Assembly (NCBI GenBank): GCA_947586835.1
Contig: CANPXT010000002.1
Span: 23,009-87,008, forward strand
DNA length: 64,000 nt
Direction: 5' to 3'
Source of the DNA: an uncultured Alphaproteobacteria bacterium
GTDB lineage: Bacteria; Pseudomonadota; Alphaproteobacteria; CAAHEQ01; UBA3637
Below are positions 1 to 64,000 of the stretch, one piece after another. The translations under genes were made by a program, and so were the position numbers. The notes beneath the pieces were generated by a model that searched no databases, had not been told where the DNA came from, and was given only the letters and a program-made list of their open reading frames with translations. Each line of letters opens with the position of its first letter. Position 1 is the first letter of the stretch.

Positions 1-42
1 GCGTAAAATGACGTTACGGTTTATTTGAATGTGAGGAAGCCT

Positions 43-1722
43 ATGTTTTTACGCTTTTTATTTTGTTCTTGTGCCGCTTTTGCTTTAACGGCTGCTCAGG
101 CGCAAGATTTTACCGGTTTGTCAAACGGATCCATTTTAATTTGCAAAGACAGTCAATGTATTCCGTCTGCCGCAGAAATGGGACATCTTTATCTGGTTAA
201 TCAAATTAATGAATTAATGAAAAACAATATCGGGAAAAACATTACCTTATGTGAAGCATCACCCGATAAATATTCCTGCACCGAACAAGGGTTTTCTTTT
301 CCCGTTCAGTCTGATATGATTAAAACCTCGGTCAGTCTGCCGACCGCGCGCATTATTGATGCAAAACCCTTGGAAGACGGACCGGGTACCGATCTGATCA
401 TTGATTATCGTTTAAAAGCAGGCGATACTTTTCCGAGATGTCAAACCTCTTTATCGCGAATGGGAGTTGCCAGTGCCGTCGATGTTAAAATGATGTCACC
501 GCAATTTAACTGCAAAGTAACGGAAACGAACAAAACAACGTTCAGTATTACATATAACGTCAATTATCTGGATTTGGATCGCGGAATTATCGGTGCCTTT
601 TATACCGTGGCCGCCAACAATGCCTTACAAGGGAAAAAAGACGGTTATGTCTTAATGACGCTTGAAAAAGGCGTGCAAATGGAACCGGGGGAAGTCTTCC
701 CGTATGTCGCACAATTGAAAGCCATTTTAAACGGCTCAATGCCTCAAATCAACGATCCGGAAATAATTAATCAAATGGAGGCTTTTTGGTTAAAGCCGAC
801 ACCGTTCCTTAACTTGTCGACACCGCAGTTTGCACCGAATAATTGCATTGATTTTGTCGGCGGATGTTCGGCTGAAATGTTGAACAATCCGGAAATAGCC
901 GTTCCTCCCGCAGCTGAGCAAATCGCGCGTTTAACTCCGGCAGGTGTTCCCTCAACAACAGGACTGATTCAACAAAAAATCGAGATAACAAACCGAACAA
1001 GAATTCTCGGTCAAAATGAAAAATTGCAACTGATTAACGGCACCGTGTCTTCCGCACAGATGATGAAAAACGGCGAAAAAGAATATCAATCTTTGAAGCA
1101 GTTTGAAGCAAAAAATATGCCGACCGAATTACAACAACCCGCCCCCCAACCGGCAGCGCAGGCACAAGCACCGCAGGCGCAAGCACCACAGGCGCAACCG
1201 ACACAGGCTCCGGCGCAAGCACAGGCACAAGTACAGGCACAAGCACCGCAGGCGCAACAGGCTTCGGCACAAGCGCCGCAAGCGAAAACACCCGTTCAAA
1301 TCTTAACACAGCCGGGGGTTACTTTATCACCTGAAGAAAAAGCCTATATTGAAAGTTTGGCTCAAACGGCAGAAGGGCAACCAATTCCCCAAGTGCAAAT
1401 TGATGCTCAAAGCGATTTAATCGGAATTGTAGACGTATCGAATGCTCCGTCGGCAACGGCACAAGGCACCGAGGCACCAACAATGCCTGTCGCATCCGTT
1501 GTTTCTCCTGATCAACCGACGGCATCGACAATACCTGCCGCATCCGTGTCTCCCGTTAAAGAATTTTCAGCTCCGGTTTACGTTGTTCCGACACAAAATG
1601 TGCAACCCGTGCAACAACAACCCGTAGTTATTTCTCCTGCAAATGCGCCGGTGAAAGAAAATGAAGATACATCGATGTGGTCGCGTATGAAAAAAGGTAT
1701 TTCCAAGCTTTTTTATTGGTAA
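43..1722 (+). CDS. secreted protein of unknown function with Ala/Gln/Pro-rich low-complexity C-terminal half
   Basis: ORF 25..1722 opens on TTG. ATG at 43 is preceded by GAGGAAG. N-terminus MFLRFLFCSCAAFALTAAQAQ looks like a Sec signal peptide. No catalytic motif recognised. Confidence 0.6.
   Translation: MFLRFLFCSCAAFALTAAQAQDFTGLSNGSILICKDSQCIPSAAEMGHLYLVNQINELMKNNIGKNITLCEASPDKYSCTEQGFSFPVQSDMIKTSVSLPTARIIDAKPLEDGPGTDLIIDYRLKAGDTFPRCQTSLSRMGVASAVDVKMMSPQFNCKVTETNKTTFSITYNVNYLDLDRGIIGAFYTVAANNALQGKKDGYVLMTLEKGVQMEPGEVFPYVAQLKAILNGSMPQINDPEIINQMEAFWLKPTPFLNLSTPQFAPNNCIDFVGGCSAEMLNNPEIAVPPAAEQIARLTPAGVPSTTGLIQQKIEITNRTRILGQNEKLQLINGTVSSAQMMKNGEKEYQSLKQFEAKNMPTELQQPAPQPAAQAQAPQAQAPQAQPTQAPAQAQAQVQAQAPQAQQASAQAPQAKTPVQILTQPGVTLSPEEKAYIESLAQTAEGQPIPQVQIDAQSDLIGIVDVSNAPSATAQGTEAPTMPVASVVSPDQPTASTIPAASVSPVKEFSAPVYVVPTQNVQPVQQQPVVISPANAPVKENEDTSMWSRMKKGISKLFYW
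1132..1285 (+). repeat. coding low-complexity CAGGCNCAAGCACCG-type repeat (AQ/PQ tract)
   Basis: Encodes QQPAPQPAAQAQAPQAQAPQAQPTQAPAQAQAQVQAQAPQAQQASAQAPQA. Confidence 0.85.
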
Positions 1723-1731
1723 GTTCTGAAA

Positions 1732-3057
1732 ATGATTAAAACAGACGTTTTATCTAACGGTATTCGGCTGGTAACGGAATCAATTCCGAATACACCGACC
1801 GTTTCCGTTTGTTATTCCGTTGAAATCGGATCTCAAAATGATCCGATTGCTTATTGCGGCTTAGCCCACTTATTGGAACATTCTTTGTTTTTAGGTACGC
1901 AATCTTATTCGCAAAAAGATATTCAACGACACGATTATTTAACGGGCGGTGCGCTCAATGCCGAAACAAACCAGGAGTGTACGATCATTTCTACCGATAT
2001 TTTATCGGAAGATTTGCCTTCCGCTCTGTCCATCATTGCCGATATGGTTCAAAATCCTTTGTTCCCGCCGCAAGCCGTTAATCGGGAAAAAGAAGTTATT
2101 TTAAATGAATTAAAAGACGTCAGTGAAGATGATGATATGTTTGTCGATAATATGATTTATGAAGTTGCCTTTAAAGGACAACCTATTCAATATCCGACAG
2201 AAGGATATGAAAATACCATCAAAGCCATCACGTCGAAAATAATAAAAGATCATTATCAAAAATATGCCCAACCCGATAAAATCATCATCAGCATCAGCGG
2301 AAATATCGAACATAATAAAATCAAAGAACTGTGCCAAAAACTTTTCGGGCAAATTCAACAAAAAGAAACCTTTAAGCCTTTGCACAAACCTATTTATGTC
2401 GGCGGGGATAAACGCATGGCAGAAAATATGTCAAGCAATGTTTTTCGATTGGCCTTTAACGGCATTGCCTTAGACGAAGGCACGGATAATTATGTTAAAA
2501 TTGATTTGCTTGCCTCACTTTTGGAAAATGCGCTTTATGATGATTTACGTCATAAAAAAGGATTGCTTTACGGTATTCATGCCGACAATATCGCTTACAA
2601 ACAGTGTGCTTTGTTTATGATTTCGGCTTCGTGTTTACCGAAAAACACAAAAGATGTGATTCACGGTTGTACGCAAATTATGGGGCAAATTGAAAAATAT
2701 ATAACACCGCAAAGCTTAAAGGCTGCTCAAAAAACAATTAAATTAGATTTATGCACGCGCGATAATTCACCGCACGAAAAAGCTTTTTCCAACGAGTTTG
2801 ATTTACGCTATTATAACAGAATTGTACCGACAACGGAATATTTTGAAAAAATTGATGCGACAACAGTCACCGATCTTCAAAAAATTGCGACTCGTATTTT
2901 TTCATCACGCCTTTCTTTTGCCGGTATCGGAAAACTCAAAGAAATGCCCTCTTATAAGCAAATAACTCAATGGATTGAAGAAGCACACCTTTCAACACCG
3001 AAAAACCTTGAAAAATCGTACATTAAAAATTATTTATCCAAAGGAAAAGAACCATGA
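1732..3057 (+). CDS. M16 family zinc peptidase (pitrilysin/MPP-like)
   Basis: HxxEH zinc motif (LAHLLEHSLF) near N-terminus. About 440 aa. 4-nt overlap with a second M16 gene. Confidence 0.8.
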   Translation: MIKTDVLSNGIRLVTESIPNTPTVSVCYSVEIGSQNDPIAYCGLAHLLEHSLFLGTQSYSQKDIQRHDYLTGGALNAETNQECTIISTDILSEDLPSALSIIADMVQNPLFPPQAVNREKEVILNELKDVSEDDDMFVDNMIYEVAFKGQPIQYPTEGYENTIKAITSKIIKDHYQKYAQPDKIIISISGNIEHNKIKELCQKLFGQIQQKETFKPLHKPIYVGGDKRMAENMSSNVFRLAFNGIALDEGTDNYVKIDLLASLLENALYDDLRHKKGLLYGIHADNIAYKQCALFMISASCLPKNTKDVIHGCTQIMGQIEKYITPQSLKAAQKTIKLDLCTRDNSPHEKAFSNEFDLRYYNRIVPTTEYFEKIDATTVTDLQKIATRIFSSRLSFAGIGKLKEMPSYKQITQWIEEAHLSTPKNLEKSYIKNYLSKGKEP

Positions 3058-4307
3058 TAAACACAAGCACATTATCTAACGGCATTCGCGTTATTACCGA
3101 TTCCGTCGAAACTGCGGAAAGCGTTTCATTAGGCGTGTGGGTCAGTGTCGGCGCCCGCTATGAAACCAAAGAAAATAACGGTATTTCTCATATGTTGGAA
3201 CATATGGCTTTTAAAGGTACCACAACGCGTTCGGCATTTGAAATATCAAAAGAAATTGAAGATGTCGGCGGTTACATCAATGCTTACACCGCTAAAAATA
3301 TGACGGCTTACTACGTGCGCGTTTTAAAGGAAAATTTAGATCTCGGATTAAACATTATTGCCGATATTGTTCAAAATTCTACCATGGATCCGGAAGAACT
3401 TAAAAAAGAAAAGGGAGTTATTATTCAAGAAATTAATATGCAAAATGATACTCCGGACGATTTAATTTTCGATTATTACGCCGCATGTGCTTATCCGGAT
3501 CAACCGATCGGTCGCACTATTTTGGGAACAGCGGAAAGTGTTCTTAAAATTGAAAGTCAAGACTTATTAAATTATATTCACTCTCAATACACGACAAACA
3601 GGTTGATTGTCAGTGCCTCGGGCAAGGTCGATCACAAAAGTTTTGTTGACGCCTGTGAAAAATTATTTACGAATGTACCCTCTCATCAAACCGAAAACGC
3701 CCTGCCCGCTATATATCACGGCGGTGATAAACGTGTGAACAAACCACATGAACAAGTCAACTTGGTTTTAGGGTTTGAAGGTTTTTCATATCATCATCCC
3801 GATTACTATGCCGGCAGTATTTTAGCCTCCATTATCGGTGGCGGTATGTCGTCCCGTTTGTTTCAAGAAATTCGAGAAAAACGTGGCTTGGTTTATTCCA
3901 TTTATGCCTTTAACTCACCGCAAACAGATACGGGCACTTTCGGTATTTATGCCGGCACGGGTGAAAAAGAAGTTGTTGAATTAATGCCTGTGTTGTGCGA
4001 TGAGCTGATGCGGGTATCCGGTTCATTAACTGATGAAGAAATTTCCCGTGCAAAAGCGCAACTCAAAGCCTCTGTTTTAATGCAGGAAGAAAATATTTCG
4101 TCCCATGCACGCACCAATGCCGTCGATTTGATTATTTACGGACGCCTGATACCGAAAGAAGAAGTAATTTCCAAAATCGAGGCTGTCGAAAAGCATCAAT
4201 TAGAAAAAATCGCCCGGCAATTATTCAAACAAAAGCCGACTTTTGCGGCATTAGGTCCGATTCAAAACATTATGAGCTATGAAGAAATTACAAAACGCTT
4301 GCAGTAA
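3054..4307 (+). CDS. M16 family zinc peptidase (MPP beta-like)
   Basis: GISHMLEHMAFKGT (HxxEH), YETKENNG and SRLFQEIREKRGLVYS motifs typical of the M16 active subunit. Confidence 0.85.
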   Translation: MINTSTLSNGIRVITDSVETAESVSLGVWVSVGARYETKENNGISHMLEHMAFKGTTTRSAFEISKEIEDVGGYINAYTAKNMTAYYVRVLKENLDLGLNIIADIVQNSTMDPEELKKEKGVIIQEINMQNDTPDDLIFDYYAACAYPDQPIGRTILGTAESVLKIESQDLLNYIHSQYTTNRLIVSASGKVDHKSFVDACEKLFTNVPSHQTENALPAIYHGGDKRVNKPHEQVNLVLGFEGFSYHHPDYYAGSILASIIGGGMSSRLFQEIREKRGLVYSIYAFNSPQTDTGTFGIYAGTGEKEVVELMPVLCDELMRVSGSLTDEEISRAKAQLKASVLMQEENISSHARTNAVDLIIYGRLIPKEEVISKIEAVEKHQLEKIARQLFKQKPTFAALGPIQNIMSYEEITKRLQ

Positions 4308-4312
4308 ACAAA

Positions 4313-4948
4313 ATGCCGGATTTTGAAATTGAAAAATCTTTAAATGTATCGGGAGCCGTTTTCGGGTTCGATGAAGCCGGGCGCGGTCCGTGGTGCGGTC
4401 CTGTCACGGCTGCCTGCGTTTCGTGGCCTGATTTTAACATTCCCGCTGAATTAAGCACGCAAATTGATGATTCCAAAAAATTAACATCTGCAAAACGAGA
4501 AGCGCTTTACCAGAAAATTATTCACTCATCGGCTTTGTACGGCATCGGCATGGCTTCGGCAGAAGAAATTGATCAGTATAACATTTTACAAGCCTCTTTT
4601 TTAGCCATGCATCGTGCATTGGAAAACGCTCTTCAAAAAAAAGCCGTTCAACCGGCATTTTTGCTGATTGACGGCAATCGCTTGCCTGCAACCTGTCCTT
4701 ATCCCGCCCAAGCCGTTATTAAAGGTGATGCGCGCTCTCTTTCCATTGCCGCCGCTTCTATTTTAGCGAAAGTAACGCGTGATCATATTTTAACAAAACT
4801 GGCCGAACGCTATCCGCAATACGGATGGGAGAAAAACGCCGGATATGGTACGAAAGAACACATTGCCGCTATTGAAAAATATGGCATAACGCCCGTTCAT
4901 CGAAAAACATATGCACCGATTCGTCGCTATTTGGAAACACATTCATAA
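4313..4948 (+). CDS. rnhB: ribonuclease HII
   Basis: GFDEAGRGPWCGPV catalytic motif and DSKKLT. Length 211 aa. Confidence 0.9.
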   Translation: MPDFEIEKSLNVSGAVFGFDEAGRGPWCGPVTAACVSWPDFNIPAELSTQIDDSKKLTSAKREALYQKIIHSSALYGIGMASAEEIDQYNILQASFLAMHRALENALQKKAVQPAFLLIDGNRLPATCPYPAQAVIKGDARSLSIAAASILAKVTRDHILTKLAERYPQYGWEKNAGYGTKEHIAAIEKYGITPVHRKTYAPIRRYLETHS

Positions 4949-5248
4949 TTTATTTTTATTTAATTGATTTAAAAGAATTTTTTCCAATTCTTCACTTGCC
5001 ACGTTTTGAAAGCAAACCTTTTTTTCGCGACTTGTTTCACCCGAAAGAATGAAAATATCACGTTTTTTAACATGAAAGACATCGGATAAAAAATCAATTA
5101 ACGCTTTATTTGCTTTTCCGTCAACCGCAGGCGCATGCAGGGCTATTTTTAAAGCCGAATTATTCCAAATGCCCTCAATGCCTGTCCGTTTGGCATTCGG
5201 CAACACCCGAACCGATAAAATAAACGCATTTTCATTTTTCTGCCACAT
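4943..5248 (-). CDS. DUF167 (YggU) family protein
   Basis: About 100 aa. VDGKANKALIDFLS and ILSGETSREKKV motifs are typical of YggU. Confidence 0.7.
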   Translation of the reverse strand: MWQKNENAFILSVRVLPNAKRTGIEGIWNNSALKIALHAPAVDGKANKALIDFLSDVFHVKKRDIFILSGETSREKKVCFQNVASEELEKILLNQLNKNKL

Positions 5249-5326
5249 TTGTCTGACCTTTTTTTTCCAATTTACACGAAATAAAGAAAAAAATCAACTC
5301 TATCTTTAAATTTAATTGTTTCACAA

Positions 5327-5355
5327 TTGACAGAACGGTGTTTTTATGATATATT
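5327..5355 (+). promoter_or_regulatory. sigma70-like promoter (TTGACA-17-TATATT with extended -10 TG)
   Basis: TTGACA 5327-5332 and TGaTATATT 5347-5355, about 20 nt before the ATG at 5376. Confidence 0.5.
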
Positions 5356-5375
5356 ATATCGGAAAGTTTTAGAAA

Positions 5376-5993
5376 ATGGAATATACAGATTCGTTTTATT
5401 TTACCTTAAAAGAATTAATTAAAGAGGCGCGCGTTCATGTGGCCTTGTTTTTACCGATGATGAGAGAAGAAGATTTAACTAAAAAATACGGGATTTTATG
5501 GAAAAAAAAATCACTTTTGGGACAACTTAAATCTTTTAACAAACAACCTTACGGATTGATGGAACTGATTTATTTAAACAAATCAATCGGAAAAAAATTT
5601 TCGGCATTTTATCCCAAACGGATGGTCAATCGCCTGTGTACCGATTTTGAATTTATTAAACCGCTGACGGCTTTTGCTGAAGGTTTTGCCGTGATTGACG
5701 GACGCGATGTTTTGGTTCAACCCGATGCGCAACATGCCGATAACGGTGCTTTTCTATCAGAAAACAATCAAGACCGTGCCTTTTATTTTCAAGGGTTGTT
5801 TAATCAAATTACACACCATGAAAATCAACTGGATCAGTATCAACCGACAGAAACTTTTTTAAATTTGGCAAAAACAGAAAAAGAAACGTTTGAAATGCTG
5901 AGTTATTTTGATGAAATTCAATCACATCGCATTGTCGATACGTTACCGAAAAATCCCTTTGTCAATCGATTAGTCAAAAAATATAAGGAGTAA
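5376..5993 (+). CDS. hypothetical protein
   Basis: 205-aa ORF with a good upstream promoter-like site. 7 nt upstream of glk. No motif recognised. Confidence 0.5.
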   Translation: MEYTDSFYFTLKELIKEARVHVALFLPMMREEDLTKKYGILWKKKSLLGQLKSFNKQPYGLMELIYLNKSIGKKFSAFYPKRMVNRLCTDFEFIKPLTAFAEGFAVIDGRDVLVQPDAQHADNGAFLSENNQDRAFYFQGLFNQITHHENQLDQYQPTETFLNLAKTEKETFEMLSYFDEIQSHRIVDTLPKNPFVNRLVKKYKE

Positions 5994-6000
5994 AATAACA

Positions 6001-7218
6001 ATGAAACAAAAAGAAACAGTTTTAATTTCCGATATTGGCGGCACCAATGTTCGTTTCGGAATTTATCAGGAAGGACAAACAGAAATCGTAAATTTTGACG
6101 GTAAATATAAATGCAATGAATTTCAATCTTTTGAAGAAGCTGTTTTATTTTATTTAAAAGAAAAACACACAAAGCCGACTTTATGCGTCATCGGGGCGGC
6201 CGGAAACATTGATGAATATGCGGGCGAAGTTTTATCGACAAACACGCCTTGGAAAGCGAATATTTCAAAATTAAAAGCAAAATGTCCGTTTTTTAAACAT
6301 ATTCGCTTGGTCAATGACTTTGCTTTGCAAGGTTGGGCACTTTCGGAAATGAATTCGTCACAGTTTCGTCAAATGTTTCATACCCCTGCTCCGATTGATT
6401 TAACAAATGAAAAAATCGTTGTCATCGGTCCCGGTACCGGATTAGGCACTTGTCTGATTATGCAAAATGAAAAAAAAGAACAAGCGATTTACACATCGGA
6501 AGCCGGACACAGCACCATTCCTTATGTTGATTTTAACAATGCAACCGATAACGCCGATCGTGATCGGTTACTGCAAATATTAAAAGAATATTATACCAAA
6601 AAAAATCAAAAACCCGTGACGGAACATTTGGTATCCGGTACGGGAATTACCAATATTTATCACGCCTTTAAAGACGGTTTCATTCCGCTTCAAAAAGAAC
6701 AGTGTCTTTCGGCTGAGCAAATTGAAGAGTTGGCCAAAGCAAATGATAAAATCGCTTTAAAAACATTTTATTTTTTCAATGCTTATTTAGGCGCTCACAG
6801 CGGCACGTTGGCAGCAGCAACCAAAACAGATACTATTTTCTTTTGCGGCGGATTAATGGCAAGTCCGTGGGTTTTAAACCAGTTAGAAAAATCATCGGTA
6901 TTTATGCAACAATTTACGGCGCGTGCCGGTATGAGCGAAGCAATGGAACAAGTGCACTTTGTTGCCTCTCTTTATCGAGATATGTCCACATTGGGTGCCG
7001 TTGTCAGAGCTAAAAAATTAATTGCAAAAACCAAAAACGAGCAAGAAAAGAATCGAGCCAACAAAAACATTTTATATGCATTGGCCATATTAGAGCTTTT
7101 CGCTCATGAACATTGTCCCGAAGCTTTAAAAAATGTACGAAAAGTGAAAGCGGCCATTCAGCGGCAACAAAAAATCTATATTCAATCCGCACAAACTAAC
7201 CAACACATCCGTTCATAA
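6001..7218 (+). CDS. glk: glucokinase with about 80-aa C-terminal extension
   Basis: N-terminal ISDIGGTNVRFGIY ATP-binding motif and GPGTGLG, then a Lys/Gln-rich tail. Confidence 0.8.
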   Translation: MKQKETVLISDIGGTNVRFGIYQEGQTEIVNFDGKYKCNEFQSFEEAVLFYLKEKHTKPTLCVIGAAGNIDEYAGEVLSTNTPWKANISKLKAKCPFFKHIRLVNDFALQGWALSEMNSSQFRQMFHTPAPIDLTNEKIVVIGPGTGLGTCLIMQNEKKEQAIYTSEAGHSTIPYVDFNNATDNADRDRLLQILKEYYTKKNQKPVTEHLVSGTGITNIYHAFKDGFIPLQKEQCLSAEQIEELAKANDKIALKTFYFFNAYLGAHSGTLAAATKTDTIFFCGGLMASPWVLNQLEKSSVFMQQFTARAGMSEAMEQVHFVASLYRDMSTLGAVVRAKKLIAKTKNEQEKNRANKNILYALAILELFAHEHCPEALKNVRKVKAAIQRQQKIYIQSAQTNQHIRS

Positions 7219-7329
7219 CCGGCAAAACGGCCTTTAATTTAAGAATATTTTGAAAAAAATTTTTTTTGGATTGATTTTCGTATCAAAATATCATAAATTA
7301 AAAGAATAAAAAGGAAGGGGATTAAAACA

Positions 7330-8244
7330 ATGTATGAAAATATGGAATTTATTATTGCCTGTGGCGGAAAAAGCACACGAAATTATCCGCATTCACAAGG
7401 AATTGCCCATAAATGTTTATTGCCGTTCGGCGATGTGCGTTTAATTGACTATGTTTTAAAAGATATTATTGCCATGGGCGGCAAACATATAACCATTGTC
7501 TGTTCCGATGAAACAACCGTTAAAGCTTTTCAACAAGCTTTAACACAAAATACGGCTGTTGAAGAAAAGTTGCGCAAACACGGTAAACATAAGATTGCCG
7601 ATGTTTTAAAATCAACTTTTTTACCGCAGGATATTGATATTAAATATGTGATTCAAGACAAACCTTTGGGAACGGCACATGTTTTGGGTTTGGCGCATCG
7701 TGTTTCAAAAAACCGAAATGCCGTTTTAATATTTCCCGATGATTTAATTGATTCCAGCAATGTTTCCGTTCCGTTTATTCAAAAAATCGTCGAGGCTTTT
7801 CTGCAAAATCCCAAACATATTTTGTTAACGGGCGTTAAAAAGAGTGATGTCAGCAACAATGCTGTTTTACAAAATAATCGCTTGATTGAAAAACCCAAAG
7901 AACCGATTTCCGATATTGCCGGTTATTCACCTTGCTTGTTTCCGAAAGAATGTCTTGATTACATTGAAAAACAAACCGAACAAATTGAAAAAACAGGTAT
8001 TTTACCCAATCAATCCGTAATGGGCGAATGGGTTTATACTGACGGTATTAACGGCTTTTTAGACAATGGAGGCGAAAAAGAGGGATTTTCCGTTCAAATG
8101 TTTTTGTTAAATCCCCAAGAATATGCTTTATTGGATACGGGAAATTTAGAGCTTTACGAAGCGGCTTTAATTCGCGAACTGTTGCTTCATTCGCGTTTTC
8201 AAGAAAGCAACAAAGCCGTTGCCAGACAAATTTTAAATATATGA
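7330..8244 (+). CDS. sugar-phosphate nucleotidyltransferase family protein
   Basis: N-terminal ACGGKSTRNYP (GxGxR-like NTP-transferase loop) and GTAHVL. RBS AAGGAAGGGGA upstream. Confidence 0.65.
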   Translation: MYENMEFIIACGGKSTRNYPHSQGIAHKCLLPFGDVRLIDYVLKDIIAMGGKHITIVCSDETTVKAFQQALTQNTAVEEKLRKHGKHKIADVLKSTFLPQDIDIKYVIQDKPLGTAHVLGLAHRVSKNRNAVLIFPDDLIDSSNVSVPFIQKIVEAFLQNPKHILLTGVKKSDVSNNAVLQNNRLIEKPKEPISDIAGYSPCLFPKECLDYIEKQTEQIEKTGILPNQSVMGEWVYTDGINGFLDNGGEKEGFSVQMFLLNPQEYALLDTGNLELYEAALIRELLLHSRFQESNKAVARQILNI

Positions 8245-8256
8245 AAATAATTTAAA

Positions 8257-8724
8257 TCAATTACTTTCAAACACAATATTATTTCCCGAGTCGGAGCAAG
8301 AGGTTGTTTTTGAATACATCGTTGTCAACGTATCCGGTGCCTGCTCAATTAAGCGGTAACATGCTGTTCTCGGCACATCCGTTAAAGTAATCGTAAACCC
8401 GACCCAATCCCCGTTATTCACCGCTGCTACATTTAATTCACCACCCCATCGATTAGGAATTTTGTAGCCGGTTGAACAATCATGAACAACATCTTCCTCA
8501 CACATTAATTGGTTATCCAAACCCTCATAGTCGGGTGCCCATGAAAATATATCATTAATATCACGCGCCATTTGCTCAATTTCCATCAATGTGGCACTGA
8601 CACGAAAATAAGAATCAACATAAGCCATTGACGTAATGGCACCAACGGATATCACACCGATAATGGCGATAACGCCAAGCATTTCAACCATTGAACGACC
8701 TGATTCATTTGATCTTTGCATCAT
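8257..8724 (-). CDS. type IV pilin / pseudopilin-like protein (prepilin-type N-terminus)
   Basis: SG|RSMVEMLGVIAIIGVISVGA has Gly at -1, Glu at +5 and a hydrophobic helix. C-terminal Cys pair. GGAGG RBS before ATG at 8724 (the ORF track starts at 8739). Confidence 0.65.
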   Translation of the reverse strand: MMQRSNESGRSMVEMLGVIAIIGVISVGAITSMAYVDSYFRVSATLMEIEQMARDINDIFSWAPDYEGLDNQLMCEEDVVHDCSTGYKIPNRWGGELNVAAVNNGDWVGFTITLTDVPRTACYRLIEQAPDTLTTMYSKTTSCSDSGNNIVFESN

Positions 8725-8747
8725 ATTTTCCTCCAACAAGCATTAAG

Positions 8748-9896
8748 TTAACTTTCATTATAAGACAAAACAGAATGAATGACAAGTGTTTTTTTTGACG
8801 GGAAATTCATTTTTATCCATTTTCGTTGTGCTTTTTTTAATAAACGTCCGATTTGAGCTCCCCGAAACCCTGCTTGATAAAAATCAGCACCCGAAACAGG
8901 GAAAACGGGGACGGATAAACATTTAAAATAATTATATTTTTCTATTGATAAGCGTTTTTGAAGATGAAACTTTTTCAAATGAAACAAAAAATCGACTTGT
9001 CCGAGTTTCCACAATAATAATCGTGCCGTTTTTTCCGTTCGGGGACAAGCATAATTTATTTGATAATTTGCTAACCGTTTTTTTTGCACCCGACTCCAAT
9101 TCCAGTTCGGAAGAAATCCGTCGGAACATAAAATACTTAATCGTTCCAAGGCATCAGCTTCCGGAAACAAAGCAACAAACCGCACAAAATCGGCAACATT
9201 TACCGTTTTAAACCAACTGTTCAGCACACCGTTTTTTGCCATTAATTCTATCACAAACGATGCATTTTTACCGATTAAAAGCTTCAAAAATTCTTCCCGA
9301 ATACGATCTTTTGATATGTTTTGCAAACCGTCTTTTAAATCGATGCAAGCTTTGAACGATTCTTCATCAATGACATGACTGTTTAAAACCGATAAAAAGC
9401 GAAAATATCTTAAAATTCGCAAATAATCTTCCTTGATTCGTTGTTGCGGCAAACCGATAAATCGAACAATCGGTTCGGAAAGATCTTTTAATCCGTTCAC
9501 ATAATCAAAAACGGCACCGGATAAATCCATATAAAGCGCATTAATTGTAAAATCTCGCCGATGCGCATCTTCTTCATAAGAAGCACCAAATAGCACTTTG
9601 GCATGACGTCCGTCTGTTTTAACATCGGCACGCAACGACGTGATTTCATAATTTTTATGATTAAGAACAACCGTAACCGTTCCGTGTCGAATGCCCGTTT
9701 CATAAAACGCAATCTGATTTTTTTGCAGCAAACATTTCATTTCATCGGGCAACAAAGGCGTGGCAAAATCAAAATCATGAACGGGTCGATGCAATAAAAA
9801 ATCGCGGACACAACCGCCAACCAATCTGAGATGATTTTCAAAAACACGGAATAAAAAGCAAACATCTGCCGTTAAAAGTTGATTTTTAGCCTTCAT
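8748..9896 (-). CDS. cca: CCA tRNA nucleotidyltransferase / poly(A) polymerase family
   Basis: LVGGCVRDFLL...DFDFAT head-domain motif and RRDFTINALY. The track ORF starts on TTG at 9926; the first ATG is at 9896, so the start is uncertain. Confidence 0.75.
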   Translation of the reverse strand: MKAKNQLLTADVCFLFRVFENHLRLVGGCVRDFLLHRPVHDFDFATPLLPDEMKCLLQKNQIAFYETGIRHGTVTVVLNHKNYEITSLRADVKTDGRHAKVLFGASYEEDAHRRDFTINALYMDLSGAVFDYVNGLKDLSEPIVRFIGLPQQRIKEDYLRILRYFRFLSVLNSHVIDEESFKACIDLKDGLQNISKDRIREEFLKLLIGKNASFVIELMAKNGVLNSWFKTVNVADFVRFVALFPEADALERLSILCSDGFLPNWNWSRVQKKRLANYQINYACPRTEKTARLLLWKLGQVDFLFHLKKFHLQKRLSIEKYNYFKCLSVPVFPVSGADFYQAGFRGAQIGRLLKKAQRKWIKMNFPSKKTLVIHSVLSYNES

Positions 9897-9956
9897 TCTT
9901 CGAATATATGCAATAATTTCTTGCAAATCAAGAAAAAAAATGTATGATAAACAATT

Positions 9957-11144
9957 ATGATTATTACAACCACAAAAGAATTAAACGATGTGTGTCAACG
10001 CTTTTCAAAAAGTGATTTTATCACCGTTGATACGGAGTTTATTCGCGAACGAACATTTTATCCCGAATTATGTCTGATTCAAATTGCCACGCCGGCAGAG
10101 GCTTATTGTATCGATCCGCTCGGTGATATTCAATTAGAGCCTTTGTTTCAATTATTTCAAAATAAAAATGTCGTTAAGGTCTTTCATGCGGCACGACAAG
10201 ATATTGAAATTATTTTTCATTTAAGCGGCAAGATTCCGACACCGATTTTTGATACGCAAATCGGCGCCATGGCTTGCGGTTTCGGTGAAAACGTGAGTTA
10301 TCAGCAATTAGTGAAATCGTATTTGAAAATTGACCTGGATAAAAGCATGCGTTGCACGAACTGGATTAAACGTCCGTTAAATGAACGACAAATTCAATAC
10401 GCTTTATGTGATGTAACGCATTTATGTGTCGTTTATCAGCGCATACGAAACTTTTTAAAAGAAAATCACCGCGAATCTTGGATTCAAGAAGAACTGAATC
10501 AATTGAGCGATACAAGCCTTTATAACCCTTCTGCCGAACAATTAGCGGAAAAAGCCAAAAGTTGTAATTTGAAAGGAACGGCATTAAGCGTTTATCAAAA
10601 ACTATATATTTTTCGGGAAAATCTGGCTCGACAAAAAAACAAACCGCGGCGTCATATCATCAAAGATGAGTTGTTAACGGAACTTTCAATTACGCAACCG
10701 ACGGAACTCTCTCAAATGACGGGGTTACGCAATATAACAAACGGGTTTGAAAAATCAGAACCGGCTCGACAAATCTGTCAATTAATCGCCGAAACTTTAA
10801 CGCATAAGTCAACCTTGCCTGTTATCAAAGAAAAAACGGAACATAACTTAACTTATGCACAAAAAAACTTAATTGAAATTTTAAGACTGGCACTTCATTT
10901 AACGGCAACACAGGAACAAGTCGCCTCTTCTTTAATTGCGTCAAATATTGAGCTGGAAAACTTTGCCTGCGATCAAGATGTACCGTTTAATCACGGTTGG
11001 CGCTATCAATTATTCGGTGAAACGGCCGCACAAATAAAAAACGGGCAAGCCGGTTTATTTTTTAATCCGAAAACAAAAAAAATTCAATTTATAACACCTC
11101 AATCAACATTAAGTGATTTTTTATCCTCTTCAAGCGACAAATGA
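9957..11144 (+). CDS. rnd: ribonuclease D
   Basis: DEDD exonuclease motifs (VDTEF, HAARQDIE, YALCDV) plus an HRDC-like C-terminal region. Confidence 0.85.
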   Translation: MIITTTKELNDVCQRFSKSDFITVDTEFIRERTFYPELCLIQIATPAEAYCIDPLGDIQLEPLFQLFQNKNVVKVFHAARQDIEIIFHLSGKIPTPIFDTQIGAMACGFGENVSYQQLVKSYLKIDLDKSMRCTNWIKRPLNERQIQYALCDVTHLCVVYQRIRNFLKENHRESWIQEELNQLSDTSLYNPSAEQLAEKAKSCNLKGTALSVYQKLYIFRENLARQKNKPRRHIIKDELLTELSITQPTELSQMTGLRNITNGFEKSEPARQICQLIAETLTHKSTLPVIKEKTEHNLTYAQKNLIEILRLALHLTATQEQVASSLIASNIELENFACDQDVPFNHGWRYQLFGETAAQIKNGQAGLFFNPKTKKIQFITPQSTLSDFLSSSSDK

Positions 11145-11145
11145 T

Positions 11146-11174
11146 TTGACAAAACATTTTTTTTACGTTATACT
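11146..11174 (+). promoter_or_regulatory. sigma70-like promoter (TTGACA-17-TATACT) for the ankyrin gene
   Basis: Exact -35 at 11146-11151 and -10 at 11169-11174. Confidence 0.5.
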
Positions 11175-11220
11175 CTTATAAAAACAAAGATTTAATTTCT
11201 CAAAAAGAGGAGGTATATCG

Positions 11221-12603
11221 ATGAATCAGGGAAAAAACAATCCTTCGCTGTCACATGCCATTGCCCGCGGAAAATTGGAAGAAGTGCAGTATTTGATTCA
11301 TCACAATGACGTGAACACGCCTGATGAAAACGGCTTAACGCCTCTGATGGAAGCTGTTTATCATTCTCAAACGCCCGTCGGTCGAAAAATTTTTCATCTT
11401 ATTTTAGATCATCCCGATTTAAAAATTAATCAAACGGATGAAAACGGCTTGACGGCATTAAGCGTTGCCGTTCATGTGAATTGGGATATTGTGCCGGATT
11501 TATTAAAAAAAGGCGCTAATCCAAACGTTTATACCATGGCAAAATTACCCGGAAAATCAGAACCTTTCAGCCATGATGAAACGCCATGGCGTCAAATATC
11601 AGTATTAAGTTTTGCCGTTTGGAAAACTAATTATAAAATTGCCGTTTTGTTATTAAAACATGGGGCTGATGTCAACATGATCAGCTCACTGGATATTACG
11701 CCGCTTTCAATGGCAGCGCGAATCAATGATGATAAAATGGCAGATTACTTAATCAAAAAAGCAAATGCTCGTCTTGACACTCTCCCGACAAACTGGAGTG
11801 ATTTTACCAACAATTCACAAAAAGCGTGCCCGGTCGCATTAAGAAAAGCCCTTAAACACGGCAGTGACAAATGTGTGCAAAAATTACTGGAAGCCGGCTG
11901 TATGCTTCCCACAATCATTTATCGTTCCAATCATACTTTTGCAACACCTTTAACTTATGTATTGCAACAAATTCCGACACTTTATCAAAGATATATATAT
12001 TCTTCCGTTTTAATGAATGCGGCACCTGTCAATGATTATCTGCAAACTCTGCGTGTTTTAATGAAAGAAACGGCATATCATCCAGAAATGCAAGACTCGG
12101 AAGGCAGAACAGCTCTTTCTTACATTGCCGAAAAAGGATTAATTTCTTTTTGTGATGCAACATTAACACCGCAAACTGTTAATTTACCTGACAATAAAGG
12201 ATTAACCCCTCTTGCATATGCATTAATCAACAATCAACGGCCGGTTATTCATTATTTAATCGATCACGGTGCCAATTTAAACTGCTTGGTTCCGGATATT
12301 ACCTTATACAAAAAAATCATTCAGGATAATGAGCTGATTTACATTCCGGCCATTCAATTTGCCGTTAAAACACAAAAAACCGACATTGTGGAAAAAATGT
12401 TTGAAAAAGGGGTAAATTTATTGTGTTATCCCTCCGCTAATCAGCTGATATATGAATCTTTACACGCTCATCAGTCGGTGACTTTAACAAAAAAGCTTTT
12501 ATCGGGTTGGTATTATCAGAAAAAAACGGTTTCAACCCCTAAGCAATTAAATTTTTGGCAAAAAACAATAAAAGAACGTGTTAATCATCGAATGCGCACA
12601 TAA
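11221..12603 (+). CDS. ankyrin-repeat protein
   Basis: Repeated G(L)TPLM/A..A, LLKxGANPN and LIDHGANLN ankyrin signatures across 460 aa. GAGGAGG RBS. Confidence 0.75.
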   Translation: MNQGKNNPSLSHAIARGKLEEVQYLIHHNDVNTPDENGLTPLMEAVYHSQTPVGRKIFHLILDHPDLKINQTDENGLTALSVAVHVNWDIVPDLLKKGANPNVYTMAKLPGKSEPFSHDETPWRQISVLSFAVWKTNYKIAVLLLKHGADVNMISSLDITPLSMAARINDDKMADYLIKKANARLDTLPTNWSDFTNNSQKACPVALRKALKHGSDKCVQKLLEAGCMLPTIIYRSNHTFATPLTYVLQQIPTLYQRYIYSSVLMNAAPVNDYLQTLRVLMKETAYHPEMQDSEGRTALSYIAEKGLISFCDATLTPQTVNLPDNKGLTPLAYALINNQRPVIHYLIDHGANLNCLVPDITLYKKIIQDNELIYIPAIQFAVKTQKTDIVEKMFEKGVNLLCYPSANQLIYESLHAHQSVTLTKKLLSGWYYQKKTVSTPKQLNFWQKTIKERVNHRMRT

Positions 12604-12605
12604 AA

Positions 12606-13868
12606 TTAATCATCGACATGAATGCGCTCAATATCGGCTCCTAAGGCTTTCAATTTTTTCTCTAATTGAAAATAACCTCTGTCAATATGATAAATTCGTT
12701 TGACAATGGTTTCGCCTTTGGCGGCAAGGGCTGCCAAAACCAACCCGACACCGCCGCGTAAATCAGAAGACATAACCGTTGTACCGGAAAGTGCTTCGAC
12801 CCCGATAATTAAAACCGATTGATTGGTTAAAATCTTAACTTGCGCCCCCATTCGTTGCAATTCGGGAATATGCATAAACCGATTTTCAAAAATTCTTTCT
12901 TCCACCAAACTTTCACCTTTCGACAAAGTCAAAACAGAAGTTAATAAAGCTTGAGCATCTGTCGGAAAACCCGGATATTCGCATGTTGTAATCGGTGTAG
13001 CCGTTAAAGACGCATGGGAAGCATCAACCCATAAATCATCGCCTCTTTGTTCAAAAATAACACCGCTGATTCGTAATGCATCGGCAACAGCATTCATTAA
13101 ATTTAAGTTTGTTTTTTTCATTAAAATTTGACCGTGTGTTAAAGCAGCGGCAGCGGCAAATGTTGCCGTTTCAATTCTGTCGGGCACAATTTCGTGCGTG
13201 CAACCGTGTAATTTTTCAACGCCGTGAACGGTTAAAACTTTTGTGCCGATTCCCTCAATTTTCGCCCCCATTTTAACCAATACGTTTAATAAATCAATCA
13301 CTTCCGGTTCTAATGCCGGATTATGAATAATTGTTGTTCCTTCCGCCAAAACGGCTGACATAACCGTATTATGCGTTGCGCCGACCGATACACGCGGAAA
13401 AAATATTTCACATCCGTGCAATCGTCCTTTGGCTTTCACATAGCCGTTTTCAACTTTAATATCGGCACCCATTTCCCGTAAGGCCACCAAATATAAATCA
13501 ACGGGACGCGTTCCGATGGCACAACCGCCGGGCAAAGAAACTTCCGCCTGATGAAAACGCGCCAATAAAGGCCCCAATACCCAAAACGAACCGCGCATTT
13601 TTGACACAAACTCATAATCGGCGTGGGTGGAAGAAACGGCGTTTGCCCGTAAAATCAGCTTATTCGGCAGCGCTTCGATTTTCATACCCAAACTTTCCAA
13701 TAATTGCGATAACACTTTCACATCGGATAAATAAGAAATGTTTGTTAATTCAATCGGTTCATCTGTTAAAAGCGCTGCTGCCATAATCGGCAAGACGGCA
13801 TTTTTTGCACCTTGGATTTGAACACTGCCCTTTAAAGTTTTCTGTCCGATAATTTTATAAGCATACAT
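12606..13868 (-). CDS. murA: UDP-N-acetylglucosamine 1-carboxyvinyltransferase
   Basis: GAKNAVLPIMAAALL, LPGGCAIGTRPVDL and PGFPTD motifs. ATG at 13868 with AGGAGA RBS; the track's 5' extension to 13967 is rejected. Confidence 0.95.
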   Translation of the reverse strand: MYAYKIIGQKTLKGSVQIQGAKNAVLPIMAAALLTDEPIELTNISYLSDVKVLSQLLESLGMKIEALPNKLILRANAVSSTHADYEFVSKMRGSFWVLGPLLARFHQAEVSLPGGCAIGTRPVDLYLVALREMGADIKVENGYVKAKGRLHGCEIFFPRVSVGATHNTVMSAVLAEGTTIIHNPALEPEVIDLLNVLVKMGAKIEGIGTKVLTVHGVEKLHGCTHEIVPDRIETATFAAAAALTHGQILMKKTNLNLMNAVADALRISGVIFEQRGDDLWVDASHASLTATPITTCEYPGFPTDAQALLTSVLTLSKGESLVEERIFENRFMHIPELQRMGAQVKILTNQSVLIIGVEALSGTTVMSSDLRGGVGLVLAALAAKGETIVKRIYHIDRGYFQLEKKLKALGADIERIHVDD

Positions 13869-13878
13869 AACTTTTCTC

Positions 13879-14061
13879 CTAATTTTCAGATGACTTTTTT
13901 CTGTTTTCTTGCATTTGTTTTTTTCGAAGCAACAAATTTTTTTGAAGTGCCCGCGCCTGTGCCGCAAACGTTTGCGCTTTTTTTTCGCTCAAATGATGAC
14001 ATTCTTTTGCCTGCGCTGCCAATTTTTCAAAACTTTCTTGTTCTGCTTGATTTTCATTCAT
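13879..14061 (-). CDS. small coiled-coil hypothetical protein
   Basis: 60-aa ORF from ATG at 14061, immediately after the dtd stop. Charged, helical. No motif recognised. Confidence 0.35.
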   Translation of the reverse strand: MNENQAEQESFEKLAAQAKECHHLSEKKAQTFAAQARALQKNLLLRKKQMQENRKKSSEN

Positions 14062-14062
14062 T

Positions 14063-14500
14063 TTAACTCTCCAAAATAAAAGTTGCCGGTCCGTCATTTT
14101 CAATATGAACTGTCATATCGGCCCCGAAAACACCCGTTTCGACGGGAACATGCCAAGATTGAACCGCTTCAACAAACTGTTGAAATAACTGCGCTGCTTT
14201 TTGCGGACTGCCCGCTCCCGTAAATGATGGTCGACGACCGCTGCGACAATCGGCCAATAAAGTAAATTGCGATACAATGAGTGCTGATCCCTCAATATCA
14301 ATCAGCGATTTGTTCATTCTACCGTTTTCATCTTCAAACACCCGTAACTGCACCGCTTTTTGTGCCATTTTTTGTATGATTTCATCGGTATCGGTTTCTT
14401 GCATACCGGCTAAAATACAAAAACCTTTTGCGCATTTTCCCACACACTTTTGCCCAACAAAAACGGTAGCTTTATTGACACGTTGCAAAACCAATTTCAT
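14063..14500 (-). CDS. dtd: D-aminoacyl-tRNA deacylase
   Basis: MKLVLQRV... and SQFTLLADCRSGRRPSF are typical of Dtd. 145 aa. Confidence 0.9.
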   Translation of the reverse strand: MKLVLQRVNKATVFVGQKCVGKCAKGFCILAGMQETDTDEIIQKMAQKAVQLRVFEDENGRMNKSLIDIEGSALIVSQFTLLADCRSGRRPSFTGAGSPQKAAQLFQQFVEAVQSWHVPVETGVFGADMTVHIENDGPATFILES

Positions 14501-14501
14501 T

Positions 14502-15134
14502 TTATTCCTTTATCTGAATGCAGCTGAATTGCCGAGCCGGATTTAACGGTTCTCTTCTGTAACTGTTATACGAAAAATCGGTATATGTGTCAATTAAAAC
14601 CGAATCAATTTCCTTTAACCCGATTCGCTTTAAACGATGAATCACATATGCATGGAAGTCAAACAAAAAGTGTGTATCATCCGTTTGCTCAAAAAAGTCT
14701 GCTTCCGTTTTTGGAAACAAAGCATACATATTTCGATCGATTTCAAAACTTTTTTTCTGCAGATGCGGACCGACAGCCGCCACCGTTGTTTTAATTGACG
14801 CCCCTTTGGCAACCATTTGTAACACCGTATTTTCCAAAATTCCCTGAAATGCCCCTTTCCAACCGGCATGAACGGCGGCAATCATTCGGCTTTTGACATC
14901 AACCAACAAAACCGGAGCGCAATCTGCCGTTTTAACCGTTAAATTCAATTGCGGTGTTTGTGTGATTAAAGCATCTGACGCAGGTGCTCGGGTCGGTTTT
15001 TTCGTTAAAAAAAGAAAATCAACCGAATGCACCTGATTCATTAAAATCGGATCGGAAACCGTTCGGGAATCTTCTTTGTCATAAAACCCGTGATCAATAA
15101 AATCAATTTGAGTGAGGAGTTCTGATTTTTCCAT
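14502..15134 (-). CDS. pgeF: YfiH/PgeF laccase-domain (DUF152) protein
   Basis: QVHS, TADCAPVLL and HAGWKG motifs. ATG at 15134 with AAGGAA RBS. Confidence 0.8.
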   Translation of the reverse strand: MEKSELLTQIDFIDHGFYDKEDSRTVSDPILMNQVHSVDFLFLTKKPTRAPASDALITQTPQLNLTVKTADCAPVLLVDVKSRMIAAVHAGWKGAFQGILENTVLQMVAKGASIKTTVAAVGPHLQKKSFEIDRNMYALFPKTEADFFEQTDDTHFLFDFHAYVIHRLKRIGLKEIDSVLIDTYTDFSYNSYRREPLNPARQFSCIQIKE

Positions 15135-15669
15135 ATTTTTCCTTTCGTTTTTGACGCATTTTTTCAAACCGTATTGTTAAATAATACCCTAAAATATAAC
15201 CGACAATTACAAACGGGACGCATCCGATAAACAGTGAAATTCCCCAATCATTCAAAAACAAGTGAAAAAAAGCATTTGTTTTTTCCGTCAAAGAAGCTTC
15301 CTTTAAAAAAACATCTTCCATTAAAACGGAAATTGAATGAAAGCCGCTGATATGACTCCACCGACCGCGTAAAATTTGCCCCGTTACATAAAAAATATAA
15401 TAAATCGGAAGCATGGTAAAAACATTTGTCACCCAAGTCCAAGCCAAGGCCAGCGGCAACGAAAACGACCACTTTAATTTTTTTGCCAAACTCCATGTAA
15501 TCAATACGGTTACCATTTGAATGCCGACAAGCGGCGTCAATGCCCAAGCCAAACCGACAGCCACTCCGCGCGCTTTATATTCGGGCGATGTTTTTGAACG
15601 CAAAAGCGGATAAAGCAACTTGCGGCGAATTAAACTTTTTACAACATTTAAAAAACCTGTAAAAATCAT
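15103..15669 (-). CDS. DUF2062 family membrane protein
   Basis: SPEYKARGVAVGLAWALTPLVGIQM motif and multiple TM helices. Confidence 0.65.
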   Translation of the reverse strand: MIFTGFLNVVKSLIRRKLLYPLLRSKTSPEYKARGVAVGLAWALTPLVGIQMVTVLITWSLAKKLKWSFSLPLALAWTWVTNVFTMLPIYYIFYVTGQILRGRWSHISGFHSISVLMEDVFLKEASLTEKTNAFFHLFLNDWGISLFIGCVPFVIVGYILGYYLTIRFEKMRQKRKEKYGKIRTPHSN

Positions 15670-16509
15670 TTATTTTCTTTCATTGTTTTTAACGATTATT
15701 TTTTCCAACTTCCTTCCCGGAGCACTTAAATATATAAACCACAAACCGCATAATGCCATAGGAATACTTAAAATTTGCCCCATCGAAAACGTATAAAAAA
15801 CAAACCCCAAATGTGCATCGGGCTCACGCGTAAATTCAATACCGAAACGAAACACGGCATACAAAATTAAAAACAATCCGAACAAAAAACCTTGTCGATT
15901 TCTCAATCGCGGAGAAAACCACCAAAGCGCATTTAATACGGCAAATAAAACAATACCTTCCAAGAAAGCTTCATATAATTGTGAGGGATGCCGCGGCAAC
16001 GGTCCGCCGTTCGGAAAAATCATGGCCCATGGAACCGATTGAGTTACTCGTCCGAACAATTCGGCATTAGCAAAATTGGCAAGTCTGCCGAAAAACAACC
16101 CGATCGGCGCTACACATACCAAAATATCCCCCATAGCCAAAGGAGAGATGTTTTTTAAGCGTGAAAACAAAAGCGTTGCAACAATCACGCCGATTAACCC
16201 GCCGTGAAAAGACATACCGCCTTGCCATACGGCAAAAATCTGCAACGGATTTTCCAAAAAATAATGAATATTATAAAAAAGAACGTATCCCAACCGTCCG
16301 CCCAGTACAATGCCGGCCGTTGCCCAAATTAAAAAGTCATCGATTTTTAAAACCGTAAAAACACTTTTTGAATAACGCGACATTTGACGCGCCAACAACC
16401 ACGCCCCGATAATACCAAAAATATAAGCCAACGAATACCAACGAACGGCAAAAATTCCCAAATGAACGGCAATCGGATCTATTGTCGGGAATAAAAGACC
16501 GGAATACAT
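15670..16509 (-). CDS. lgt: prolipoprotein diacylglyceryl transferase
   Basis: VRWYSLAYI, GGRLGYV, GGMSFHGG and FGRLANF motifs. Confidence 0.9.
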   Translation of the reverse strand: MYSGLLFPTIDPIAVHLGIFAVRWYSLAYIFGIIGAWLLARQMSRYSKSVFTVLKIDDFLIWATAGIVLGGRLGYVLFYNIHYFLENPLQIFAVWQGGMSFHGGLIGVIVATLLFSRLKNISPLAMGDILVCVAPIGLFFGRLANFANAELFGRVTQSVPWAMIFPNGGPLPRHPSQLYEAFLEGIVLFAVLNALWWFSPRLRNRQGFLFGLFLILYAVFRFGIEFTREPDAHLGFVFYTFSMGQILSIPMALCGLWFIYLSAPGRKLEKIIVKNNERK

Positions 16510-16548
16510 TTTTTCACTCCTTTTCCATAAACAAACCCGTCTTGAACA

Positions 16549-19500
16549 TTATACTTCTCGCATTTCAATCAACCCGGGCAGATGTTGTAATGCCTCAATC
16601 ATTTGCGGTGTAAACAAATAACCGTTCGGCAAAGCAATTTCAACCTCATATGAACGGACGGGGATTGTTAAAAATATTTTACCCTGTCCGGCGGGCACAT
16701 CGACCAACACGCGATGGATATTTTGAATAACGTTAATATCGTCAACCTTAATCAACAGTGTCGAAACCGTACGTGAAACAACATCAGACAAATATTCAAC
16801 CGATTGAACGGTTAAGCGCAGCTGATCATCATCAGCTCTCTTACTTGCCGCAACGGAAAGTAACAACGGTGCACCGGATTTGAGTTTTTCCCGATTGGCA
16901 GCCAAAACTTCCGAAAAGCATACCGCTTCAACGGTTCCGTGTTTATCATTAGCGGAAATAAACGCATATTTTGTTCCTTTTGCGCTAATACGTTCCCGCA
17001 CATCCGAAACAATGACCGCAACTTGAATGTGCGACGGTCCGGCAATTTCAACCGTTTCTTTAATTTCCGAACTCGGCACCACCCGTAAACGCTCTAACAC
17101 CGTATCAAACGAATCTAACGGATGCGCCGACAAATAAAACCCGATGGCTTGTGCCTCTTTTTCCAACTTTTCCATATTCGGCCAATCCGGCACTTCCCGA
17201 AGTTTTAAGCCGTTTGCGACTTGATCGGTCAATCCGAACAAACTGATTTGCGCACTTTTTTTACTTTGCGTGGCATTCAAGGCAAAAGCCAACAAATTAT
17301 CGATATTTTCGAAGACTTTGGCTCGATTTTTATCCAAACAATCAAATGCACCGGCTTTTACCAAATTTTCCACATACCGACGATTGAGTGCCGATACATC
17401 AACCCGTGTAAAGAAATCTTTTAACGATTTATACGAGCCGTTTGCCTGACGCTCCGCCACAAGTTGCATCATACCCCCTTCCCCCACATTTTTAACAGCG
17501 GAAAGTGCATAACGAACTTTTTGATTTTCCACACTGAAATTTACTTCCGATTGATTAATGTCCGGCGGTAAAATTTCGATATTCATTTGCTTTAAATCAT
17601 CTTTAAAAAATGCTAATTTATCCGTATTGGTTTTATCAAGTGTCATGGTTGCCGCCATAAATTCAACCGGATAATGGGCTTTTAAATAAGCGGTTTGATA
17701 AGCAATAAACGCATATGCCGCCGCATGGGATTTATTAAAGCCGTATTCGGCAAACTTGGCCATTTTATCAAAAACTTTTTCGGCAACGGCGGTTTCAATA
17801 TGATTTTTAACCGCTCCTTCAATAAAAACGGATCGTTGTCTTTCCATTTCGGATACAATTTTTTTACCCATTGCCCGACGTAATAAATCGGCTCCGCCCA
17901 AAGTATAACCTGCCATAATTTGAGAAATTTGCATCACCTGTTCCTGATAAATCATAATACCGTATGTTTCTTTTAAAACGCCCTCCAAACAGGGATGCAT
18001 ATAATCGGGCTCTTTTTCGCCTTTTTTACAGGCAATATAATCGGGAATACTATCCATCGGTCCCGGACGATACAAAGAAACCAACGCAACAATATCTTCA
18101 ATTTTATCGGGCTGTAAATCGTGCAGAATTTGCTTCATACCCGTACTTTCAAGCTGGAACACGCCCGTTGTGTTGCCAGATTTCAACAAATCATATGTTT
18201 CTTTATCATCCAACGGCAAATCATTCACATCAAAATCTTCGCCACCGCCTTTACGAATTAGCTCCATCGTTTTTTCAATGGTTGTTAATGTTTTTAAGCC
18301 CAAAAAGTCAAACTTAATCAAGCTGGCATCTTCCACAAAGTGCTTATCATATTGCGTAATAGGCATATCGGAAGAAGGATCTTTATATAGCGGAACGATC
18401 TGTTCCAACGGCTTATTGCCGATAACAACACCTGCCGCATGCATTGATACGTTTCGATACAGTCCTTCCAATTTTAACGCGATTTGCAATAAATGTGCAA
18501 TCGTTTCATCTTTATCGGCCTCTCTTTGAATTTCAGGCTCCGTTTCCAATGCCTCTTTTAAGGTAATTCCTAATTTATTGGGAACCAGTTTTGATAATTT
18601 ATCCGCCACCGAGTAGGGAACCTGCAACACGCGCGCAACATCCTTAATGACCGCTTTTGCCTGTAATTGCCCTAATGCCAAAATCTGCGCCACATGATCG
18701 GCGCCGTATTTTTGTTTAACGTATTCAATGGTTTTATAGCGATTTTCCTGACAAAAATCAACATCAAAATCAGGCATAGACACCCGCTCCGGATTTAAAA
18801 ACCGTTCAAACAACAAATTAAAACGTAATGGATCAATATTTGTAATGGTTAAACACCATGCCACAACCGAACCGGCACCCGATCCTCGCCCCGGGCCGAC
18901 CGGAACGCCGTTTGCTTTGGACCATTGAATAAAATCAGCCACAATAAGAAAGTAACCGGCAAACCCCATGGTTTGAATCACGCTTAATTCATACAACAAT
19001 CGTTCATGATAACGTTTTTTATCTTCTTCGGAACGATTTTGCATACGTTTTTGAAAACCGACTTCCGCCATTTCCCGCAACACTTCGTCTTCCGTTTTTC
19101 CCTTGCAATCATAATTCGGAAAAGCCGGTTTTTTCTTACCTGCCAAAAAATAACATCGTTTGGCAATTTGCACCGTATTTTGAACAGCTTCGGGCAAATC
19201 GGCAAACAAAGCCGTCATATCTTCGGGCGATTTTAAATAATGTTCGGGCGTTACCCGCCGTCTGTTCGATTCCGCCACAAACGTTTTATCGGCAATACAC
19301 AACAAAGCATCCTGCGCTTCATACATATCGGGCGAAACAAAATAAACCTCATTTGTTGCCACAAGCGGCACATTATATTGATAAGCCAGCGTCAAAAATG
19401 TCGGTTCCGTTTGCTGTTCTTCTTCCAAGCCGTGGCGTTGCAATTCCATATAAAAACGATTGGGATAAGCTCGCATGATTTGTTGTAACAATTCTTCGGC

Positions 19501-19974
19501 AAAAGTTTTATTTTTATGAAGAATCGGACGTCCCAAAATGCCCTTTGCACCACCGGATAACAAAATCAATCCCTCCGAATGTGCCAACAATTCCTCAAAC
19601 TTTAAATGCGGTAATTCTTCGCGCCCCTCCCCCATATAAAACGCGCGCATCATCAGCAACAAATTTTGGTACCCTGTTTCATTTTGTACCAATAAAACCA
19701 CTTCATCGAATGTTGGCTTTTCTTCCTGAAACATATTGTGCGTTTGTATCGGTGATTTAACGCTGAACTGGCAACCCAATATCGGCTGTACACCGACTTT
19801 AACACATTCTGCCGCAAAATCCATGGCACCGAAAATATTATTCGTATCCGTCATGGCAACGGCCGGAATTTGCGCTTGCGCCGTCACATTTGCCAATTCC
19901 TTAACCTTAACGGCGCCCTCCAACACCGAATAAGCCGTATGCACCCGCAAATGAATAAACGTCGGCTCCGTCAT
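16549..19974 (-). CDS. dnaE: DNA polymerase III alpha subunit
   Basis: 1141 aa. PHP domain start FIHLRVHTAYS, then PDFDVDF, LKFDFLGL and GFNKSHAAAY motifs. Confidence 0.95.
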   Translation of the reverse strand: MTEPTFIHLRVHTAYSVLEGAVKVKELANVTAQAQIPAVAMTDTNNIFGAMDFAAECVKVGVQPILGCQFSVKSPIQTHNMFQEEKPTFDEVVLLVQNETGYQNLLLMMRAFYMGEGREELPHLKFEELLAHSEGLILLSGGAKGILGRPILHKNKTFAEELLQQIMRAYPNRFYMELQRHGLEEEQQTEPTFLTLAYQYNVPLVATNEVYFVSPDMYEAQDALLCIADKTFVAESNRRRVTPEHYLKSPEDMTALFADLPEAVQNTVQIAKRCYFLAGKKKPAFPNYDCKGKTEDEVLREMAEVGFQKRMQNRSEEDKKRYHERLLYELSVIQTMGFAGYFLIVADFIQWSKANGVPVGPGRGSGAGSVVAWCLTITNIDPLRFNLLFERFLNPERVSMPDFDVDFCQENRYKTIEYVKQKYGADHVAQILALGQLQAKAVIKDVARVLQVPYSVADKLSKLVPNKLGITLKEALETEPEIQREADKDETIAHLLQIALKLEGLYRNVSMHAAGVVIGNKPLEQIVPLYKDPSSDMPITQYDKHFVEDASLIKFDFLGLKTLTTIEKTMELIRKGGGEDFDVNDLPLDDKETYDLLKSGNTTGVFQLESTGMKQILHDLQPDKIEDIVALVSLYRPGPMDSIPDYIACKKGEKEPDYMHPCLEGVLKETYGIMIYQEQVMQISQIMAGYTLGGADLLRRAMGKKIVSEMERQRSVFIEGAVKNHIETAVAEKVFDKMAKFAEYGFNKSHAAAYAFIAYQTAYLKAHYPVEFMAATMTLDKTNTDKLAFFKDDLKQMNIEILPPDINQSEVNFSVENQKVRYALSAVKNVGEGGMMQLVAERQANGSYKSLKDFFTRVDVSALNRRYVENLVKAGAFDCLDKNRAKVFENIDNLLAFALNATQSKKSAQISLFGLTDQVANGLKLREVPDWPNMEKLEKEAQAIGFYLSAHPLDSFDTVLERLRVVPSSEIKETVEIAGPSHIQVAVIVSDVRERISAKGTKYAFISANDKHGTVEAVCFSEVLAANREKLKSGAPLLLSVAASKRADDDQLRLTVQSVEYLSDVVSRTVSTLLIKVDDINVIQNIHRVLVDVPAGQGKIFLTIPVRSYEVEIALPNGYLFTPQMIEALQHLPGLIEMREV

Positions 19975-20669
19975 AAGGCGTGTCCTTTCAACTCAACCAG
20001 CTGACCGTTTTGAACACTGACCTGACGTGTCATTTGAACAGCCAATTCGGGATTATGCGTTGCAATAAATGCGCTTAATTTGGTTTGTTTGACCATACGC
20101 AACAAAGTTTTAAAAACGCTTTGAGATGTTTTGGGATCTAAATTTCCCGTCGGTTCATCGGCAAGCAACAAAGCCGGCTGATTTGCCAGTGCTCTGGCAA
20201 TGGCAACGCGTTGTTGCTCCCCACCGGATAATTCACCCGAACGATGAGAAATGCGATCTTTCAACCCCACCTCTTCCAACAAAAACAAGGCATATTCTTT
20301 GGCTTCTTTCATTGATTTTCCAGCAATTAATTGCGGCAACATCACATTTTCCAATGCGTTAAAATCAGGCAGAAGCAAATGCGACTGATAAACAAACCCG
20401 ATAGCGGTACTGCGCATATGTGTTCGCTCTTTATCGGAAGCTTTCGACATATTCACGCCTTGCACAAAAATTGTTCCGCTTGTGGGCGTATCCAACAAAC
20501 CGGCAATATGTAACAGTGTTGATTTACCCGACCCGGAAGGTCCGACCAGCGCCACAATTTCACCGGATTTAATTTGCAAATTCACGCCGTTCAACACATG
20601 CAATGCCGTTTCTTTTTTGCCGTATGTCCGGCAAATATTTTCAAGTTTTAACACCATCTTATCATTCAT
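19971..20669 (-). CDS. lolD: lipoprotein-releasing ABC transporter ATP-binding protein
   Basis: Walker A GPSGSGKST, LSGGEQQRVAIARAL and LLADEPTGNLD. ATGA overlap with dnaE and adjacency to the lolC/E permease. Confidence 0.85.
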   Translation of the reverse strand: MNDKMVLKLENICRTYGKKETALHVLNGVNLQIKSGEIVALVGPSGSGKSTLLHIAGLLDTPTSGTIFVQGVNMSKASDKERTHMRSTAIGFVYQSHLLLPDFNALENVMLPQLIAGKSMKEAKEYALFLLEEVGLKDRISHRSGELSGGEQQRVAIARALANQPALLLADEPTGNLDPKTSQSVFKTLLRMVKQTKLSAFIATHNPELAVQMTRQVSVQNGQLVELKGHAL

Positions 20670-21912
20670 AGCGTAACGCCTCCACCGGATCGGTTTTTCC
20701 TGCCTTATACGACGGATACAAAGTTGAAAGCAACGATAAAATCAAGCTCATGCCGACTACAACGGCAACTTCCGTCATATCAACTTTTGCCGGCAAATGA
20801 GAAAGAAAATAAATTTCAGCCGAAAACAATTCCCTTCCGGATAAACTTTCCAGAGCTTCTTTAATAGCATCAATGTTATAACAAAACGCCAGCCCGACGG
20901 CAAAACCGGCAAGCGTTCCGAACACGCCGACCGTTAAGCCGGACATTAAAAACACCCGTTGCACGGCGCCGCGCGTCAAGCCCATTGTTCGCAACACGGC
21001 TATATCTTTGGCTTTATCTTTAACCAGCATAATTAAGCCGGAAATCATATTAAAAGCAGCCACCACGATGATGAGCGTTAAAATTAAAAACATCACGTTT
21101 CGTTCTACTTCAATGGCATTAAAAAAGGCCTGATTGGTATAACGCCAATCGTGTATTTGCGCTTTATCCCCCATAGCAACAAAAGCCTGATCAATCAGCT
21201 GTGCCATATCGACATTTTTTTGCGTAAAAATTTCCAAATGCGAAACTTTATCTTTCAGCATAAAAAACTTTTGCGCTTCTTCAAGAGGCATAAAAATAAA
21301 ATTGCCGTCATATTCACTCATACCGCTGTCAAACGTGCCGATAACGGTATAAGCTTTCATTTTTGGTAGTGTTCCGAAAGCCGTTACATTACCTTTGGGA
21401 GAAATAAGTGTCACATCATCACCGGGACGCACAGCTAATTTACGCGCCAAACGATAACCTAAAATAACTTGTCCGTCGGTAAATTCCGTAAGCGGCAATC
21501 CTTGATATTTTCCGCCCAATAACGGCCGTTTTTCAAAATCTGCCGCACGCATACCGCGCACCATAACACCGGCTGCCGTTTCTTTGGAAGAAATCATCAC
21601 TTGTCCGTCCACAACCGGCACGGCCTGACTCACGCCGTTAATAGCAGCCATTTTTGCCACACGATTTTCTACATCACCAAGTGAGGCACCCCAAGCGGGA
21701 TAAACGCCGAACTGTCCGTTAATGCCCAAAACACGTGTCATCAACTCTTCACGAAACCCGTTCATCACGCTCATGACAATAATTAAGGTTGCGACACCCA
21801 GCATAATGCCCAAAAAAGAAAATCCGGCAATAACTGATACAAATCCGGTTCTTTTGCGGGATTTCAAGTAGCGAAACGCCAACATTCTTTCTGTTTTCGA
21901 AAACATATTCAT
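20662..21912 (-). CDS. lolC: lipoprotein-releasing system permease (LolC/E family)
   Basis: 416 aa, FtsX/MacB-type topology. N-terminal AFRYLKSRK. Overlaps lolD. Confidence 0.85.
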   Translation of the reverse strand: MNMFSKTERMLAFRYLKSRKRTGFVSVIAGFSFLGIMLGVATLIIVMSVMNGFREELMTRVLGINGQFGVYPAWGASLGDVENRVAKMAAINGVSQAVPVVDGQVMISSKETAAGVMVRGMRAADFEKRPLLGGKYQGLPLTEFTDGQVILGYRLARKLAVRPGDDVTLISPKGNVTAFGTLPKMKAYTVIGTFDSGMSEYDGNFIFMPLEEAQKFFMLKDKVSHLEIFTQKNVDMAQLIDQAFVAMGDKAQIHDWRYTNQAFFNAIEVERNVMFLILTLIIVVAAFNMISGLIMLVKDKAKDIAVLRTMGLTRGAVQRVFLMSGLTVGVFGTLAGFAVGLAFCYNIDAIKEALESLSGRELFSAEIYFLSHLPAKVDMTEVAVVVGMSLILSLLSTLYPSYKAGKTDPVEALRYE

Positions 21913-22093
21913 CCTTTATTTCTGTTTAAGAAATACTTTACAGGAAAATCCCGAAAACCGCAAGCATAAAAAGCTTTTTTGGCATTTTTTTTGAAATAAT
22001 TTTCTTTTTTTAATAAAAACAGGTGTGCATTTAAAAGCCAAAGAACGAACAAGCCGCACGCACAATAAAATCTTTGACTTTTTTAAGACAATC

Positions 22094-22127
22094 AAAAAAT
22101 CCGCCCTTTTAAAAGAGCGGATTTTTA
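22094..22127 (-). terminator. rho-independent terminator after gene 22135..22590
   Basis: AAAAATCCGC / GCGGATTTTT stem around a 12-nt loop, with a T-run on the minus strand. Confidence 0.7.
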
Positions 22128-22134
22128 ATTTAAA

Positions 22135-22590
22135 TTATCTGCTATTATCCCTGCTATTATCCCTGTCCGCCACCAGAATGTCGTTGTTGTTCACAGACCG
22201 AGTATCCTCATCAGGAAGACTTATACCCACCTTTCCAAGTGTCTGTTTCAATTTCGCTTTGTAACCCGAAAGTTCTTCAAAGCGTTTATGTGCTGCCCTA
22301 ACATCATTTTCATATCCGTTACGCTTTGCATGTTCTTCTAAATCTTTCCAATTAACATCTTTCATTCGCTCCACAAACGAAGAAGAATGCTGATTGATAA
22401 TCTCTTTTCCATCAGCACTGTTCAGCGGAATGACAAGACTACCATTGTGCGGAACATTACCTTCAATCCTAGCCGGGTTACCGCTATGATCATAAGTAAT
22501 TGTGTATGTTGTTTTTTCATCTGTCTTAATTTGTTCTTTTTGAACACCGCCAAATACATTAAACTCTCTAAACTCTCTTTCATCAGTCAT
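22135..22590 (-). CDS. hypothetical protein (no signal peptide), gene next to repeat copy A
   Basis: 151-aa ORF with AAGGAG RBS and a clean terminator downstream. No motif recognised. Confidence 0.6.
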   Translation of the reverse strand: MTDEREFREFNVFGGVQKEQIKTDEKTTYTITYDHSGNPARIEGNVPHNGSLVIPLNSADGKEIINQHSSSFVERMKDVNWKDLEEHAKRNGYENDVRAAHKRFEELSGYKAKLKQTLGKVGISLPDEDTRSVNNNDILVADRDNSRDNSR

Positions 22591-22662
22591 TTAAAGACTC
22601 CTTTCGTTTACATGACTTTATTTTTATCACACAACAGTTTATATGACTTTTTCAGTATAAAT

Positions 22663-22818
22663 TAAACGTACGTTTTTTGCAACACTTTTTTCACTTTTCA
22701 TCAAAAAAATTTATTTCTATGGTTTTTTATTCATTTTCAATCGGTTATTTTTTTATTATTTTCAAAATGTTTGACCTTTTGAGCGTGCAAAAAAGTGCAC
22801 CAACTAGACCTACGTTTA
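22663..22818 (+). repeat. copy A of 157-bp IR-bounded AT-rich element (candidate invertible promoter or MITE)
   Basis: TAAACGTACGTTTTTTGCAACAC...GCGTGCAAAAAAGTGCACCAACTAGACCTACGTTTA. Homology to copies B and C ends exactly at the termini. The left end is 72 nt from the start of 22135..22590. Confidence 0.9.
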
Positions 22819-22994
22819 TTTTTGGCAACAACATGAAAATAAAAACAAATTAAAATAATTTTGAAAATTATGCTTAAATGTTGATTTTAAATAAAATATG
22901 TATAAAAAAACTGCTTGAAAGTCCCTATGACTTTCAAAAATTCAATTGCGAATCGCGTTAAAAAATTAAATCGAAAGCAACCGGAAAAATAACC

Positions 22995-23558
22995 TTACTT
23001 CCACGATGAAATCCAAGTTTGAATTTCTGCCAAAGGCGTTTGTAATTCATTACCGCCTGCGGAATCAAAGAGAATTTCTTTATCGGCAATAACCGTTGCA
23101 CCCGTTGAAGCCGTTTTCATATCTTTAATAACCGTTCCCGCCCAACCGGCATTCGTTGAAAACAAAACAACCTCTTTACCCTGCAAACTCGTGTGATTGA
23201 AAAACGTTAAAACCGCCGGCGCCATTTTATACCACCATGTAGGCGTTCCGATAACAATTCGTTCGTACGGTGCAACATTCGGTAATGCTTTTAGCGTTGG
23301 CTGATAACCGGCATTAACTTCTTTTTGCCCCAGTGCGGAAAGCTCCTCCATATCGTGCGGATATGTTTTTTCCGTTTCAAGCCGAAAAATATCGGCATTC
23401 GTTTCTTTTTGTATCATTTCGGCAATTTGTTTTGTATTTCCGCTGACGGAATAATAAACAACCAATGTTTTATTCATATTTTCCTCCTGTTTTGCAAAAC
23501 ACGGGAGCGCGAACAACAAAGCGCTCCACAAAAAAAGGGGAAACTTAATATGTTTCAT
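22995..23558 (-). CDS. flavodoxin-family protein with N-terminal signal peptide
   Basis: Signal-like MKHIKFPLFLWSALLFALPCFA, then VVYYSVSGNTKQIAE (flavodoxin FMN loop). GGAGGA RBS. Confidence 0.7.
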   Translation of the reverse strand: MKHIKFPLFLWSALLFALPCFAKQEENMNKTLVVYYSVSGNTKQIAEMIQKETNADIFRLETEKTYPHDMEELSALGQKEVNAGYQPTLKALPNVAPYERIVIGTPTWWYKMAPAVLTFFNHTSLQGKEVVLFSTNAGWAGTVIKDMKTASTGATVIADKEILFDSAGGNELQTPLAEIQTWISSWK

Positions 23559-23643
23559 ACTATAATCCTCCCCACCGATAAATTCCCACCGCTCAAAGGG
23601 AATAATCGGTTCACTGTCATCTTCTTAAAAAGACCTAAAAGAC

Positions 23644-24633
23644 CTATTCTTTATCTAAATCAACCAATTCATATTCTCGTGAACCCAATCCGATTGATTC
23701 GGCATAAGGCAAAATGTGCCGTCCGTTTTGACGCTCGACACGTGCAATGAAATGATCGCGCCCTACATCGGTCGATGACCAAATTTTATCAATGGCCGCC
23801 TGATCAACCGCCACCGGATCGGTTGACGCCAAAATACCGATATCCGCCATACACGGATCTTCAGGGCTGGAATCACAATCGCAATCAACGGATAAATTAT
23901 TCATAACGTTGATATATAAAATATTGCCGTGCATATAATCGGCAACGGCTTTGGCCGCTTCCGCCATTGATTCCAAAAAGGCGTTTTGCTCGGGCAGTTT
24001 TGACCATAATTCATCCACAATGCGTGTGGCGCCTGCCGTGTGAATATAAGTTTTACCCGCACTGGACGCCACACCGATGGATTGATTTTTCAAAACACCG
24101 CCGAAACCGCCCATGGCATGCCCTTTAAAGTGCGCCAAATTCAAAATGGAATCGTAGTTTTTCAAATGCGTCCCCACAATATCATATTTCAAATGTTTGC
24201 CGTTGGTAACGGGAATTTCAAAATCACCCTCGCTATCCATTAAATCAACCTTGGCAATTTTGGTAAATCCGTGTTCTTCAACGGCTTTCAAATGCTCTTC
24301 CAACGTATTGCGCCGACCGGCATAAGCCGTATTGCACTCAACAATCGTTCCGTTTAACTCTTTCACCAGTTTTCCGATGAGTTCGGGCTTTAAATAATTA
24401 TGTCCGCCCGGTTCGCCCGTTGAAATTTTAACGCCGATTTTTCCGGGTAATTCTTTCCCGAGCTGATGATAAATTTTAACCAAACTTTCCGGCGTAATTT
24501 CTTTGGTAAAATAAACAACGGGTTTTGTCATTTTCTCCTCCTTATTTTGATTTTGTTCCGCATTTTGTTCCGCCGTTGCGGTTCCCGCCGCAAAAGCACA
24601 CAACACACCTAAAAAACACAGCCATTTTTTCAT
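23644..24633 (-). CDS. DUF362 domain protein with N-terminal signal peptide
   Basis: ATG at 24633 with AAGGAGA RBS. MKKWLCFLGVLCAFAAGTATA signal. DUF362-like core with a CDCD...C cluster. Confidence 0.65.
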   Translation of the reverse strand: MKKWLCFLGVLCAFAAGTATAEQNAEQNQNKEEKMTKPVVYFTKEITPESLVKIYHQLGKELPGKIGVKISTGEPGGHNYLKPELIGKLVKELNGTIVECNTAYAGRRNTLEEHLKAVEEHGFTKIAKVDLMDSEGDFEIPVTNGKHLKYDIVGTHLKNYDSILNLAHFKGHAMGGFGGVLKNQSIGVASSAGKTYIHTAGATRIVDELWSKLPEQNAFLESMAEAAKAVADYMHGNILYINVMNNLSVDCDCDSSPEDPCMADIGILASTDPVAVDQAAIDKIWSSTDVGRDHFIARVERQNGRHILPYAESIGLGSREYELVDLDKE

Positions 24634-24764
24634 ATGGTTCTCCTTTCTTCCCTGATTAAAATCAGTATAGCACAAAAGCAAGAAAGAATGTCAAGGAAAA
24701 TTTTTGTTTTTATTCAAAAAAATATTAATTCACACCTTTCGCAAAATCTTTTGTTATTTTTCTC

Positions 24765-24792
24765 TTGCTTTTGAAGAAAAAAATCGTAAAAT
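24765..24792 (+). promoter_or_regulatory. sigma70-like promoter (TTGCTT-16-TAAAAT) for the FprA-like gene
   Basis: Hexamers at 24765-24770 and 24787-24792. Confidence 0.35.
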
Positions 24793-24828
24793 ACCGTTAT
24801 TATTTATCTTGATTGGAAAGGAAAACAA

Positions 24829-25998
24829 ATGAATACGCAACTTTTACCGGATATTTTCTATATCGGCGCCGATGATAAAACATTAGATTTATTTGAAGGA
24901 CAATATACCATTCCGAACGGCATTTCTTATAACTCTTATGTGATTAAAGATGAAAAAATCGCCGTGATGGATACCGTTGACAAACGGGCAACCGATGAAT
25001 GGCTTTTTAACTTAAATCGCGTGTTAAACGGCAAAACGCCCGATTATCTGGTCGTGCTTCATTTAGAGCCGGATCACGCCGCTAATATCGAAAAATTTCT
25101 TGCACTTTATCCGAACGCCAAAATCGTAACGAATGCCCGCGCATTGAATATGATTCCGCAATTTTTTCCGCACATTGACTTAACCGATCGACATGTGGTT
25201 GTAAATGAAACGACTCCGCTTCATTTAGGGCGGCATACCTTGCATTTCGTTATGGCACCGATGGTGCATTGGCCGGAAGTGATGGTCGCGTATGATGAAG
25301 CCGATAAAATTTTATTTTCCGCCGATGCTTTCGGAAAATTCGGCGCACTCGATACCGATGAAGAGTGGGATTGCGAAGCCCGTCGCTATTATATCAACAT
25401 TGTCGGCAAATACGGTGTTCAGGTGCAGGCGTTGTTGAAAAAAGCCACTACGCTTGACATTCAAAAAATCTTTCCGCTGCACGGTCCCGTGCTGACGGAA
25501 AATTTGGCGCATTATATCGGAAAATATGATATTTGGAGTTCTTATCGTCCGGAAGATGAAGGTGTTTTAATTGCTTATGCTTCCGTTTACGGGCATACAA
25601 AAGCCGCAGCAGAAAAGTTAAAAGCCGTTTTGGAACAAAAAAGCCCGACAACAAAAGTTGTATTAACCGATTTGGCGCGCGATGATATGGCGGAAGCCGT
25701 GGAAGATGCTTTCCGCTATGATCGTTTGGTATTGGCGTCCGTCACATATGACGGCGGTATTTTCCCGCCCATGGAAAGTTTTCTGGCGCACTTAAACAGT
25801 AAAAATTATCAAAACAGAACTGTCGGATTCATTGAAAACGGCTCTTGGGCACCCGCGGCGGCCAAAAAAATGAAAGCCGCTTTGGAAGGCTTAAAAAATT
25901 TAACGTTTTTGGAACCCGTTGTCAGTATCAAATCGGCACTCAAAGAAGCTGATGAAGGAACACTTCACGCATTGGCCGATGCTCTGCTTTCAAAATAA
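24829..25998 (+). CDS. FprA-family A-type flavoprotein (metallo-beta-lactamase-like plus flavodoxin domains)
   Basis: HLEPDHAAN di-iron motif, then C-terminal flavodoxin-like AYASVYGHTK. 389 aa. Confidence 0.8.
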   Translation: MNTQLLPDIFYIGADDKTLDLFEGQYTIPNGISYNSYVIKDEKIAVMDTVDKRATDEWLFNLNRVLNGKTPDYLVVLHLEPDHAANIEKFLALYPNAKIVTNARALNMIPQFFPHIDLTDRHVVVNETTPLHLGRHTLHFVMAPMVHWPEVMVAYDEADKILFSADAFGKFGALDTDEEWDCEARRYYINIVGKYGVQVQALLKKATTLDIQKIFPLHGPVLTENLAHYIGKYDIWSSYRPEDEGVLIAYASVYGHTKAAAEKLKAVLEQKSPTTKVVLTDLARDDMAEAVEDAFRYDRLVLASVTYDGGIFPPMESFLAHLNSKNYQNRTVGFIENGSWAPAAAKKMKAALEGLKNLTFLEPVVSIKSALKEADEGTLHALADALLSK

Positions 25999-27233
25999 TA
26001 TTGCTTTTGAAACAGGGTTTTGTTAATGAGAACCGAGCAAAAACCCATAACGGCGGTAAAAAGCGTTAACAAAAGTAAAAAATAACGCAAAAGTTCAAAG
26101 TTTTGATAAGAGGCAACAATCAAAAGCCCGAAAAAACCGACAAGACGACCGGCATTTAAAAACATTTCCCGAACGGCAAAATATTCCGTTTTAAAAAGAA
26201 TTTTCACGCCTTGAATATTGGCACCGTTAAACATATTTACACTGGTAATCATCAACAACAATCGGGTAGCCGTTACAAAACTTAAATTATATAAAATAAA
26301 CGTTTCCCGACCGGGATAGAGAACAAAAATAAGCGATGTGGCGGTGGTTAAAACAGTTGTGACAATTAAAATTTTCACAAAGTTTTGATATTGCGCAAAC
26401 TTCCCGAACAAAAAATTCATAACAACCGTTGCCAGCGTAAAAAGCGAAGTTAAACTGCCTAAATTAAAATTGGTTTGAAATAAATAAACAATATAAAGCG
26501 TGACCACAACCGTTAAAACGCCTTCCAACGCAAGCCCGCGAAAAAACTCCATCAAATAAATATAGCGAACGGCTTGTTTACGAAACGTTTTTTGAAAATA
26601 AGCGCCCACGTTATAGGGTAATAAATGTCGCTTTTTCTTTTCAACAACGCAATAGGAACCGAGAAAGTTCAAAACGGATAAACAGGCTAAAAATTTCATA
26701 ATCGTGTTTAACGAATCAAACGATAAAAACAACCCCAGCAAAAACGGCGAAACAATTTTAATAATGTTTTTAACGCAATCCAAATATCCTTGATATTTAA
26801 TCATTTTATTTTGTGAAACGCCGGCGGACACAAGCAAATTAAACGGATAATAATGAAAAGCGCTGATAAAAGCGTATATCGCCCCCAAAAACACCACATG
26901 TTGACAGGCATTTTCGCCGAAAAACCAAACAGAGGCAAAAAAAATCAATTCAAAAAAGCATCCGAAACGATATATAGTCATTTTCGAATGATTTTTAAGC
27001 CAAAAGCCCGTTATATACGACAACACAAACGCTAAACCGAACAAAGATAAATAGTAATAAGCAATCGGCAATAAATTTTCACCGGACAGCTTAAATAAAT
27101 AGGCCAACAAAAATGTGCTGATAAAAAGTTCCGTCACGGAAAAAAGACACATTAAAGCTGATAAATATTTCATATTATTAAAATCAATATTTGTTGTTTT
27201 TTGACTTTTTAAAAACTGAAAACACCCGCGCAT
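25965..27233 (-). CDS. polytopic membrane protein, MFS-like transporter
   Basis: About 12 predicted hydrophobic helices. The track start at 27290 is TTG; ATG at 27233 follows a GGAGAG RBS. Family assignment is tentative. Confidence 0.5.
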   Translation of the reverse strand: MRGCFQFLKSQKTTNIDFNNMKYLSALMCLFSVTELFISTFLLAYLFKLSGENLLPIAYYYLSLFGLAFVLSYITGFWLKNHSKMTIYRFGCFFELIFFASVWFFGENACQHVVFLGAIYAFISAFHYYPFNLLVSAGVSQNKMIKYQGYLDCVKNIIKIVSPFLLGLFLSFDSLNTIMKFLACLSVLNFLGSYCVVEKKKRHLLPYNVGAYFQKTFRKQAVRYIYLMEFFRGLALEGVLTVVVTLYIVYLFQTNFNLGSLTSLFTLATVVMNFLFGKFAQYQNFVKILIVTTVLTTATSLIFVLYPGRETFILYNLSFVTATRLLLMITSVNMFNGANIQGVKILFKTEYFAVREMFLNAGRLVGFFGLLIVASYQNFELLRYFLLLLTLFTAVMGFCSVLINKTLFQKQYYFESRASANA

Positions 27234-27286
27234 TTTTTCTCTCCATTTTAAAACTGCCGGCATTATATATAAAATAAAAAATTCTG

Positions 27287-28720
27287 TCAATATTTAACGG
27301 ATGATTTTTGCACAATTTTAAAATAATAAACTCCGAAACATATCAGCGCAAATATCACCCCGACGGGATAGGAAATTGTTGTCGATAAACCGAATCCCTC
27401 TTTTGCCTGCAAAATATAAGTGGCGACAACAGCTGACATAAACGTTGCCGGCAAAGCTGCCGTTAACGAAGCAATCGGCGGATAGCCGTTTTTGTGCAAA
27501 TAAGCGGCTCCTGTCCATAACACAATCATGGCAAGCACCTGATTTGACCATGAAAAATAACGCCACATAACTTCAAAAGGAAGTTGTCCGCCAAGTGCGG
27601 TTATTATTAAAACCGGAACAGCAATCAGTAACCTTTTTCCTGCTTTTTTCTGATCAAACCGAAACCAATCAGCAATTGTCAATCGAGCCGATCGTAAAGC
27701 CGTATCACCCGATGTAATCGGACAGATGATAACCCCGATCATCGCCAACACACCGCCTGTTGTACCCAACAGGGTTGTACTGATCGTGTAAACAACCGAA
27801 CCGGCACCGTCGTTTGTTAAGGCCTCAGAAAGCAAAGCGGTATTTTCATAAAACGTCACACCGGCAGCCGCCCATATTAATGCGATAATTCCTTCGGTAA
27901 CCATGGCGCCGTAAAACACAACTCTGCCGTATTTCTCATTTTGAAGACATCGCGCCATAATCGGCGATTGTGTTGCATGAAAACCCGAAACGGCGCCACA
28001 GGCAACCGTCACAAACATCATCGCCCAAACAGGTAATTCATTCGGATGTGTTTGATAAAGCGTCTCAAACGTTAATTCAGGCATCGGATGCGGAGAATGA
28101 ACAATCAACGCGCCGGCTATTCCCAATGCCATAACAATTAACGTCAATCCGAAAAACGGATAAAGTGTGCCGATGAGTTTATCAACCGGCAAAAATGTTG
28201 CCAAGAAATAATAAAAAAGAATGAGGGCAAGCCAAAAATTTACACCGAACCATTCTGGCGTTAAATTGTTGATTAAAGCTGCCGGTCCGACCGAAAAATT
28301 AATTCCGATTAAAATCAGTAAAACAACGGAAAAAAGACGCATAACCGTTCGCACTTTATTTCCCAAATATTGACCCGATATTTCGGCAACGGATCTGCCG
28401 TTGTTTCGAATGCTGATCATACCTGAAAGATAATCATGAACCCCACCTCCAAATATGGTGCCGAAAACAATCCACAGATACACCTTCGGTCCCCATACTG
28501 CTCCCATTAATGCCCCGAAAATAGGACCGAGTCCGGCTATATTTAACAGCTGAATGAGATATACCCTGCCTGTTTTCATCGGAATATAATCAACACCGTC
28601 CGTTAACGCATAAGCCGGTGTTAAACGCTTCGTATTTATCCGAAACACGCGCTCAATTATTCGACTGTATAGAAAAAAACCCGTCAATAAAAGAAAAACG
28701 GCACTCAAAAACGTAATCAT
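27287..28720 (-). CDS. cstA: carbon starvation protein A family transporter
   Basis: LNIAGLGPIFGA and CGAVSGFHATQSP motifs. Polytopic, 477 aa. Confidence 0.85.
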   Translation of the reverse strand: MITFLSAVFLLLTGFFLYSRIIERVFRINTKRLTPAYALTDGVDYIPMKTGRVYLIQLLNIAGLGPIFGALMGAVWGPKVYLWIVFGTIFGGGVHDYLSGMISIRNNGRSVAEISGQYLGNKVRTVMRLFSVVLLILIGINFSVGPAALINNLTPEWFGVNFWLALILFYYFLATFLPVDKLIGTLYPFFGLTLIVMALGIAGALIVHSPHPMPELTFETLYQTHPNELPVWAMMFVTVACGAVSGFHATQSPIMARCLQNEKYGRVVFYGAMVTEGIIALIWAAAGVTFYENTALLSEALTNDGAGSVVYTISTTLLGTTGGVLAMIGVIICPITSGDTALRSARLTIADWFRFDQKKAGKRLLIAVPVLIITALGGQLPFEVMWRYFSWSNQVLAMIVLWTGAAYLHKNGYPPIASLTAALPATFMSAVVATYILQAKEGFGLSTTISYPVGVIFALICFGVYYFKIVQKSSVKY

Positions 28721-28800
28721 TTGTTTATTCCTTTCAAATATTTGAAAGCATACGCCGTTTATGTATTTTTGACAAGCATTTTTTATAGATTTGACTTATA

Positions 28801-28831
28801 AAAAAAGCCGTCCGATAAAAGACGGCTTTTC
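28801..28831 (-). terminator. rho-independent terminator after the LTXXQ gene
   Basis: AGCCGTC / GACGGCT stem, 8-nt loop, A6/T-run flanks. Confidence 0.7.
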
Positions 28832-28847
28832 ATTAAAAAAATACCGA

Positions 28848-29363
28848 TTAATCTTCTTTTGGCATCATGGGTTTTTCATGCGGAAAATGATGCTTCTTTT
28901 TATGCTTCATTTTATCTTTAAAATGATGGTTATCTTTCATTTTTTCTCTTTTGGCCTTATGTTCTTCGTGAATTTGTTTAAGCGTTTCTTTTTGGCGATC
29001 CGTCAATAAGGCTTCAAACTCGGTTTTACTTTGCTCTCTCAATGCTTTGGCCTTTTCCTGCAATTTACTGATTTCATCCATAATTTTTTTCATCTCTGCC
29101 TGATTTTTTTCGTGCAGTTCTTTGGATTTTTTACGTTGTTCATCGGTCAATTCCAAACGTGAAGCAAACTTTTCGCGCATTTCCTCACGATGTTTTTTCA
29201 TTTGCTCCATATCAGCGACTTTGTCATGCATCTCATCACGAACAATCTGAGCTTTTTGTGCCGTTGTCGGTTCCGTCGGCACCGAGGGAACCTTATCGGC
29301 AAATGCTGCCGTGGAAAGTAAAATCATTCCCAAACTTAATCCTAAAATTTTATGTATAAACAT
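28848..29363 (-). CDS. periplasmic LTXXQ-motif protein (CpxP/Spy/ZraP family) with His-rich tail
   Basis: Signal peptide, two LTxxQ motifs (LTDEQRKK, LTDRQKET) and a C-terminal HHFKDKMKHKKKHHFPH tail. Confidence 0.65.
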   Translation of the reverse strand: MFIHKILGLSLGMILLSTAAFADKVPSVPTEPTTAQKAQIVRDEMHDKVADMEQMKKHREEMREKFASRLELTDEQRKKSKELHEKNQAEMKKIMDEISKLQEKAKALREQSKTEFEALLTDRQKETLKQIHEEHKAKREKMKDNHHFKDKMKHKKKHHFPHEKPMMPKED

Positions 29364-29364
29364 A

Positions 29365-29859
29365 TTATTCTCCTTTCAAAAATGATAATTTTTTACTTAA
29401 TACGGAACGAGCGTTAAATAACCGCGATTTAACCGTTCCAACCGAGATATGCAACCGTGCGGCTGTTTCCTCATAACTCATTTCTTCAAATTCATAATAA
29501 ATAATAACATCTCTCATTTTTTTAGGCAGTGAATCCACGGCTTTCAAGATAATCTTTTGTCTTGTTTTCATATCAACCGTTTCTTCGGCCGATTGCTCCG
29601 ATGCTGTTACATCAGGTACCGTATCCAACGGCGTTTGCAACACTTCTGATTTAAAGCCCGACGAGCGAAAATAATCGCGACATAAATTCACGGTTAAAGC
29701 CGATAACCACGCTTTAAACTTTCCCTCTTCATGATACAGATGACGATTCTCCCAACTTTTTAACAGAACTTCCTGTTCCAAATCTTCGTTGATGTGTCCC
29801 GTCATCTTTTGAATGATGGCTCTGATTCTTATAAGATTCTCTTTTTCCAGTGCTAACAT
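29365..29859 (-). CDS. ECF-type RNA polymerase sigma factor
   Basis: Region 2 (EVLLKSWEN...AWLSALTVNLCRDYFR) and region 4 HTH (MSYEETAARLHISVGTVKSRL). Confidence 0.85.
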   Translation of the reverse strand: MLALEKENLIRIRAIIQKMTGHINEDLEQEVLLKSWENRHLYHEEGKFKAWLSALTVNLCRDYFRSSGFKSEVLQTPLDTVPDVTASEQSAEETVDMKTRQKIILKAVDSLPKKMRDVIIYYEFEEMSYEETAARLHISVGTVKSRLFNARSVLSKKLSFLKGE

Positions 29860-30141
29860 TTATATAACCGCCACCAAACCGTAATCATCCAAAGGAATAT
29901 CATTTTCCCAATTGACGTTTCCGTATAAATAATCAGAATTTATCTCTTTCGGTTCATACAGAGCCGTATAAAGCGCCGTCATTTCATCCGTTTTCGAAAC
30001 AGATACATACGGCATAATGCTTAAATATGCAGCCGTCAGACAGGAACAAGCAACACCAATCGCGCGTAACCGTTGCCGTCTTTTTTTACGGACAAAGTAA
30101 AGCGGTTTTGCTTCTTTCAGTAATGAAGAAATATCCGTCAT
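29860..30141 (-). CDS. small single-pass membrane protein abutting the ECF sigma gene
   Basis: 93 aa. RKKRRQRLR followed by a TM helix. Its stop abuts the sigma ATG. GGAGGAG RBS. Confidence 0.45.
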   Translation of the reverse strand: MTDISSLLKEAKPLYFVRKKRRQRLRAIGVACSCLTAAYLSIMPYVSVSKTDEMTALYTALYEPKEINSDYLYGNVNWENDIPLDDYGLVAVI

Positions 30142-30240
30142 ATTTTTTTATCTCCTCCATTCATCAAAAACGCAATCTTTTTAAAAAAGTTCATTTTTTT
30201 TATCTTAACAGATTAAATTTGAAAAAACAAACAATTTAAA

Positions 30241-30269
30241 TTGACCCGATAAAAAAAATAAAATATGAT
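30241..30269 (+). promoter_or_regulatory. sigma70-like promoter (TTGACC-17-TATGAT) ending 6 nt before the helicase ATG
   Basis: Hexamers at 30241-30246 and 30264-30269. ATG at 30276 with no Shine-Dalgarno sequence. Confidence 0.4.
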
Positions 30270-30275
30270 AAAAAT

Positions 30276-31610
30276 ATGAAACAAAAACAGAAAACAACTT
30301 CTTTCGATAAAACCGTTTCTTTTCCGACGGATTTTGCCTTAAATTCAATACAGGCAGATTTATTTAACAAAATTGAATCCACACACAACAATTATTTTAT
30401 TCAAGGACAGGCGGGAACGGGTAAATCAACCTTTATTCGCTTTTTGCTTTCCCAATCGCAAAAACGCATTTTAATTGCCTGTCCGACAGCTTTGGCTGCA
30501 CTCCAAATCGGCGGCGTAACGCTGCATTCTTTGTTTCGATTACCGCTTAAAGATTTTTTTATTCTATCCGAATTGGAGCTGAAACGCAAAACGGCAACAG
30601 TTTTAAAAAAAACCGATATGCTCATTATTGACGAAGCTTCGATGATTCGTCCTGATGTGCTGGACAGCATTGATTTGCTTTGCAAACAGGCCCGTTTATG
30701 CAATTTACCTTTTGGCGGCATACAAATTATTCTTGTCGGCGATTTATGCCAATTACCGCCGGTAATTAAATCATCGACATATACCGTTTTCAAGGCTTTT
30801 TACGGGTTTAAAGAACCCTATTTTTTCGATGCGCCCGCTTTTAAGCAAGGTGCCTTTCAAACCGTTATTTTTTCAACCGTTTATCGACAAGAAGATTCCG
30901 CTCTGCTTTCACATTTGATTGATTTAAGGCATGATCAAAAAATTCAAAACGTATTACATTTTTTTAACGGCGCAAAGTTTGAAAACGATAAAGAAAAGAA
31001 AACCGCTGTAACCATTACCCCCTATAAAACAAGAGCCGAAGAAATCAATCAAACCCGTTTATCTGCTCTTTCGGGAGAAGAGCATATTTATGAAGCGAGT
31101 GTCAGCGGTTCATTTGAAAAATCGACGGAAACACCGGCACCGCGTCACCTTGTTTTAAAAGAAGGTGCGTTGGTTATATTTAACAAAAACAACCCTCCGC
31201 AGTGGATTAACGGCTCAACCGGTATTGTTATGCGAGCGGAAGAAAATTTAATATGGGTAAAGCTTCTTCACGATAAAAAACTTGTTTTAGTTAAGCCCGA
31301 AACTTGGGAAAGTTACGTTTATGACTATAACGCGCAAACCGATGAAGTGATTGAATCCGTCAGCGGCACATTTACGCAATTTCCCTTGCAACTCGGCTAT
31401 GCTTTAACCATTCACAAAGCGCAAGGGAAAACACTGGATAAAGTGATAATTGATATGCATCGCGGCGCTTTTGCTTCCGGACAATTATATGTGGCATTAA
31501 GTCGCACGCGAAAACTAAAAGATATGCACTTAACCCAAACAATTTATGCCGATGACGTGATTGTGGATAAGCGCGTCTTATCTTTTTTAAAAAGTCAGAC
31601 AAACCCCTAG
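30276..31610 (+). CDS. PIF1/RecD-like superfamily 1 helicase
   Basis: Walker A GQAGTGKST, Walker B IIDEASMI, VGDLCQLPPV and TIHKAQGKTLD motifs. Confidence 0.8.
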   Translation: MKQKQKTTSFDKTVSFPTDFALNSIQADLFNKIESTHNNYFIQGQAGTGKSTFIRFLLSQSQKRILIACPTALAALQIGGVTLHSLFRLPLKDFFILSELELKRKTATVLKKTDMLIIDEASMIRPDVLDSIDLLCKQARLCNLPFGGIQIILVGDLCQLPPVIKSSTYTVFKAFYGFKEPYFFDAPAFKQGAFQTVIFSTVYRQEDSALLSHLIDLRHDQKIQNVLHFFNGAKFENDKEKKTAVTITPYKTRAEEINQTRLSALSGEEHIYEASVSGSFEKSTETPAPRHLVLKEGALVIFNKNNPPQWINGSTGIVMRAEENLIWVKLLHDKKLVLVKPETWESYVYDYNAQTDEVIESVSGTFTQFPLQLGYALTIHKAQGKTLDKVIIDMHRGAFASGQLYVALSRTRKLKDMHLTQTIYADDVIVDKRVLSFLKSQTNP

Positions 31611-31677
31611 AAAAAACTTGCAATTTTTTATTTTTCAAGCTAAGTTGAAATCCATCTTTTCATAAAGGTTAAAAAAT

Positions 31678-32544
31678 ATGAATTTTATGCTTTCGGTTTT
31701 TCACACGATTGTTTCTATTACGCTTCAAACGGCGGAAGATGTTGTTTATTTAATTCCTTATTTTTTTCTGACCTATTTATTATTAGAATATTTAGAACAC
31801 AAAACACACTCAAAGATAAGAAAAATTATTCAAAAAACAAATCGTTTCGGACCTTTTTGGGGAGCTTTTGCCGGTCTTATGAGCGGATGTGGTTTTGCAT
31901 CGGTTGCCGCTAATTTTTATTTAACGCGCGTCATTACGTTCGGTACGCTCATCGCCATTTATCTGGCCTCTTCCGATGAAATGCTTCCGTTAATGATTTC
32001 GCAAGGTATTTCGGGAAAAATAATTGCACAAATTGTTGTTTTTAAAATTATTTTTTCCGTTTTTATCGGCTTTTTGATTGACTTTTATCATCATCGACAA
32101 AAACAATCTCTGACCTTTAAAGATCTGTGTAATCAGGCAAACTGTCACTGTCGGGAAAATACCGTGTTAAAATCAACACTGATTCACACGCTTCAATTAA
32201 CGGTTTTCGTTTTTTGTATTTGTTTTCTGTTTAATGCCGTTTTTCATTTCGTGCCCTTTGAACGCATGGCTCTGCTTTTTGCTTCGCATGAAACGAGTGC
32301 CGTTTTTATTGCAGCCCTTGTCGGCCTTATTCCCAACTGTGGTGTTTCGATCGCCTTAACACAACTTTACATTCAAGGTGTGCTGTCCGTCAGTCCTTTA
32401 ATTGCCGGATTACTGTCCGGTGGCGGTATCGGATTGATTGTTCTTTATAAACTCAAACCCGATGTGAAAGAATTGATTAAAATCGGCGGTATTTTATTTA
32501 TTTGCGGTGTAATCGGCGGACATATTGCCGGTTTATTGTTTTAA
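31678..32544 (+). CDS. polytopic membrane protein, possibly ArsP_2/DUF2899-like metal exporter
   Basis: About 8-10 TM helices. SSDEMLPL and IPNCGVSIALT motifs, recalled from that family only. Confidence 0.4.
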   Translation: MNFMLSVFHTIVSITLQTAEDVVYLIPYFFLTYLLLEYLEHKTHSKIRKIIQKTNRFGPFWGAFAGLMSGCGFASVAANFYLTRVITFGTLIAIYLASSDEMLPLMISQGISGKIIAQIVVFKIIFSVFIGFLIDFYHHRQKQSLTFKDLCNQANCHCRENTVLKSTLIHTLQLTVFVFCICFLFNAVFHFVPFERMALLFASHETSAVFIAALVGLIPNCGVSIALTQLYIQGVLSVSPLIAGLLSGGGIGLIVLYKLKPDVKELIKIGGILFICGVIGGHIAGLLF

Positions 32545-32558
32545 ACGAAACGGTTATG

Positions 32559-34355
32559 TCAAACAGCACGCGCCATAAACAGCGTTCCCGCCGCATATGT
32601 TTCGCCGACACCTTCTTTACGCAAGGCTAATTCTTTTGTTTGAACTACTTGAAAATTATTTTCTTTCATAAGCTTTTCAACAGCTTTCGGCGCATATAAA
32701 TAACGCCCGCGTTCCGAAAGTTCATTCTTTGCAGTTGTTGTATTTTCAATGCTGAAAATAAACAGACCGTTTGTTGTCATCCGCTCCCGCACCAAAGAAA
32801 TAAAGTTTTCCAATGATGGTAAATATCCCGATAACTCAACGGCAATAATATAATGATATTTCAAAGTATCTGTTTTTAAAAACGCCGTCACCTCTTTTTC
32901 CGTCAGCTGCGAATAAACATTTTTTTGTTCGGCTTTTTGAAGCATTTCTTTTGAAAAATCAACACCGATGAGTTTTTCAAACGGCTTGGAAAGTCCCGCA
33001 CCGAATAATCCCGTTCCGCATCCTAAATCTAAAACATATCCCAAACATTCATCGGGCAATGTTTTAAAATAATCCAGCACTTCATTTAAGGCGGTAGCTT
33101 TTAAGTCTTTCATTTTTTCTTCATAAGTATCGGCAAAAACTTCATACAGCGCTTTGGCATAAGCAGCTGCGGTTTCGTCATCTTCCGATTGATGCGTTAA
33201 AGCCTTTAAGGTATGCTTGGCAACAATGCTGTTCGGAAAATGTTTTACCCACCCTTTGGCAAAACGAATTGCTTCTTTTTGTGCCTCTTTGTTCTGCTCA
33301 TACAGAGCCGCCAATGTTGATTCGATACGAAACTCAAGCGCTTTCGGTTGCGCTTTTAAAGCTAAAATATTAAAATAAAGACCGGCGGCTTCTTCATAAT
33401 CACCCGTTTCTTCAAGCACCATTGCCAAATTATATAAAGAAGGAATATGTGTTTTATCAATTAACAATGCTTCGCGATAATGTTCCAATCCTTCAGCCTT
33501 TCTCCCTTGAGCACAAAGAGCAACTGCCAAATTATGATGCGCATTTAAAAAAGATTCATCCAATGCCAGTGCTTTTTTATAATAATCTTCCGCCAAACGA
33601 TATTTTTTTTGTCGCAAACAAAGATTTCCCAAATTGGCAAAACTGTCCGGCGCATATTGATTGACCTGAACAGCCGTTTCATATGCTTCCTCGGCTCCTG
33701 TTAAATCATTTAATTTTTCAAGTATCAGCCCTTTTTCGTTATAAAATGCTGCCGGTTGTTCTTTTGTTAAAGCTAAATTAATATAGTGCAAGGCTTTTTT
33801 CTCATTTTGACACAAGCGATTTTGAACACTTAACTGATAATCCAATTCGGCACTGTTTCCCGCTTCTTGCGCTTTTTCCAATTGATCCAAAGCCTCGGTA
33901 TGCCGTCCTTCTTTTCTGAGTACCAACGCCTGCCCGATGAAAGCCGATAAGCAGGACGGATCAAGCGTCCTTGCCTTTTGAAAAGCGCTTAATGCAAAAT
34001 CATTTTGTCCTTTTTGTAAATAAATATACCCTTCTTGTGCAACAGCGGCGGCATTTTGCGGATATTTCGAATAAAAGGATAATGCTTCATCCAACCGTCC
34101 TTCTTTTTGCAAGATACTGCCTAATGCCAAAGCATAATTTTCCTGTTGCGGATATAATTTGATGGCATCATACAATAATTTTTCCGCCGGTTCCAAAGCT
34201 CCTGCCCGATAAGCAATGAGTCCCAACAGATAAAGCGCATCACCGTTTGTCGGTGTAACGGTTAAAACTTCACGCGCTAATTCTTCCGCCATTTCAAAGC
34301 AGTGATTATTATAAGCTTCAAAAGCCGTATTTAAAGAATTTTCCAAATCATTCAT
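32559..34355 (-). CDS. TPR-repeat protein with C-terminal class I SAM-dependent methyltransferase domain
   Basis: Many TPR-like A..Y..AL repeats, then the VLDLGCGTGLFG SAM-binding motif. Confidence 0.7.
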   Translation of the reverse strand: MNDLENSLNTAFEAYNNHCFEMAEELAREVLTVTPTNGDALYLLGLIAYRAGALEPAEKLLYDAIKLYPQQENYALALGSILQKEGRLDEALSFYSKYPQNAAAVAQEGYIYLQKGQNDFALSAFQKARTLDPSCLSAFIGQALVLRKEGRHTEALDQLEKAQEAGNSAELDYQLSVQNRLCQNEKKALHYINLALTKEQPAAFYNEKGLILEKLNDLTGAEEAYETAVQVNQYAPDSFANLGNLCLRQKKYRLAEDYYKKALALDESFLNAHHNLAVALCAQGRKAEGLEHYREALLIDKTHIPSLYNLAMVLEETGDYEEAAGLYFNILALKAQPKALEFRIESTLAALYEQNKEAQKEAIRFAKGWVKHFPNSIVAKHTLKALTHQSEDDETAAAYAKALYEVFADTYEEKMKDLKATALNEVLDYFKTLPDECLGYVLDLGCGTGLFGAGLSKPFEKLIGVDFSKEMLQKAEQKNVYSQLTEKEVTAFLKTDTLKYHYIIAVELSGYLPSLENFISLVRERMTTNGLFIFSIENTTTAKNELSERGRYLYAPKAVEKLMKENNFQVVQTKELALRKEGVGETYAAGTLFMARAV

Positions 34356-35527
34356 CTTTTCCCCAATTCATCATCAATTGATCCCGTTCGTCCGATAACC
34401 ATTTCACGATTAATATCAACCGCTTCAATCAACCCGAAGCCGATAAATAATGTTAACATGGCCGTTCCGCCGTAAGAAATCAAGGGCAACGGAACACCGA
34501 CTACCGGTAACAAACCCGAAACCATTCCGATATTAATAAATACATACAAGGCAAAATTAACCGTTAACCCTATCGCCAGCAATTTACCGAAAAAGTTATG
34601 GCTTCTCGAAGCAATCAAAAATCCGTAAACAATAATGCCGAAAAATAAAGCTATCAATGTACAAGAGCCTAAAAACCCGAATTCTTCCGAAAACAAGGTA
34701 AAGATAAAATCCGTTTGCTTTTCAGGTAAGAAACTTAATCGGCTTTGCGTGCTTTCCATAAAACCTTTGCCGAACAAACCGCCCGACCCTAACGTAATTT
34801 TAGATTGAATGATATGGTATCCCGCGCCGAGCGGATCGCTTTCGGGATTTAAAAACGTTAATACCCGTTGTTTTTGATAATCATGCATAAAAAACCACAT
34901 AATCGGCATAGAAATACCGCCCAATACAAACACCAACAAAAACTTCCACAGTTGAACACCCGCAACAAACAACAAAGCACCCGTTACAAAAACCAACATC
35001 AGCGCCGTCCCCAAATCTGGTTGCGCAATAATGAGTAAAACCGGAAAAATCATTAATAACACAGGCGGTGCAATGTGTTGCCACGAGCGAATATCCGCCG
35101 GGGACGAGCCATGAAAATATCGCGCCAACACAATCACAAGAGCAATTTTCATCACTTCCGACGGTTGTACGTTCATAATGCCCAAATTTAACCATCGTTG
35201 CGCCCCCATACCGACATGTCCGAAAAGAGAAACACCGATTAAAAGCAAAATACCGAAAGCGTAAATCCAATAGGCATATCTCATCCAAAATCTTAAATTA
35301 ATTAAAGAAACAAGATAAAAAAGAACAAAACTCAATAAAAAGCGCATAAATTGCTTACTCGCCCACGGCGAAAAATGACCGTTTCCGGCAGAATATAAAA
35401 CACCGATACCGATAAACACAACCAGACATATCAAAGCGGCGTATCGATAATTAAATTTCTTCATCTTATCCGTTAAAGACAGATTGTAATTTTTTAAATA
35501 ACAGTTGCGTTCTTTGAAAAAAGACAT
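34352..35527 (-). CDS. rodA: peptidoglycan glycosyltransferase RodA (SEDS family)
   Basis: SEVMK, PDLGTAL, TDFIF and GVPLPLISYGG motifs. ATG at 35527 is 1 nt after the mrdA stop. Confidence 0.9.
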   Translation of the reverse strand: MSFFKERNCYLKNYNLSLTDKMKKFNYRYAALICLVVFIGIGVLYSAGNGHFSPWASKQFMRFLLSFVLFYLVSLINLRFWMRYAYWIYAFGILLLIGVSLFGHVGMGAQRWLNLGIMNVQPSEVMKIALVIVLARYFHGSSPADIRSWQHIAPPVLLMIFPVLLIIAQPDLGTALMLVFVTGALLFVAGVQLWKFLLVFVLGGISMPIMWFFMHDYQKQRVLTFLNPESDPLGAGYHIIQSKITLGSGGLFGKGFMESTQSRLSFLPEKQTDFIFTLFSEEFGFLGSCTLIALFFGIIVYGFLIASRSHNFFGKLLAIGLTVNFALYVFINIGMVSGLLPVVGVPLPLISYGGTAMLTLFIGFGLIEAVDINREMVIGRTGSIDDELGKR

Positions 35528-35528
35528 T

Positions 35529-37421
35529 TTATTTTGCCACCCCCGATTGTCGTACCAAAGCCGATATAAAAGCTTCTTCATTTTTTTGATCATACGAATC
35601 GGCGGGATATAATCGGAGTGTTTCCTGCAAAACCGCTGAAGCAATCGGTGCCGCTTTTTTAGCTCCCCCGCCTCCGTGTTCCACGACCGCAATCACGGCA
35701 AAACGCGGATTATCCGTCGGTGCGAATGCTGCAAACATGGCATGATCGCGATATTTCCACGGCAATTTATCTTGCGAAATCACGCCGCTCTTTCGTTCTT
35801 TCATGGTAATGCGCCGAACCTGTGTACTGGCCGTTTTACCTGCCATTTTTTGTCCGTTTAAATCAAACCGCGCTTTATAACCCGTACCACCCACGCGATT
35901 GACGACCATATCCATGCCCGAACGCACCAAATCCAAATGCTCTTTCTTAAATAAAGGTCGTTTCAGAGGTATAAGATCCGATCCTTCCGAAATTAACAAC
36001 CGCGGATTAAATCTATATCCGCCGTTGGCAATCACGGCTACGGCATAAACCAACTGTAACGGTGTGGCATTTAAATATCCCTGCCCGATGCTTAAATTTA
36101 ACGTATCGCCGATTCGCCAATTTTCTTTTTGTGTCTGCCGTTTCCACTCTTTGGAAGGCAATAAACCTTCTTTTTCACCGGTTAAACCGATATTTATTTT
36201 TTCCCCGAACCCGAGACTCTGCGCAACGGAAAGTATTTTATCGGCACCGATTTCCTGCGCCAGCTGATAAAAATAAACATCGCAGGAATGCATTAAAGCT
36301 TCTTCCAACGTTAAAGCACCGTGACCGGTGTGTTTCCAACAGTGAAAATATTGTTGTCCGATTTGAATGCGTCCCGGACAGTAAACAGTTCTCTCTTTTG
36401 TAATATATCCGTATTCCAAACCGGCAAGCGCCACAACCAACTTAAAAATGGAACCCGGCGAATAAACACCGTTAATTGCCTTGTTTTGCAGCGGATTTTT
36501 TTCATTCCGAATAAGTTCGTTCCAAACTTTTTTCGAAATGGGCGCCGTAAAAATATTGGCATCGAAAGCAGGCGTCGAAACAAGTGCCAAAATATCGCCC
36601 GTATAAATATCCAAAACAATAACCGAACCGCTTTCATCTCCCAACGCCTCAAATGCTGCTTTTTGCAAACGAGAATCAATGGTCAGCGTAATATTACTCC
36701 CCCTGAGTGCGTCATGTTCTTCCAATACGCGAACGGAACGCCCGTATGCATTTATTTCCGTCTTACGAATACCCGGTCGACCGCGCAACAACGATTCATA
36801 TCTTTCTTCCGCACCAATACGTCCGATTCGATATCCGGGGACATCTAACAAACCGGCATCCCATTCGTTTTGAATGTCTTTTTCCGTCATTAAAGAAACA
36901 TATCCCACCACATGTGCCGTCAACTCTTTGAGCGGATATATCCGACTCACTTCTTCTTCAATTTGAATCCCGCGCAAATCAGGTGCGTTTAATTGAATGA
37001 GTGCCACTTCATCAAACGTTAAACCGTTTTTAATACGTACCGGCATAAAAGCGCGTTTTTGCTTAATCTCTTTTTGAATGCGTTCTAACTCTTCTTCATC
37101 TAACGGCAACAATTTTTGAATATTTTGAAGTGTTTTTTGATAATCTTTTGTCTCTTCACGAATTAAAACCGCTTGAAACGATGTTTTATTTTCGGCAAGC
37201 TTTACACCGTTTCTGTCATAAATATATCCCCGTTTCGGTGCCGTCAAGCGAACAGATATTCTGTTTTTATCCGCCATTTTTAAATACAAATCACCGCAAA
37301 TAATTTGCAAATAAAACAATCGGCCAATTAACACAAACCCCAACAGAAAAAAAATACCCGTTAACCAGAGGAGGCGATTGCTTAATACGCGTTCTTTTTC
37401 ATACTTCCACGGCGAGCTCAT
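35529..37421 (-). CDS. mrdA: penicillin-binding protein 2 (elongasome transpeptidase)
   Basis: SPGSIFK (SxxK), SCD-type (HSCDVYF) and KTAST (KTG-like) motifs. ATG at 37421 forms an ATGA overlap with mreD. Confidence 0.9.
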   Translation of the reverse strand: MSSPWKYEKERVLSNRLLWLTGIFFLLGFVLIGRLFYLQIICGDLYLKMADKNRISVRLTAPKRGYIYDRNGVKLAENKTSFQAVLIREETKDYQKTLQNIQKLLPLDEEELERIQKEIKQKRAFMPVRIKNGLTFDEVALIQLNAPDLRGIQIEEEVSRIYPLKELTAHVVGYVSLMTEKDIQNEWDAGLLDVPGYRIGRIGAEERYESLLRGRPGIRKTEINAYGRSVRVLEEHDALRGSNITLTIDSRLQKAAFEALGDESGSVIVLDIYTGDILALVSTPAFDANIFTAPISKKVWNELIRNEKNPLQNKAINGVYSPGSIFKLVVALAGLEYGYITKERTVYCPGRIQIGQQYFHCWKHTGHGALTLEEALMHSCDVYFYQLAQEIGADKILSVAQSLGFGEKINIGLTGEKEGLLPSKEWKRQTQKENWRIGDTLNLSIGQGYLNATPLQLVYAVAVIANGGYRFNPRLLISEGSDLIPLKRPLFKKEHLDLVRSGMDMVVNRVGGTGYKARFDLNGQKMAGKTASTQVRRITMKERKSGVISQDKLPWKYRDHAMFAAFAPTDNPRFAVIAVVEHGGGGAKKAAPIASAVLQETLRLYPADSYDQKNEEAFISALVRQSGVAK

Positions 37422-37924
37422 ATCCACTGCCCCATTTTTTTATTCAGCCATCCGCAAAGAGTGGCAATAAACGGATACAACAACAAAAGGCTGACATATT
37501 CTCCCGTCAGGTACAACAGATGCGGAACCGAACCGATAGAAATTTTTAAAAACAGCACACCGAACAAATAAATCACCGTCCCCGTTAAGGAAAAAAACAG
37601 CCACTGTCGTCCGAAAGGTGCCTGCTGCAAATAACGCCGATTAAATTGTGCAACAAAAAAAACAAAGCAAAAAATAAAGGAAGAAAATCCGATCGGAAAA
37701 ACAAGAATCGTATCTGTTAAAAGCCCCAGCAGGAAAAGAAGAATACTGTTAAATGCCGTATTTTGAAAAACAGTGAAACAAAAAATAAATCCCAAAGCGT
37801 TGGTAATAAAAGATTGTGAAAATCCAAAAAAACGAATGCAAAAATTATCAATTAATAAAATCAAACAGACGCAAAAAAGCGGAATTAGTTGAATTAAAAA
37901 GGGTTTTAAACGATTTTTAATCAT
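37418..37924 (-). CDS. mreD: rod shape-determining protein MreD
   Basis: Small polytopic membrane protein between mreC and mrdA. ATGA overlap with the mreC stop. Confidence 0.75.
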   Translation of the reverse strand: MIKNRLKPFLIQLIPLFCVCLILLIDNFCIRFFGFSQSFITNALGFIFCFTVFQNTAFNSILLFLLGLLTDTILVFPIGFSSFIFCFVFFVAQFNRRYLQQAPFGRQWLFFSLTGTVIYLFGVLFLKISIGSVPHLLYLTGEYVSLLLLYPFIATLCGWLNKKMGQWI

Positions 37925-38781
37925 TGTGCCGACTCCGATGTACATGAATCGGGCAATAAGACCGTTGAACCGTAATCAATAACGCGAACAAACTCCAAAT
38001 TATCGTTTTTTTCAAATAAATCAACCGTAATTTCACCATCTTGCACGGTTTTGATCACTCCGACGGGAATACCGGACGGATAAACACCGGCCGTTCCCGA
38101 TGTCATGACATAATCACCGGGACGAACCGTTGCTTCTTCCGACAACGCCGTTATGTGCGGATAACGCGAATTATCACCGCTCATAATGGCAGAATATCGC
38201 TGTTCTCCGACATATACCGGCAACCGTGCATAATAATCGGTTACTTTTAACGCACGTGCCGTTGAAGCGGCAACACTTTGAACAATACCGTACAATCCCT
38301 CTTGGGAAACCAGTACATTGCCTTTTTTTAATCCGATGTCACGACCGCCCTTAATAATAACCGACTGTGAAAACGGACTATTATAATCAATCAACAGGCG
38401 CACGACATATTCTTTTGTCTGCACAACCTGTCGATAATTTAACAGCTTACTTAACTCCTGTTTTTCAAACGATAATTTTAACGCCGTTCGTTGCCATGAT
38501 TTTAAGACTTCATTCTCGGCTTTTAAACGTTTATTTTCTTCATAAACATTTAAATACGCATTCAGATTTTCATTTGTTTTTTTCAAATATTGAACAGGGT
38601 AAGAAGCAACGCGCGTAAGCGGCGTAAAAAAAAGCAAAATACTGTCACGAACACCGGAAAATGTCGACAGATTTAAAGCAGCACAAAACAATAAAACAAG
38701 TCCGATTAAAATAAACGGCAATGCTACCAACTTTTTAAGCTGTTTTTTCAGCCGCTGCAATCGGAAAAACTTGTTTATCAT
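37921..38781 (-). CDS. mreC: rod shape-determining protein MreC
   Basis: N-terminal TM, coiled coil (ENKRLKAENEVLK), then beta-rich domains with TSGTAGVYPSGIPVG. Confidence 0.85.
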   Translation of the reverse strand: MINKFFRLQRLKKQLKKLVALPFILIGLVLLFCAALNLSTFSGVRDSILLFFTPLTRVASYPVQYLKKTNENLNAYLNVYEENKRLKAENEVLKSWQRTALKLSFEKQELSKLLNYRQVVQTKEYVVRLLIDYNSPFSQSVIIKGGRDIGLKKGNVLVSQEGLYGIVQSVAASTARALKVTDYYARLPVYVGEQRYSAIMSGDNSRYPHITALSEEATVRPGDYVMTSGTAGVYPSGIPVGVIKTVQDGEITVDLFEKNDNLEFVRVIDYGSTVLLPDSCTSESAQ

Positions 38782-38793
38782 TTGTCATTCGGC

Positions 38794-39900
<1,107 letters not shown>

Positions 39901-40035
39901 TCATACACGAAATTCAAAAAAAATACAACCTTTTTTTAACAAAATATTAACTTTTTTCCAAATAAAAAAGGAAAAGGCTTTCAAAACCTCTCTTTTTAAA
40001 AAAAGAGCCTTATTTTATGTTACGGAGTACAAAAA

Positions 40036-40425
40036 TTATATTCCCATCATTAATTTAATATCATCGGATAAGCGATCCAGCGTCCACGGCGGATTAAACG
40101 TTAATTCAACGGTAACTTTGCCGACACCTTGCACTGATGAAACCGCATTGGCTACCATTGACGGCATATCCCCGGCAATCGGGCATGTGGGCGACGTTAA
40201 CGTCATAATAATTTTCACATCGCCGTTTTCTGATTGAATAATATCATAAATTAAGCCCAACTCATAAATATCAAACATCAATTCCGGATCCTGCACGGCA
40301 CGTAACGCACCGACAATTGCTTCTTTATCGGCTTTTTGAATACCTTCGGGCAACGATTCGCCGACAGTGGCCGTTAACGGCGGTAATTCCGATTCCGGCA
40401 AAAGAGACACATCATCTTGTTCCAT
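40036..40425 (-). CDS. sufT: DUF59 Fe-S assembly protein (SufT-like)
   Basis: VQDPELMFDIYELGLIYD and TLTSPTCP motifs. Last gene of the suf cluster. Confidence 0.7.
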   Translation of the reverse strand: MEQDDVSLLPESELPPLTATVGESLPEGIQKADKEAIVGALRAVQDPELMFDIYELGLIYDIIQSENGDVKIIMTLTSPTCPIAGDMPSMVANAVSSVQGVGKVTVELTFNPPWTLDRLSDDIKLMMGI

Positions 40426-40432
40426 TTTTTCC

Positions 40433-41626
40433 TCACTTAAACAACCGAATCGCTTTTTGAAGCGCTTTTATAAATAAATCAATATCCTGTTCGTCATTAT
40501 ATATTCCTAATGACACGCGCACGGATACACTTTGATGAAAGCATTTGTGTATGGGCATGGCGCAATGATGACCAACGCGCACGCAAATATGTTGTTGCGC
40601 CAACAAAAAAGCAATATCCGACGGATGAATCCCTTGAATTACAAACGATACAATGCCTTTTTTCAACGCAGGATCATTGCCGATAAACTCAATGTTTTCA
40701 AATTTCTTCAAATGAGAAATCAACAGCTGCGTTAATTCTTTTTCTCTTTGTTCAATTTGCGCCATACCGATTTGATTTACGTAATCAACGGCGGCTGCCA
40801 ATCCGACAGCCTGCACGAACGGCGGCGTGCCGGCTTCAAACTTATTCGGTAAATCGGCAAACGTTGTTTTTTCGATGCTGACTTCTTGAATCATATCGCC
40901 CCCGAACTGATACGGTGATAACGCTTTTAAAGCCGCTGATTTGCCGTATAACACACCGATTCCCGTGGGGCCGTACAGTTTATGCCCCGAAAAAGCAAAA
41001 TAATCACAATCCAAAGCGTTCATATCAACCGGTTGATGCGCTACGCTTTGTGCACCGTCAACCAACACTTCGGCTCCTGTTGCATGTGCCCTTTTTGTTA
41101 AAGCGCGAATATCGTTTTCCACCCCCAACACATTGGAAACATGTGTTAAAGCAACCATTTTGGTATGTGGCGATAACTGACGGGCAAAATCTTCCGTATC
41201 CGTTTCGCCGGACGGCAAAATTTGAAACGTTTTAAATGTTGCTCCGCTTTCCAGACACGCCTGTTGCCACGGCACGAAATTGGCATGATGTGCCGCAACG
41301 GAAACCAACACTTCATCGCCTTTTTTCAAACGTTTGGCATAACCGCTCGCCACTAAATTAATACTTTCCGTTGCTCCTTTGGTAAAAATAATTTGTTTGA
41401 CCGGCGCGTGAATAAACGCGGCAATGCTTTCCCGTGCCTGTTCATAACGCTCCGTTGCCCGATTGGCCAGCGTACAACTGCCCCGATGAACGTTGGCATA
41501 AGAAGATGCATACATTTGATAAAGCGTATCCAACACACACTTTGGTTTTTGCGTTGAAGCCGCCGAATCCAAAAATACCACGTTTTCATTTTGAAAAACG
41601 GGAAAATCTTTTTTATAATCGATCAT
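40433..41626 (-). CDS. sufS: cysteine desulfurase SufS
   Basis: FSGHKLYGPTGIG PLP-lysine motif and RVGHHCA active-site Cys. ATG at 41626. Confidence 0.9.
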   Translation of the reverse strand: MIDYKKDFPVFQNENVVFLDSAASTQKPKCVLDTLYQMYASSYANVHRGSCTLANRATERYEQARESIAAFIHAPVKQIIFTKGATESINLVASGYAKRLKKGDEVLVSVAAHHANFVPWQQACLESGATFKTFQILPSGETDTEDFARQLSPHTKMVALTHVSNVLGVENDIRALTKRAHATGAEVLVDGAQSVAHQPVDMNALDCDYFAFSGHKLYGPTGIGVLYGKSAALKALSPYQFGGDMIQEVSIEKTTFADLPNKFEAGTPPFVQAVGLAAAVDYVNQIGMAQIEQREKELTQLLISHLKKFENIEFIGNDPALKKGIVSFVIQGIHPSDIAFLLAQQHICVRVGHHCAMPIHKCFHQSVSVRVSLGIYNDEQDIDLFIKALQKAIRLFK

Positions 41627-42233
41627 GAAGCCACTCCCGAACAATAAAATGATACTTATCGGGCAAAATATCTTGCAAAAAAGCCGTTAACAAAAGCTGA
41701 TAAGCCGTTTTTTCATCAATACCGCGTGACAACAGATAAAACAGCTGATTTTTATCAACGGGTCCGACGGCAGATCCGTGCGAACAAATCACATCATCGG
41801 CAAAAATTTCCAGCTCGGGCGTCGCCTGAATCTGTGCCGTATCCGACAATAACACGGCACGATGATTTTGCGTTCCTTCACATTTTTGCGCATCGGATAA
41901 AATATGAATGGAGCCATAAAAAGCGCATTTTGCCCGATCGGCAACAATTCCTTTTACCAATTGCGCCGATTTTGTTTTTCCCGCTGCATGTGTCACATCA
42001 AAAATCAGCGATTTTTGCTCGCTTTCGGCCCCGAAATAAACGCATTTTAAATCACACGAAGCGCCTTCTTCTTTTAACACGACTTTTAAAGCAATCGACT
42101 CATTCGTTTGAATAAACAAACACTCAAAGTGTTCATTTTTCCGCACTTCAATAACCGACGGCACCGTTTTAAAATCCGCCGGTTCGTAAACGCCGTTTTT
42201 TTTGACTAAACAGATGTTACTTATATTCTTCAT
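41613..42233 (-). CDS. sufD: Fe-S assembly protein SufD, unusually short
   Basis: Beta-helix core and C-terminal QLFYLLSRGI...A..LL motif. ATG at 42233 lies inside the sufC 3' end, after an AAAAGGG RBS. Confidence 0.7.
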   Translation of the reverse strand: MKNISNICLVKKNGVYEPADFKTVPSVIEVRKNEHFECLFIQTNESIALKVVLKEEGASCDLKCVYFGAESEQKSLIFDVTHAAGKTKSAQLVKGIVADRAKCAFYGSIHILSDAQKCEGTQNHRAVLLSDTAQIQATPELEIFADDVICSHGSAVGPVDKNQLFYLLSRGIDEKTAYQLLLTAFLQDILPDKYHFIVREWLHDRL

Positions 42234-42966
42234 AACCCTTTTCTTCCACCTGTAACGCCAATGATTGATCGCCTGATTTGACAATGCGTCCGTCAACTAA
42301 AATATGCACAAAATCAGGTTTAATATAATCCAACAACAAGTGATGATGCGTAATTAACAAAAATGAACGCGTACTTGATCGCAACACGTTAATTCCGTCG
42401 GCAACCACTTTCAAAGAATCAACATCTAACCCCGAATCCATCTCGTCCAAAATACAAAAATCAGGCTCCAAAAACGCCATTTGAAACGTTTCCATTTTCT
42501 TTTTTTCACCGCCCGAAAATCCGACATTTACAGGACGTTTTAACATTTCATCGGTTACTTTCAAGGCCTTGGATCTGAGTTTTAACCGTTTCATATATTG
42601 AACGGCATCCAGCTCTTTCTCTCCCAAATATTTTCTCTTGGCATTTAAAGCCGTTTTTAAAAACAAGGCTGTACTCACCCCCGGCAATTCCGTCGGATGC
42701 TGAAACGCCAAAAACACGCCTTCATTGGCGCGCATATCCGGCGTCATAGCCAGCAAATCTTTCTCTTTAAACGTTACTTCGCCTCGGGTAACCCGATAAG
42801 CCGGATTTCCCGCAATCACATTGGAAAGCGTGCTTTTGCCGGCGCCGTTCGGTCCCATAACGGCATGCACCTCTCCGGCATTGATTTTTAACGAAAGCCC
42901 TTTTAATATTTCTTTTTCGCCGATTCCGGCATATAAATTTCGAATGTCTAAAAACGTCATATTCAT
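42217..42966 (-). CDS. sufC: Fe-S assembly ATPase SufC
   Basis: GPNGAGKST, FSGGEKKK, ILDEMDSGLD and ITHH motifs. Confidence 0.95.
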   Translation of the reverse strand: MNMTFLDIRNLYAGIGEKEILKGLSLKINAGEVHAVMGPNGAGKSTLSNVIAGNPAYRVTRGEVTFKEKDLLAMTPDMRANEGVFLAFQHPTELPGVSTALFLKTALNAKRKYLGEKELDAVQYMKRLKLRSKALKVTDEMLKRPVNVGFSGGEKKKMETFQMAFLEPDFCILDEMDSGLDVDSLKVVADGINVLRSSTRSFLLITHHHLLLDYIKPDFVHILVDGRIVKSGDQSLALQVEEKGYEEYK

Positions 42967-43238
42967 TCCTCTAACCTTTTAATCACTTTTTGCAATTTTA
43001 TCGGTATGCGCTCCTGAACGGCCTGTTCGATTTGATAAATATGTTTCATTTGCGCCAACATAATTTCAACATCTGCCGTTTCATCAATCACGGCATCTAA
43101 ATTATCTTTATTGCGATTGATGTTTTTAATCAATTCTTTTTGCAATTCGCTCATTTCCTCCAACAAGGTTAAAATCAGTGAGGATTTTCCCCATTTTTGA
43201 ACGGCTTTCTCCATAATTTCCTTTGACACAGCGCCCAT
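42963..43238 (-). CDS. small MazG-like (all-alpha NTP pyrophosphohydrolase-like) protein
   Basis: 91 aa. EEMSELQKE followed by ETADVEIML resembles the MazG EExxE...ExxD metal motifs. Translationally coupled to sufB and sufC. Confidence 0.5.
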   Translation of the reverse strand: MGAVSKEIMEKAVQKWGKSSLILTLLEEMSELQKELIKNINRNKDNLDAVIDETADVEIMLAQMKHIYQIEQAVQERIPIKLQKVIKRLEE

Positions 43239-44692
43239 TATCCGATACTCCCTTCCAGTTGAATGCCGATCAGCCGTTGCGCTTCAATGGCAAACTCCAT
43301 CGGCAGTTTTTGCATTACTTCCCGACAAAAACCGTTCACAATCAACCCGATGGCTTCTTCCGTCGATAACCCGCGCGATTGCGCATAAAACAATTGCTCC
43401 TCCGATATTTTACTCGTCGTGGCTTCATGTTCGATAACGGCCGTGTGGTTAGCACTTTTCATCACGGGAACAGTGTGTGCCCCACAGCGATCACCAATCA
43501 GCAAACTGTCACATTTTGAAACATTACGGGCATTTTGAGCCGTCGGCGCCATTTGCACCAACCCGCGATATGTATTATTGGAATGACCGGCGGAAATGCC
43601 TTTGGAAATAATGGTTGAAGAGGTATTTTTGCCTAAATGAATCATCTTCGTTCCCGTATCTGCCTGCTGATAATTGTTGGTAAGCGCAACCGAATAAAAT
43701 TCACCGACCGACTCATCGCCTTTTAAAATGCAAGACGGATATTTCCATGTGATGGCAGAACCCGTTTCAACCTGTGTCCACGACAATTTGGCTTTACGAT
43801 GACACAATCCGCGCTTGGTTACAAAATTATAAATACCGCCTTTGCCTTCTTTATCCCCCGGATACCAATTTTGAACCGTGGAATATTTCACGAATGCCTT
43901 TTCATGCACGATAATTTCAACAATGGCGGCATGCAGTTGATTTTCATCACGTTGCGGCGCCGTACATCCTTCCAAATAACTGACGGACGATTCGTCATCG
44001 GCAATGATGAGCGTTCGTTCAAACTGTCCCGTATTTTGAGTATTGATTCGAAAATAACTCGACAATTCCATCGGACATGTAATTCCTTTGGGAATATAAA
44101 CAAATGAACCATCCGAAAAAACGGCACTGTTTAAAGCTGCGAAAAAATTATCGGTATAGGGTACAACACTCCCTAAATATTTCTGCACCAATTCGGGATA
44201 ATCCCGAACGGCTTCGGAAATCGAGCAAAACAAAATACCTTTTTCCTTTAAAGCAGCCTTATAAGTCGTGGCAACGGAAACACTGTCAAAAATAGCATCG
44301 ACCGCCACGCCGGAAAGAATTTTTTGCTCTTTTAAAGGAATACCGAGTTTTTCATAAGTGTCCAATAATTTCGGATCAACTTCCTCTAAGCTTTTCGGCG
44401 CTTTTTTTGTTTTGGGCGCGGCATAATAATGCAAACTTTGATAATCAACGGGAGTATAAGTTAATTTTCCCCAGTGAGGTTCGGAAAGCGTGAGCCAATG
44501 ACGATAAGCCTTTAATCGAAAGCTCAAAAGCCAATCAGGCTCGTTTTTTTGTGCCGATATATAACGAATCACTTCTTCCGACAGTCCTTTCGGCGCCATA
44601 TCGGATTCAATATTTGTTTGAAAGCCGTATTTGTAGGGTTCCGAAACAAATCGGGTAATCTGATTATTTTCCTGTTTCATTTTTTCACTCAT
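43238..44692 (-). CDS. sufB: Fe-S assembly scaffold SufB
   Basis: YKYGF start, [11 protein letters not shown], and an FCREV...LP.EFA.EA..L C-terminus. Start is uncertain (ATGs at 44740, 44692, 44680). Confidence 0.9.
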
Positions 44693-44808
44693 TTTAAAAA
44701 AAGAATGCACTTTTTTTGAAAAAAAGTCAAGAAAAAGCATTTTTTTACTTGTAATCTGATTAAAAAACGGCTAATCTACTTTCATCTGGTAAGGAGAAAA
44801 AACATTTT

Positions 44809-45867
44809 ATGCCCGAAAATGCCGATTATTTATCTTTATTACACGGTATATTTTTTACGACAACAATTTTGTTTATGATTCTTTCATGTGCATTGGTTCG
44901 TCGAATTGCTCGATTACGGGCTAAAATCGATTGTTTTCGCGAACAAATTAATGAACAAACCAAAGCACTTTCCAAAAAAGAAAGCCCGTTAAAATATTTA
45001 AAACCATATGAATCCGAATCATCAAAAAGCATTATCGTTTCGGTTGATTCTCATCACAAAATTACTTATGTCAATGATTATGCTGAAGAATTTTTCGGCT
45101 TTACACAATCGGAAATGATCGGCAAAAACGTTTTTCAAACCATTTATGCCGGTGAAGAAACGGAAAAAGAAAGCGAACATAAAAATATTATCGATCAAAT
45201 TTTAACTTATCCGCACATGTACTTGGAAAACGAAAGCGAAGCCACCAAAAAGAACGGGGAAAAGGTTTGGATTTCGTGGACAAATCGCATTATTTACGAT
45301 GAGTCGGGCAAACCCAAAGAAATTCGTTCGGTCGGGTTTGATATTACAAAACGCAAGCAATTGGAACAACAGCTTCTTTCGCTTTCATCATTCGATTCGG
45401 TCACACAGGTTTATAATCGCGAATCGTTTTTGCAGGCCGGCATTAAAGAATTAAAGCGGGCGGAAAGATACAATCGACAAATGAGCCTGATTATCATGCG
45501 ATTCGATTTTTTCCATACCGTTCAATCCGAGCAGGAATTCAGCGATGAAATTTTAAAAGATATTATTGATATTTGTGAAAAATCCATTCGTGAATCTGAT
45601 ATTATCGGTCGCTTAAACGATATTGAATTCGGTATTATTTTACCTGAGACCCCCATCGAAAACGCCCTCTTTTTTGCCGAACAATTAAAACGAAAAATTC
45701 AGGAACGCAACCTTAACAATAAAGACTTTTTCGTCAATGCCATATTCGGTGTTGCCGAAAAAACAAAAAATGCGACCATCGACACACTGTTAACAAAAGC
45801 CTTTACGGCTTTAAAAACCAATGAAAAATCATCTGCGCAACAAAAACGCAAAGGAGTCAGAAAATGA
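44809..45867 (+). CDS. membrane-anchored PAS-GGDEF protein with degenerate GGDEF motif
   Basis: N-terminal TM, PAS-like region, DSVTQVYNR, and NDIEF in place of GGDEF (RLNDIEFGIILPET). Confidence 0.7.
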   Translation: MPENADYLSLLHGIFFTTTILFMILSCALVRRIARLRAKIDCFREQINEQTKALSKKESPLKYLKPYESESSKSIIVSVDSHHKITYVNDYAEEFFGFTQSEMIGKNVFQTIYAGEETEKESEHKNIIDQILTYPHMYLENESEATKKNGEKVWISWTNRIIYDESGKPKEIRSVGFDITKRKQLEQQLLSLSSFDSVTQVYNRESFLQAGIKELKRAERYNRQMSLIIMRFDFFHTVQSEQEFSDEILKDIIDICEKSIRESDIIGRLNDIEFGIILPETPIENALFFAEQLKRKIQERNLNNKDFFVNAIFGVAEKTKNATIDTLLTKAFTALKTNEKSSAQQKRKGVRK

Positions 45868-46754
45868 AAGAATTGATTTTGAAAAACAACAAAGTTCAAT
45901 TAGGTATTTTACCGGAACTCGGGGCTTCGCTTTCTTTTTTAAAGTATATGCAAAACAATACCGTTCGCGACATTCTGCGCCCGCTCGAAACCGGCGGTAA
46001 AGTTGATGCCAACAATGCCTCTCTTTTTCCCATGATACCATTTTGCGGACGAATTCGCGGCGGCAGTTTTGTTTATTTCGGCATTACTCGAAAAATGGCT
46101 AAAAACCACACCGGTATTGTTGATCCCATTCACGGTGACGGGTGGAAATCGGTTTGGCAAGTGCAATCACAGCAAGATGATAAAATTGTTTTAACGTTGA
46201 CTCATGATAAAGATAAAGGCGGTTTTCCTTTTTCATATAATGCTGAATTGAGTTATACTTTAAAGAAAACGCGATTAGAAATTGAAATGAAAATCACCAA
46301 TCCGGGACCGCTTCCCATGCCGTGCGGAATGGGAATTCATCCGTTTTTTGTGAAAACAAAAGAAGTTGAGCTTGATTTTGTTACGCAAATGGTGTGGAGT
46401 AATGAATCTGACCCGATTTTCGATAAACCGTATGAAACACCGTCCACATGGCAATTTCAAGGAGGCAGACCGCTCAAAAATGCCGTTTTCGACACTTGTT
46501 TTGATGGTTTTGATGGCAAGGCTTCCATTTTATATCCTGATACGGGTATTACCGTTAATATTGAAGCGGACAATCAGTTCAAACATGTTGTTTTATATGC
46601 ACCGCGCGGAAAAAACTTTTTCTGTTTGGAACCGGTTTCAAATGCTATCAACGCCTTTAATCTGGCTGCAAACGGTACCATCGGCACCGGTATGAAAAGT
46701 ATTGGTCCCGAACAAAGTATGAGCGGTAAACTGGCTCTTGAAATTCACGGATAG
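45864..46754 (+). CDS. aldose 1-epimerase family protein
   Basis: About 296 aa beta-sandwich. HGDGW, GMGIHPFF and FCLEP motifs. AAGGAG RBS. Confidence 0.75.
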   Translation: MKELILKNNKVQLGILPELGASLSFLKYMQNNTVRDILRPLETGGKVDANNASLFPMIPFCGRIRGGSFVYFGITRKMAKNHTGIVDPIHGDGWKSVWQVQSQQDDKIVLTLTHDKDKGGFPFSYNAELSYTLKKTRLEIEMKITNPGPLPMPCGMGIHPFFVKTKEVELDFVTQMVWSNESDPIFDKPYETPSTWQFQGGRPLKNAVFDTCFDGFDGKASILYPDTGITVNIEADNQFKHVVLYAPRGKNFFCLEPVSNAINAFNLAANGTIGTGMKSIGPEQSMSGKLALEIHG

Positions 46755-46799
46755 GTGGCTTATTTTTTTCTTTGTTATTTTACAACAAAAGGATTTTTC

Positions 46800-48215
46800 A
46801 TGGACAGACCGTTAACTAAAATTGTGGCAACGCTGGGACCTGCTTCTTCCGGCAAAGAAAATATACGGGCTTTGGCGGCAGCCGGTGTTAATGTTTTTCG
46901 GCTTAATTTCAGTCACGGAACACATGAAACACATCAAGAAAATTTTACCTTTATTCGCGAAACGGCAAAAGAAAATCAAACGCATTACAGCATTTTAGCT
47001 GATATGCAAGGGCCGAAGCTGCGTGTCGGTGTTTTTAAAAATAAATCCGTAACTCTTGTAAACGGGCAATCGTTTCGAATGGATATGTCCGATGCGGCGG
47101 GTGATGAAAAACGTGTTTCACTACCGCATCCGGAAATCTACGCCGTTTTAAAAGAAGGTATGATATTGCTCTTAAATGACGGACAAATTCAGCTTTCCGT
47201 TAAAGATTTCGGCAAAGATTATGTGAATACAACCGTTTTGGTCGGCGGTGAGCTCTCCGATCACAAAGGTGTCAACGTCCCGGATGTTATTTTGCCGATT
47301 AACGCCTTAACGCCTAAAGATATTATTGATTTAAATTTTGCATTGGAAATGGGCGCTGATTGGATTTGTCTTTCTTTCGTGCAACAACCGGATGACGTAC
47401 GTCAAGCCCGAAAAATCGTTCAGGATAAAGCCGGTATTATCGTCAAAATTGAAAAACCGGCTGCTTTAAAGCATATTGATGAAATTATTGATTTATGTGA
47501 CGGAATTATGGTGGCACGCGGGGATTTGGGTGTTGAATGTCCGCTGGAATCCGTGCCGGGTATCCAACGAAAGCTTGTTGAAAAATGTCGCTTACAGGGG
47601 AAACCCGTTATTGTGGCAACGCAAATGCTGGAAAGTATGATTCAAGCACCGGTTCCGACACGAGCTGAGGTATCTGATGTGGCAACCGCTGTTTTCGAAG
47701 GTGCCGATGCCGTTATGCTTTCCGCCGAAACGGCAGCAGGACGTTATCCCGTACAAGCCGTTCAAATGATGCGTCGAATTATTATGACCGTTCAAAAAGA
47801 TCCGATTTATCGGCACGCCATGGAATCGTTTTCCATGCCGCCGGATAAAACGATTGCCAGTGCCATTACATCCGCGATGAAACAATTGGTTAAAGTTTTG
47901 GGAAGACCGGCGTTAATTGTTACTTATTCCGTTTCCGGCAAAACAACCATGCGGGCAGCGCGAGAACGCGTACTGGTTCCGATTTTGAACTTAACCATCG
48001 AAGAAAAAGTAGCAAATAAACTGGCTTTAATCTGGGGTGTTTGTTCCGTATTGACTAAGCAATTGCAAGATATGTCACAAGTCACGCCGATTGCCATTCA
48101 AGAAGCCGTACGCATGGGCTATGCCAAAACAAACGATGAATTGGTTATAACGGCGGGAATTCCTTTTGCCAAGCAAGGCAATACCAACATTTTACATGTT
48201 GCCAAAGTTGAATAA
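46800..48215 (+). CDS. pyk: pyruvate kinase
   Basis: TKIVATLGPAS, FRLNFSHG, MVARGDLGVE and TQMLESM motifs. ATG at 46800; the track's GTG extension is rejected. Confidence 0.9.
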   Translation: MDRPLTKIVATLGPASSGKENIRALAAAGVNVFRLNFSHGTHETHQENFTFIRETAKENQTHYSILADMQGPKLRVGVFKNKSVTLVNGQSFRMDMSDAAGDEKRVSLPHPEIYAVLKEGMILLLNDGQIQLSVKDFGKDYVNTTVLVGGELSDHKGVNVPDVILPINALTPKDIIDLNFALEMGADWICLSFVQQPDDVRQARKIVQDKAGIIVKIEKPAALKHIDEIIDLCDGIMVARGDLGVECPLESVPGIQRKLVEKCRLQGKPVIVATQMLESMIQAPVPTRAEVSDVATAVFEGADAVMLSAETAAGRYPVQAVQMMRRIIMTVQKDPIYRHAMESFSMPPDKTIASAITSAMKQLVKVLGRPALIVTYSVSGKTTMRAARERVLVPILNLTIEEKVANKLALIWGVCSVLTKQLQDMSQVTPIAIQEAVRMGYAKTNDELVITAGIPFAKQGNTNILHVAKVE

Positions 48216-48243
48216 AAGTTGAAAAAAAGCTTATTAATCATTC

Positions 48244-48276
48244 AAAAAAACCGCCCTGATAAAGAGCGGCTTTTTT
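48244..48276. terminator. bidirectional terminator between convergent pyk and rpmB
   Basis: A7-CCGCCC...GAGCGG-CT6. One C.A mismatch in the stem. Confidence 0.6.
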
Positions 48277-48295
48277 AATCTTTCGGAAAAAAAAC

Positions 48296-48589
48296 TTATA
48301 AACCTTTTTTAGCTTTGGCGCCGGCAATTCGATTCCGTAATTCTTTGCATTCTTCCGTTAATTTTGAAACAGATGTGTTTAACAAATACGAATCTAATCC
48401 GCCGTTTTTCTCAATGGTTCTCAAACCGTTTGAACTGATACGTATATTGATTTTTTGATCCAAAATTTCACTGTAAACCGAAACGTTCTGCAAATTCGGC
48501 ATAAACCGACGACGTGTTTTACGGTTAGATTTACTCACATTGTTACCTGTTTGAACAGTTTTTCCCGTGACGATACATTTTTTTGTCAT
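48296..48589 (-). CDS. rpmB: 50S ribosomal protein L28
   Basis: MTKKCIVTGK...GNNVS.SN.KT.RRF.PNLQ signature. The second ATG has a properly spaced AAGGG RBS. Confidence 0.9.
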   Translation of the reverse strand: MTKKCIVTGKTVQTGNNVSKSNRKTRRRFMPNLQNVSVYSEILDQKINIRISSNGLRTIEKNGGLDSYLLNTSVSKLTEECKELRNRIAGAKAKKGL

Positions 48590-48682
48590 GGCATTCATCC
48601 CTTTCTCATAAAAATATAAAAAAACGTTGGGACTAGTTATATCTGATTTTCAAATAAAAGTCAAGCATTTTTTTTCATTTTG

Positions 48683-50224
48683 TTAAAAGGGATATAAATC
48701 CGGTAGCGGTTTTTTATGTGAATCGGCAGCTTTTTCATTTTTTTTGAGCTCTGAAACCAAAGTTTTAACTCGGCGTACACGCATAAAATACATACAACCG
48801 CCCAAGCAAAGAAGCAAAAACAAAAACCCGAAACCGCCGATTAAAAAATAATCACGCGTGCTTTGCGAAACAGTTTTTTCAGCTGCTTTCAAGGGGGGTA
48901 TCGGTTTTTGAACCACTTCATTTGCCTTTAAAATCTCGGGCTCACTTTTTGAAGGCGGTGTCGGTTGTTGCACTTGCATAACCCCAGCTGCCGAATCGGC
49001 TTCCACCGTGATTTCTTTGGCCGGCAAAAGAGCCGTTTCGCCTTTTTTATCTTTCGTATTAAACCATGAAACTTTTATTTCCGGTATGATCATCTTTCCC
49101 GATTCGGTCGGAACCAATACAAATGTCATTTCTTCATATCCCGTTAATCCTTCCGCGGTTGTCATTTGTCCGCGTTGATCGGGATTGGCATAAACTTTCA
49201 CTCCCTGCCCCGCCGGTTGCACCAACAACGGCAACTGATGTCCTTCAACACCCGATGCCTGCAAGCGAACACGTCGTTCAATCGGCTGACCGACTTTCAA
49301 TGTCTGCGGGAATTGATACGTTTCAGAAAGCGTAACCTTGCGGGAAGGTAACCACCAACCTTTCCAATCATCAGGTTTGGGAAGAACAGTTAATTGTATC
49401 GGTTGTGACTGCCGATAAACTTCTTTTTGCGGTAATCCGAAAGCCGCGTCAAAAAAAGGATCTTGTCCGAATAAATCCGGAAATCCGAAACGGGAAGATT
49501 TAAAATTTTTATCGGGCAAATATCCGATAACTCCCGCCGGCGGAACAGTAAAATCACCGCTTTGTTTGGGTGTTAACAAAAAATTTCTTTCAAAAAAACG
49601 AGCCGGCTGATTTTGAATAAGGGTTCGCCCCATTTTATCATTACCCAATTGTGTAAACGTAAAATTTTCATCCGGCGACATTTCAACTTGTGCCTGCGTC
49701 AAGCCGATATTTTCCGTAAATCGAACCGAATATAAAGCCGTTTCACCGATATATATTTCCTTCGGCTCAATTTGCGCCTCGACTTGAAATAAAGAATCCG
49801 CCGGCATCGATTGTGTGGCATCGGAAACGTTCGATTGTGAAGTATCGGAAGCGTTCGAAGACGCGACGGGCAAAGCCGCCTGCTCCGATACCGTAACCGT
49901 TTGAGCCGGTAACTGTGTTTGATTCATTTCAAACGGTCCGATTGAGAATGTTCCGACTTCTTTCGGAAAAACCGATAAAATTAATCGGTGCGATTGTGAT
50001 TGAACACCGTTAATAATACTGCTGTTAAAAGCACTTTGCTGTCCGCGAACAACGAAATGCTCCTGTAATGTACTTAAATCGGGTACTTGTCCGATCGGTT
50101 GCGTATCTTCAAAAATAATTTGCATTTGTTCACCGATTTTCGGCGTTTGAGTAGAAAGCGTCATTGTCGGCGCCGCTAAAGCTTGCCCCGAAACAAAAAA
50201 TAAACATAAAAATAATTTTTTCAT
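48683..50224 (-). CDS. BatD-like (oxygen tolerance) protein
   Basis: Signal peptide, large beta-rich ectodomain, C-terminal TM plus basic tail. Position after the BatA/BatB-like genes. Confidence 0.6.
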   Translation of the reverse strand: MKKLFLCLFFVSGQALAAPTMTLSTQTPKIGEQMQIIFEDTQPIGQVPDLSTLQEHFVVRGQQSAFNSSIINGVQSQSHRLILSVFPKEVGTFSIGPFEMNQTQLPAQTVTVSEQAALPVASSNASDTSQSNVSDATQSMPADSLFQVEAQIEPKEIYIGETALYSVRFTENIGLTQAQVEMSPDENFTFTQLGNDKMGRTLIQNQPARFFERNFLLTPKQSGDFTVPPAGVIGYLPDKNFKSSRFGFPDLFGQDPFFDAAFGLPQKEVYRQSQPIQLTVLPKPDDWKGWWLPSRKVTLSETYQFPQTLKVGQPIERRVRLQASGVEGHQLPLLVQPAGQGVKVYANPDQRGQMTTAEGLTGYEEMTFVLVPTESGKMIIPEIKVSWFNTKDKKGETALLPAKEITVEADSAAGVMQVQQPTPPSKSEPEILKANEVVQKPIPPLKAAEKTVSQSTRDYFLIGGFGFLFLLLCLGGCMYFMRVRRVKTLVSELKKNEKAADSHKKPLPDLYPF

Positions 50225-50236
50225 TTTAAGTGTCCT

Positions 50237-52045
50237 TTACTTACTTAAATATTGTTTACGCAATCGATACCGTAACACCCGTGCCGGATCTTTTTGTAAA
50301 CGATTCATAATTTGTTGCATCTCCTGATCCGGCTCATCTGACTGATTTTCCGTTTCTTCTCCGACGGCACCGTCAGCATCAGGTTGATCGGAGGATGTTT
50401 CTTCATCAGCTGTTTGAGATTGTCCGGTTGAATGATTTTCATCTGTTTCATTTGATTTTGAATCAGAATTTTGTTCTTGATTTTCAGACTCGTTTAAATC
50501 GGAAGACTCGGCGGTGTTTTGCTGATCGTTTTGCTCTTGATTGACTTGATTTTGTCCTGCCTCATTTTGTTGCGTTTCATTTTGTTGTGAATTTTGTTGA
50601 TTTTGATCGGCAGATTGATTTTGCGTTTCATCAGATGATTGATCCGTACCGTCTGACGAATCTGATTGATTTTTTTGGTGTGACTCGTCTGTCTGATCTG
50701 ATTGATTTTTTTGATCCGATTGATCCGACTGATTTTTATCCTGTGAATCGCTGTTTTGATTGTTTGATTGTGCTTGATTTTGCTTTAATTGTTCTTCCAA
50801 ATATTTTTTATTAAAAGCAGCATCTTGATGATTGGGATTCTCTTTCAGAACCTGCCCGTATAAGTCAATGGCTTCCTGATACGATTTCAAATGCGCCAAC
50901 GCATTGGCTTTATTATAAAGTGCTTCTGCCGAAGGCACCGTTTCATACTGCCGAAGGGCCTGTTCATAATTACCTTGGCGGTACAATTGATTGGCTTCTT
51001 TAAGCGTGCGATAATTTTCCTGATCCGCCCTGAGCCATAAGCCGGCAAAAGCTTCGCCCGATACACCGACACACAAAGCCGTCAACCACAAAAAGAAAAT
51101 ACCCTTTCGAAACAAGAGTGCCATAAACGGTAAAGCCGCACACACCGCATAAACACCTAAATCATGCCAAACATCAGGCTTTAAAAAAGATGATTCGTTT
51201 GATTTGGAAAACAAGTCCGTATTAAGCGGATTTGTCTGATCAATCAATTGTTTAATTTCTTCACCGCTCGGCGTTGTCTGCCGATAAACTCCTAATTTTT
51301 CCAACTGATTTTTATCAGGCGCAGCCAACACAAGTTGCCCGTTCAAATCACGCAAAAAAGCGCCGTCTCGCGTTAAAATGGGGGTTGGCGTTGAGTCTCC
51401 CAATCCCAGAATACCAACAGTATATGGCTGATTTTGAAGCAATTTTTTTGCTTTTGTAATATCCGGCGTGCCACCGGTTAAAATAAGAATCCGTCCGGAT
51501 TTACTTTGGATATTTTGAAACAACTCAACGGCCTTTTCCACACCTTTTTCCAACCGGTATCCCTGATCGGGCATAATATTTTGTTTTAATGAGGGAATTA
51601 AGGCTTTAATCAATTCTTTATCAGACGTTAGCGGTGCTGCGACATAACCTTTGGTATCATACAACACCAAACCCACACTGTTTTCTTTTAACGCCTCTGT
51701 CAATTCATAGAGTTTAATTCGTAACAATGTTGATTTTTCTTGATTAAGCGTATTTAAATCAACAACTAAAACTGTCGGAGACGCATTTTCAATACCAGCG
51801 ACAGGCAATTTTTCAAAAGCAGGACCGGATAAAGCAACAGTCATTAAAATCCACACAAACGGTAAAAGATATTTAAAAGCCCTCGATGATTGAACACCGT
51901 TCGTGCCGACGGATAAATATTTCAAAAACACGGCATCAACATATTTATGCCACGGATTCGAAATTATTTCATAGCGCTTCATCAACCGATACAAAATCGG
52001 CAAAACAAGTATCAGCAAAAAAGCCCACGGACGCAAAAAAATCAT
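50237..52045 (-). CDS. BatB/BatC-like fusion: membrane-anchored VWA-like domain, TPR repeats, long Gln/Asn/Ser/Asp-rich tail
   Basis: N-terminal TMs. VWA-like region with a degenerate MIDAS (VVDLNTL). TPR (YRQGNYEQALRQY, YNKANALAHLKSYQEAIDLY). About 155-aa low-complexity acidic tail. Confidence 0.6.
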   Translation of the reverse strand: MIFLRPWAFLLILVLPILYRLMKRYEIISNPWHKYVDAVFLKYLSVGTNGVQSSRAFKYLLPFVWILMTVALSGPAFEKLPVAGIENASPTVLVVDLNTLNQEKSTLLRIKLYELTEALKENSVGLVLYDTKGYVAAPLTSDKELIKALIPSLKQNIMPDQGYRLEKGVEKAVELFQNIQSKSGRILILTGGTPDITKAKKLLQNQPYTVGILGLGDSTPTPILTRDGAFLRDLNGQLVLAAPDKNQLEKLGVYRQTTPSGEEIKQLIDQTNPLNTDLFSKSNESSFLKPDVWHDLGVYAVCAALPFMALLFRKGIFFLWLTALCVGVSGEAFAGLWLRADQENYRTLKEANQLYRQGNYEQALRQYETVPSAEALYNKANALAHLKSYQEAIDLYGQVLKENPNHQDAAFNKKYLEEQLKQNQAQSNNQNSDSQDKNQSDQSDQKNQSDQTDESHQKNQSDSSDGTDQSSDETQNQSADQNQQNSQQNETQQNEAGQNQVNQEQNDQQNTAESSDLNESENQEQNSDSKSNETDENHSTGQSQTADEETSSDQPDADGAVGEETENQSDEPDQEMQQIMNRLQKDPARVLRYRLRKQYLSK

Positions 52046-53028
52046 ACACCCCTCCTTTGAAGAACAGCCAATGTTAAAAATAAAAAGGCCATTAAAAGCG
52101 GTATATAAAACAATTCCGTTCGCAAACGAAATAATATTCCGTCATTTTGAACAGGCTCTAATTCATTAATAGTTTCGTAAATTTCCTTTAAATCCTGACT
52201 TGTTTTTGCCCGAAAATATTTTCCGCCGGTTTGCTCGGCAATTTCCGTCAATGTCTGTTCATCCAAATCAGCTGCCGGATTTACCAATTGGCGAAATCCC
52301 ATAAACGACTGCATCATTAAGGGCGAAGAACCCACACCGATGGTATAAACTTTTACACCGGCTTTTTGAGCCATTTTAACGGCTTCTTTTACGCTGACAA
52401 CACCCGCATTGACCGTTCCGTCCGATAACAAAATCACAATCCGACTTTCCGCCGGTACTTTACCCGCATTGGCAACACTTAATGCCAATGCATCACCGAT
52501 GGCGGTCATTTCCCCCGCTATGCCGACATCAATTTCACTCAATAATTGTCGCAAAGTTTTCATATCGTATGTTAAGGGCGTGTAGGTATAAGCCTCACTG
52601 CCGAAAATAACCAACGACACCTCATCCCCCTGCCGTTTTTGCAAAAAATCATCAACCAACAGTTTTACCAAACTCAATCGACTGACCGGATTATTCTGAA
52701 TGTCAAAATCTTGCTCCTGCATGGAACCGGAAGCATCCAACGCCAACACGATATTCCGCACGTTTTGCGTAATTGTTTCAGCCTGTCCGTACCAAACCGG
52801 ACGCGCAGCCGATAACAAACAACAAACCCAAAACGCCGTTAAAAGCCATTTTGCCGATGAATGATGCGGCGCTTTTCCGGTAAAAACAAACGGACGAATT
52901 TGTTGAAAAAACGGCACACGCAGCGCTTGGATTCGTGTTTGTTGCGCAGACAAATCAGGCTGAAACAGCCACCGAAAAACAAGCGGTAGCGGAAAAAATA
53001 AAAAAACAACCGGCCATAAAAATTCCAT
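52042..53028 (-). CDS. BatA-like membrane-anchored von Willebrand factor A protein
   Basis: N-terminal TMs, MIDAS LALDASGSM and LLSDGTVNAG, C-terminal TM. Confidence 0.75.
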   Translation of the reverse strand: MEFLWPVVFLFFPLPLVFRWLFQPDLSAQQTRIQALRVPFFQQIRPFVFTGKAPHHSSAKWLLTAFWVCCLLSAARPVWYGQAETITQNVRNIVLALDASGSMQEQDFDIQNNPVSRLSLVKLLVDDFLQKRQGDEVSLVIFGSEAYTYTPLTYDMKTLRQLLSEIDVGIAGEMTAIGDALALSVANAGKVPAESRIVILLSDGTVNAGVVSVKEAVKMAQKAGVKVYTIGVGSSPLMMQSFMGFRQLVNPAADLDEQTLTEIAEQTGGKYFRAKTSQDLKEIYETINELEPVQNDGILFRLRTELFYIPLLMAFLFLTLAVLQRRGV

Positions 53029-53109
53029 ACCTTAAATATAAATATTCTTTACAAAAAAATCAACTTTATTTTTAAGAAACGCTCATTTGATTCAAAGCCC
53101 AGAAATCAA

Positions 53110-54165
53110 TTACATTTTTCCTTTAATCGATTTAAGCTGACCGCAAGCAGCCATAATATCTTCTCCGCGCGAACGGCGAATCGGTGCGGCAAAATAATTG
53201 CTTTCCAAAATTTTGGCAAACCGATGAATTGCATTATTGCTTGACGGTTCAAAAGGAGCTCCTTCCCAATAATGGAAAGGAATTAAATTAAACTTTACTT
53301 CCAACCCGTCAACAAGTTTCATCAATTCTTCGGCATGTTTAGGCTGATCGTTTATATCTTTCAACAAAACATATTCCATTGTAATAAACTGCCGTCGTTC
53401 ACACCGTTTTTGATATTCTTTACATGCCTCAATCAATACTTCCAACGGATATTTTCGATTAACAGGCATAATCTGACTGCGAATTTCATTATTCGGTGCA
53501 TGCAAACTGACGGCTAACTTAACGCCTAAATCCGCCAATTGCGGGATATAAGGCGCAATACCCGAAGTGGAAACGGTAACACGCCGTTTTGAAACGGACA
53601 GACCGTCGCCGTTCGTGGCAATTAACAAAGCTGTCTTTAAATTTTCAAAATTGCAAAGCGGTTCACCCATTCCCATCACAACAATATTCGATAAACAACG
53701 TGTTTCATCGGTCGGTGTGGGCCATTCGCCGTAACTGTCACGCGCCGACATAAATTGTCCGACAATTTCGCCTGCTGTTAAATTGCGCATCATTTTTTGC
53801 GTGCCCGTATGGCAAAAACGACACCCTTGCGCACAGCCGACCTGTGTTGAAATACACACGGCACCGCGATCCGATTCGGGAATATAAACACATTCCACTT
53901 GTCTTTCATCGGTAAATTCCATCAGCCACTTTCGCGTACCGTCTACCGAATTTTGCTCAGTCACAATTTTCGGATGCGTTACCGTATACAATTCATTCAA
54001 CCGACTTTGAAAAGACTTGGCAAGCGTGGTCATTTTAAAAAAATCCGTTTCACCCTTATGATAAATCCAATGCCACAGCTGTTTAGCGCGAAACGGTTGC
54101 TCCCCCAACGCGACAAGTTCTTTTTTTAAATCGTCAAACCCTAAACCGATTAATTCTTTTTTCAT
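53110..54165 (-). CDS. rlmN: 23S rRNA/tRNA adenine-C2 methyltransferase RlmN (radical SAM)
   Basis: FRAKQLWHWIY, CAQGCRFCHTG (CxxxCxxC) and MGMGEPL motifs. ATG at 54165 with AAGGGA RBS. Confidence 0.9.
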   Translation of the reverse strand: MKKELIGLGFDDLKKELVALGEQPFRAKQLWHWIYHKGETDFFKMTTLAKSFQSRLNELYTVTHPKIVTEQNSVDGTRKWLMEFTDERQVECVYIPESDRGAVCISTQVGCAQGCRFCHTGTQKMMRNLTAGEIVGQFMSARDSYGEWPTPTDETRCLSNIVVMGMGEPLCNFENLKTALLIATNGDGLSVSKRRVTVSTSGIAPYIPQLADLGVKLAVSLHAPNNEIRSQIMPVNRKYPLEVLIEACKEYQKRCERRQFITMEYVLLKDINDQPKHAEELMKLVDGLEVKFNLIPFHYWEGAPFEPSSNNAIHRFAKILESNYFAAPIRRSRGEDIMAACGQLKSIKGKM

Positions 54166-54173
54166 TTTTTCCC

Positions 54174-54665
54174 TTACGGACATTCTTTGGTAATGGCATC
54201 AAGCGCCTTGGTAAAGCCTTTTAAAGAATAGTTATCTTTTAAAACGGTACCGCGCGCCGATTTACCGGTAACCCGAACAATGTTCCCTTCAATCATTTTT
54301 GTAATTAAATTTTTTTCATCCGTTGTCGATTTTACCCATGCTTTATCTCCCGAAGGAACCAGCGCAACAACTTTTTGATTGTCAACCCCGATTGTCGGTT
54401 GACTTTTTTTATGATACGGCGCCCCCAAATAAACAACGATTTCATTATATTTTTTTTCTTTGGCATGACGCGCAATCATTAAATATGTATCTTCTCTTTT
54501 TTGATTGCTTCTTAAAGGAGTTGCCGCCATAAAACAAGTTATCTGTCCGTTTTGCACGCCTTTATATGCCCGCCATGCGGAAAAATGTCCGATTGGCGTT
54601 ACCTCTTCTTCCGCAAAAGCAGAAAAACTGATGAATAACATAAAAACCCACAAAAATCTTTTCAT
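54174..54665 (-). CDS. invasion-associated locus B (IalB)-like periplasmic protein
   Basis: Signal peptide MKRFLWVFMLFISFSAFA and about 160 aa. W.AY......C.....P pattern recalled for the IalB family. Confidence 0.6.
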   Translation of the reverse strand: MKRFLWVFMLFISFSAFAEEEVTPIGHFSAWRAYKGVQNGQITCFMAATPLRSNQKREDTYLMIARHAKEKKYNEIVVYLGAPYHKKSQPTIGVDNQKVVALVPSGDKAWVKSTTDEKNLITKMIEGNIVRVTGKSARGTVLKDNYSLKGFTKALDAITKECP

Positions 54666-54825
54666 ATTAAAAATTCCTTTTTCCCAGAGTACACAATTCT
54701 TTTTCAATTGGCAAGCAGAAAATTAAAAACAAAAGTCAAAAAACAAAAAACGTTCGACCAAAAAAAATGCAAAAAGGCTAAAAAAAACTTGCGTTTTTAC
54801 GCGCTTTGCTTTATAAATAAGCCTT

Positions 54826-57048
54826 ATGAGTATGGAGAACACCGAAAATATTCGCGAAACAAAACTGGCAGATGCGCTGTCGGAGCGTTACTTGGCTTAT
54901 GCCATGTCAACCATTGTGGCGCGCTCGCTTCCCGATGTGCGTGACGGCTTAAAACCTGTCCATCGCCGGTTGTTATATGCCATGCGTCAACTGAAATTGG
55001 ATCCGGTTTCGGGCTTTAAAAAATGTGCGCGCGTGGTCGGAGACGTCATCGGTAAATATCACCCGCACGGCGATACGTCCGTTTATGAAGCCATGGTGCG
55101 TTTGGCACAAGATTTTGCCGTGCGTTATCCGTTGGTGGATGGGCAAGGCAATTTCGGCAACATTGACGGTGATAAAGCCGCTGCCATGCGCTACACGGAA
55201 GCGCGCTTAACGGCAGTTGCCGTCGCACTGATGGACGGATTGGAAGATAATGCCGTTGACTTTGATAAAACATATGATGGCGAAGAAGAAGAACCTTCGG
55301 TTATGCCGGCCGCTTTTCCGAATTTATTGGCGAACGGTTCTTCGGGTATTGCCGTAGGCATGGCAACAAACATTCCGCCGCATAATGTCGGCGAAGTTTG
55401 CGATGCACTGTTGCATTTATTAAAAAATCCCGAAGCCTCTACGGCTGATTTAATTCAATACATTCAAGGACCTGATTTTCCAACCGGCGGTATTTTGGCG
55501 GAAAGTCGTCAAAATATCATTAAAGTTTATCAAGACGGGCGCGGAGCCATGAAAGTTCGCGCCAAATGGGAGAAAGAAGAGTTATCGCACGGGCAATATC
55601 AAATTGTCGTTACCGAAATTCCTTACGGCATTCAAAAATCTGATTTGGTTATGCGCATTGCAAAGTTGTTGTCCGAAAAAAAACTGCCTTTATTGGCTGA
55701 TATTCGTGATGAATCATCTGATGTTGTTCGTTTGGTGTTAGAACCGAAATCACGGACGGTTCTGCCCGAACAACTCATGGAACATTTATTTAAAAACACC
55801 GATTTGCAAATTAACTTCAATCTGAATATGAATGTGCTTGATGCCGATCATACCCCACGCGTCATGAGTTTAAAAGAAGTGTTGGTTGCTTATTTAAAAC
55901 ATCGCGATATTGTATTGGTACGTCGCTCGCAATATCGACTGGATAAAATTATGCACCGAATGGAGCTGTTGCAAGGCTTTTTAATCACTTATTTAAATCT
56001 GGATCGCGTGATTGAAATTATTCGGAACGAAGATGAACCCAAACCTCTGTTAATGAAAGAGTTTTCTTTAAGCGATATTCAGGCGGAAGCCATTTTGAAT
56101 ATGCGATTAAGAAGTTTGAGAAAACTGGAAGAAGCACAACTGAAAAACGAATATGAAACACTTTCAAATGAAAAGCAGGAATTAGAAAAGCTTTTAAATG
56201 ATACGGCGTTACGGATTAAAAAGCTGGCGGAAGAAATTAAAGTTATTCAAAAAGCATTCGGGCAAAAAACGGCACTCGGGGCACGGCGAACACAAGTGAC
56301 CGATGCGCCCGAAGAAGTGAAAATTTCCATTGAAGCCATGATTGAGCGTGAACCGATAACGGTTGTGTTATCAAAACAAGGCTGGATTCGTGCCGTGAAA
56401 GGGCACATTGAAATTTCTTCCGATTTAAAATTTAAAGAAGGTGATTCACTTAAAGCCGTGTTAAAAACATACACCACCGATAATATTTTAATTTTCACCA
56501 CAAACGGACGGTTTTACACGCTTTTAGGTAACAACATTGCGGGCGGTCGCGGGTTTGGTGAGCCGTTACGTCTGTCGGTCGATATTGCACAGGAAGCCGA
56601 TATTGTCGCACTTTTGCCATATGAAGCCGATCAAAAACTTTTGGTTGCCTCGCAAAACGGCAAAGGCTTTATTGTTGCCGCGTCCGATGTGATTGCGCAA
56701 ACACGCGCCGGTAAAATTATTCTTAATTTATCTGATAACGATAAAGCCATTCTTTGCAAACCCGTTACGGGTGATCATATTGCCGTTATCGGCACCAATC
56801 GCAAAATGATAGTGTTTAAAACGGAAGAAATTCCCGTTATGACACGTTCCAACGGCGTCATTCTTCAACGCTATCAGGAAGCCAAGCTTTCCGATGTTAA
56901 ATTCTTTAATTTGGTCGATGGTTTATCTTTCCCCTCGGGCAATGGCACACGCATTGAACGGAACATTGAATTTTGGCTGGCCAAACGGGCAACGGTGGGT
57001 AAAATTCCGCCGGTCGGATTTCCGCGCAGTAACAAATTCGGCAATTAA
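54826..57048 (+). CDS. parC: DNA topoisomerase IV subunit A
   Basis: [24 protein letters not shown], the active-site [10 protein letters not shown] tyrosine region and 740 aa. No GyrA-box seen. Confidence 0.9.
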
Positions 57049-57059
57049 AAATTGTTTAA
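57009..57059 (+). repeat. left arm of perfect 51-bp inverted repeat (last 13 codons, stop and 11 nt of parC)
   Basis: GCCGGTCGGATTTCCGCGCAGTAACAAATTCGGCAATTAAAAATTGTTTAA. The exact reverse complement is at 58733-58783 (checked base by base). Confidence 0.95.
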
Positions 57060-57189
57060 CGTAAAAAAGCCTGATAATGCTAAAATAAACATTTTTCAGC
57101 TTGATTCCGGTTGAAAAAGTGCGCAAGACTGTAATATGTGTTTTGAAGTGTGAAAATCTCTTTGTTTTTTTGGTGGAAGTTGCCCAAAA

Positions 57190-57346
57190 TAAACGTACGT
57201 TTTTTGCAACACTTTTTTTCATTTTTCATCAAAAAAATTTATTTTTCTTGTTTTTTATTCATTTTCAATCGGTTATTTTTTTCTTTTTTTCAAAATGTTT
57301 GTTTTTTCAAGCGTGCAAAAAAGTGCACCAACTAGACCTACGTTTA
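57190..57346 (+). repeat. copy B of 157-bp IR-bounded AT-rich element
   Basis: Same termini as copy A. The right end is 47 nt upstream of the pilin-EGF ATG (57394). Confidence 0.9.
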
Positions 57347-57393
57347 ATTTATACAATTTAGGAAAAAGTAAACGGGAGAAAGGATTCACGAAA

Positions 57394-58626
57394 ATGCAAG
57401 AAAATAAACAATTAAAACAACAACAAAATCAGGCACAAGACGGGCGCAGCATGGTTGAAATGCTGGGTGTTTTGGCTATTATCGGTGTGATTTCACTGGG
57501 GGGAATCGCAGGCTATAAAATGGCAATGGATCGGTATCAGGCGAATCAAATTGCGAATGAAATCAACTTAATGCGCAATGATATGAAGATGAAAGTAGCG
57601 CAAGGGGCTGATTTACTTTTAGGTGAGCCGTATGATTATAATGAGGAAGAAGACAAACTCGGGCATTTAAATTTTAATGAAAAATATGAAGTTGATTTCG
57701 GGTTTAATCATGACACGGAAGATCCGGAAGAAGAGGAAGAGACGGAAGAAGGATATTTCATCAGTGTATCAGGCATCTCAGAAGGCGCCTGCAAGTCGCT
57801 TGTGACGCTTTTAGATAGTATGGATGATACGGAAGATATAAAAGTAAATAATGTTGATTATTATGATACGGATTGGAACATATGCGCCTCAGAAAACAAA
57901 ATAAAAGTGGCATTTTCAACTCAAGATTTGGGTGTTATGAATGATGAGGAAGATGATTATGAAGATGAAGCGGTGACAACGGTAGCGACGCTTACCACTA
58001 CGACAGCGACGCCCACAACACCAACACCCACAACGCCGACAGCAACAACACCGACAGCAACAACGATAACAACCCCTGCCGTTACAGGAATAAGCAATTA
58101 CTGCAATAATCATGGTTCGGTGTCTTGGGAAGGTCCTAATTTTTTATGTTATTGCTACGATGGTTATGGTGGCACTTATTGTGAAACAGCTAATAAATGC
58201 AACGGACATGGCACGTGGTTTAATAGAAGTGACGGCACAGGTTATTGCTCTTGCTCAGGTAGATATGGTGGCACTTATTGTAACGAATCCAATAAATGCA
58301 ACGGACATGGCACGTGGAAAAATAACAGTGACAGCACAGGTTACTGCTATTGCTCAGATGGCTATGGTGGCACTTATTGTAACGAATCCAATAAATGCAA
58401 CCATGGCTACTGGAAAAATAATAGTGATGGCACAGGTTACTGCTCTTGCTACGGTAGTTATGGCGGCACTTATTGTAACGAATCCAATAAATGCAATGGA
58501 CATGGCACGTGGTATAATCATACCGGTAAAGGTTATTGCTCTTGCGTAGGTGGCTATGGTGGCACTTATTGTGAAGAAACTCTGTTTACAACAACGATTG
58601 AACCACCCACTACTGAAAATCGTTGA
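57394..58626 (+). CDS. pilin-like protein fused to Thr/Pro-rich linker and five EGF-like Cys-rich modules
   Basis: ATG at 57394 after a GGGAGAAAGGA RBS. DG|RSMVEMLGVLAIIGVISLGG prepilin-type N-terminus (Glu +5). TTTTATPTTPTPTTPTATTPTATT linker. Five modules of CNGHG...C.C..GYGGTYC. Confidence 0.75.
   Translation: MQENKQLKQQQNQAQDGRSMVEMLGVLAIIGVISLGGIAGYKMAMDRYQANQIANEINLMRNDMKMKVAQGADLLLGEPYDYNEEEDKLGHLNFNEKYEVDFGFNHDTEDPEEEEETEEGYFISVSGISEGACKSLVTLLDSMDDTEDIKVNNVDYYDTDWNICASENKIKVAFSTQDLGVMNDEEDDYEDEAVTTVATLTTTTATPTTPTPTTPTATTPTATTITTPAVTGISNYCNNHGSVSWEGPNFLCYCYDGYGGTYCETANKCNGHGTWFNRSDGTGYCSCSGRYGGTYCNESNKCNGHGTWKNNSDSTGYCYCSDGYGGTYCNESNKCNHGYWKNNSDGTGYCSCYGSYGGTYCNESNKCNGHGTWYNHTGKGYCSCVGGYGGTYCEETLFTTTIEPPTTENR
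58102..58572 (+). repeat. coding tandem repeats (96-99 bp period) encoding EGF-like modules
   Basis: The 32-mer GGCACTTATTGTAACGAATCCAATAAATGCAA is exact at 58270, 58369 and 58465. Five protein modules. Confidence 0.9.
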
Positions 58627-58732
58627 TTTTAAAGCTGTTTGTTAACAATCGGGCGAGCGGAATTAATCCCCTCGCTCCGGTTCGTTGCTTTAAAAATATC
58701 TCTGAATACGGCTTAAAACAAGCTTTTTTGCT

Positions 58733-58783
58733 TTAAACAATTTTTAATTGCCGAATTTGTTACTGCGCGGAAATCCGACCGGC
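58733..58783 (-). repeat. right arm of perfect 51-bp inverted repeat
   Basis: TTAAACAATTTTTAATTGCCGAATTTGTTACTGCGCGGAAATCCGACCGGC is the reverse complement of 57009-57059. Confidence 0.95.
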
Positions 58784-58880
58784 AGGATATGAAGATTCCG
58801 TTCAATCCCAAAGGAAATAAAGCCGATAATAAAGATATGGAAAAATAATTTTCGGATATATCCGGTTTTAAAGAAAGATA
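58744..58880 (-). pseudogene. decayed inverted copy of the parC 3' end
   Basis: The minus-strand frame reads ...[26 protein letters not shown], compared with ParC ...[42 protein letters not shown]. The last 51 bp are identical and the upstream part is degenerate with a deletion. Confidence 0.5.
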
Positions 58881-58895
58881 GTTGAAATTAAAAAC

Positions 58896-58925
58896 CCGTT
58901 CTTGCTAAACAAGAACGGATTTTTA
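58896..58925. terminator. strong hairpin shared by the convergent pilin-EGF gene and gene 58944..59999
   Basis: 9-bp stem CCGTTCTTG / CAAGAACGG, 5-nt loop. ATTTTTA follows on plus; GTTTT follows on minus. Confidence 0.7.
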
Positions 58926-58943
58926 TAGTGCCAAGTACAAAAA

Positions 58944-59999
58944 TTAAGCGTTTTCGGCTTGAGAACGACTCACAGTCGATTGAGTCTTCTGCTCATTCAC
59001 CTGTTGCGCATTTTGTGATAACGTTGCATTTTGAGTTTCCGCTTCGTTGTGCGCTTCATTGTCTGAATGATCAGAAAGCTTTTGAGAAAGCCCTTTTGCT
59101 TTTATTTCCGCTAACTCTTTTTGAGCTTTTTCAAGTGAATTAATAACAGCTTTTCTATCATCAACGGTCAAATTTTCAGGATTAAAAATAGCAAATTCGG
59201 CTTTACTGGTTTTAATGCCGTTATGTTCTCCGTCATCTTTTCTTTCAAAAAACTTTTCCAACGACATACCGGGCAATTCCATATAAGAGGCATAAATTAA
59301 ACTTGCACCTCTCCATTTTGACCCTTCCGACTCCTTATCATTTTGTACAAGATCTTTCAGAGTGTTTAAAGCCTCTTCTGCTGCTTTGGGATCTTTTTTC
59401 AATTCTTCCCAGCTTTTAATGCCCGAAAAGGCGCCCGGAATAATGCGATCACCATCACGATATCCGTAAAGAAATTTATATGCATTCATTCGATCTTCGG
59501 AAGTTTCTTTTAAATTGGTGCGTCTTTTGCCGACGACAGAATCGGCAAAAGAAACTGTGGCAACCGCACCACCTACCCATCCGCCAAGGTAAGTTGTTGC
59601 AAGTCTTACGCCGCTCCGTGCACTATAACCGCCCAAAGCTTTTGATACCTTTGCGGCAACACCCGGTATTTTCTTAGCTGCGATATTCCCGGCAACACCA
59701 CCGGAAACCATGCCGCCCAAACCACCTAAAAGCGCGTCATCTAACCCGTCCAAAACATCTGATCCGGTCGGAATCATGTTCTTGGCAACCGTTGAATAAG
59801 GAACAGCTTGCTGATCTTTCGGAATAACAACGTTTTCTCTTTTGGTGTATAAATGACTCGTACCTAAATCAAGTGGTGGCATCGGCTTGGTATAATCAAT
59901 ATTTTCAAATTGTTCATCGGTTATGTTCGTTACTCTTTTCAGTAACAATTCAACCGCCCGTTCTCCGGCATTTGTTTGATCTTTCAATCCATCTAACAT
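58944..59999 (-). CDS. hypothetical protein with glycine-zipper-like hydrophobic segment
   Basis: 351-aa ORF, AAGGAG RBS. LLGGLGGMVSGGVAGNIAA and YLGGWVGGAVATV segments. Charged coiled-coil C-terminus. No signal peptide. Confidence 0.65.
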   Translation of the reverse strand: MLDGLKDQTNAGERAVELLLKRVTNITDEQFENIDYTKPMPPLDLGTSHLYTKRENVVIPKDQQAVPYSTVAKNMIPTGSDVLDGLDDALLGGLGGMVSGGVAGNIAAKKIPGVAAKVSKALGGYSARSGVRLATTYLGGWVGGAVATVSFADSVVGKRRTNLKETSEDRMNAYKFLYGYRDGDRIIPGAFSGIKSWEELKKDPKAAEEALNTLKDLVQNDKESEGSKWRGASLIYASYMELPGMSLEKFFERKDDGEHNGIKTSKAEFAIFNPENLTVDDRKAVINSLEKAQKELAEIKAKGLSQKLSDHSDNEAHNEAETQNATLSQNAQQVNEQKTQSTVSRSQAENA

Positions 60000-60023
60000 T
60001 TCAAAACTCCTTTTGTTATTTTT

Positions 60024-60052
60024 ATTCTATGAACACATTCATAGCACTTGAA
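60024..60052 (-). promoter_or_regulatory. sigma70-like promoter (TTCAAG-17-TAGAAT) between repeat copy C and gene 58944..59999
   Basis: On the minus strand, the -35 is at 60052-60047 and the -10 at 60029-60024. It lies outside the repeat element. Confidence 0.4.
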
Positions 60053-60060
60053 GTGTAGCA

Positions 60061-60217
60061 TAAACGTAGGTCTAGTTGGTGCACTTTTTTGCACGCTTAA
60101 AAGGATAAACATTTTGAAAACAATAAAAAAATAACCGATTGAAAATGAACAAAAAACAAGAAAAATAAATTTTTTTGATGAAAAGTGAAAAAAAGTGTTG
60201 CAAAAAACGTACGTTTA
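60061..60217 (-). repeat. copy C of 157-bp IR-bounded AT-rich element (reverse orientation)
   Basis: Reverse complement of copies A and B. The same end as in copy B faces the gene, 61 nt upstream of the ATG at 59999. Confidence 0.9.
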
Positions 60218-60338
60218 AGAAACACAATATTATACTTAAATTTCAATTACTTAATATATAATATATCCGCTTTTTAAAGAAAATTGTTAAATTTTATAAT
60301 ATATTGATTTTATTTAATTCATTTTTCATCATAAAAAA

Positions 60339-60376
60339 AACTTCCCTTCGCTAAAAGAGAAGTTTTTTATTTTTTA
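60339..60376 (-). terminator. terminator after nfeD
   Basis: AACTTC-CT / AG-GAAGTT stem with one bulge, flanked by A8 and a T-run. Confidence 0.55.
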
Positions 60377-60387
60377 ATAATATAAAT

Positions 60388-60825
60388 CTATAAAGCGGTA
60401 ATGACAAAAACAACGCCGTTCTTTTCAACGCCGACAATTTTTGCTTTCTCACCCGCTTTTAAGTTTTCTTTACACACAGCCAACCAAACCGAATCGCCGA
60501 TTTTAATTTTCGTTTCGCCGTTGTGTACATTATTCAATACAACAACCGTTTTCCCGACATGTTGCCCCGCTAAATCATTCAAATGCGGATATTGATTATC
60601 GGAACGCTTTAAAATAAACCGATAAATAAAAAATCCGACCGATGCCATAACAGCGGATAACACACTGAAACAAATTAATTGATATGTGAACGATAATTCA
60701 TATGCATATTGCACACCGGCAACACCCAGAGCGGAAAATCCGAACCAGATTAAATAAATACCCGGTGAAAATAATTCTAATAAAACCAGAAAAATACCTA
60801 AGGCTGCCCATTCAATAAACGTCAT
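60388..60825 (-). CDS. NfeD family membrane protein
   Basis: Three N-terminal TM helices plus a C-terminal OB-like domain. Immediately downstream of the SPFH gene. Confidence 0.75.
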   Translation of the reverse strand: MTFIEWAALGIFLVLLELFSPGIYLIWFGFSALGVAGVQYAYELSFTYQLICFSVLSAVMASVGFFIYRFILKRSDNQYPHLNDLAGQHVGKTVVVLNNVHNGETKIKIGDSVWLAVCKENLKAGEKAKIVGVEKNGVVFVITAL

Positions 60826-60827
60826 TT

Positions 60828-61754
60828 TTAAGCTCCTTTCTTACCTTTGTTTTGTGAACTCAATACTTCTTTTGCAATTTCGGCAATACCGGCAACCGAT
60901 CCCATAACATTTGCCGTATCAACCGGTAACATCAACAACTTTTGATTGGGAGATGTAACAATGCCTTGCAGTGCTTCAATATATTTTTGCCCTAAAAAGT
61001 AGTTAATGGCTTGCATATTTCCTTTGGCAATTGCCTCAGATACCATTTGCGTTGCATTAGCATCAGCCTTTGCCATTCTTTCCCGTGCTTCGGCTTCGCG
61101 AAACGCCGCTTCCCGTTTTCCTTCGGCATCCAAAATGGCAGCTTGCTTTTCGCCTTCTGCTTTTAAAATCTCAGCTTGACGATAACCTTCGGCATCCAAA
61201 ATATTTGCCCGTTTTTCACGCTCGGCCTTCATTTGTCGTGCCATGGCGTCAATTAAATCTTTGGGGGGCGTAATATCTTTAATTTCAACACGCGTTACTT
61301 TCACACCCCAAGGAATAGTTGCCTCATCAACCACTTCCAACAATCGATGATTAATCATATCGCGTTGCGACAACAGTTCGTCAATTTCCATACTGCCCAA
61401 AACCGTTCGGATATTGGTCATAATTAAGTTTAAAATAGCCAACTCCAAATTACCGACCTGATAAGCTGCGCCGACCGCATCTTGAATTTGATAAAACAAC
61501 ACGCCGTCAACACGCACCATAGCATTATCTTTGGTAATCACTTCTTGCGACGGCACATCAAGCACCTGCTCCATTTTGCTGAGCTTTGCACCGATGGATT
61601 CCACAATCGGAACCAAAAAATGCATACCCGGTTTGAGTGTTCGGGTATATTTTCCGAAGCTTTCTACCGTATATTCATAACCTTGACGCACAATAACAAT
61701 ACACTTAACCATAACGGCAAGCATTAAAATAACCAGTATAACTGCAAATACCAT
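60828..61754 (-). CDS. SPFH/band 7 (stomatin-like) protein
   Basis: N-terminal [17 protein letters not shown], and an Ala/Glu-rich coiled coil ([14 protein letters not shown]). Confidence 0.85.
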
Positions 61755-61763
61755 AATTATCTC

Positions 61764-62204
61764 CTAATCATAATTCATTCTCGGCGGCAAACTTCTTAAA
61801 CGAACCAAATACGGCTTATAAACCTTATCACGTCCCAAAATATGCCCCAAAAACCACGTACTCAGGAAATCCGCCGACTGTCTGGCGATGTGTCGCCGTG
61901 CCGCCAACGTTTTTGCCTGACTGAAAGTTTGCCTCAATTCGGAGATATTGTCAATAAATTTTTGATGACTTTTCATATGAGGAATTAAATCAGGAAAAGA
62001 AATGCGCTCCATAATGTCCTCTTCCTGCGGAAAATGCGTGCGCGCATACTCATAACAGCTTTCAAAAATATCATCGAATCTTGAAAAATCATCCAAATCG
62101 GCAGCCGCCTGCGCCGCATTGACCACTTTTAAAAACGCTTTATGCTCATCATCCAACGGCGGATACGAAAGTTCCATTTGTTGTCGCCATGCAATTTGTG
62201 CCAT
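61764..62204 (-). CDS. hemerythrin-like metal-binding protein
   Basis: LDDEHKAFL, HFPQEEDIM, H.KSHQKF and an HI..RD-type motif, spaced as in bacteriohemerythrins. Confidence 0.7.
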   Translation of the reverse strand: MAQIAWRQQMELSYPPLDDEHKAFLKVVNAAQAAADLDDFSRFDDIFESCYEYARTHFPQEEDIMERISFPDLIPHMKSHQKFIDNISELRQTFSQAKTLAARRHIARQSADFLSTWFLGHILGRDKVYKPYLVRLRSLPPRMNYD

Positions 62205-62234
62205 ATTTTCCTGCCTTTCACGAGCAGAAAAAGC

Positions 62235-63338
62235 TTACACATTAAACAGAAAATGAACGACGTCGCCGTCCTGCATAATATATGTTTTGCCTTCCTGCCG
62301 TAATTTACCGTTTTCACGCGCGCCGGATTCTCCCTTACAGGCAACATAATCATCATATGATACAACTTCCGCCCGAATAAAACCTCGCTCAAAATCCGTG
62401 TGAATAATGCCTGCTGCTTGCGGTGCCGTTATGCCGCGACGCATTGTCCACGCATGCGCTTCTTTCGGTCCGGATGTAAAGAAAGTCTCCAACCCCAATA
62501 ACCGATACCCTGCTTTTATAATGCGATTTAATCCGGTCTCTGTCAAGCCCAACGTATCCAAAAATTCTTTTTGTTCGGCATCATCCGTTAATTGCGCTAC
62601 CTCGGCTTCAATGGCGGCCGATATAATCACACAGGCATTTCCTTGTTTTTCTGCCATTTGCGCCACTTGTTCGGAATAAGCATTACCCGTTGCCGCCGAT
62701 GCCTCATCAACATTACAAACATATAAAACGGGTTTTCCGGTTAACAGGCATAACTGCCGAAAATATTTCAGCTTATCGGGTTCTGTCGGCATTGCCAATC
62801 TTGCCGGTTGTCCATTGCGCAACAACTCTAATACCGGCATCATAACTTCCAACCAAATTTTCGATTCTTTATCGCCTGCCTGCGCCTTTTTTTGAATCGG
62901 CACAATACGCTTTTCCATATTTTCCAAATCAGCAAGCATTAATTCCGTCTCCACCGTTTCGGCATCTCGAATGGGATTGACCGATCCTTCCACATGCACA
63001 ATATTCGAATCGTCAAAACATCTCAGCACATGAATAATGGCATCAACTTCCCGAATATTCGCTAAAAATTGATTGCCCAATCCTTCCCCGCGTGAGGCAC
63101 CGCGTACCAAACCGGCAATATCCACAAATTCTAATTGTGTCGGCACAATTTTCTGTGCTTTGTCAATAGATTGCAACACATCTAACCGTGAATCCGGCAC
63201 GGCAACCCGTCCGACATTCGGCTCAATCGTACAAAACGGATAATTGGCTGCCTGCGCCTGTACCGTCGACGTTAACGCATTAAACAATGTTGATTTTCCC
63301 ACATTCGGCAATCCGACAATTCCGCAATTAAATCCCAT
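62235..63338 (-). CDS. ychF: redox-regulated ATPase YchF
   Basis: [26 protein letters not shown] and a C-terminal TGS-like domain with [11 protein letters not shown]. Confidence 0.95.
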
Positions 63339-63906
63339 TTTGTTTTTCCTTTCCCTGTAACTTATTCATAAAGCAATCGGCTTTTTTCATAATCAATAAC
63401 GGCAAATTTTCGGCAATTAAATCTATTTGAGAGTCTAAAATTCGCTTTTCTTCACCCGTAAATTTTGATAATACAAAATCAACGACTTGCGCTTTGAGCA
63501 CAGGCTTCGATATGCCGATTCGAACGCGCATATAATTCGCACCGATATGCAAATCTATATTTTTAATGCCGTTATGTCCGCCGGAACCACCACCTGTTTT
63601 CACTTTAACCCGCCCGACGGATAAATCCATATCATCATGAAACACAATAACATCGGCAGACGTTATTTTATAAAAATCACAAACGGCACGCACCGATTCA
63701 CCCGATAAATTCATATATGTTTGCGGCTTTAAAAGCAATACTTTTTCGTTTTGAACAATGCTTTCGGCAAGGACACCTTTAAATTTTTCTTTAAACGGCG
63801 TAAAAGAATAGCGGCGGGTAAACGCGTCCGCCGCCATAAATCCGACATTGTGGCGAGTTGAGGCATATTCCGAACCCGGATTTCCCAAACCGACCAACAA
63901 AATCAT
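63328..63906 (-). CDS. pth: peptidyl-tRNA hydrolase
   Basis: LVGLGNPG..Y..TRHNVGF and GGHNGI motifs. Confidence 0.95.
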   Translation of the reverse strand: MILLVGLGNPGSEYASTRHNVGFMAADAFTRRYSFTPFKEKFKGVLAESIVQNEKVLLLKPQTYMNLSGESVRAVCDFYKITSADVIVFHDDMDLSVGRVKVKTGGGSGGHNGIKNIDLHIGANYMRVRIGISKPVLKAQVVDFVLSKFTGEEKRILDSQIDLIAENLPLLIMKKADCFMNKLQGKEKQNGI

Positions 63907-63908
63907 TC

Positions 63909-64000
63909 TTATTTCTTTTCAGCCGACGCTGCAGCAGGTGTGGCACTGGCAGCAGCAGCGGCAGCAGCGGCATCTTCAGCTTTTTCTTCTGCCGTCTCAG
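63909..64000 (-). CDS. 3' end of a gene with Ala-rich tail, probably ribosomal protein L25/Ctc (5' part outside window)
   Basis: The minus-strand frame ending at TAA 63909-63911 reads ...AEDAAAAAAAASATPAAASAEKK. The position upstream of pth-ychF fits the conserved ctc-pth-ychF order. Only about 30 codons are visible. Confidence 0.4.
   Translation of the reverse strand, partial: ETAEEKAEDAAAAAAAASATPAAASAEKK

Follow-up and report, generated by a model that had tools for sequence, protein, structure and literature searches.

A probable family of Mpi-type invertible promoter segments in an uncultured gut alphaproteobacterium, with one copy reversed relative to its gene

INTRODUCTION

The best-known cases of promoter inversion under the control of a master invertase come from the gut Bacteroidales, in which it diversifies the cell surface. 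Mpi of Bacteroides fragilis flips 13 regions, and seven of these are polysaccharide promoters (PMC4747536), and invertons have been widely catalogued across phyla, including the Proteobacteria (PMC11602134). The Mpi regulon of B. fragilis is the closest known system to the element family that is described here, which was found in 64,000 nucleotides of DNA from an uncultured gut alphaproteobacterium (the whole stretch that was analysed, hereafter the window). Like the fin regions of the Bacteroidales, this family appears to combine one small Mpi-family serine invertase with many dispersed short segments that have the core AAACG-TW-CGTTT, carry promoter elements against one repeat and precede genes for surface structures. 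The segments are also of a similar size class (~160 bp here and ~180–210 bp in the Bacteroidales). The two systems differ in their hosts, in their targets, which here are mainly type IV pilin-like genes instead of capsule operons, in the outer arms of the sites, in the dozens of copies per genome that are found here, and in a symmetric TA centre that is accompanied here by a deletion allele. The layout of the promoter differs as well: in our family the predicted -10 hexamer lies outside the segment and the -35 hexamer inside, whereas in the Bacteroidales regions the whole TAnnTTTG motif is located inside.

Other described systems resemble the family in part. Hin/hix, Gin/gix, and Cin/cix also employ a small serine recombinase with a C-terminal HTH and inverted palindromic sites with a central 2-bp crossover. 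However, each of them forms one switch per element, with the invertase inside or beside a segment of ~1–3 kb, whereas many segments of ~157 bp are present here, and their central dinucleotide is asymmetric (AA in hix), in contrast to the symmetric TA of our sites. In Mycoplasma penetrans, each surface-protein gene of the mpl family reportedly has its own invertible promoter of ~135 bp with short inverted repeats. This arrangement is similar in that individual invertible promoters are distributed across a large family of surface-protein genes, but it occurs in another phylum and involves other repeats and another family of recombinases. Correia elements and other promoter-bearing MITEs are likewise short, multi-copy, and intergenic, with inverted ends and possible junction promoters. 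They occupy variable sites with a TA duplication in near-random orientation, whereas the elements described here have recombinase-type ends, a fixed position, and a biased orientation.

RESULTS

Three copies of the element in the window

Both end sequences of the element occur exactly three times each in the 64-kb window, with no occurrence in 100 shuffles. They delimit copy A (156 nt; 22663..22818, plus strand), which was identified by a search for the end motifs and by alignment, copy B (157 nt; 57190..57346, plus strand), and copy C (157 nt; 60061..60217, minus strand). Pairwise identity between the copies is 92–95%, and when the flanks are included in the alignment, it begins and ends sharply at TAAACG...CGTTTA, beyond which the sequences are unrelated. 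The first-pass annotation of this DNA had claimed that copies B and C present the same end to the downstream start codon and that copy A is reversed relative to its own gene. Both claims are confirmed by the coordinates, the alignment, and the distances to the start codons. In copy B, whose beta2 end (GTGCACCAAC and TAGACCTACGTTTA) is directed towards the gene and whose gamma arm is ATTTATACAAT, 47 nt separate the GTGCACCAACTAGACCTACGTTTA end from the ATG of gene B at 57394. In copy C, the beta2 end is also directed towards the gene, the gamma arm is TGCTACACT, and the GTGCACCAACTAGACCTACGTTTA end is located 61 nt from the start of gene C at 59999. In copy A, the interior is reversed relative to B and C, and the distance between the opposite end (22663) and the ATG of gene A (22135..22590, minus strand) is 72 nt. 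The gene-side flank of copy A, ATTTATAC, is the same as that of copy B, although opposite ends of the element adjoin it; we estimate the chance of such sharing at the base composition of the window as ~5e-5. The end of copy A that corresponds to the gene-facing end of B and C is directed, as had been annotated, towards 176 nt of non-coding DNA (22819..22994), in which there is no credible ORF, and towards the 3′ end of a convergent flavodoxin-like gene (22995..23558, minus strand; match to the Pfam family Flavodoxin_4). In addition, this spacer contains a terminator-like hairpin of the convergent gene (22914–22938, minus strand). None of the Rfam covariance models matched anywhere in the window at gathering thresholds, so the identity of the element as a known small RNA is unsupported.

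Gene A, which is adjoined by copy A, encodes a 151-aa protein with no Pfam family. Its sequence has 45% identity with each of the repeats in a 303-aa protein from the MAG bin93 (E = 3e-25), and the bin93 gene has an element in the standard orientation upstream and the same gene-side flank as gene A, ATTTATACT. Gene A is therefore not an outsider to the family. Gene B (57394..58626, plus strand) encodes a type IV pilin-like N-terminus (GRSMVEMLGVLAIIGV) that is followed by EGF-like Cys-rich repeats, and an exact look-up of its product returned no identical protein on record. Within this gene, five tandem repeats of 96–99 nt (58108–58578) encode Cys-rich EGF-like modules, for which the matches to the Pfam families EGF_laminin and EGF_TEN are weak. 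Gene C (58944..59999, minus strand), which is adjoined by copy C, encodes a 351-aa protein with no Pfam family that appears, as judged by eye, to be related to a 366-aa protein encoded downstream of an element in the related MAG contig L001. For proteins A and C, a word-indexed homologue search returned just a single near-identical relative apiece. The window contains another type IV pilin-like gene (8257–8739, minus strand; PilS and N_methyl matches), which has no upstream element and has 44 nt of N-terminal coding sequence in common with gene B. Elsewhere in the window, a 15-nt periodic repeat (1144–1313) encodes a Pro/Ala/Gln-rich stretch of a 565-aa ORF (25–1722) with no Pfam family.

Copy B and its pilin-like gene are bracketed by a 70-nt inverted repeat (57004–57073 and 58719–58788; 93% identity), which consists of the 3′ end of a parC-like gene with its downstream sequence, duplicated in reverse beyond gene B. 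The DNA that it brackets may represent another unit, of larger size, that is invertible or has been rearranged. A similar arrangement is present in L001, in which inverted copies of ~110 nt (3040–3150 and 6623–6740), comprising the upstream arm and the left end of an element, enclose a 3.5-kb segment with three genes, one of them pilin-like.

Structure of the end sites

Each end of the element is a 14-bp near-palindrome of the TAAACG-TA-CGTTTA type, in which the outer half is perfect and the inner half is imperfect. In copy A, the gene-proximal site is TAAACGT.ACGTTTT (22663..22676), with a perfect outer half and the proposed crossover at the central TA, and the distal site is TAGACCT.ACGTTTA (22805..22818), with a degenerate inner half and a perfect outer half. 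The left ends read TAAACGTACGTTTT and the right ends read TAGACCTACGTTTA. In the latter, the inner half TAGACCT deviates from the core at two positions, one of which adjoins the crossover, and this degenerate half-site could slow or block recombination. The right-hand site is, however, identical in copies A, B, and C and in two copies of another species (L001 and L004), which suggests that selection keeps it. Inside the left site lies the alpha arm, TTGCAAC-AC-TTTTTT, and inside the right site lies the beta2 arm, GTGCACCAAC. The 7-nt direct repeat TACGTTT at both ends of copy A (22669–22675 and 22811–22817) is the same in every copy and belongs to the palindromic site. A sigma54-type reading of the right-end sequence GGTGCAC-TTTT-TTGCA was rejected, as its GG-to-GC spacing is 11 instead of 10 and it points into the element.

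It had been proposed that inversion takes place exactly between the terminal repeats. The junctions of copy A fit this proposal, but the terminal inverted repeat itself is just 11 nt long with one mismatch (TAAACGTACGT / ACCTACGTTTA), and the ends are better described as the 14-bp near-palindromic sites. In sequence, the junctions of copy A equal the exact product that a central-TA crossover in a copy of the B/C type would give, in which the outer half-sites are kept and the inner ones are swapped. The two junctions of copy A read x / TAAACGT.AGGTCTA / GTTGGTGCAC ... GTGTTGCAA / AAAACGT.ACGTTTA / ATTTATACT. After flipping back, copy A would carry the junction CAGTATAAAT / TAAACGTAGGTCTAGTTGG, the alternative A junction being CAGTATAAATTAAACGTAGGTCTAGTTGG, and a flipped copy B would carry GTGTTGCAAAAAACGTACGTTTA / ATTTATACAATTTAGG.

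Predicted promoter elements at the gene-side site

A promoter scan, in which calls are consensus matches only, identified TTGCAA-17-TATACT in copy A, directed towards gene A and matching the consensus at 9 of 12 positions. The predicted -35 hexamer TTGCAA (22677..22682, minus strand) is located inside the segment, in the alpha arm, whose conservation across 96 copies is at least 90%, and the predicted -10 hexamer TATACT (22654..22659, minus strand) is located outside, in the gamma arm, with 3 nt between it and the site. The -35 hexamer is immediately preceded by AAAAAAGTG (22683..22691, minus strand), which resembles the proximal UP-element subsite (consensus AAAAAARNR) and may function as one. 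The same scan found no gene-directed promoter-like site in copies B and C, in which the gene-side arm presents GTGCAC at 21 nt. Since copy A has a sigma70-like hybrid promoter and B and C have none, copy A is predicted to be ON and B and C are predicted to be OFF or low. Transcription of gene A would accordingly begin ~7 nt downstream of TATACT (near 22647, minus strand).

The same layout is apparent across the element family. Outside the gene-side site, 85 of 94 copies have a TATNNN hexamer at a distance of 3–4 nt, which in 74 of them stands exactly at +4..+9. The hexamers are TATGCT (38), TATACA (26), TATACT (6 in register and 11 shifted by one), TATAAT (2), TATGAT (1), and TACACT (1). On the inner side, TTGCAT adjoins the site in 75 of the 94 copies, with a 17-nt spacer that is filled by the 14-bp site. 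The presence of TATNNN outside and TTGCAT inside the site places the proposed crossover site within the spacer of a predicted sigma70-like promoter. The segment thus does not contain a complete promoter: a -35-like hexamer is inside, and the predicted -10-like hexamer is outside. In most MAG copies, a -35-like hexamer (TTGCAA or TTGCAT) is present in each of the two inner arms, so inversion would not obviously turn the promoter off; as far as the arms indicate, it would alter the promoter context (an A-tract versus a GC-rich arm), with the -35 retained. A clear asymmetry of the -35 between the two arms is seen in the window-type copies and in L001, L004, and L067.

The element family in related genomes

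Of 185,579 species genomes, only one contains the exact 24-nt right end, and it is a rabbit-gut alphaproteobacterial MAG. Outside the window, the left-end motif has 85 matches in 78 stretches, every one of which belongs to a rabbit-gut metagenome bin. The hosts are four alphaproteobacterial MAGs, with dozens of element copies per genome, and a few contigs in Akkermansia and Gastranaerophilales bins; the motif is absent from the other species representatives. The JGI metagenomes yielded no left-end match, and the plasmid and phage collections contained no sequence similar to the element. The contigs from 'Gastranaerophilales' and 'Akkermansia' MAGs of the same rabbit study (L021, L027, L030, L044, and L076) carry typical elements and pilin-like genes and are probably mis-binned.

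In the upstream part of a typical MAG copy, a beta arm such as TTGCACCAAT is followed by the site, TTTGCAACAC-TTTTTTT, and a variable interior. The gene-side part consists of GAATTCGCGTTGCAT, the site, the gamma arm ATTTATACAAT or ATTTATGCTAT, a ribosome-binding site of the GGGAGG type, and the ATG. Comparison of 96 copies shows conservation of at least 90% for the ends but not for the interiors; the latter fall, as judged by eye, into at least four sequence classes. The total length is nonetheless 158–159 nt in 86 of the 96 copies (L010–L085), and this constancy despite unrelated interiors suggests a constraint on the distance or the helical phase between the sites. For at least 72 of 98 elements, the gene that follows is pilin-like and has the GRSMVEMLGVLAIIG N-terminus; this gene class is a typical target of phase variation. 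Together, the three copies in the window and the 85 left-end matches in MAGs represent many dispersed copies upstream of surface-structure genes.

The CACTTTTTTT end is distal to the gene in 82 of 102 site pairs. In four or five, the outer arms are the same (beta upstream, gamma with the -10 on the gene side), but the interior that they enclose is reversed. The reversed-interior copies are L034 7559–7717, L068 1433–1590 and 5621–5778 (a duplicated region), L083 7910 (cut off), and copy A of the window. For example, L078 (standard) and L068 5621 (flipped) have the beta arm TTGCACAAAT and the gamma arm TTGTATA.. in common and opposite interiors between them. L084 and L001 were considered as two states of one locus, but their downstream genes differ, and they are paralogues. 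In several regions (L084 300–615, L073 4500–4545, L031 6430–6475, L064, L066, and L075), alpha-type arms are present on both sides, or three sites occur consecutively. These arrays indicate adjacent or nested elements, which could undergo multiple, shufflon-like rearrangements.

The three loci in other assemblies

Independent assemblies carry the element in the same orientation as the window at locus A (L002 and L003, with three further gene-A contigs outside this comparison), at locus B (L006), and at locus C (L006–L009 and L204). As the orientations are the same in all of the assemblies examined, switching was not observed; these are consensus assemblies, which report only the majority state. 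Across paralogous loci, both orientations are found with identical outer arms on either side.

A different allele of locus A is found in a sister strain (L005; Logan SRR29273042), in which a single perfect palindrome, TAAACGTACGTTTA, occupies positions 1602–1615 without the element. This allele reads ...CCAAAAA TAAACGTACGTTTA ATTTATACTG..., and its flanks are 96–98% identical to the window. In the SRR29273042 strain, locus C still contains the element, oriented as usual (L204). No other solo perfect site was found in ~600 kb. The L005 allele fits excision between the two sites and fits equally well a target site before insertion, so the orientation of copy A could stem from insertion or excision rather than from inversion in place; an insertion free of orientation might itself be brought about by this kind of recombination. 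Joining after excision would be chemically possible because the central TA is symmetric.

Mpi-family recombinases and Mpi-type sites

A tblastn search with Hin, XerD, and FimB detected no serine or tyrosine recombinase in the 64-kb window. In related MAGs, tblastn of the fetched loci identified two serine recombinases beside elements. One of them (L028 4218–4811) lies ~300 nt from an element that precedes a pilin-like gene, and the other (L074 977–1606) lies ~760 nt from an element. They score 283 and 289 bits, respectively, against the NCBIfam model NF009949 ('master DNA invertase Mpi family serine-type recombinase'), for which the curated equivalog cut-off is 272 bits. Both have Resolvase and HTH domains and are ~60% identical to thousands of proteins, one of which is an NCBI-named Mpi-family protein from an alphaproteobacterial MAG. 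The invertase of the window species was not found among the relatives of the MAG enzymes (P0010, P0012, and P0128), which are from other organisms without the element sites. P0010 is 71% identical to the L074 enzyme, and the palindrome TAAACGGTCGTTTA (L086 1438–1451) is located 58 nt upstream of its start.

The repeat consensus of the B. fragilis invertible promoters is reportedly ARACGTWCGT. We scanned 185,579 species genomes for AAACGTWCGT-N160-190-ACGWACGTTT, which returned 109 stretches; among the 80 matches listed, 67 are from Bacteroidota. The scanned Bacteroidota sites are ~30-bp palindromes centred on AAACG-TW-CGTTT, and in 30 of the 30 Bacteroides/Parabacteroides regions examined, the TAnnTTTG promoter motif is located inside the segment, directly against one repeat. 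Since the scanned sites combine the core with TAnnTTTG, the alphaproteobacterial sites have the same core as genuine Bacteroidales invertible promoters: the segments of our family are bounded by inverted repeats with AAACG-TW-CGTTT. Palindromes with this core, arranged as inverted pairs ~180 bp apart, are also present in gut Treponema, Saccharibacteria, and Coprobacillus assemblies (L092, L097, L149, and L161).

DISCUSSION

We consider it likely, with a probability of roughly 0.7, that the element is an Mpi-type invertible promoter segment and that copy A shows its other state, which is predicted to be ON. An Mpi-family serine invertase, encoded elsewhere in the genome, would bind the two 14-bp near-palindromic end sites and, through strand exchange at the central TA, invert the ~128 bp that lie between them. 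The site on the side of the gene would be located in the spacer of a sigma70-type promoter, of which the -10 hexamer (TATACT, TATACA, or TACACT) would stay outside the segment, 3 nt beyond the site, and the -35 hexamer would travel inside it. One arm would place AAAAAAGTG-TTGCAA 17 bp from the -10, which would be the present state of copy A, ON for gene 22135–22590, and the other arm would place GTGCAC at 21 bp, which would be the present state of copies B and C, OFF or low for their genes. We infer that such an enzyme catalyses the reaction in this organism, where the crossover falls, which hexamers form the promoter, and which orientation is ON. Neighbouring surface-protein genes are probably switched on and off by a site-specific enzyme in this way. 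Comparison with other genomes strongly supports the inverton reading of the first-pass annotation, through the core in common with the Bacteroidales, the Mpi-family genes beside the copies of relatives, and the interiors that are reversed between constant arms. The uniform orientation at each locus in the assemblies examined, the lack of a recombinase in the 64 kb, and the element-free locus A in the sister strain point the other way.

Several other explanations were considered for the same observations. The family may have been built by Mpi-type recombination, with the copies here no longer switching, in which case copy A would be a fixed historical inversion, or would have been installed in its orientation, and would act as the constitutive promoter of gene A. 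The same orientations in all of the assemblies examined, including a strain with 2–4% divergence at locus C, would be expected of such a frozen state, as would the degenerate inner half-site TAGACCT and the absence of a recombinase from the window. However, the three window copies and those in L001 and L004 all have the same variant site TAGACCTACGTTTA, which suggests selection; consensus assemblies give only the majority state, and the invertase is kept in related genomes. On balance, we regard a frozen inversion as unlikely. Alternatively, the 14-bp palindromes could bind a dimeric transcription factor at the promoter spacer and ~145 bp upstream, with looping between them, and the repeated unit would be a regulatory region common to a gene family. 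The position of a palindrome between the -35 and the -10, the constant site-to-site distance (the 158–159 nt total length noted above), and the single orientation of most copies are compatible with such operators, but they would leave unexplained the reversed interiors between constant arms, the L005 allele, from which the interior is cleanly missing, the core that is identical to that of the Bacteroidales, and the adjacent Mpi-family invertase genes, and we consider this explanation extremely improbable.

A further explanation is a mobile cassette, a non-autonomous unit of ~142 nt that would insert in either direction into TAAACGTACGTTTA, so that copy A would never have inverted in place. Such a unit would give a circular 142-nt junction, …CCAACTAGACCT.ACGTTTTTTGCAAC…. 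In line with this, the empty site is exactly one perfect palindrome (the only such case found), the 7-nt direct repeat TACGTTT is present at both ends, the element is multi-copy, and the symmetric central TA would allow joining in either orientation. This explanation is nevertheless very unlikely. No transposase was seen, and the 'duplication' does not vary between copies as a target-site duplication would, but is the same at every copy and forms part of a recombinase-type site. Position and orientation depend on the genes, with 82 copies in one orientation and four or five in the other and with a fixed position relative to the -10 and the start codon. Furthermore, standard and flipped copies agree in their outer beta and gamma arms, solo perfect sites are absent from ~600 kb except in L005, there is no match in the plasmid and phage collections, and small serine invertases normally act within one molecule. 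The identical 'duplication', the fixed position and orientation, the conserved outer arms, and the lack of plasmid and phage matches make a classical MITE unlikely, and a Tc1/IS630-type MITE with a TA duplication is ruled out by ends that are full recombinase-type palindromes. In an Mpi-type invertible segment with a symmetric central TA, the same enzyme could also excise the interior and leave the single palindrome of the sister strain. We regard as rather improbable the further idea that this enzyme excises the ~142-bp interior and perhaps re-inserts it, which would make the interior a portable 'half-promoter' cassette that is shuffled among >30 docking sites. As the crossover site is inside the promoter spacer, recombination would then exchange only the -35/UP half, and the docking sites would be those before pilin-like and other surface or secreted protein genes of a small gut alphaproteobacterium.

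Inversion of promoters by an Mpi-type enzyme is a known kind of switch, and the split-promoter arrangement is possibly a new architectural variant of it. The location of the -10 outside and the -35 inside the segment leads to a clear prediction of the ON orientation and, if confirmed, would offer an economical variant design for the construction of synthetic switches. The same core and the same recombinase family as in the Bacteroidales are found here in uncultured gut Alphaproteobacteria, before a large family of pilin-like EGF-repeat genes. These findings point to a spread of the Mpi system across phyla in gut communities, and with the palindromes of the Treponema, Saccharibacteria, and Coprobacillus assemblies in view, it may have reached several of them. 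For the uncultured Alphaproteobacteria themselves, it offers a concrete route by which they could vary their adhesins.

Follow-up and report, generated by a model that had tools for sequence, protein, structure and literature searches.

The window analyzed here, a 64-kb stretch of DNA (64,000 nucleotides) from an uncultured alphaproteobacterium, contains three copies of a 156- to 157-bp element, each located upstream of a different gene. Copy 1 (22663-22818, plus strand; 156 bp) precedes a gene for a 151-amino-acid (aa) protein (22135-22590, minus strand) that has no Pfam family and a single homolog, 94% identical, among 5.8 billion proteins; the right end of this copy points to the 3' end of a flavodoxin gene. 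Copy 2 (57190-57346, plus strand; 157 bp) lies upstream of a gene (57394-58626, plus strand) encoding a 410-aa type IV pilin-like protein with the N-terminal sequence GRSMVEMLGVLAIIGV and EGF-like repeats. Copy 3 (60061-60217, minus strand; 157 bp) precedes a gene (58944-59999, minus strand) for a 351-aa glycine-rich protein, also without a Pfam family. The coordinates given for the three copies in a preliminary description of this DNA were exact, and its estimates of about nine identical positions in ten and of a 47- to 72-nt gap to the start codons agree with our measurements: pairwise identity is 95% (copies 2 and 3), 94% (copies 1 and 3), or 91% (copies 1 and 2), and the gaps are 72, 47, and 61 nt for copies 1, 2, and 3, respectively. 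Alignment of the copies bore out the further statement that the first 29 and last 36 nt are invariant, with all differences falling in the AT-rich interior, whose G+C content is 25 to 27%. The terminal inverted repeats reported there (TAAACGTACG and TAAACGTAGG, the latter as reverse complement), the inner inverted pair (TTTTTTGCA and TGCAAAAAA), and the palindrome AAACGTACGTTT at the left end are likewise present. Patterns of 23 to 24 nt taken from the ends occur three times each, against 0.00 to 0.01 expected in shuffles. Beyond the three copies, we found neither further copies nor solo cores in the 64-kb window; the one other match, with two mismatches, lies within a coding region and is probably due to chance.

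Other repeats accompany these loci. A 70-nt inverted repeat (57004-57073 and 58719-58788, 93% complementary) consists of the final 45 nt of parC together with the next 25 nt and recurs, reversed, between the genes for the pilin-EGF and 351-aa proteins. Its second copy falls within the 3-kb block that copies 2 and 3, in opposite orientations, delimit, and flipping the DNA between these copies would place the 70-mers as direct repeats around the unit formed by the element and the 351-aa gene; the repeat may have been left by an insertion and a later inversion between two copies of the element. Within the pilin-like gene, four to five tandem repeats of 96 to 99 nt (58108-58578) encode EGF-like cysteine modules (CNGHGTW...GYCSC..YGGTYC), and the copy number of this array could be variable. 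A second pilin-like gene (8257-8739, minus strand; 160 aa) has no element upstream; it shares the N-terminus MVEMLGVLAIIGV, with a 44-nt inverted match to 57451-57494. The first open reading frame of the window contains a 15-nt tandem repeat (CAGGCRCAAGCACCG-like; 1144-1313) that encodes an Ala/Pro/Gln-rich low-complexity stretch.

The orientation of the copies relative to their genes, the apparent split of a promoter across the element boundary, and an element-free related strain had been overlooked in the earlier work. All three copies do precede a gene, as claimed, but copy 1 faces its gene with the left end, whereas copies 2 and 3 do so with the right end. Similarly, homology had been thought to stop at the termini, yet short motifs recur outside them when the flanks are compared with the orientation of each copy taken into account. 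The left flank of copy 1 and the right flank of copy 2 carry the same gene-side motif, ATT-TATAC(T/A), and a far-side motif, TGCC(C/A)AAAA, is common to the same two copies. The boundary of each copy is a core, AAACG-TA-CGTTT, whose inner right half reads AGACC in the window family, and next to each core come an A/T-rich 4-nt spacer and then a hexamer arm. The elements of the window have four half-sites, namely, far outer TGCCCAAAAT-AAACG, left inner GTGTTGCAAAA-AACG, right inner TGCACCAACT-AGACC, and gene-side outer TGTATAAATT-AAACG. The far-side outer arm of the left site of copy 2 is TGCCCAAAA (57181-57189, plus strand), and its counterpart at copy 1 is TGCCAAAAA (22819-22829, reverse complement). 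On the gene side, a hexamer is found 3 nt outside the element: TATACA at copy 2 (57350-57355, plus strand) and TACACT at copy 3 (60052-60057, minus strand). The TATACA of copy 2 is probably both a -10 box and the outer arm of a recombination site. The sequence AAACGTACGT agrees at 9 of 10 positions with the inverted-repeat consensus of the Mpi invertase, ARACGTTCGTN, in the form in which PMC8375218 quotes it; the mismatch is the central dinucleotide, which is TA rather than TT.

Read outward, the left end of the element runs ...GAAAAAAAGTG-TTGCAA-AAAACGTACGTTTA. A consensus scan identified at copy 1 a putative composite sigma-70-like promoter, TTGCAA-N17-TATACT (22654-22682, minus strand), with the -35 hexamer inside the element (22677-22682) and the -10 hexamer in the fixed flank (22654-22659), the 17-nt spacer being made up of the 14-bp core plus 3 nt. 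The A-tract AAAAAAGTG (22683-22691, minus strand) is directly upstream of this -35 hexamer, where the proximal subsite of an UP element (consensus AAAAAARNR) would lie. No other promoter-like site emerged from the scan of these 700 bp (22400-23100). At copies 2 and 3, and at a fourth copy in the same species that lies outside the window upstream of a pilin paralog (L057:5797-5953), the right end is at the gene and the -35 position is occupied by ACCAAC, which matches TTGACA at one of six positions; the scan found no rightward promoter inside the element or in these three copies. The upstream genes end in terminators before copy 1 and, as judged by eye, before copy 3; therefore, the downstream genes should depend on the switch that we propose below.

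Relatives of the element occur in other genomes. Searching one genome per species with the end patterns returned 22 loci, 19 of which belong to metagenome-assembled genomes (MAGs) of uncultured gut Alphaproteobacteria from rabbit ("Lapin") and human samples, with core pairs 126 to 152 bp apart, start to start; the remaining three matches, in Owenweeksia, Babeliales, and Francisellaceae, look like chance. The CANQKV genome carries 7 copies of 158 to 159 bp and JAZLAM carries 11 copies of 143 bp, and 6 further copies in CANQUX were reached via pilin homologs. In all, about 26 alphaproteobacterial relatives share the architecture of paired cores plus a gene-side hexamer. The check suggested by the preliminary description, a search for further copies beside gene starts, yielded a fourth copy in the same species and some 26 relatives located before genes. 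These genes and those behind the Fibrobacter-like elements described below encode pilin-like, DUF4402, ankyrin, and Fib_succ_major proteins, including one ankyrin-repeat protein, as well as one leucine-rich-repeat-like protein and proteins without a family; the type IV pilin-like proteins with the same N-terminus as the product downstream of copy 2 number 142 homologs. Short repeat-bounded segments of this kind are present at four loci of the window species, the three in the window and the fourth copy, where they precede the genes for the pilin-EGF protein, a pilin paralog, and the hypothetical 151- and 351-aa proteins.

A search with the gene-side junction extended the family to metagenome contigs, which we call Fibrobacter-like because they encode Fib_succ_major and N-methyl pilin-like proteins. 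Here, the elements are 98 to 108 bp long, with cores paired 84 or 94 to 95 bp apart and TGT(A/C)TA arms 4 nt outside each core, and complete sites read TGTATA-N4-AAACGTACGTTT-N4-TATACA or TGTCTA-...-TAGACA. All of the elements on these contigs (L030-L054; JGI metagenomes Ga0268262, JGI20170J14366, and Ga0182488), with their AAACGTACGTTT cores and TGTMTA arms, share the interior motif GGGGTAAAAAAGGGGG, and one locus is represented by 8 contigs. Sites of the L031 type look like the flipped form of the homotypic L032-type sites. Two apparent solo sites (L051 and L052) proved on closer inspection to be paired, with one core of the pair degenerate. Viral contigs gave 0 matches in two scans, and a phage origin was set aside.

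The JAZLAM copies, found in MAG SGB_4637 (L009, L014, L015, L017, L018, L020, L022, L024, L028, and L029), each precede one of 11 paralogous genes for DUF4402-like secreted proteins. Judged by eye in the alignment, the 143-bp element and the 107-nt leader are ~90% identical among the 11 paralogs, and both cores are invariant; the proteins are mostly 44 to 66% identical, with two divergent members at 25 to 35%. Homology runs ~60 nt past the far core and through the 107-nt leader, in which the ribosome-binding site is immediately preceded by the palindrome ATGTAACGTTACAT; the far site forms a nearly perfect palindrome of 46 bp. Among the six CANQUX elements (L059, L062, L072, and L073), most have the same substitutions in the inner half-cores, AAAGG on the gene side and AATCG on the far side; AAACG persists in the outer half-cores, and the far core of L073 is intact. 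These recurrent substitutions suggest either coevolution with the recombinase or the spread of an altered, possibly locked cassette.

The promoter-like features follow the same rule across the family. Positions +4 to +9 on the gene side of 26 alphaproteobacterial elements hold the hexamer TA(T/C)A(C/A)(T/A) (TATACT, TATACA, TACACT, or TATAAT) or, in two CANQUX copies, TATGCT; in one element (L062A) it lies one nucleotide further out (+5 to +10). The opposite flank mostly reads nnnGCA (TGGGCA, TTGGCA, CGAGCA, etc.), and the far-side arms avoid likeness to a -10 box. The A-tract end always bears TTGCAA or TTGATT exactly 17 nt from the hexamer position in these 26 elements. Across subfamilies and species, no other part of the element is as well conserved as this end (~65 nt), and this holds even when it faces a flank with neither a gene nor a -10 box. 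At one locus (L013), the element is framed by a pair of inverted leaders that are nearly the same over 68 nt or more and each start with TTT-TATACT, with TTGCAA on one side only; at a similar locus (L012), TATACT borders the element on either side. A subfamily bears TTGCAn at both ends, so that a flip would not remove the -35 hexamer and could only swap one with an A-tract for one without. Likewise, the hexamer scores of the two orientation states differ little in JAZLAM. Upstream of another pilin paralog (P0088; L067-L071), a relic has lost both cores to decay (AAATCGTATGTTT and AAACGTACATAT) and retains AAAAAAAAG-TTGCAA-N17-TATAAA. The gene neighboring this pilin on the upstream side (~60-1253, minus strand) is called as 145+229, 394, 145+233, or 145+235 aa in the five samples, which suggests that it holds a frameshift-prone or length-variable tract.

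We propose, with moderate confidence, that each copy is an inverton of the Mpi/Hin type carrying only the upstream half of a promoter. A recombinase, most probably a small serine invertase whose gene lies at another place in the genome, would bind two ~32-bp sites centered on AAACG-TA-CGTTT, with A/T-rich spacers and TGC/TGT arms, and strand exchange at the central TA would flip the 143-bp interior. The left end of the interior would supply an UP-like A-tract and the -35 hexamer TTGCAA; the -10 hexamer (TATACT, TATACA, or TACACT) would remain in the fixed flank, 3 nt past the site and on the gene side only, and the recombination core itself would serve as the 17-bp promoter spacer. With the left end at the gene, as at copy 1, the full promoter TTGCAA-N17-TATACT would be formed and the 151-aa gene is predicted to be ON. 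With the right end at the gene, ACCAAC would stand at the -35 position, and the genes for the pilin-EGF protein (copy 2) and the 351-aa protein (copy 3) are predicted to be OFF. The junctions expected after flipping are CACCAACTAGACCTACGTTTAATTTATACTGAAAAAG for copy 1, GTGTTGCAAAAAACGTACGTTTAATTTATACAATTTAGG for copy 2, and GTGTTGCAAAAAACGTACGTTTATGCTACACTTCAAG for copy 3. Since the crossover dinucleotide TA is symmetric, the sites would have no polarity, and the same enzyme could occasionally delete the segment, with ACCAACTAGACCTACGTTTTTTGCAACAC as the predicted junction of the excised 143-bp circle. The split promoter is supported by the conserved A-tract end, the relic that keeps this end after its cores decayed, the L013 leaders, the far-side arms, and the terminators of the upstream genes; the subfamily with TTGCAn at both ends, the JAZLAM hexamer scores, and the uniform orientation of the JAZLAM and CANQUX copies speak against the proposal. 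The data show the sequence architecture with its recurrence and conservation, the two cassette orientations, and a precise difference in presence between strains; that inversion takes place, that its agent is of this type, and that the promoter is active are what we infer from the arrangement of these sequences.

The cassette occurs in both orientations relative to the shared gene-side motif, not only in copy 1 versus copies 2 and 3 but also in L019 versus L010 and L011 and in L053 versus L034, L041, and L046. Relative to their own genes, the 11 copies of JAZLAM are all oriented alike, and so are the 6 of CANQUX. No change of orientation at one locus was seen among 22 same-locus contigs from other samples (L001-L007, from the window species [n = 7]; L057 and L058; L059 and L060; L061; L062-L066; and L067-L071); this comparison is a weak test, because these are consensus assemblies at 6 to 9x coverage, which hide a minority orientation. 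The predicted flipped JAZLAM junction had 0 matches in the metagenome collection. Two Logan contigs from different runs (L005:1-19 and L061:1-21) break off within the right end of copy 3, after 19 and 21 nt, respectively. These ends differ from the 30 nt expected of a repeat break at k=31, and low coverage is a possible cause; we rejected them as a sign of branching at a flip, which would branch at 8 nt.

A recombinase gene had been reported missing from the window, and neither phmmer searches with Hin, TnpR, FimB, and XerD (E<1) nor a scan for serine-recombinase motifs found one there or in the other fetched loci. The Pfam lists of 8 fetched loci likewise contain no resolvase or integrase, and no recombinase was found within several kilobases of any copy. 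A master invertase gene located elsewhere, like that of Mpi, would be compatible with this pattern. The proposal of the preliminary description, ends bound by a recombinase at phase-variable surface loci, is partly supported. It is favored by the core that matches Mpi at 9 of 10 positions, by the two cassette orientations, by the paired sites before families of surface-protein genes in several gut MAGs and in a second phylum, and by a precise loss in one strain (L056, below), but the 22 same-locus contigs showed no inversion and no recombinase was located in the window or the fetched loci.

Bacteroides is well known for invertible promoters controlled by a global serine invertase. The Mpi (FinA) promoters of the capsular polysaccharide and other surface loci of Bacteroides fragilis and Bacteroides intestinalis are likewise short (~150 to 230 bp), AT-rich, repeat-bounded segments that immediately precede surface-structure genes at numerous unlinked loci, and most of these switches lie away from the recombinase gene (PMC5903667). 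According to PMC8375218, the Mpi-controlled inverted repeats read ARACGTTCGTN in B. fragilis and GTTCGTTTAA in B. intestinalis; its ARACGTTCGTN and TTAAACGAAC compare with TTAAACGTACGTTTAA here. That article also places the whole promoter of Bacteroides inside the segment and the transcription start in the proximal inverted repeat (PMC8375218). In contrast, only the A-tract and -35 hexamer lie inside the element studied here, the -10 hexamer lies outside, and the core is the spacer. Further differences are the host (Bacteroidota for Mpi, an uncultured gut alphaproteobacterium and a Fibrobacter-like lineage here), the central dinucleotide (TT for Mpi, a symmetric TA here), and the near-identical cassette before unrelated genes, missing in one strain. 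Literature searches returned no description of a natural inverton with the -35 hexamer inside and the -10 hexamer outside, which is weak evidence. The hosts, the symmetric TA center, the split promoter with the core as its spacer, and the cassette-like behavior would be new.

The sites of Hin, Gin, Cin, and Pin consist of an outer recognition hexamer, an A-tract, and a 2-bp crossover center, and Hin inverts a promoter-bearing segment. We take the hixL half-site TTATCAAAAACC to be comparable to TTGCAAAAAACG here, and the layout of arm, A-tract, and 2-bp center resembles that of hix and res half-sites. Yet Hin/Gin segments are ~1 kb or longer, whereas the interior here is 143 bp and noncoding; the invertase gene and an enhancer lie inside or adjacent to those segments, whereas neither an invertase gene nor a Fis-type enhancer was identified here; and their sites are 26 bp, against ~32 bp here, where the promoter is split. 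In Mycoplasma penetrans, many paralogous mpl surface genes each have a ~135-bp invertible promoter with short inverted repeats, a set comparable to the 11 JAZLAM DUF4402 paralogs; these switches use tyrosine recombinases and different repeats, and the promoter has been reported inside the element.

The element-free locus bears on what else may happen to these cassettes. A Logan contig from another sample (L056; SRR29273042) carries the sole homolog of the 151-aa protein without copy 1. Its flanks differ from those of the window by 4 substitutions in ~310 nt, the 142-bp interior is exactly missing, and the breakpoint falls in the core, leaving TGCCAAAAAT-AAACGTACGTTT-AATTTATACT, that is, one intact core; with both outer arms, the junction is GTTGCCAAAAAT-AAACGTACGTTT-AATTTATACTG. 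The same strain still has copy 3. This breakpoint is the outcome that would be expected of excision at the central TA, and the occasional deletion permitted by a symmetric crossover would account for this single-core strain. It would also be expected from slippage between the 7-nt direct repeats TACGTTT or from an insertion site that was never occupied. We assign a rather low probability to an extended form of our model, in which the invertible half-promoter cassette is also mobile, one recombinase flipping it and in addition excising, integrating, or exchanging it between solo 32-bp sites over the -10 boxes of surface-protein and effector genes in gut Alphaproteobacteria and Fibrobacterota. 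Such mobility would explain the near-identical cassettes before unrelated genes, the solo site in the sister strain, and the symmetric TA.

We regard another scenario as unlikely, namely, that the copies are nonautonomous mobile elements (miniature inverted-repeat transposable elements [MITEs], Correia-like), whose transposase is encoded elsewhere, which insert at and duplicate TA, and which join an outward -35 hexamer to a resident -10 hexamer in a fixed orientation. Neisseria Correia elements, and the hybrid promoters derived from insertion sequences, share much with our elements: they are ~100 to 160 bp long, have terminal inverted repeats and outward promoter parts, form junction promoters, and are present or absent depending on the strain. 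In line with this scenario, our element is multicopy, ~157 bp, and noncoding, with imperfect terminal inverted repeats and 91 to 95% identity before unrelated genes; the related strain offers a precise empty site with a single central TA; cassettes lie in both orientations relative to genes; and the consensus assemblies show an orientation polymorphism at no locus. However, both sides of the putative TA duplication bear the same AAACG/CGTTT half-cores and arms in several species of two phyla; therefore, the "target" would be a 14- to 32-bp palindrome resembling the element's own ends, which is typical of site-specific recombination and not of DDE transposition. There is no duplication beyond the 14-bp cores, and a TA duplication appears only if the boundaries are drawn at the core centers. 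Correia elements insert at TA in unrelated contexts, whereas every copy here lies between conserved palindromic half-sites and arms, with an end-like flanking "target" and a -10-like TAnACn hexamer at a fixed +4, on the gene side only. Moreover, the JAZLAM element sits within a duplicated gene unit, with homology on both sides and conservation far above that of the coding sequence, and the two-leader layout of L013 is hard to obtain by insertion.

Static regulation provides a model without any recombination, in which the paired ends are operators for a dimeric or tetrameric transcription factor that represses by looping over ~143 bp, duplication or gene conversion being the means by which the element spread. 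In favor of this model, the spacer that separates the -35 and -10 positions is exactly where the gene-side core sits, a classic repressor position; the paired palindromes are strongly conserved and the interiors are variable; and the searches of the window and fetched loci turned up no recombinase, nor did the same-locus contigs show orientation variation. Nevertheless, we consider this model quite improbable. Five elements (copies 2 and 3, the fourth copy, L008, and L027) have no -35 hexamer at the gene, while their A-tract and TTGCAA face a flank without a gene or -10 box, and the core-to-core spacings, from 84 to 152 bp, are out of helical phase across families. Operators also leave unexplained why the same interior occurs in either orientation and how an interior could be lost precisely with one core retained, and the core agrees with the site of a known invertase at 9 of 10 positions (Mpi, by the consensus as PMC8375218 quotes it). 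A class II activator site at the right end (GTGCA-N6-TGCAC, centered at -41.5 from the gene-side -10 hexamer) was discarded, the palindrome not being kept in L027 or L008. A structured or known RNA was rejected as well: no Rfam family matched at gathering score, nor at E<=1 in 57000-60400, no tRNA was found, and the single-strand fold of the element is no better than that of shuffles (z=0.27). With regard to intrinsic bending, several T-tracts of the interior are ~10 bp apart, with Fourier power at 10.5 bp no greater than that at 9.5 or 13 bp, in a comparison whose shuffle control was not fair.

If the split-promoter inverton that we favor is correct, the recombination site would double as a promoter spacer and only the -35/UP half would move, which would make for a compact switch of ~157 bp in which recombinase and RNA polymerase compete for the same DNA. 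Two-gene toggles, as L013 may represent, would be possible. Judging from the symmetric crossover and the empty site of the sister strain, switches of this type can apparently be lost as cassettes and may possibly move in that form, which bears on the origin of "mobile promoters." There are practical consequences too, since short AT-rich repeats break metagenome assemblies, and inverton finders that expect a whole promoter inside the repeats could misjudge such elements. For the organisms themselves, our reading would mean that global, Mpi-like promoter inversion extends beyond Bacteroidota to gut Alphaproteobacteria and Fibrobacter-like bacteria and that pilin-like, DUF4402, ankyrin, and other host-facing proteins would be under phase variation.

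Follow-up and report, generated by a model that had tools for sequence, protein, structure and literature searches.

Probable crossover sites of an Mpi-type invertible switch upstream of pilin-like and other genes in an uncultured gut alphaproteobacterium

The window (the whole stretch of 64 kb of alphaproteobacterial DNA that was analysed) contains three copies of a short repeat, hereafter the element, which we call A, B and C. They are separated by 34.5 kb and 2.7 kb, show 92-95% mutual identity and lie in unrelated flanks. The two ends of the element can be told apart and are named left (L) and right (R). The copies and the genes that matter to the argument are, in order along the window:

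8257-8739, minus strand: 160-aa protein resembling type IVb major pilins, similar to BfpA and PilS
22135-22590, minus strand: 151-aa protein without Pfam family, starting 72 nt away from the L end of copy A
22663-22820, plus strand: element copy A, with the TA of the L site at 22669-22670 and that of the R site at 22811-22812; the 151-aa gene is faced by the L end
57190-57346, plus strand: element copy B, the copy flagged in the preliminary description, with the L site at 57190-57212, its TA at 57196-57197 and the TA of the R site at 57339-57340
57394-58626, plus strand: 410-aa pilin-like protein, whose ATG lies 47 nt past the R end of copy B
58944-59999, minus strand: 351-aa protein without Pfam family, 61 nt from the R end of copy C
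60061-60217, minus strand: element copy C, with the TA of the R site at 60067-60068 and that of the L site at 60210-60211; the 351-aa gene is faced by the R end

The 410-aa protein begins like a type IV prepilin (GRSMVEMLGVLAIIGVISLGG), is weakly similar to the type IVb pilin TcpA and ends in EGF-like, Cys-rich repeats of 33 aa. At the DNA level these appear at 58108-58578 as four to five tandem repeats of 96-99 nt, each corresponding to one EGF-like module (..CNGHGTW.N.SDGTGYCSC..YGGTYCNESNK), and several assemblies break within this gene. Between copy B and the gene there is a -10-like hexamer, TATACA, at 57350-57355. The 351-aa protein resembles the products of 366- and 379-aa genes in two sister species, where the orientations of the element are opposite. 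On its other side copy A faces, with the R end, just the 3' end of a convergent flavodoxin gene. The 160-aa pilin-like gene has no element in the window, while its short-pilin homologues in the sister species have one 106-125 nt upstream.

The surroundings of copy B hold a further repeat. Positions 57004-57073 and 58719-58788 form a 70-nt inverted repeat (93% complementary) made up of the final 45 nt of parC and the 25 nt that follow it, duplicated in inverted orientation just past the pilin-like gene. Copy B and this gene (57074-58718) are thus bracketed by inverted repeats, an arrangement that a cassette insertion or a larger inversion could have left behind.

The left end of copy B, TAAACGTACGTTTTTTGCAACAC at 57190-57212, includes AAACGTACGT (57191-57200), which fits the string ARACGTWCGT at 10 of 10 positions, and the right end, read on the minus strand, is AAACGTAGGT (57336-57345), with a fit of 9 of 10. 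Both scores had been given in the preliminary description and were recovered at exactly these coordinates; all three copies in the window have the same pair of scores, 10 of 10 at the left end and 9 of 10 at the right. The search of the DNA for this string that had also been proposed was uninformative: allowing one mismatch at most, the bare 10-mer has 23 matches in the 64-kb window against 18.65 expected, a number reached in 24 of 100 shuffles, so that it is not enriched and alone proves nothing. The 18-mer ACGTACGTTTTTTGCAAC occurs exactly three times in the window (0.25 expected; none of 100 shuffles reached three), with no additional match in the window even when up to three mismatches were allowed, and each of its occurrences is the left end of a sharply bounded, very T-rich repeat of about 157 nt, the element.

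The two ends are built alike. The left one holds a perfect 12-nt palindrome with TA at its centre (AAACGTACGTTT), and the right one, AGACC-TA-CGTTT, has the same TA centre; from one TA to the other there are 142-143 nt in each copy of the window. The inner half-site of copy B is CGTTTTTTGCAACAC on the left. On the right it is degenerate and reads GGTCTAGTTGGTGCAC on the minus strand, as against CCTTTAATGCAACGC, and this degenerate form is found in all three window copies.

A scan with the 20-mer ARACGTWCGTTTTTTGCAAC, an extended left end, over one genome per species (185,579 species) returned 81 loci. Among the 80 listed, 77 are in MAGs from the rabbit gut ("Lapin"), nearly all of them labelled Alphaproteobacteria; CANQKV, CANQUX, CANREI and CANRJO are four of these genomes. 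The other rabbit-gut matches are contigs of 2.7-12 kb binned as Akkermansia (L026, L029, L044 and L077, in CANQYL) or as Gastranaerophilales (L020, in CANQML). They have the same genes aboard and are most likely binning contamination of the rabbit-gut MAGs. The window is 88-91% identical to loci of CANQKV (KV) and CANQUX (UX), which indicates that it comes from a sister species of these.

The scanned loci contain 94 near-full-length elements, and from three sister genomes 38, 22 and 19 were recovered. Together with the three copies of the window these numbers agree with the global, many-site system that had been suspected from the window. Where the cores could be placed (about 70 copies), the spacing from TA to TA is 142-146 nt, and the copies of the sister species (about 70) fit ARACGTWCGT at 9-10 of 10 positions at both ends. 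Conservation among copies is about 90-99% in the sites and 50-80% in the interior. The inner left half-site, CGTTTTTTGCAACAC, is almost invariant in about 90 copies; the inner right one is CCTTTAATGCAACGC, or CGTTTTTTGCAACGC in some KV copies, or GGTCTAGTTGGTGCAC in the type found in the window. The outer half-site is CGTTTAATT on the gene side, followed by TATACA, TATGCT or TATACT, and CGTTTTTTTGATGCA or CGTTTAATTTGTGCAACAC on the distal side.

A pilin-like gene lies within 200 nt of the R end, usually at 1-40 nt, in 67 of the 94 elements, and the products of these genes have 400-850 aa and the motif ..QSGRSMVEMLGVLAIIGVLSIGG.. in common. Seven elements have a different gene at the R end and five have a gene at the L end only. 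Among the non-pilin genes preceded by an element are those of the 151-aa and 351-aa proteins, of a glycosyltransferase-like protein and of a small secreted protein. None of the 94 elements has a UpxY gene beside it in its gene context, in keeping with the earlier proposal that pilin-like and other accessory genes are the targets here instead of capsule loci.

Two of the sister loci are arranged in other ways. At one locus, present in two sister species, the element stands between divergent genes (5096-5256 of contig L030 and 5552-5712 of contig L064), with the gene of a 152-aa pilin about 120 nt from the R end and that of a 350-aa secreted protein 41 nt from the L end; inversion there could toggle between the two. 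On contig L073 (4450-4690) a partial element, consisting of the R portion, abuts the L site of a full element and creates a hybrid Rin-TA-Lin junction, which looks like the product of recombination between the sites of different elements.

That an Mpi-like system operates in an alphaproteobacterium, as the preliminary description supposed, was supported in the sister species and not in the window. A tblastn search of the 64-kb window for serine or tyrosine recombinases, with Hin, XerD and FimB queries, gave only noise. Two sister species, however, encode Mpi-family recombinases next to an element:

CANREI, contig L027, 4218-4811: 197-aa recombinase, 290 nt upstream of an element at 5104-5266, which is followed by a pilin-like gene
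CANQUX, contig L075, 977-1606: 209-aa recombinase, followed by a spacer of about 760 nt, an element and a pilin-like gene

These two enzymes are 54% identical to each other and score 283 bits (L027) and 289 bits (L075) with NF009949, the NCBIfam model "master DNA invertase Mpi family serine-type recombinase", which has a curated cut-off of 272. Both have Resolvase and HTH domains and keep the serine motif YIR(V/I)STD, and their closest solved structures are the Gin invertase (E 7e-12) and gamma-delta resolvase. Thousands of Mpi-family proteins from gut metagenomes share about 60% identity with them; one of these proteins belongs to an Alphaproteobacteria MAG and had already received the Mpi-family name from NCBI. 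No Mpi gene could be tied to the window species: homologues of the UX enzyme (88-89% identity) are found on contigs of 1-4 kb in the same ENA assembly series (ERZ2724xxxx accessions), but in other samples.

In another strain (contig L103, features at 544-703, 837-1346, 1470-1626 and 1796-2425) the element lies between a short pilin gene, 123 nt away at the L side, and the Mpi-family recombinase gene itself, 170 nt away at the R side, so that the expression of the invertase gene might be switch-dependent too. The spacer between recombinase and element is filled by GC-rich palindromic repeats (TTTTCGGCGGGAAGTGC...GCGCGGTGTGCCGAAAAT) at 480-800 of L075 and 4860-5000 of L027. These repeats are a separate family and recur near other copies of the element as short spurious ORFs starting with MSSRK. 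Two more recombinases, P0005 and P0006 (64-68% identical), were considered and placed outside the system: they come from genomes of 32% GC, have restriction-modification neighbours and no such sites nearby.

We take the string ARACGTWCGT, introduced in the preliminary description, to be the core of the inverted repeats of the Mpi-type invertible promoters of Bacteroides fragilis. The string itself was not found in the literature searched, and those papers in it that mention Mpi state no consensus. A metagenome scan with ACGWACGTTTTTTGMAACA gave at least 120 loci, and among the matches listed most are human-gut contigs. On one of these (L115) the site pair TGTTTCAAAAAACG-TT-CGTCTTTTGGAACAC ... 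GTGTTTATAAACG-AA-CGTTTTTTGAAACAC adjoins a UpxY-family antiterminator gene (166 bits against a cut-off of 100) with a capsule-type operon behind it. In the UpxY-linked regions of human-gut contigs the sites read TGTTTCAAAAAACG-TT/TA-CGTCTTTTGGAACAC, some with a TA centre as in the rabbit-gut elements. These sites fit ARACGTWCGT, and the consensus thereby gains support. The likeness goes beyond the core, since the half-site CGTTTTTTGAAACAC of the UpxY loci is identical to the alphaproteobacterial half-site CGTTTTTTGCAACAC at 14 of 15 positions, and the sites of both groups are quasi-palindromes around TA or TT.

The UpxY-linked loci can also be seen in both orientations among assemblies (L115 against L116, L117 and L217; L147 against L156). 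In the flipped loci the outer arms are constant and the inner arms are swapped, which locates the exchange at the central dinucleotide. These loci are a ready-made positive control for the detection of Mpi-type inversion at the level of consensus assemblies.

We think it probable that the flagged ends of copy B are the crossover sites of an Mpi-type invertible switch (inverton) constituted by this element. Judging by the sequences, the lineage would possess the defining molecular features of the Mpi system, namely the recombinase family, the site type and the multiplicity of sites, with targets that differ. For the lineage this interpretation is supported by the architecture of the sites, their copy number and gene context, the recombinase family of the sister species, the exchange point at TA and the identity of the site type with that of Bacteroidales; for the genome of the window it would hold by extension.

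A probable trace of inversion can be seen in the comparison of the copies. With both copies anchored on their gene, copy A matches copy B at 199 of 235 positions when the segment between the TAs of B is inverted, and at 148 of 235 when B is taken as it stands. The polarity of the flanks is kept: the distal flank is GTTGCCAAAAATAAACG in one and GTTGCCCAAAATAAACG in the other, and the proximal flank is CGTTTAATTTATAC in both. Copy A thus appears to be copy B with the segment between the central TAs inverted, and the apparent exchange point is the TA. The 17-nt junction of the 151-aa gene, TACGTTTAATTTATACT, recurs unchanged in KV as the R-side junction of the 303-aa homologue, and the orthologous 366/379-aa gene adjoins the R end of the element in KV and the L end in UX. 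The orientations of copies A and B and of the element at the 366/379-aa gene would fit either inversion or exchange between dispersed sites, in both cases at the TA centre.

Opposite orientations are apparent between copies A and B, but were not seen among consensus assemblies of the same place. The readable ENA/Logan contigs that span the window copies (four for C, one for B and two for A) all have the orientation of the window, a weak test as similar places are collapsed in them. In the comparison across species, none of the 313 element pairs with both 350-nt flanks homologous is flipped. It follows that the flipped cases are those at non-pilin or short-pilin genes, where flank similarity is short only; such cases could date from long ago, or could have arisen by exchange between dispersed sites and not by local inversion. 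The uniform orientation of the consensus fits switches that are OFF in most cells, and fits rare or extinct inversion equally well. One contig of the window species deserves mention here, the 12.5-kb NODE_1593 of ERZ27249446 (L001), which ends exactly at 57197, the A of the TA in the left site of copy B. Repeat-induced breaks in the MAGs of the sister species fall about 46-72 nt into the element, and L001 is alone among the contig ends in stopping on the TA core. An orientation branch would fall at this very place, and the contig end is only a hint of mixed orientations in that sample.

The alternative that survives best takes the copies as fossil or locked switches, that is, descendants of Mpi-type invertons that recombined once and are now fixed upstream regions in the window species. 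It is in line with the 64-kb window having no recombinase, with the degeneracy of the inner R half-site in copies A, B and C alike, and with the single orientation of every readable assembly and of 313 of 313 flank-matched pairs. Several observations nevertheless make it an unlikely account. About 90 copies have an invariant L site, conservation is far higher in the site cores than in the interior, and intact Mpi-family genes stand beside elements in the closest sister species. The R site of the window type is common to copies A and B, which are nevertheless flipped with respect to each other, so that this site would have recombined since the type arose. Finally, a consensus that is OFF at every locus is also what a one-of-many switch predicts.

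Much less credible is a MITE-like mobile element, with terminal inverted repeats and an outward promoter, that moved by transposition, in one orientation or the other, to positions upstream of many genes. The element is short, AT-rich, multicopy and sharply bounded, has terminal inverted repeats, and assemblies break at its copies, all of which a MITE would explain. But no target-site duplication is visible at its ends, the distance to the start codons is fixed (1-40 nt) and the gene-side flank is conserved. Moreover, transposition does not predict that the flip between A and B maps to the central TA with intact flank polarity, and the ends are of the same type as proven serine-invertase sites, with an Mpi-family invertase and no transposase adjacent. 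An ordinary promoter or operator of a paralogous gene family, with repeats that bind a transcription factor and DNA that is not rearranged, is equally hard to credit, since most copies do precede paralogous pilin-like genes with conserved flanks, as gene duplication would give, but unrelated genes are preceded as well (151-aa, 351-aa, glycosyltransferase-like and small secreted), several of these unrelated genes have the element in the opposite orientation, and the neighbouring Mpi-family recombinase and the identity with Bacteroidales crossover sites are left unexplained.

If the element is an Mpi-type switch, each site, a quasi-palindrome on TA with half-sites CGTTTWWTG.AAC, would be bound by an invertase dimer. 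The window species would carry the gene of this Mpi-family serine invertase in another part of its genome; in sister species the gene stands beside an element. Two sites would pair, the invertase would cut at the central TA, and the segment of about 143 bp between them would be rotated. One enzyme acting in trans would presumably serve all dispersed copies, of which the window has three and each sister genome yielded 19-38. Most copies have, 1-40 nt downstream, a gene for a type IVb-pilin-like, Cys-rich surface protein. Dispersed sites may also recombine with one another and so reshuffle the pairings of genes and switches. That inversion takes place today in the window species, and which orientation is ON and which OFF, are points that we infer.

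How orientation could act on transcription is suggested by the promoter-like sites of the window:

22654-22682, minus strand: candidate junction promoter TTGCAA-N17-TATACT, directed toward the 151-aa gene (consensus scan, match at chance level per region)
57241-57268, minus strand: internal promoter-like site TTGAAA-N16-AAAAAT of copy B, pointing out of the L end and away from the pilin-like gene
60139-60166, plus strand: the equivalent internal promoter-like site of copy C, at chance level per region

In the candidate junction promoter of copy A the -35 lies within the invertible segment, in the inner half of the L site, and the -10 lies in the fixed flank on the gene side. The scan found TTGCAA-17-TATACT only at copy A, whose L end is proximal, with a match at chance level per region; copies B and C have ACCAAC at the position equivalent to this -35, and the sole promoter-like site that the consensus scans gave for them, at chance level per region, points away from the gene. 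Because the TTGCAA of the L half-site falls 17 nt from a fixed TATAnT-like -10, and because the internal site also points out of the L end, the gene would be ON when the L end (CGTTTTTTGCAACAC) adjoins it, an assignment that we regard as evenly balanced. On this assignment copy A would be ON, for the 151-aa gene, and copies B and C would be OFF, and nearly all pilin-like genes would be OFF in the population consensus, as expected of one-of-many expression. The majority type of element has a TTGCAW -35 with correct spacing at both ends, so that a split-promoter switch would be clean only for the window type; in the majority type the difference between ON and OFF would come from an upstream A-tract or from the internal site. 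The complete scheme, in which a horizontally acquired Mpi-family invertase would run a one-of-many lottery over 20-40 type IVb-pilin-like adhesin genes by means of a split promoter (the -35 moves and the -10 stays), is put forward tentatively, and we would sooner expect it to fail in some part than to hold throughout.

The main known examples of a master invertase in control of many promoters come from Bacteroides, where such control shapes the diversity of capsules and the colonisation of the gut. With the capsule invertons of B. fragilis and other Bacteroidales the system of the rabbit-gut lineage shares a small serine recombinase of NF009949 (here in the sister species), many dispersed quasi-palindromic sites (central TW, fit to ARACGTWCGT, half-site 14/15), and a short segment just upstream of genes for surface structures, of 143 nt here and roughly 130-205 nt in Bacteroidales. 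The host is different, an uncultured gut alphaproteobacterium whose relatives' enzymes share only about 60% identity with most of the family, and so are the targets, type IVb-pilin-like Cys-rich proteins and small proteins here and UpxY/UpxZ capsule operons there. The long conserved half-sites lie inside the segment here and outside it in the Bacteroidales loci examined, the promoter here may be split across the crossover site, and inversion here is something we infer from sequence. The number of sites recovered reaches 38 per genome, whereas 13 have been reported in B. fragilis (PMC4747536). That Mpi-family recombinases are annotated by NCBI in Alphaproteobacteria MAGs is already known; a description of an Mpi-type switch on alphaproteobacterial pilin-like genes was not found in the literature searched.

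Other inversion systems resemble the present one in part. Hin, Gin, Cin and Pin, the family of the Salmonella flagellar switch and of the tail-fibre switches of phages Mu and P1, require a Fis-bound enhancer. They too are serine invertases of about 190-200 aa acting on palindromic crossover sites with a 2-bp centre, and Gin is the nearest structure; they differ in that they invert one adjacent segment of about 1-4 kb, whereas here there are many segments of 143 bp far from the enzyme gene. A local switch of the Hin/Gin type was discarded for the elements, the copies being many and short and most of them far from any recombinase gene. The R64 shufflon (Rci, PilV tip adhesins) likewise uses site-specific inversion to vary the part of a type IVb pilus that adheres, and the short pilin here resembles PilS as well as BfpA. 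There, however, a tyrosine recombinase swaps C-terminal coding segments in one gene, while here a serine recombinase would act on whole genes through promoter inversion. In the E. coli fimS switch (FimB/FimE), too, a short promoter element that can invert lies immediately before a pilus or fimbrial gene and gives ON/OFF phase variation, as proposed for the elements; fimS differs in its tyrosine recombinases, its single locus, its 9-bp repeats and in having the whole promoter inside a segment of 314 bp.

The Mpi enzyme family and nearly the same DNA site are hence met in another phylum, apparently coupled to Cys-rich, pilus-like surface proteins of a very large family in place of capsules. Should the switches prove active, the Mpi module would amount to a portable toolkit, crossing phyla, for surface variation of gut bacteria, and a poorly known uncultured lineage of Alphaproteobacteria would gain a clear strategy of host interaction. 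Active switches would also offer a compact 143-bp substrate for a serine invertase at dozens of sites with palindromic TA cores, and a half-site embedded in the -35 hexamer would provide a simple way of building promoters gated by a recombinase.

Two other repeats of the window lie apart from the elements. At 1144-1313 tandem repeats of 15 nt encode a low-complexity stretch rich in Q, A and P in a 565-aa secreted protein (25-1722). A 460-aa ankyrin-repeat protein is encoded at 11221-12603, with internal 114-nt repeats at 11323-11475; such a protein is unusual in free-living bacteria and fits a host-associated lifestyle.
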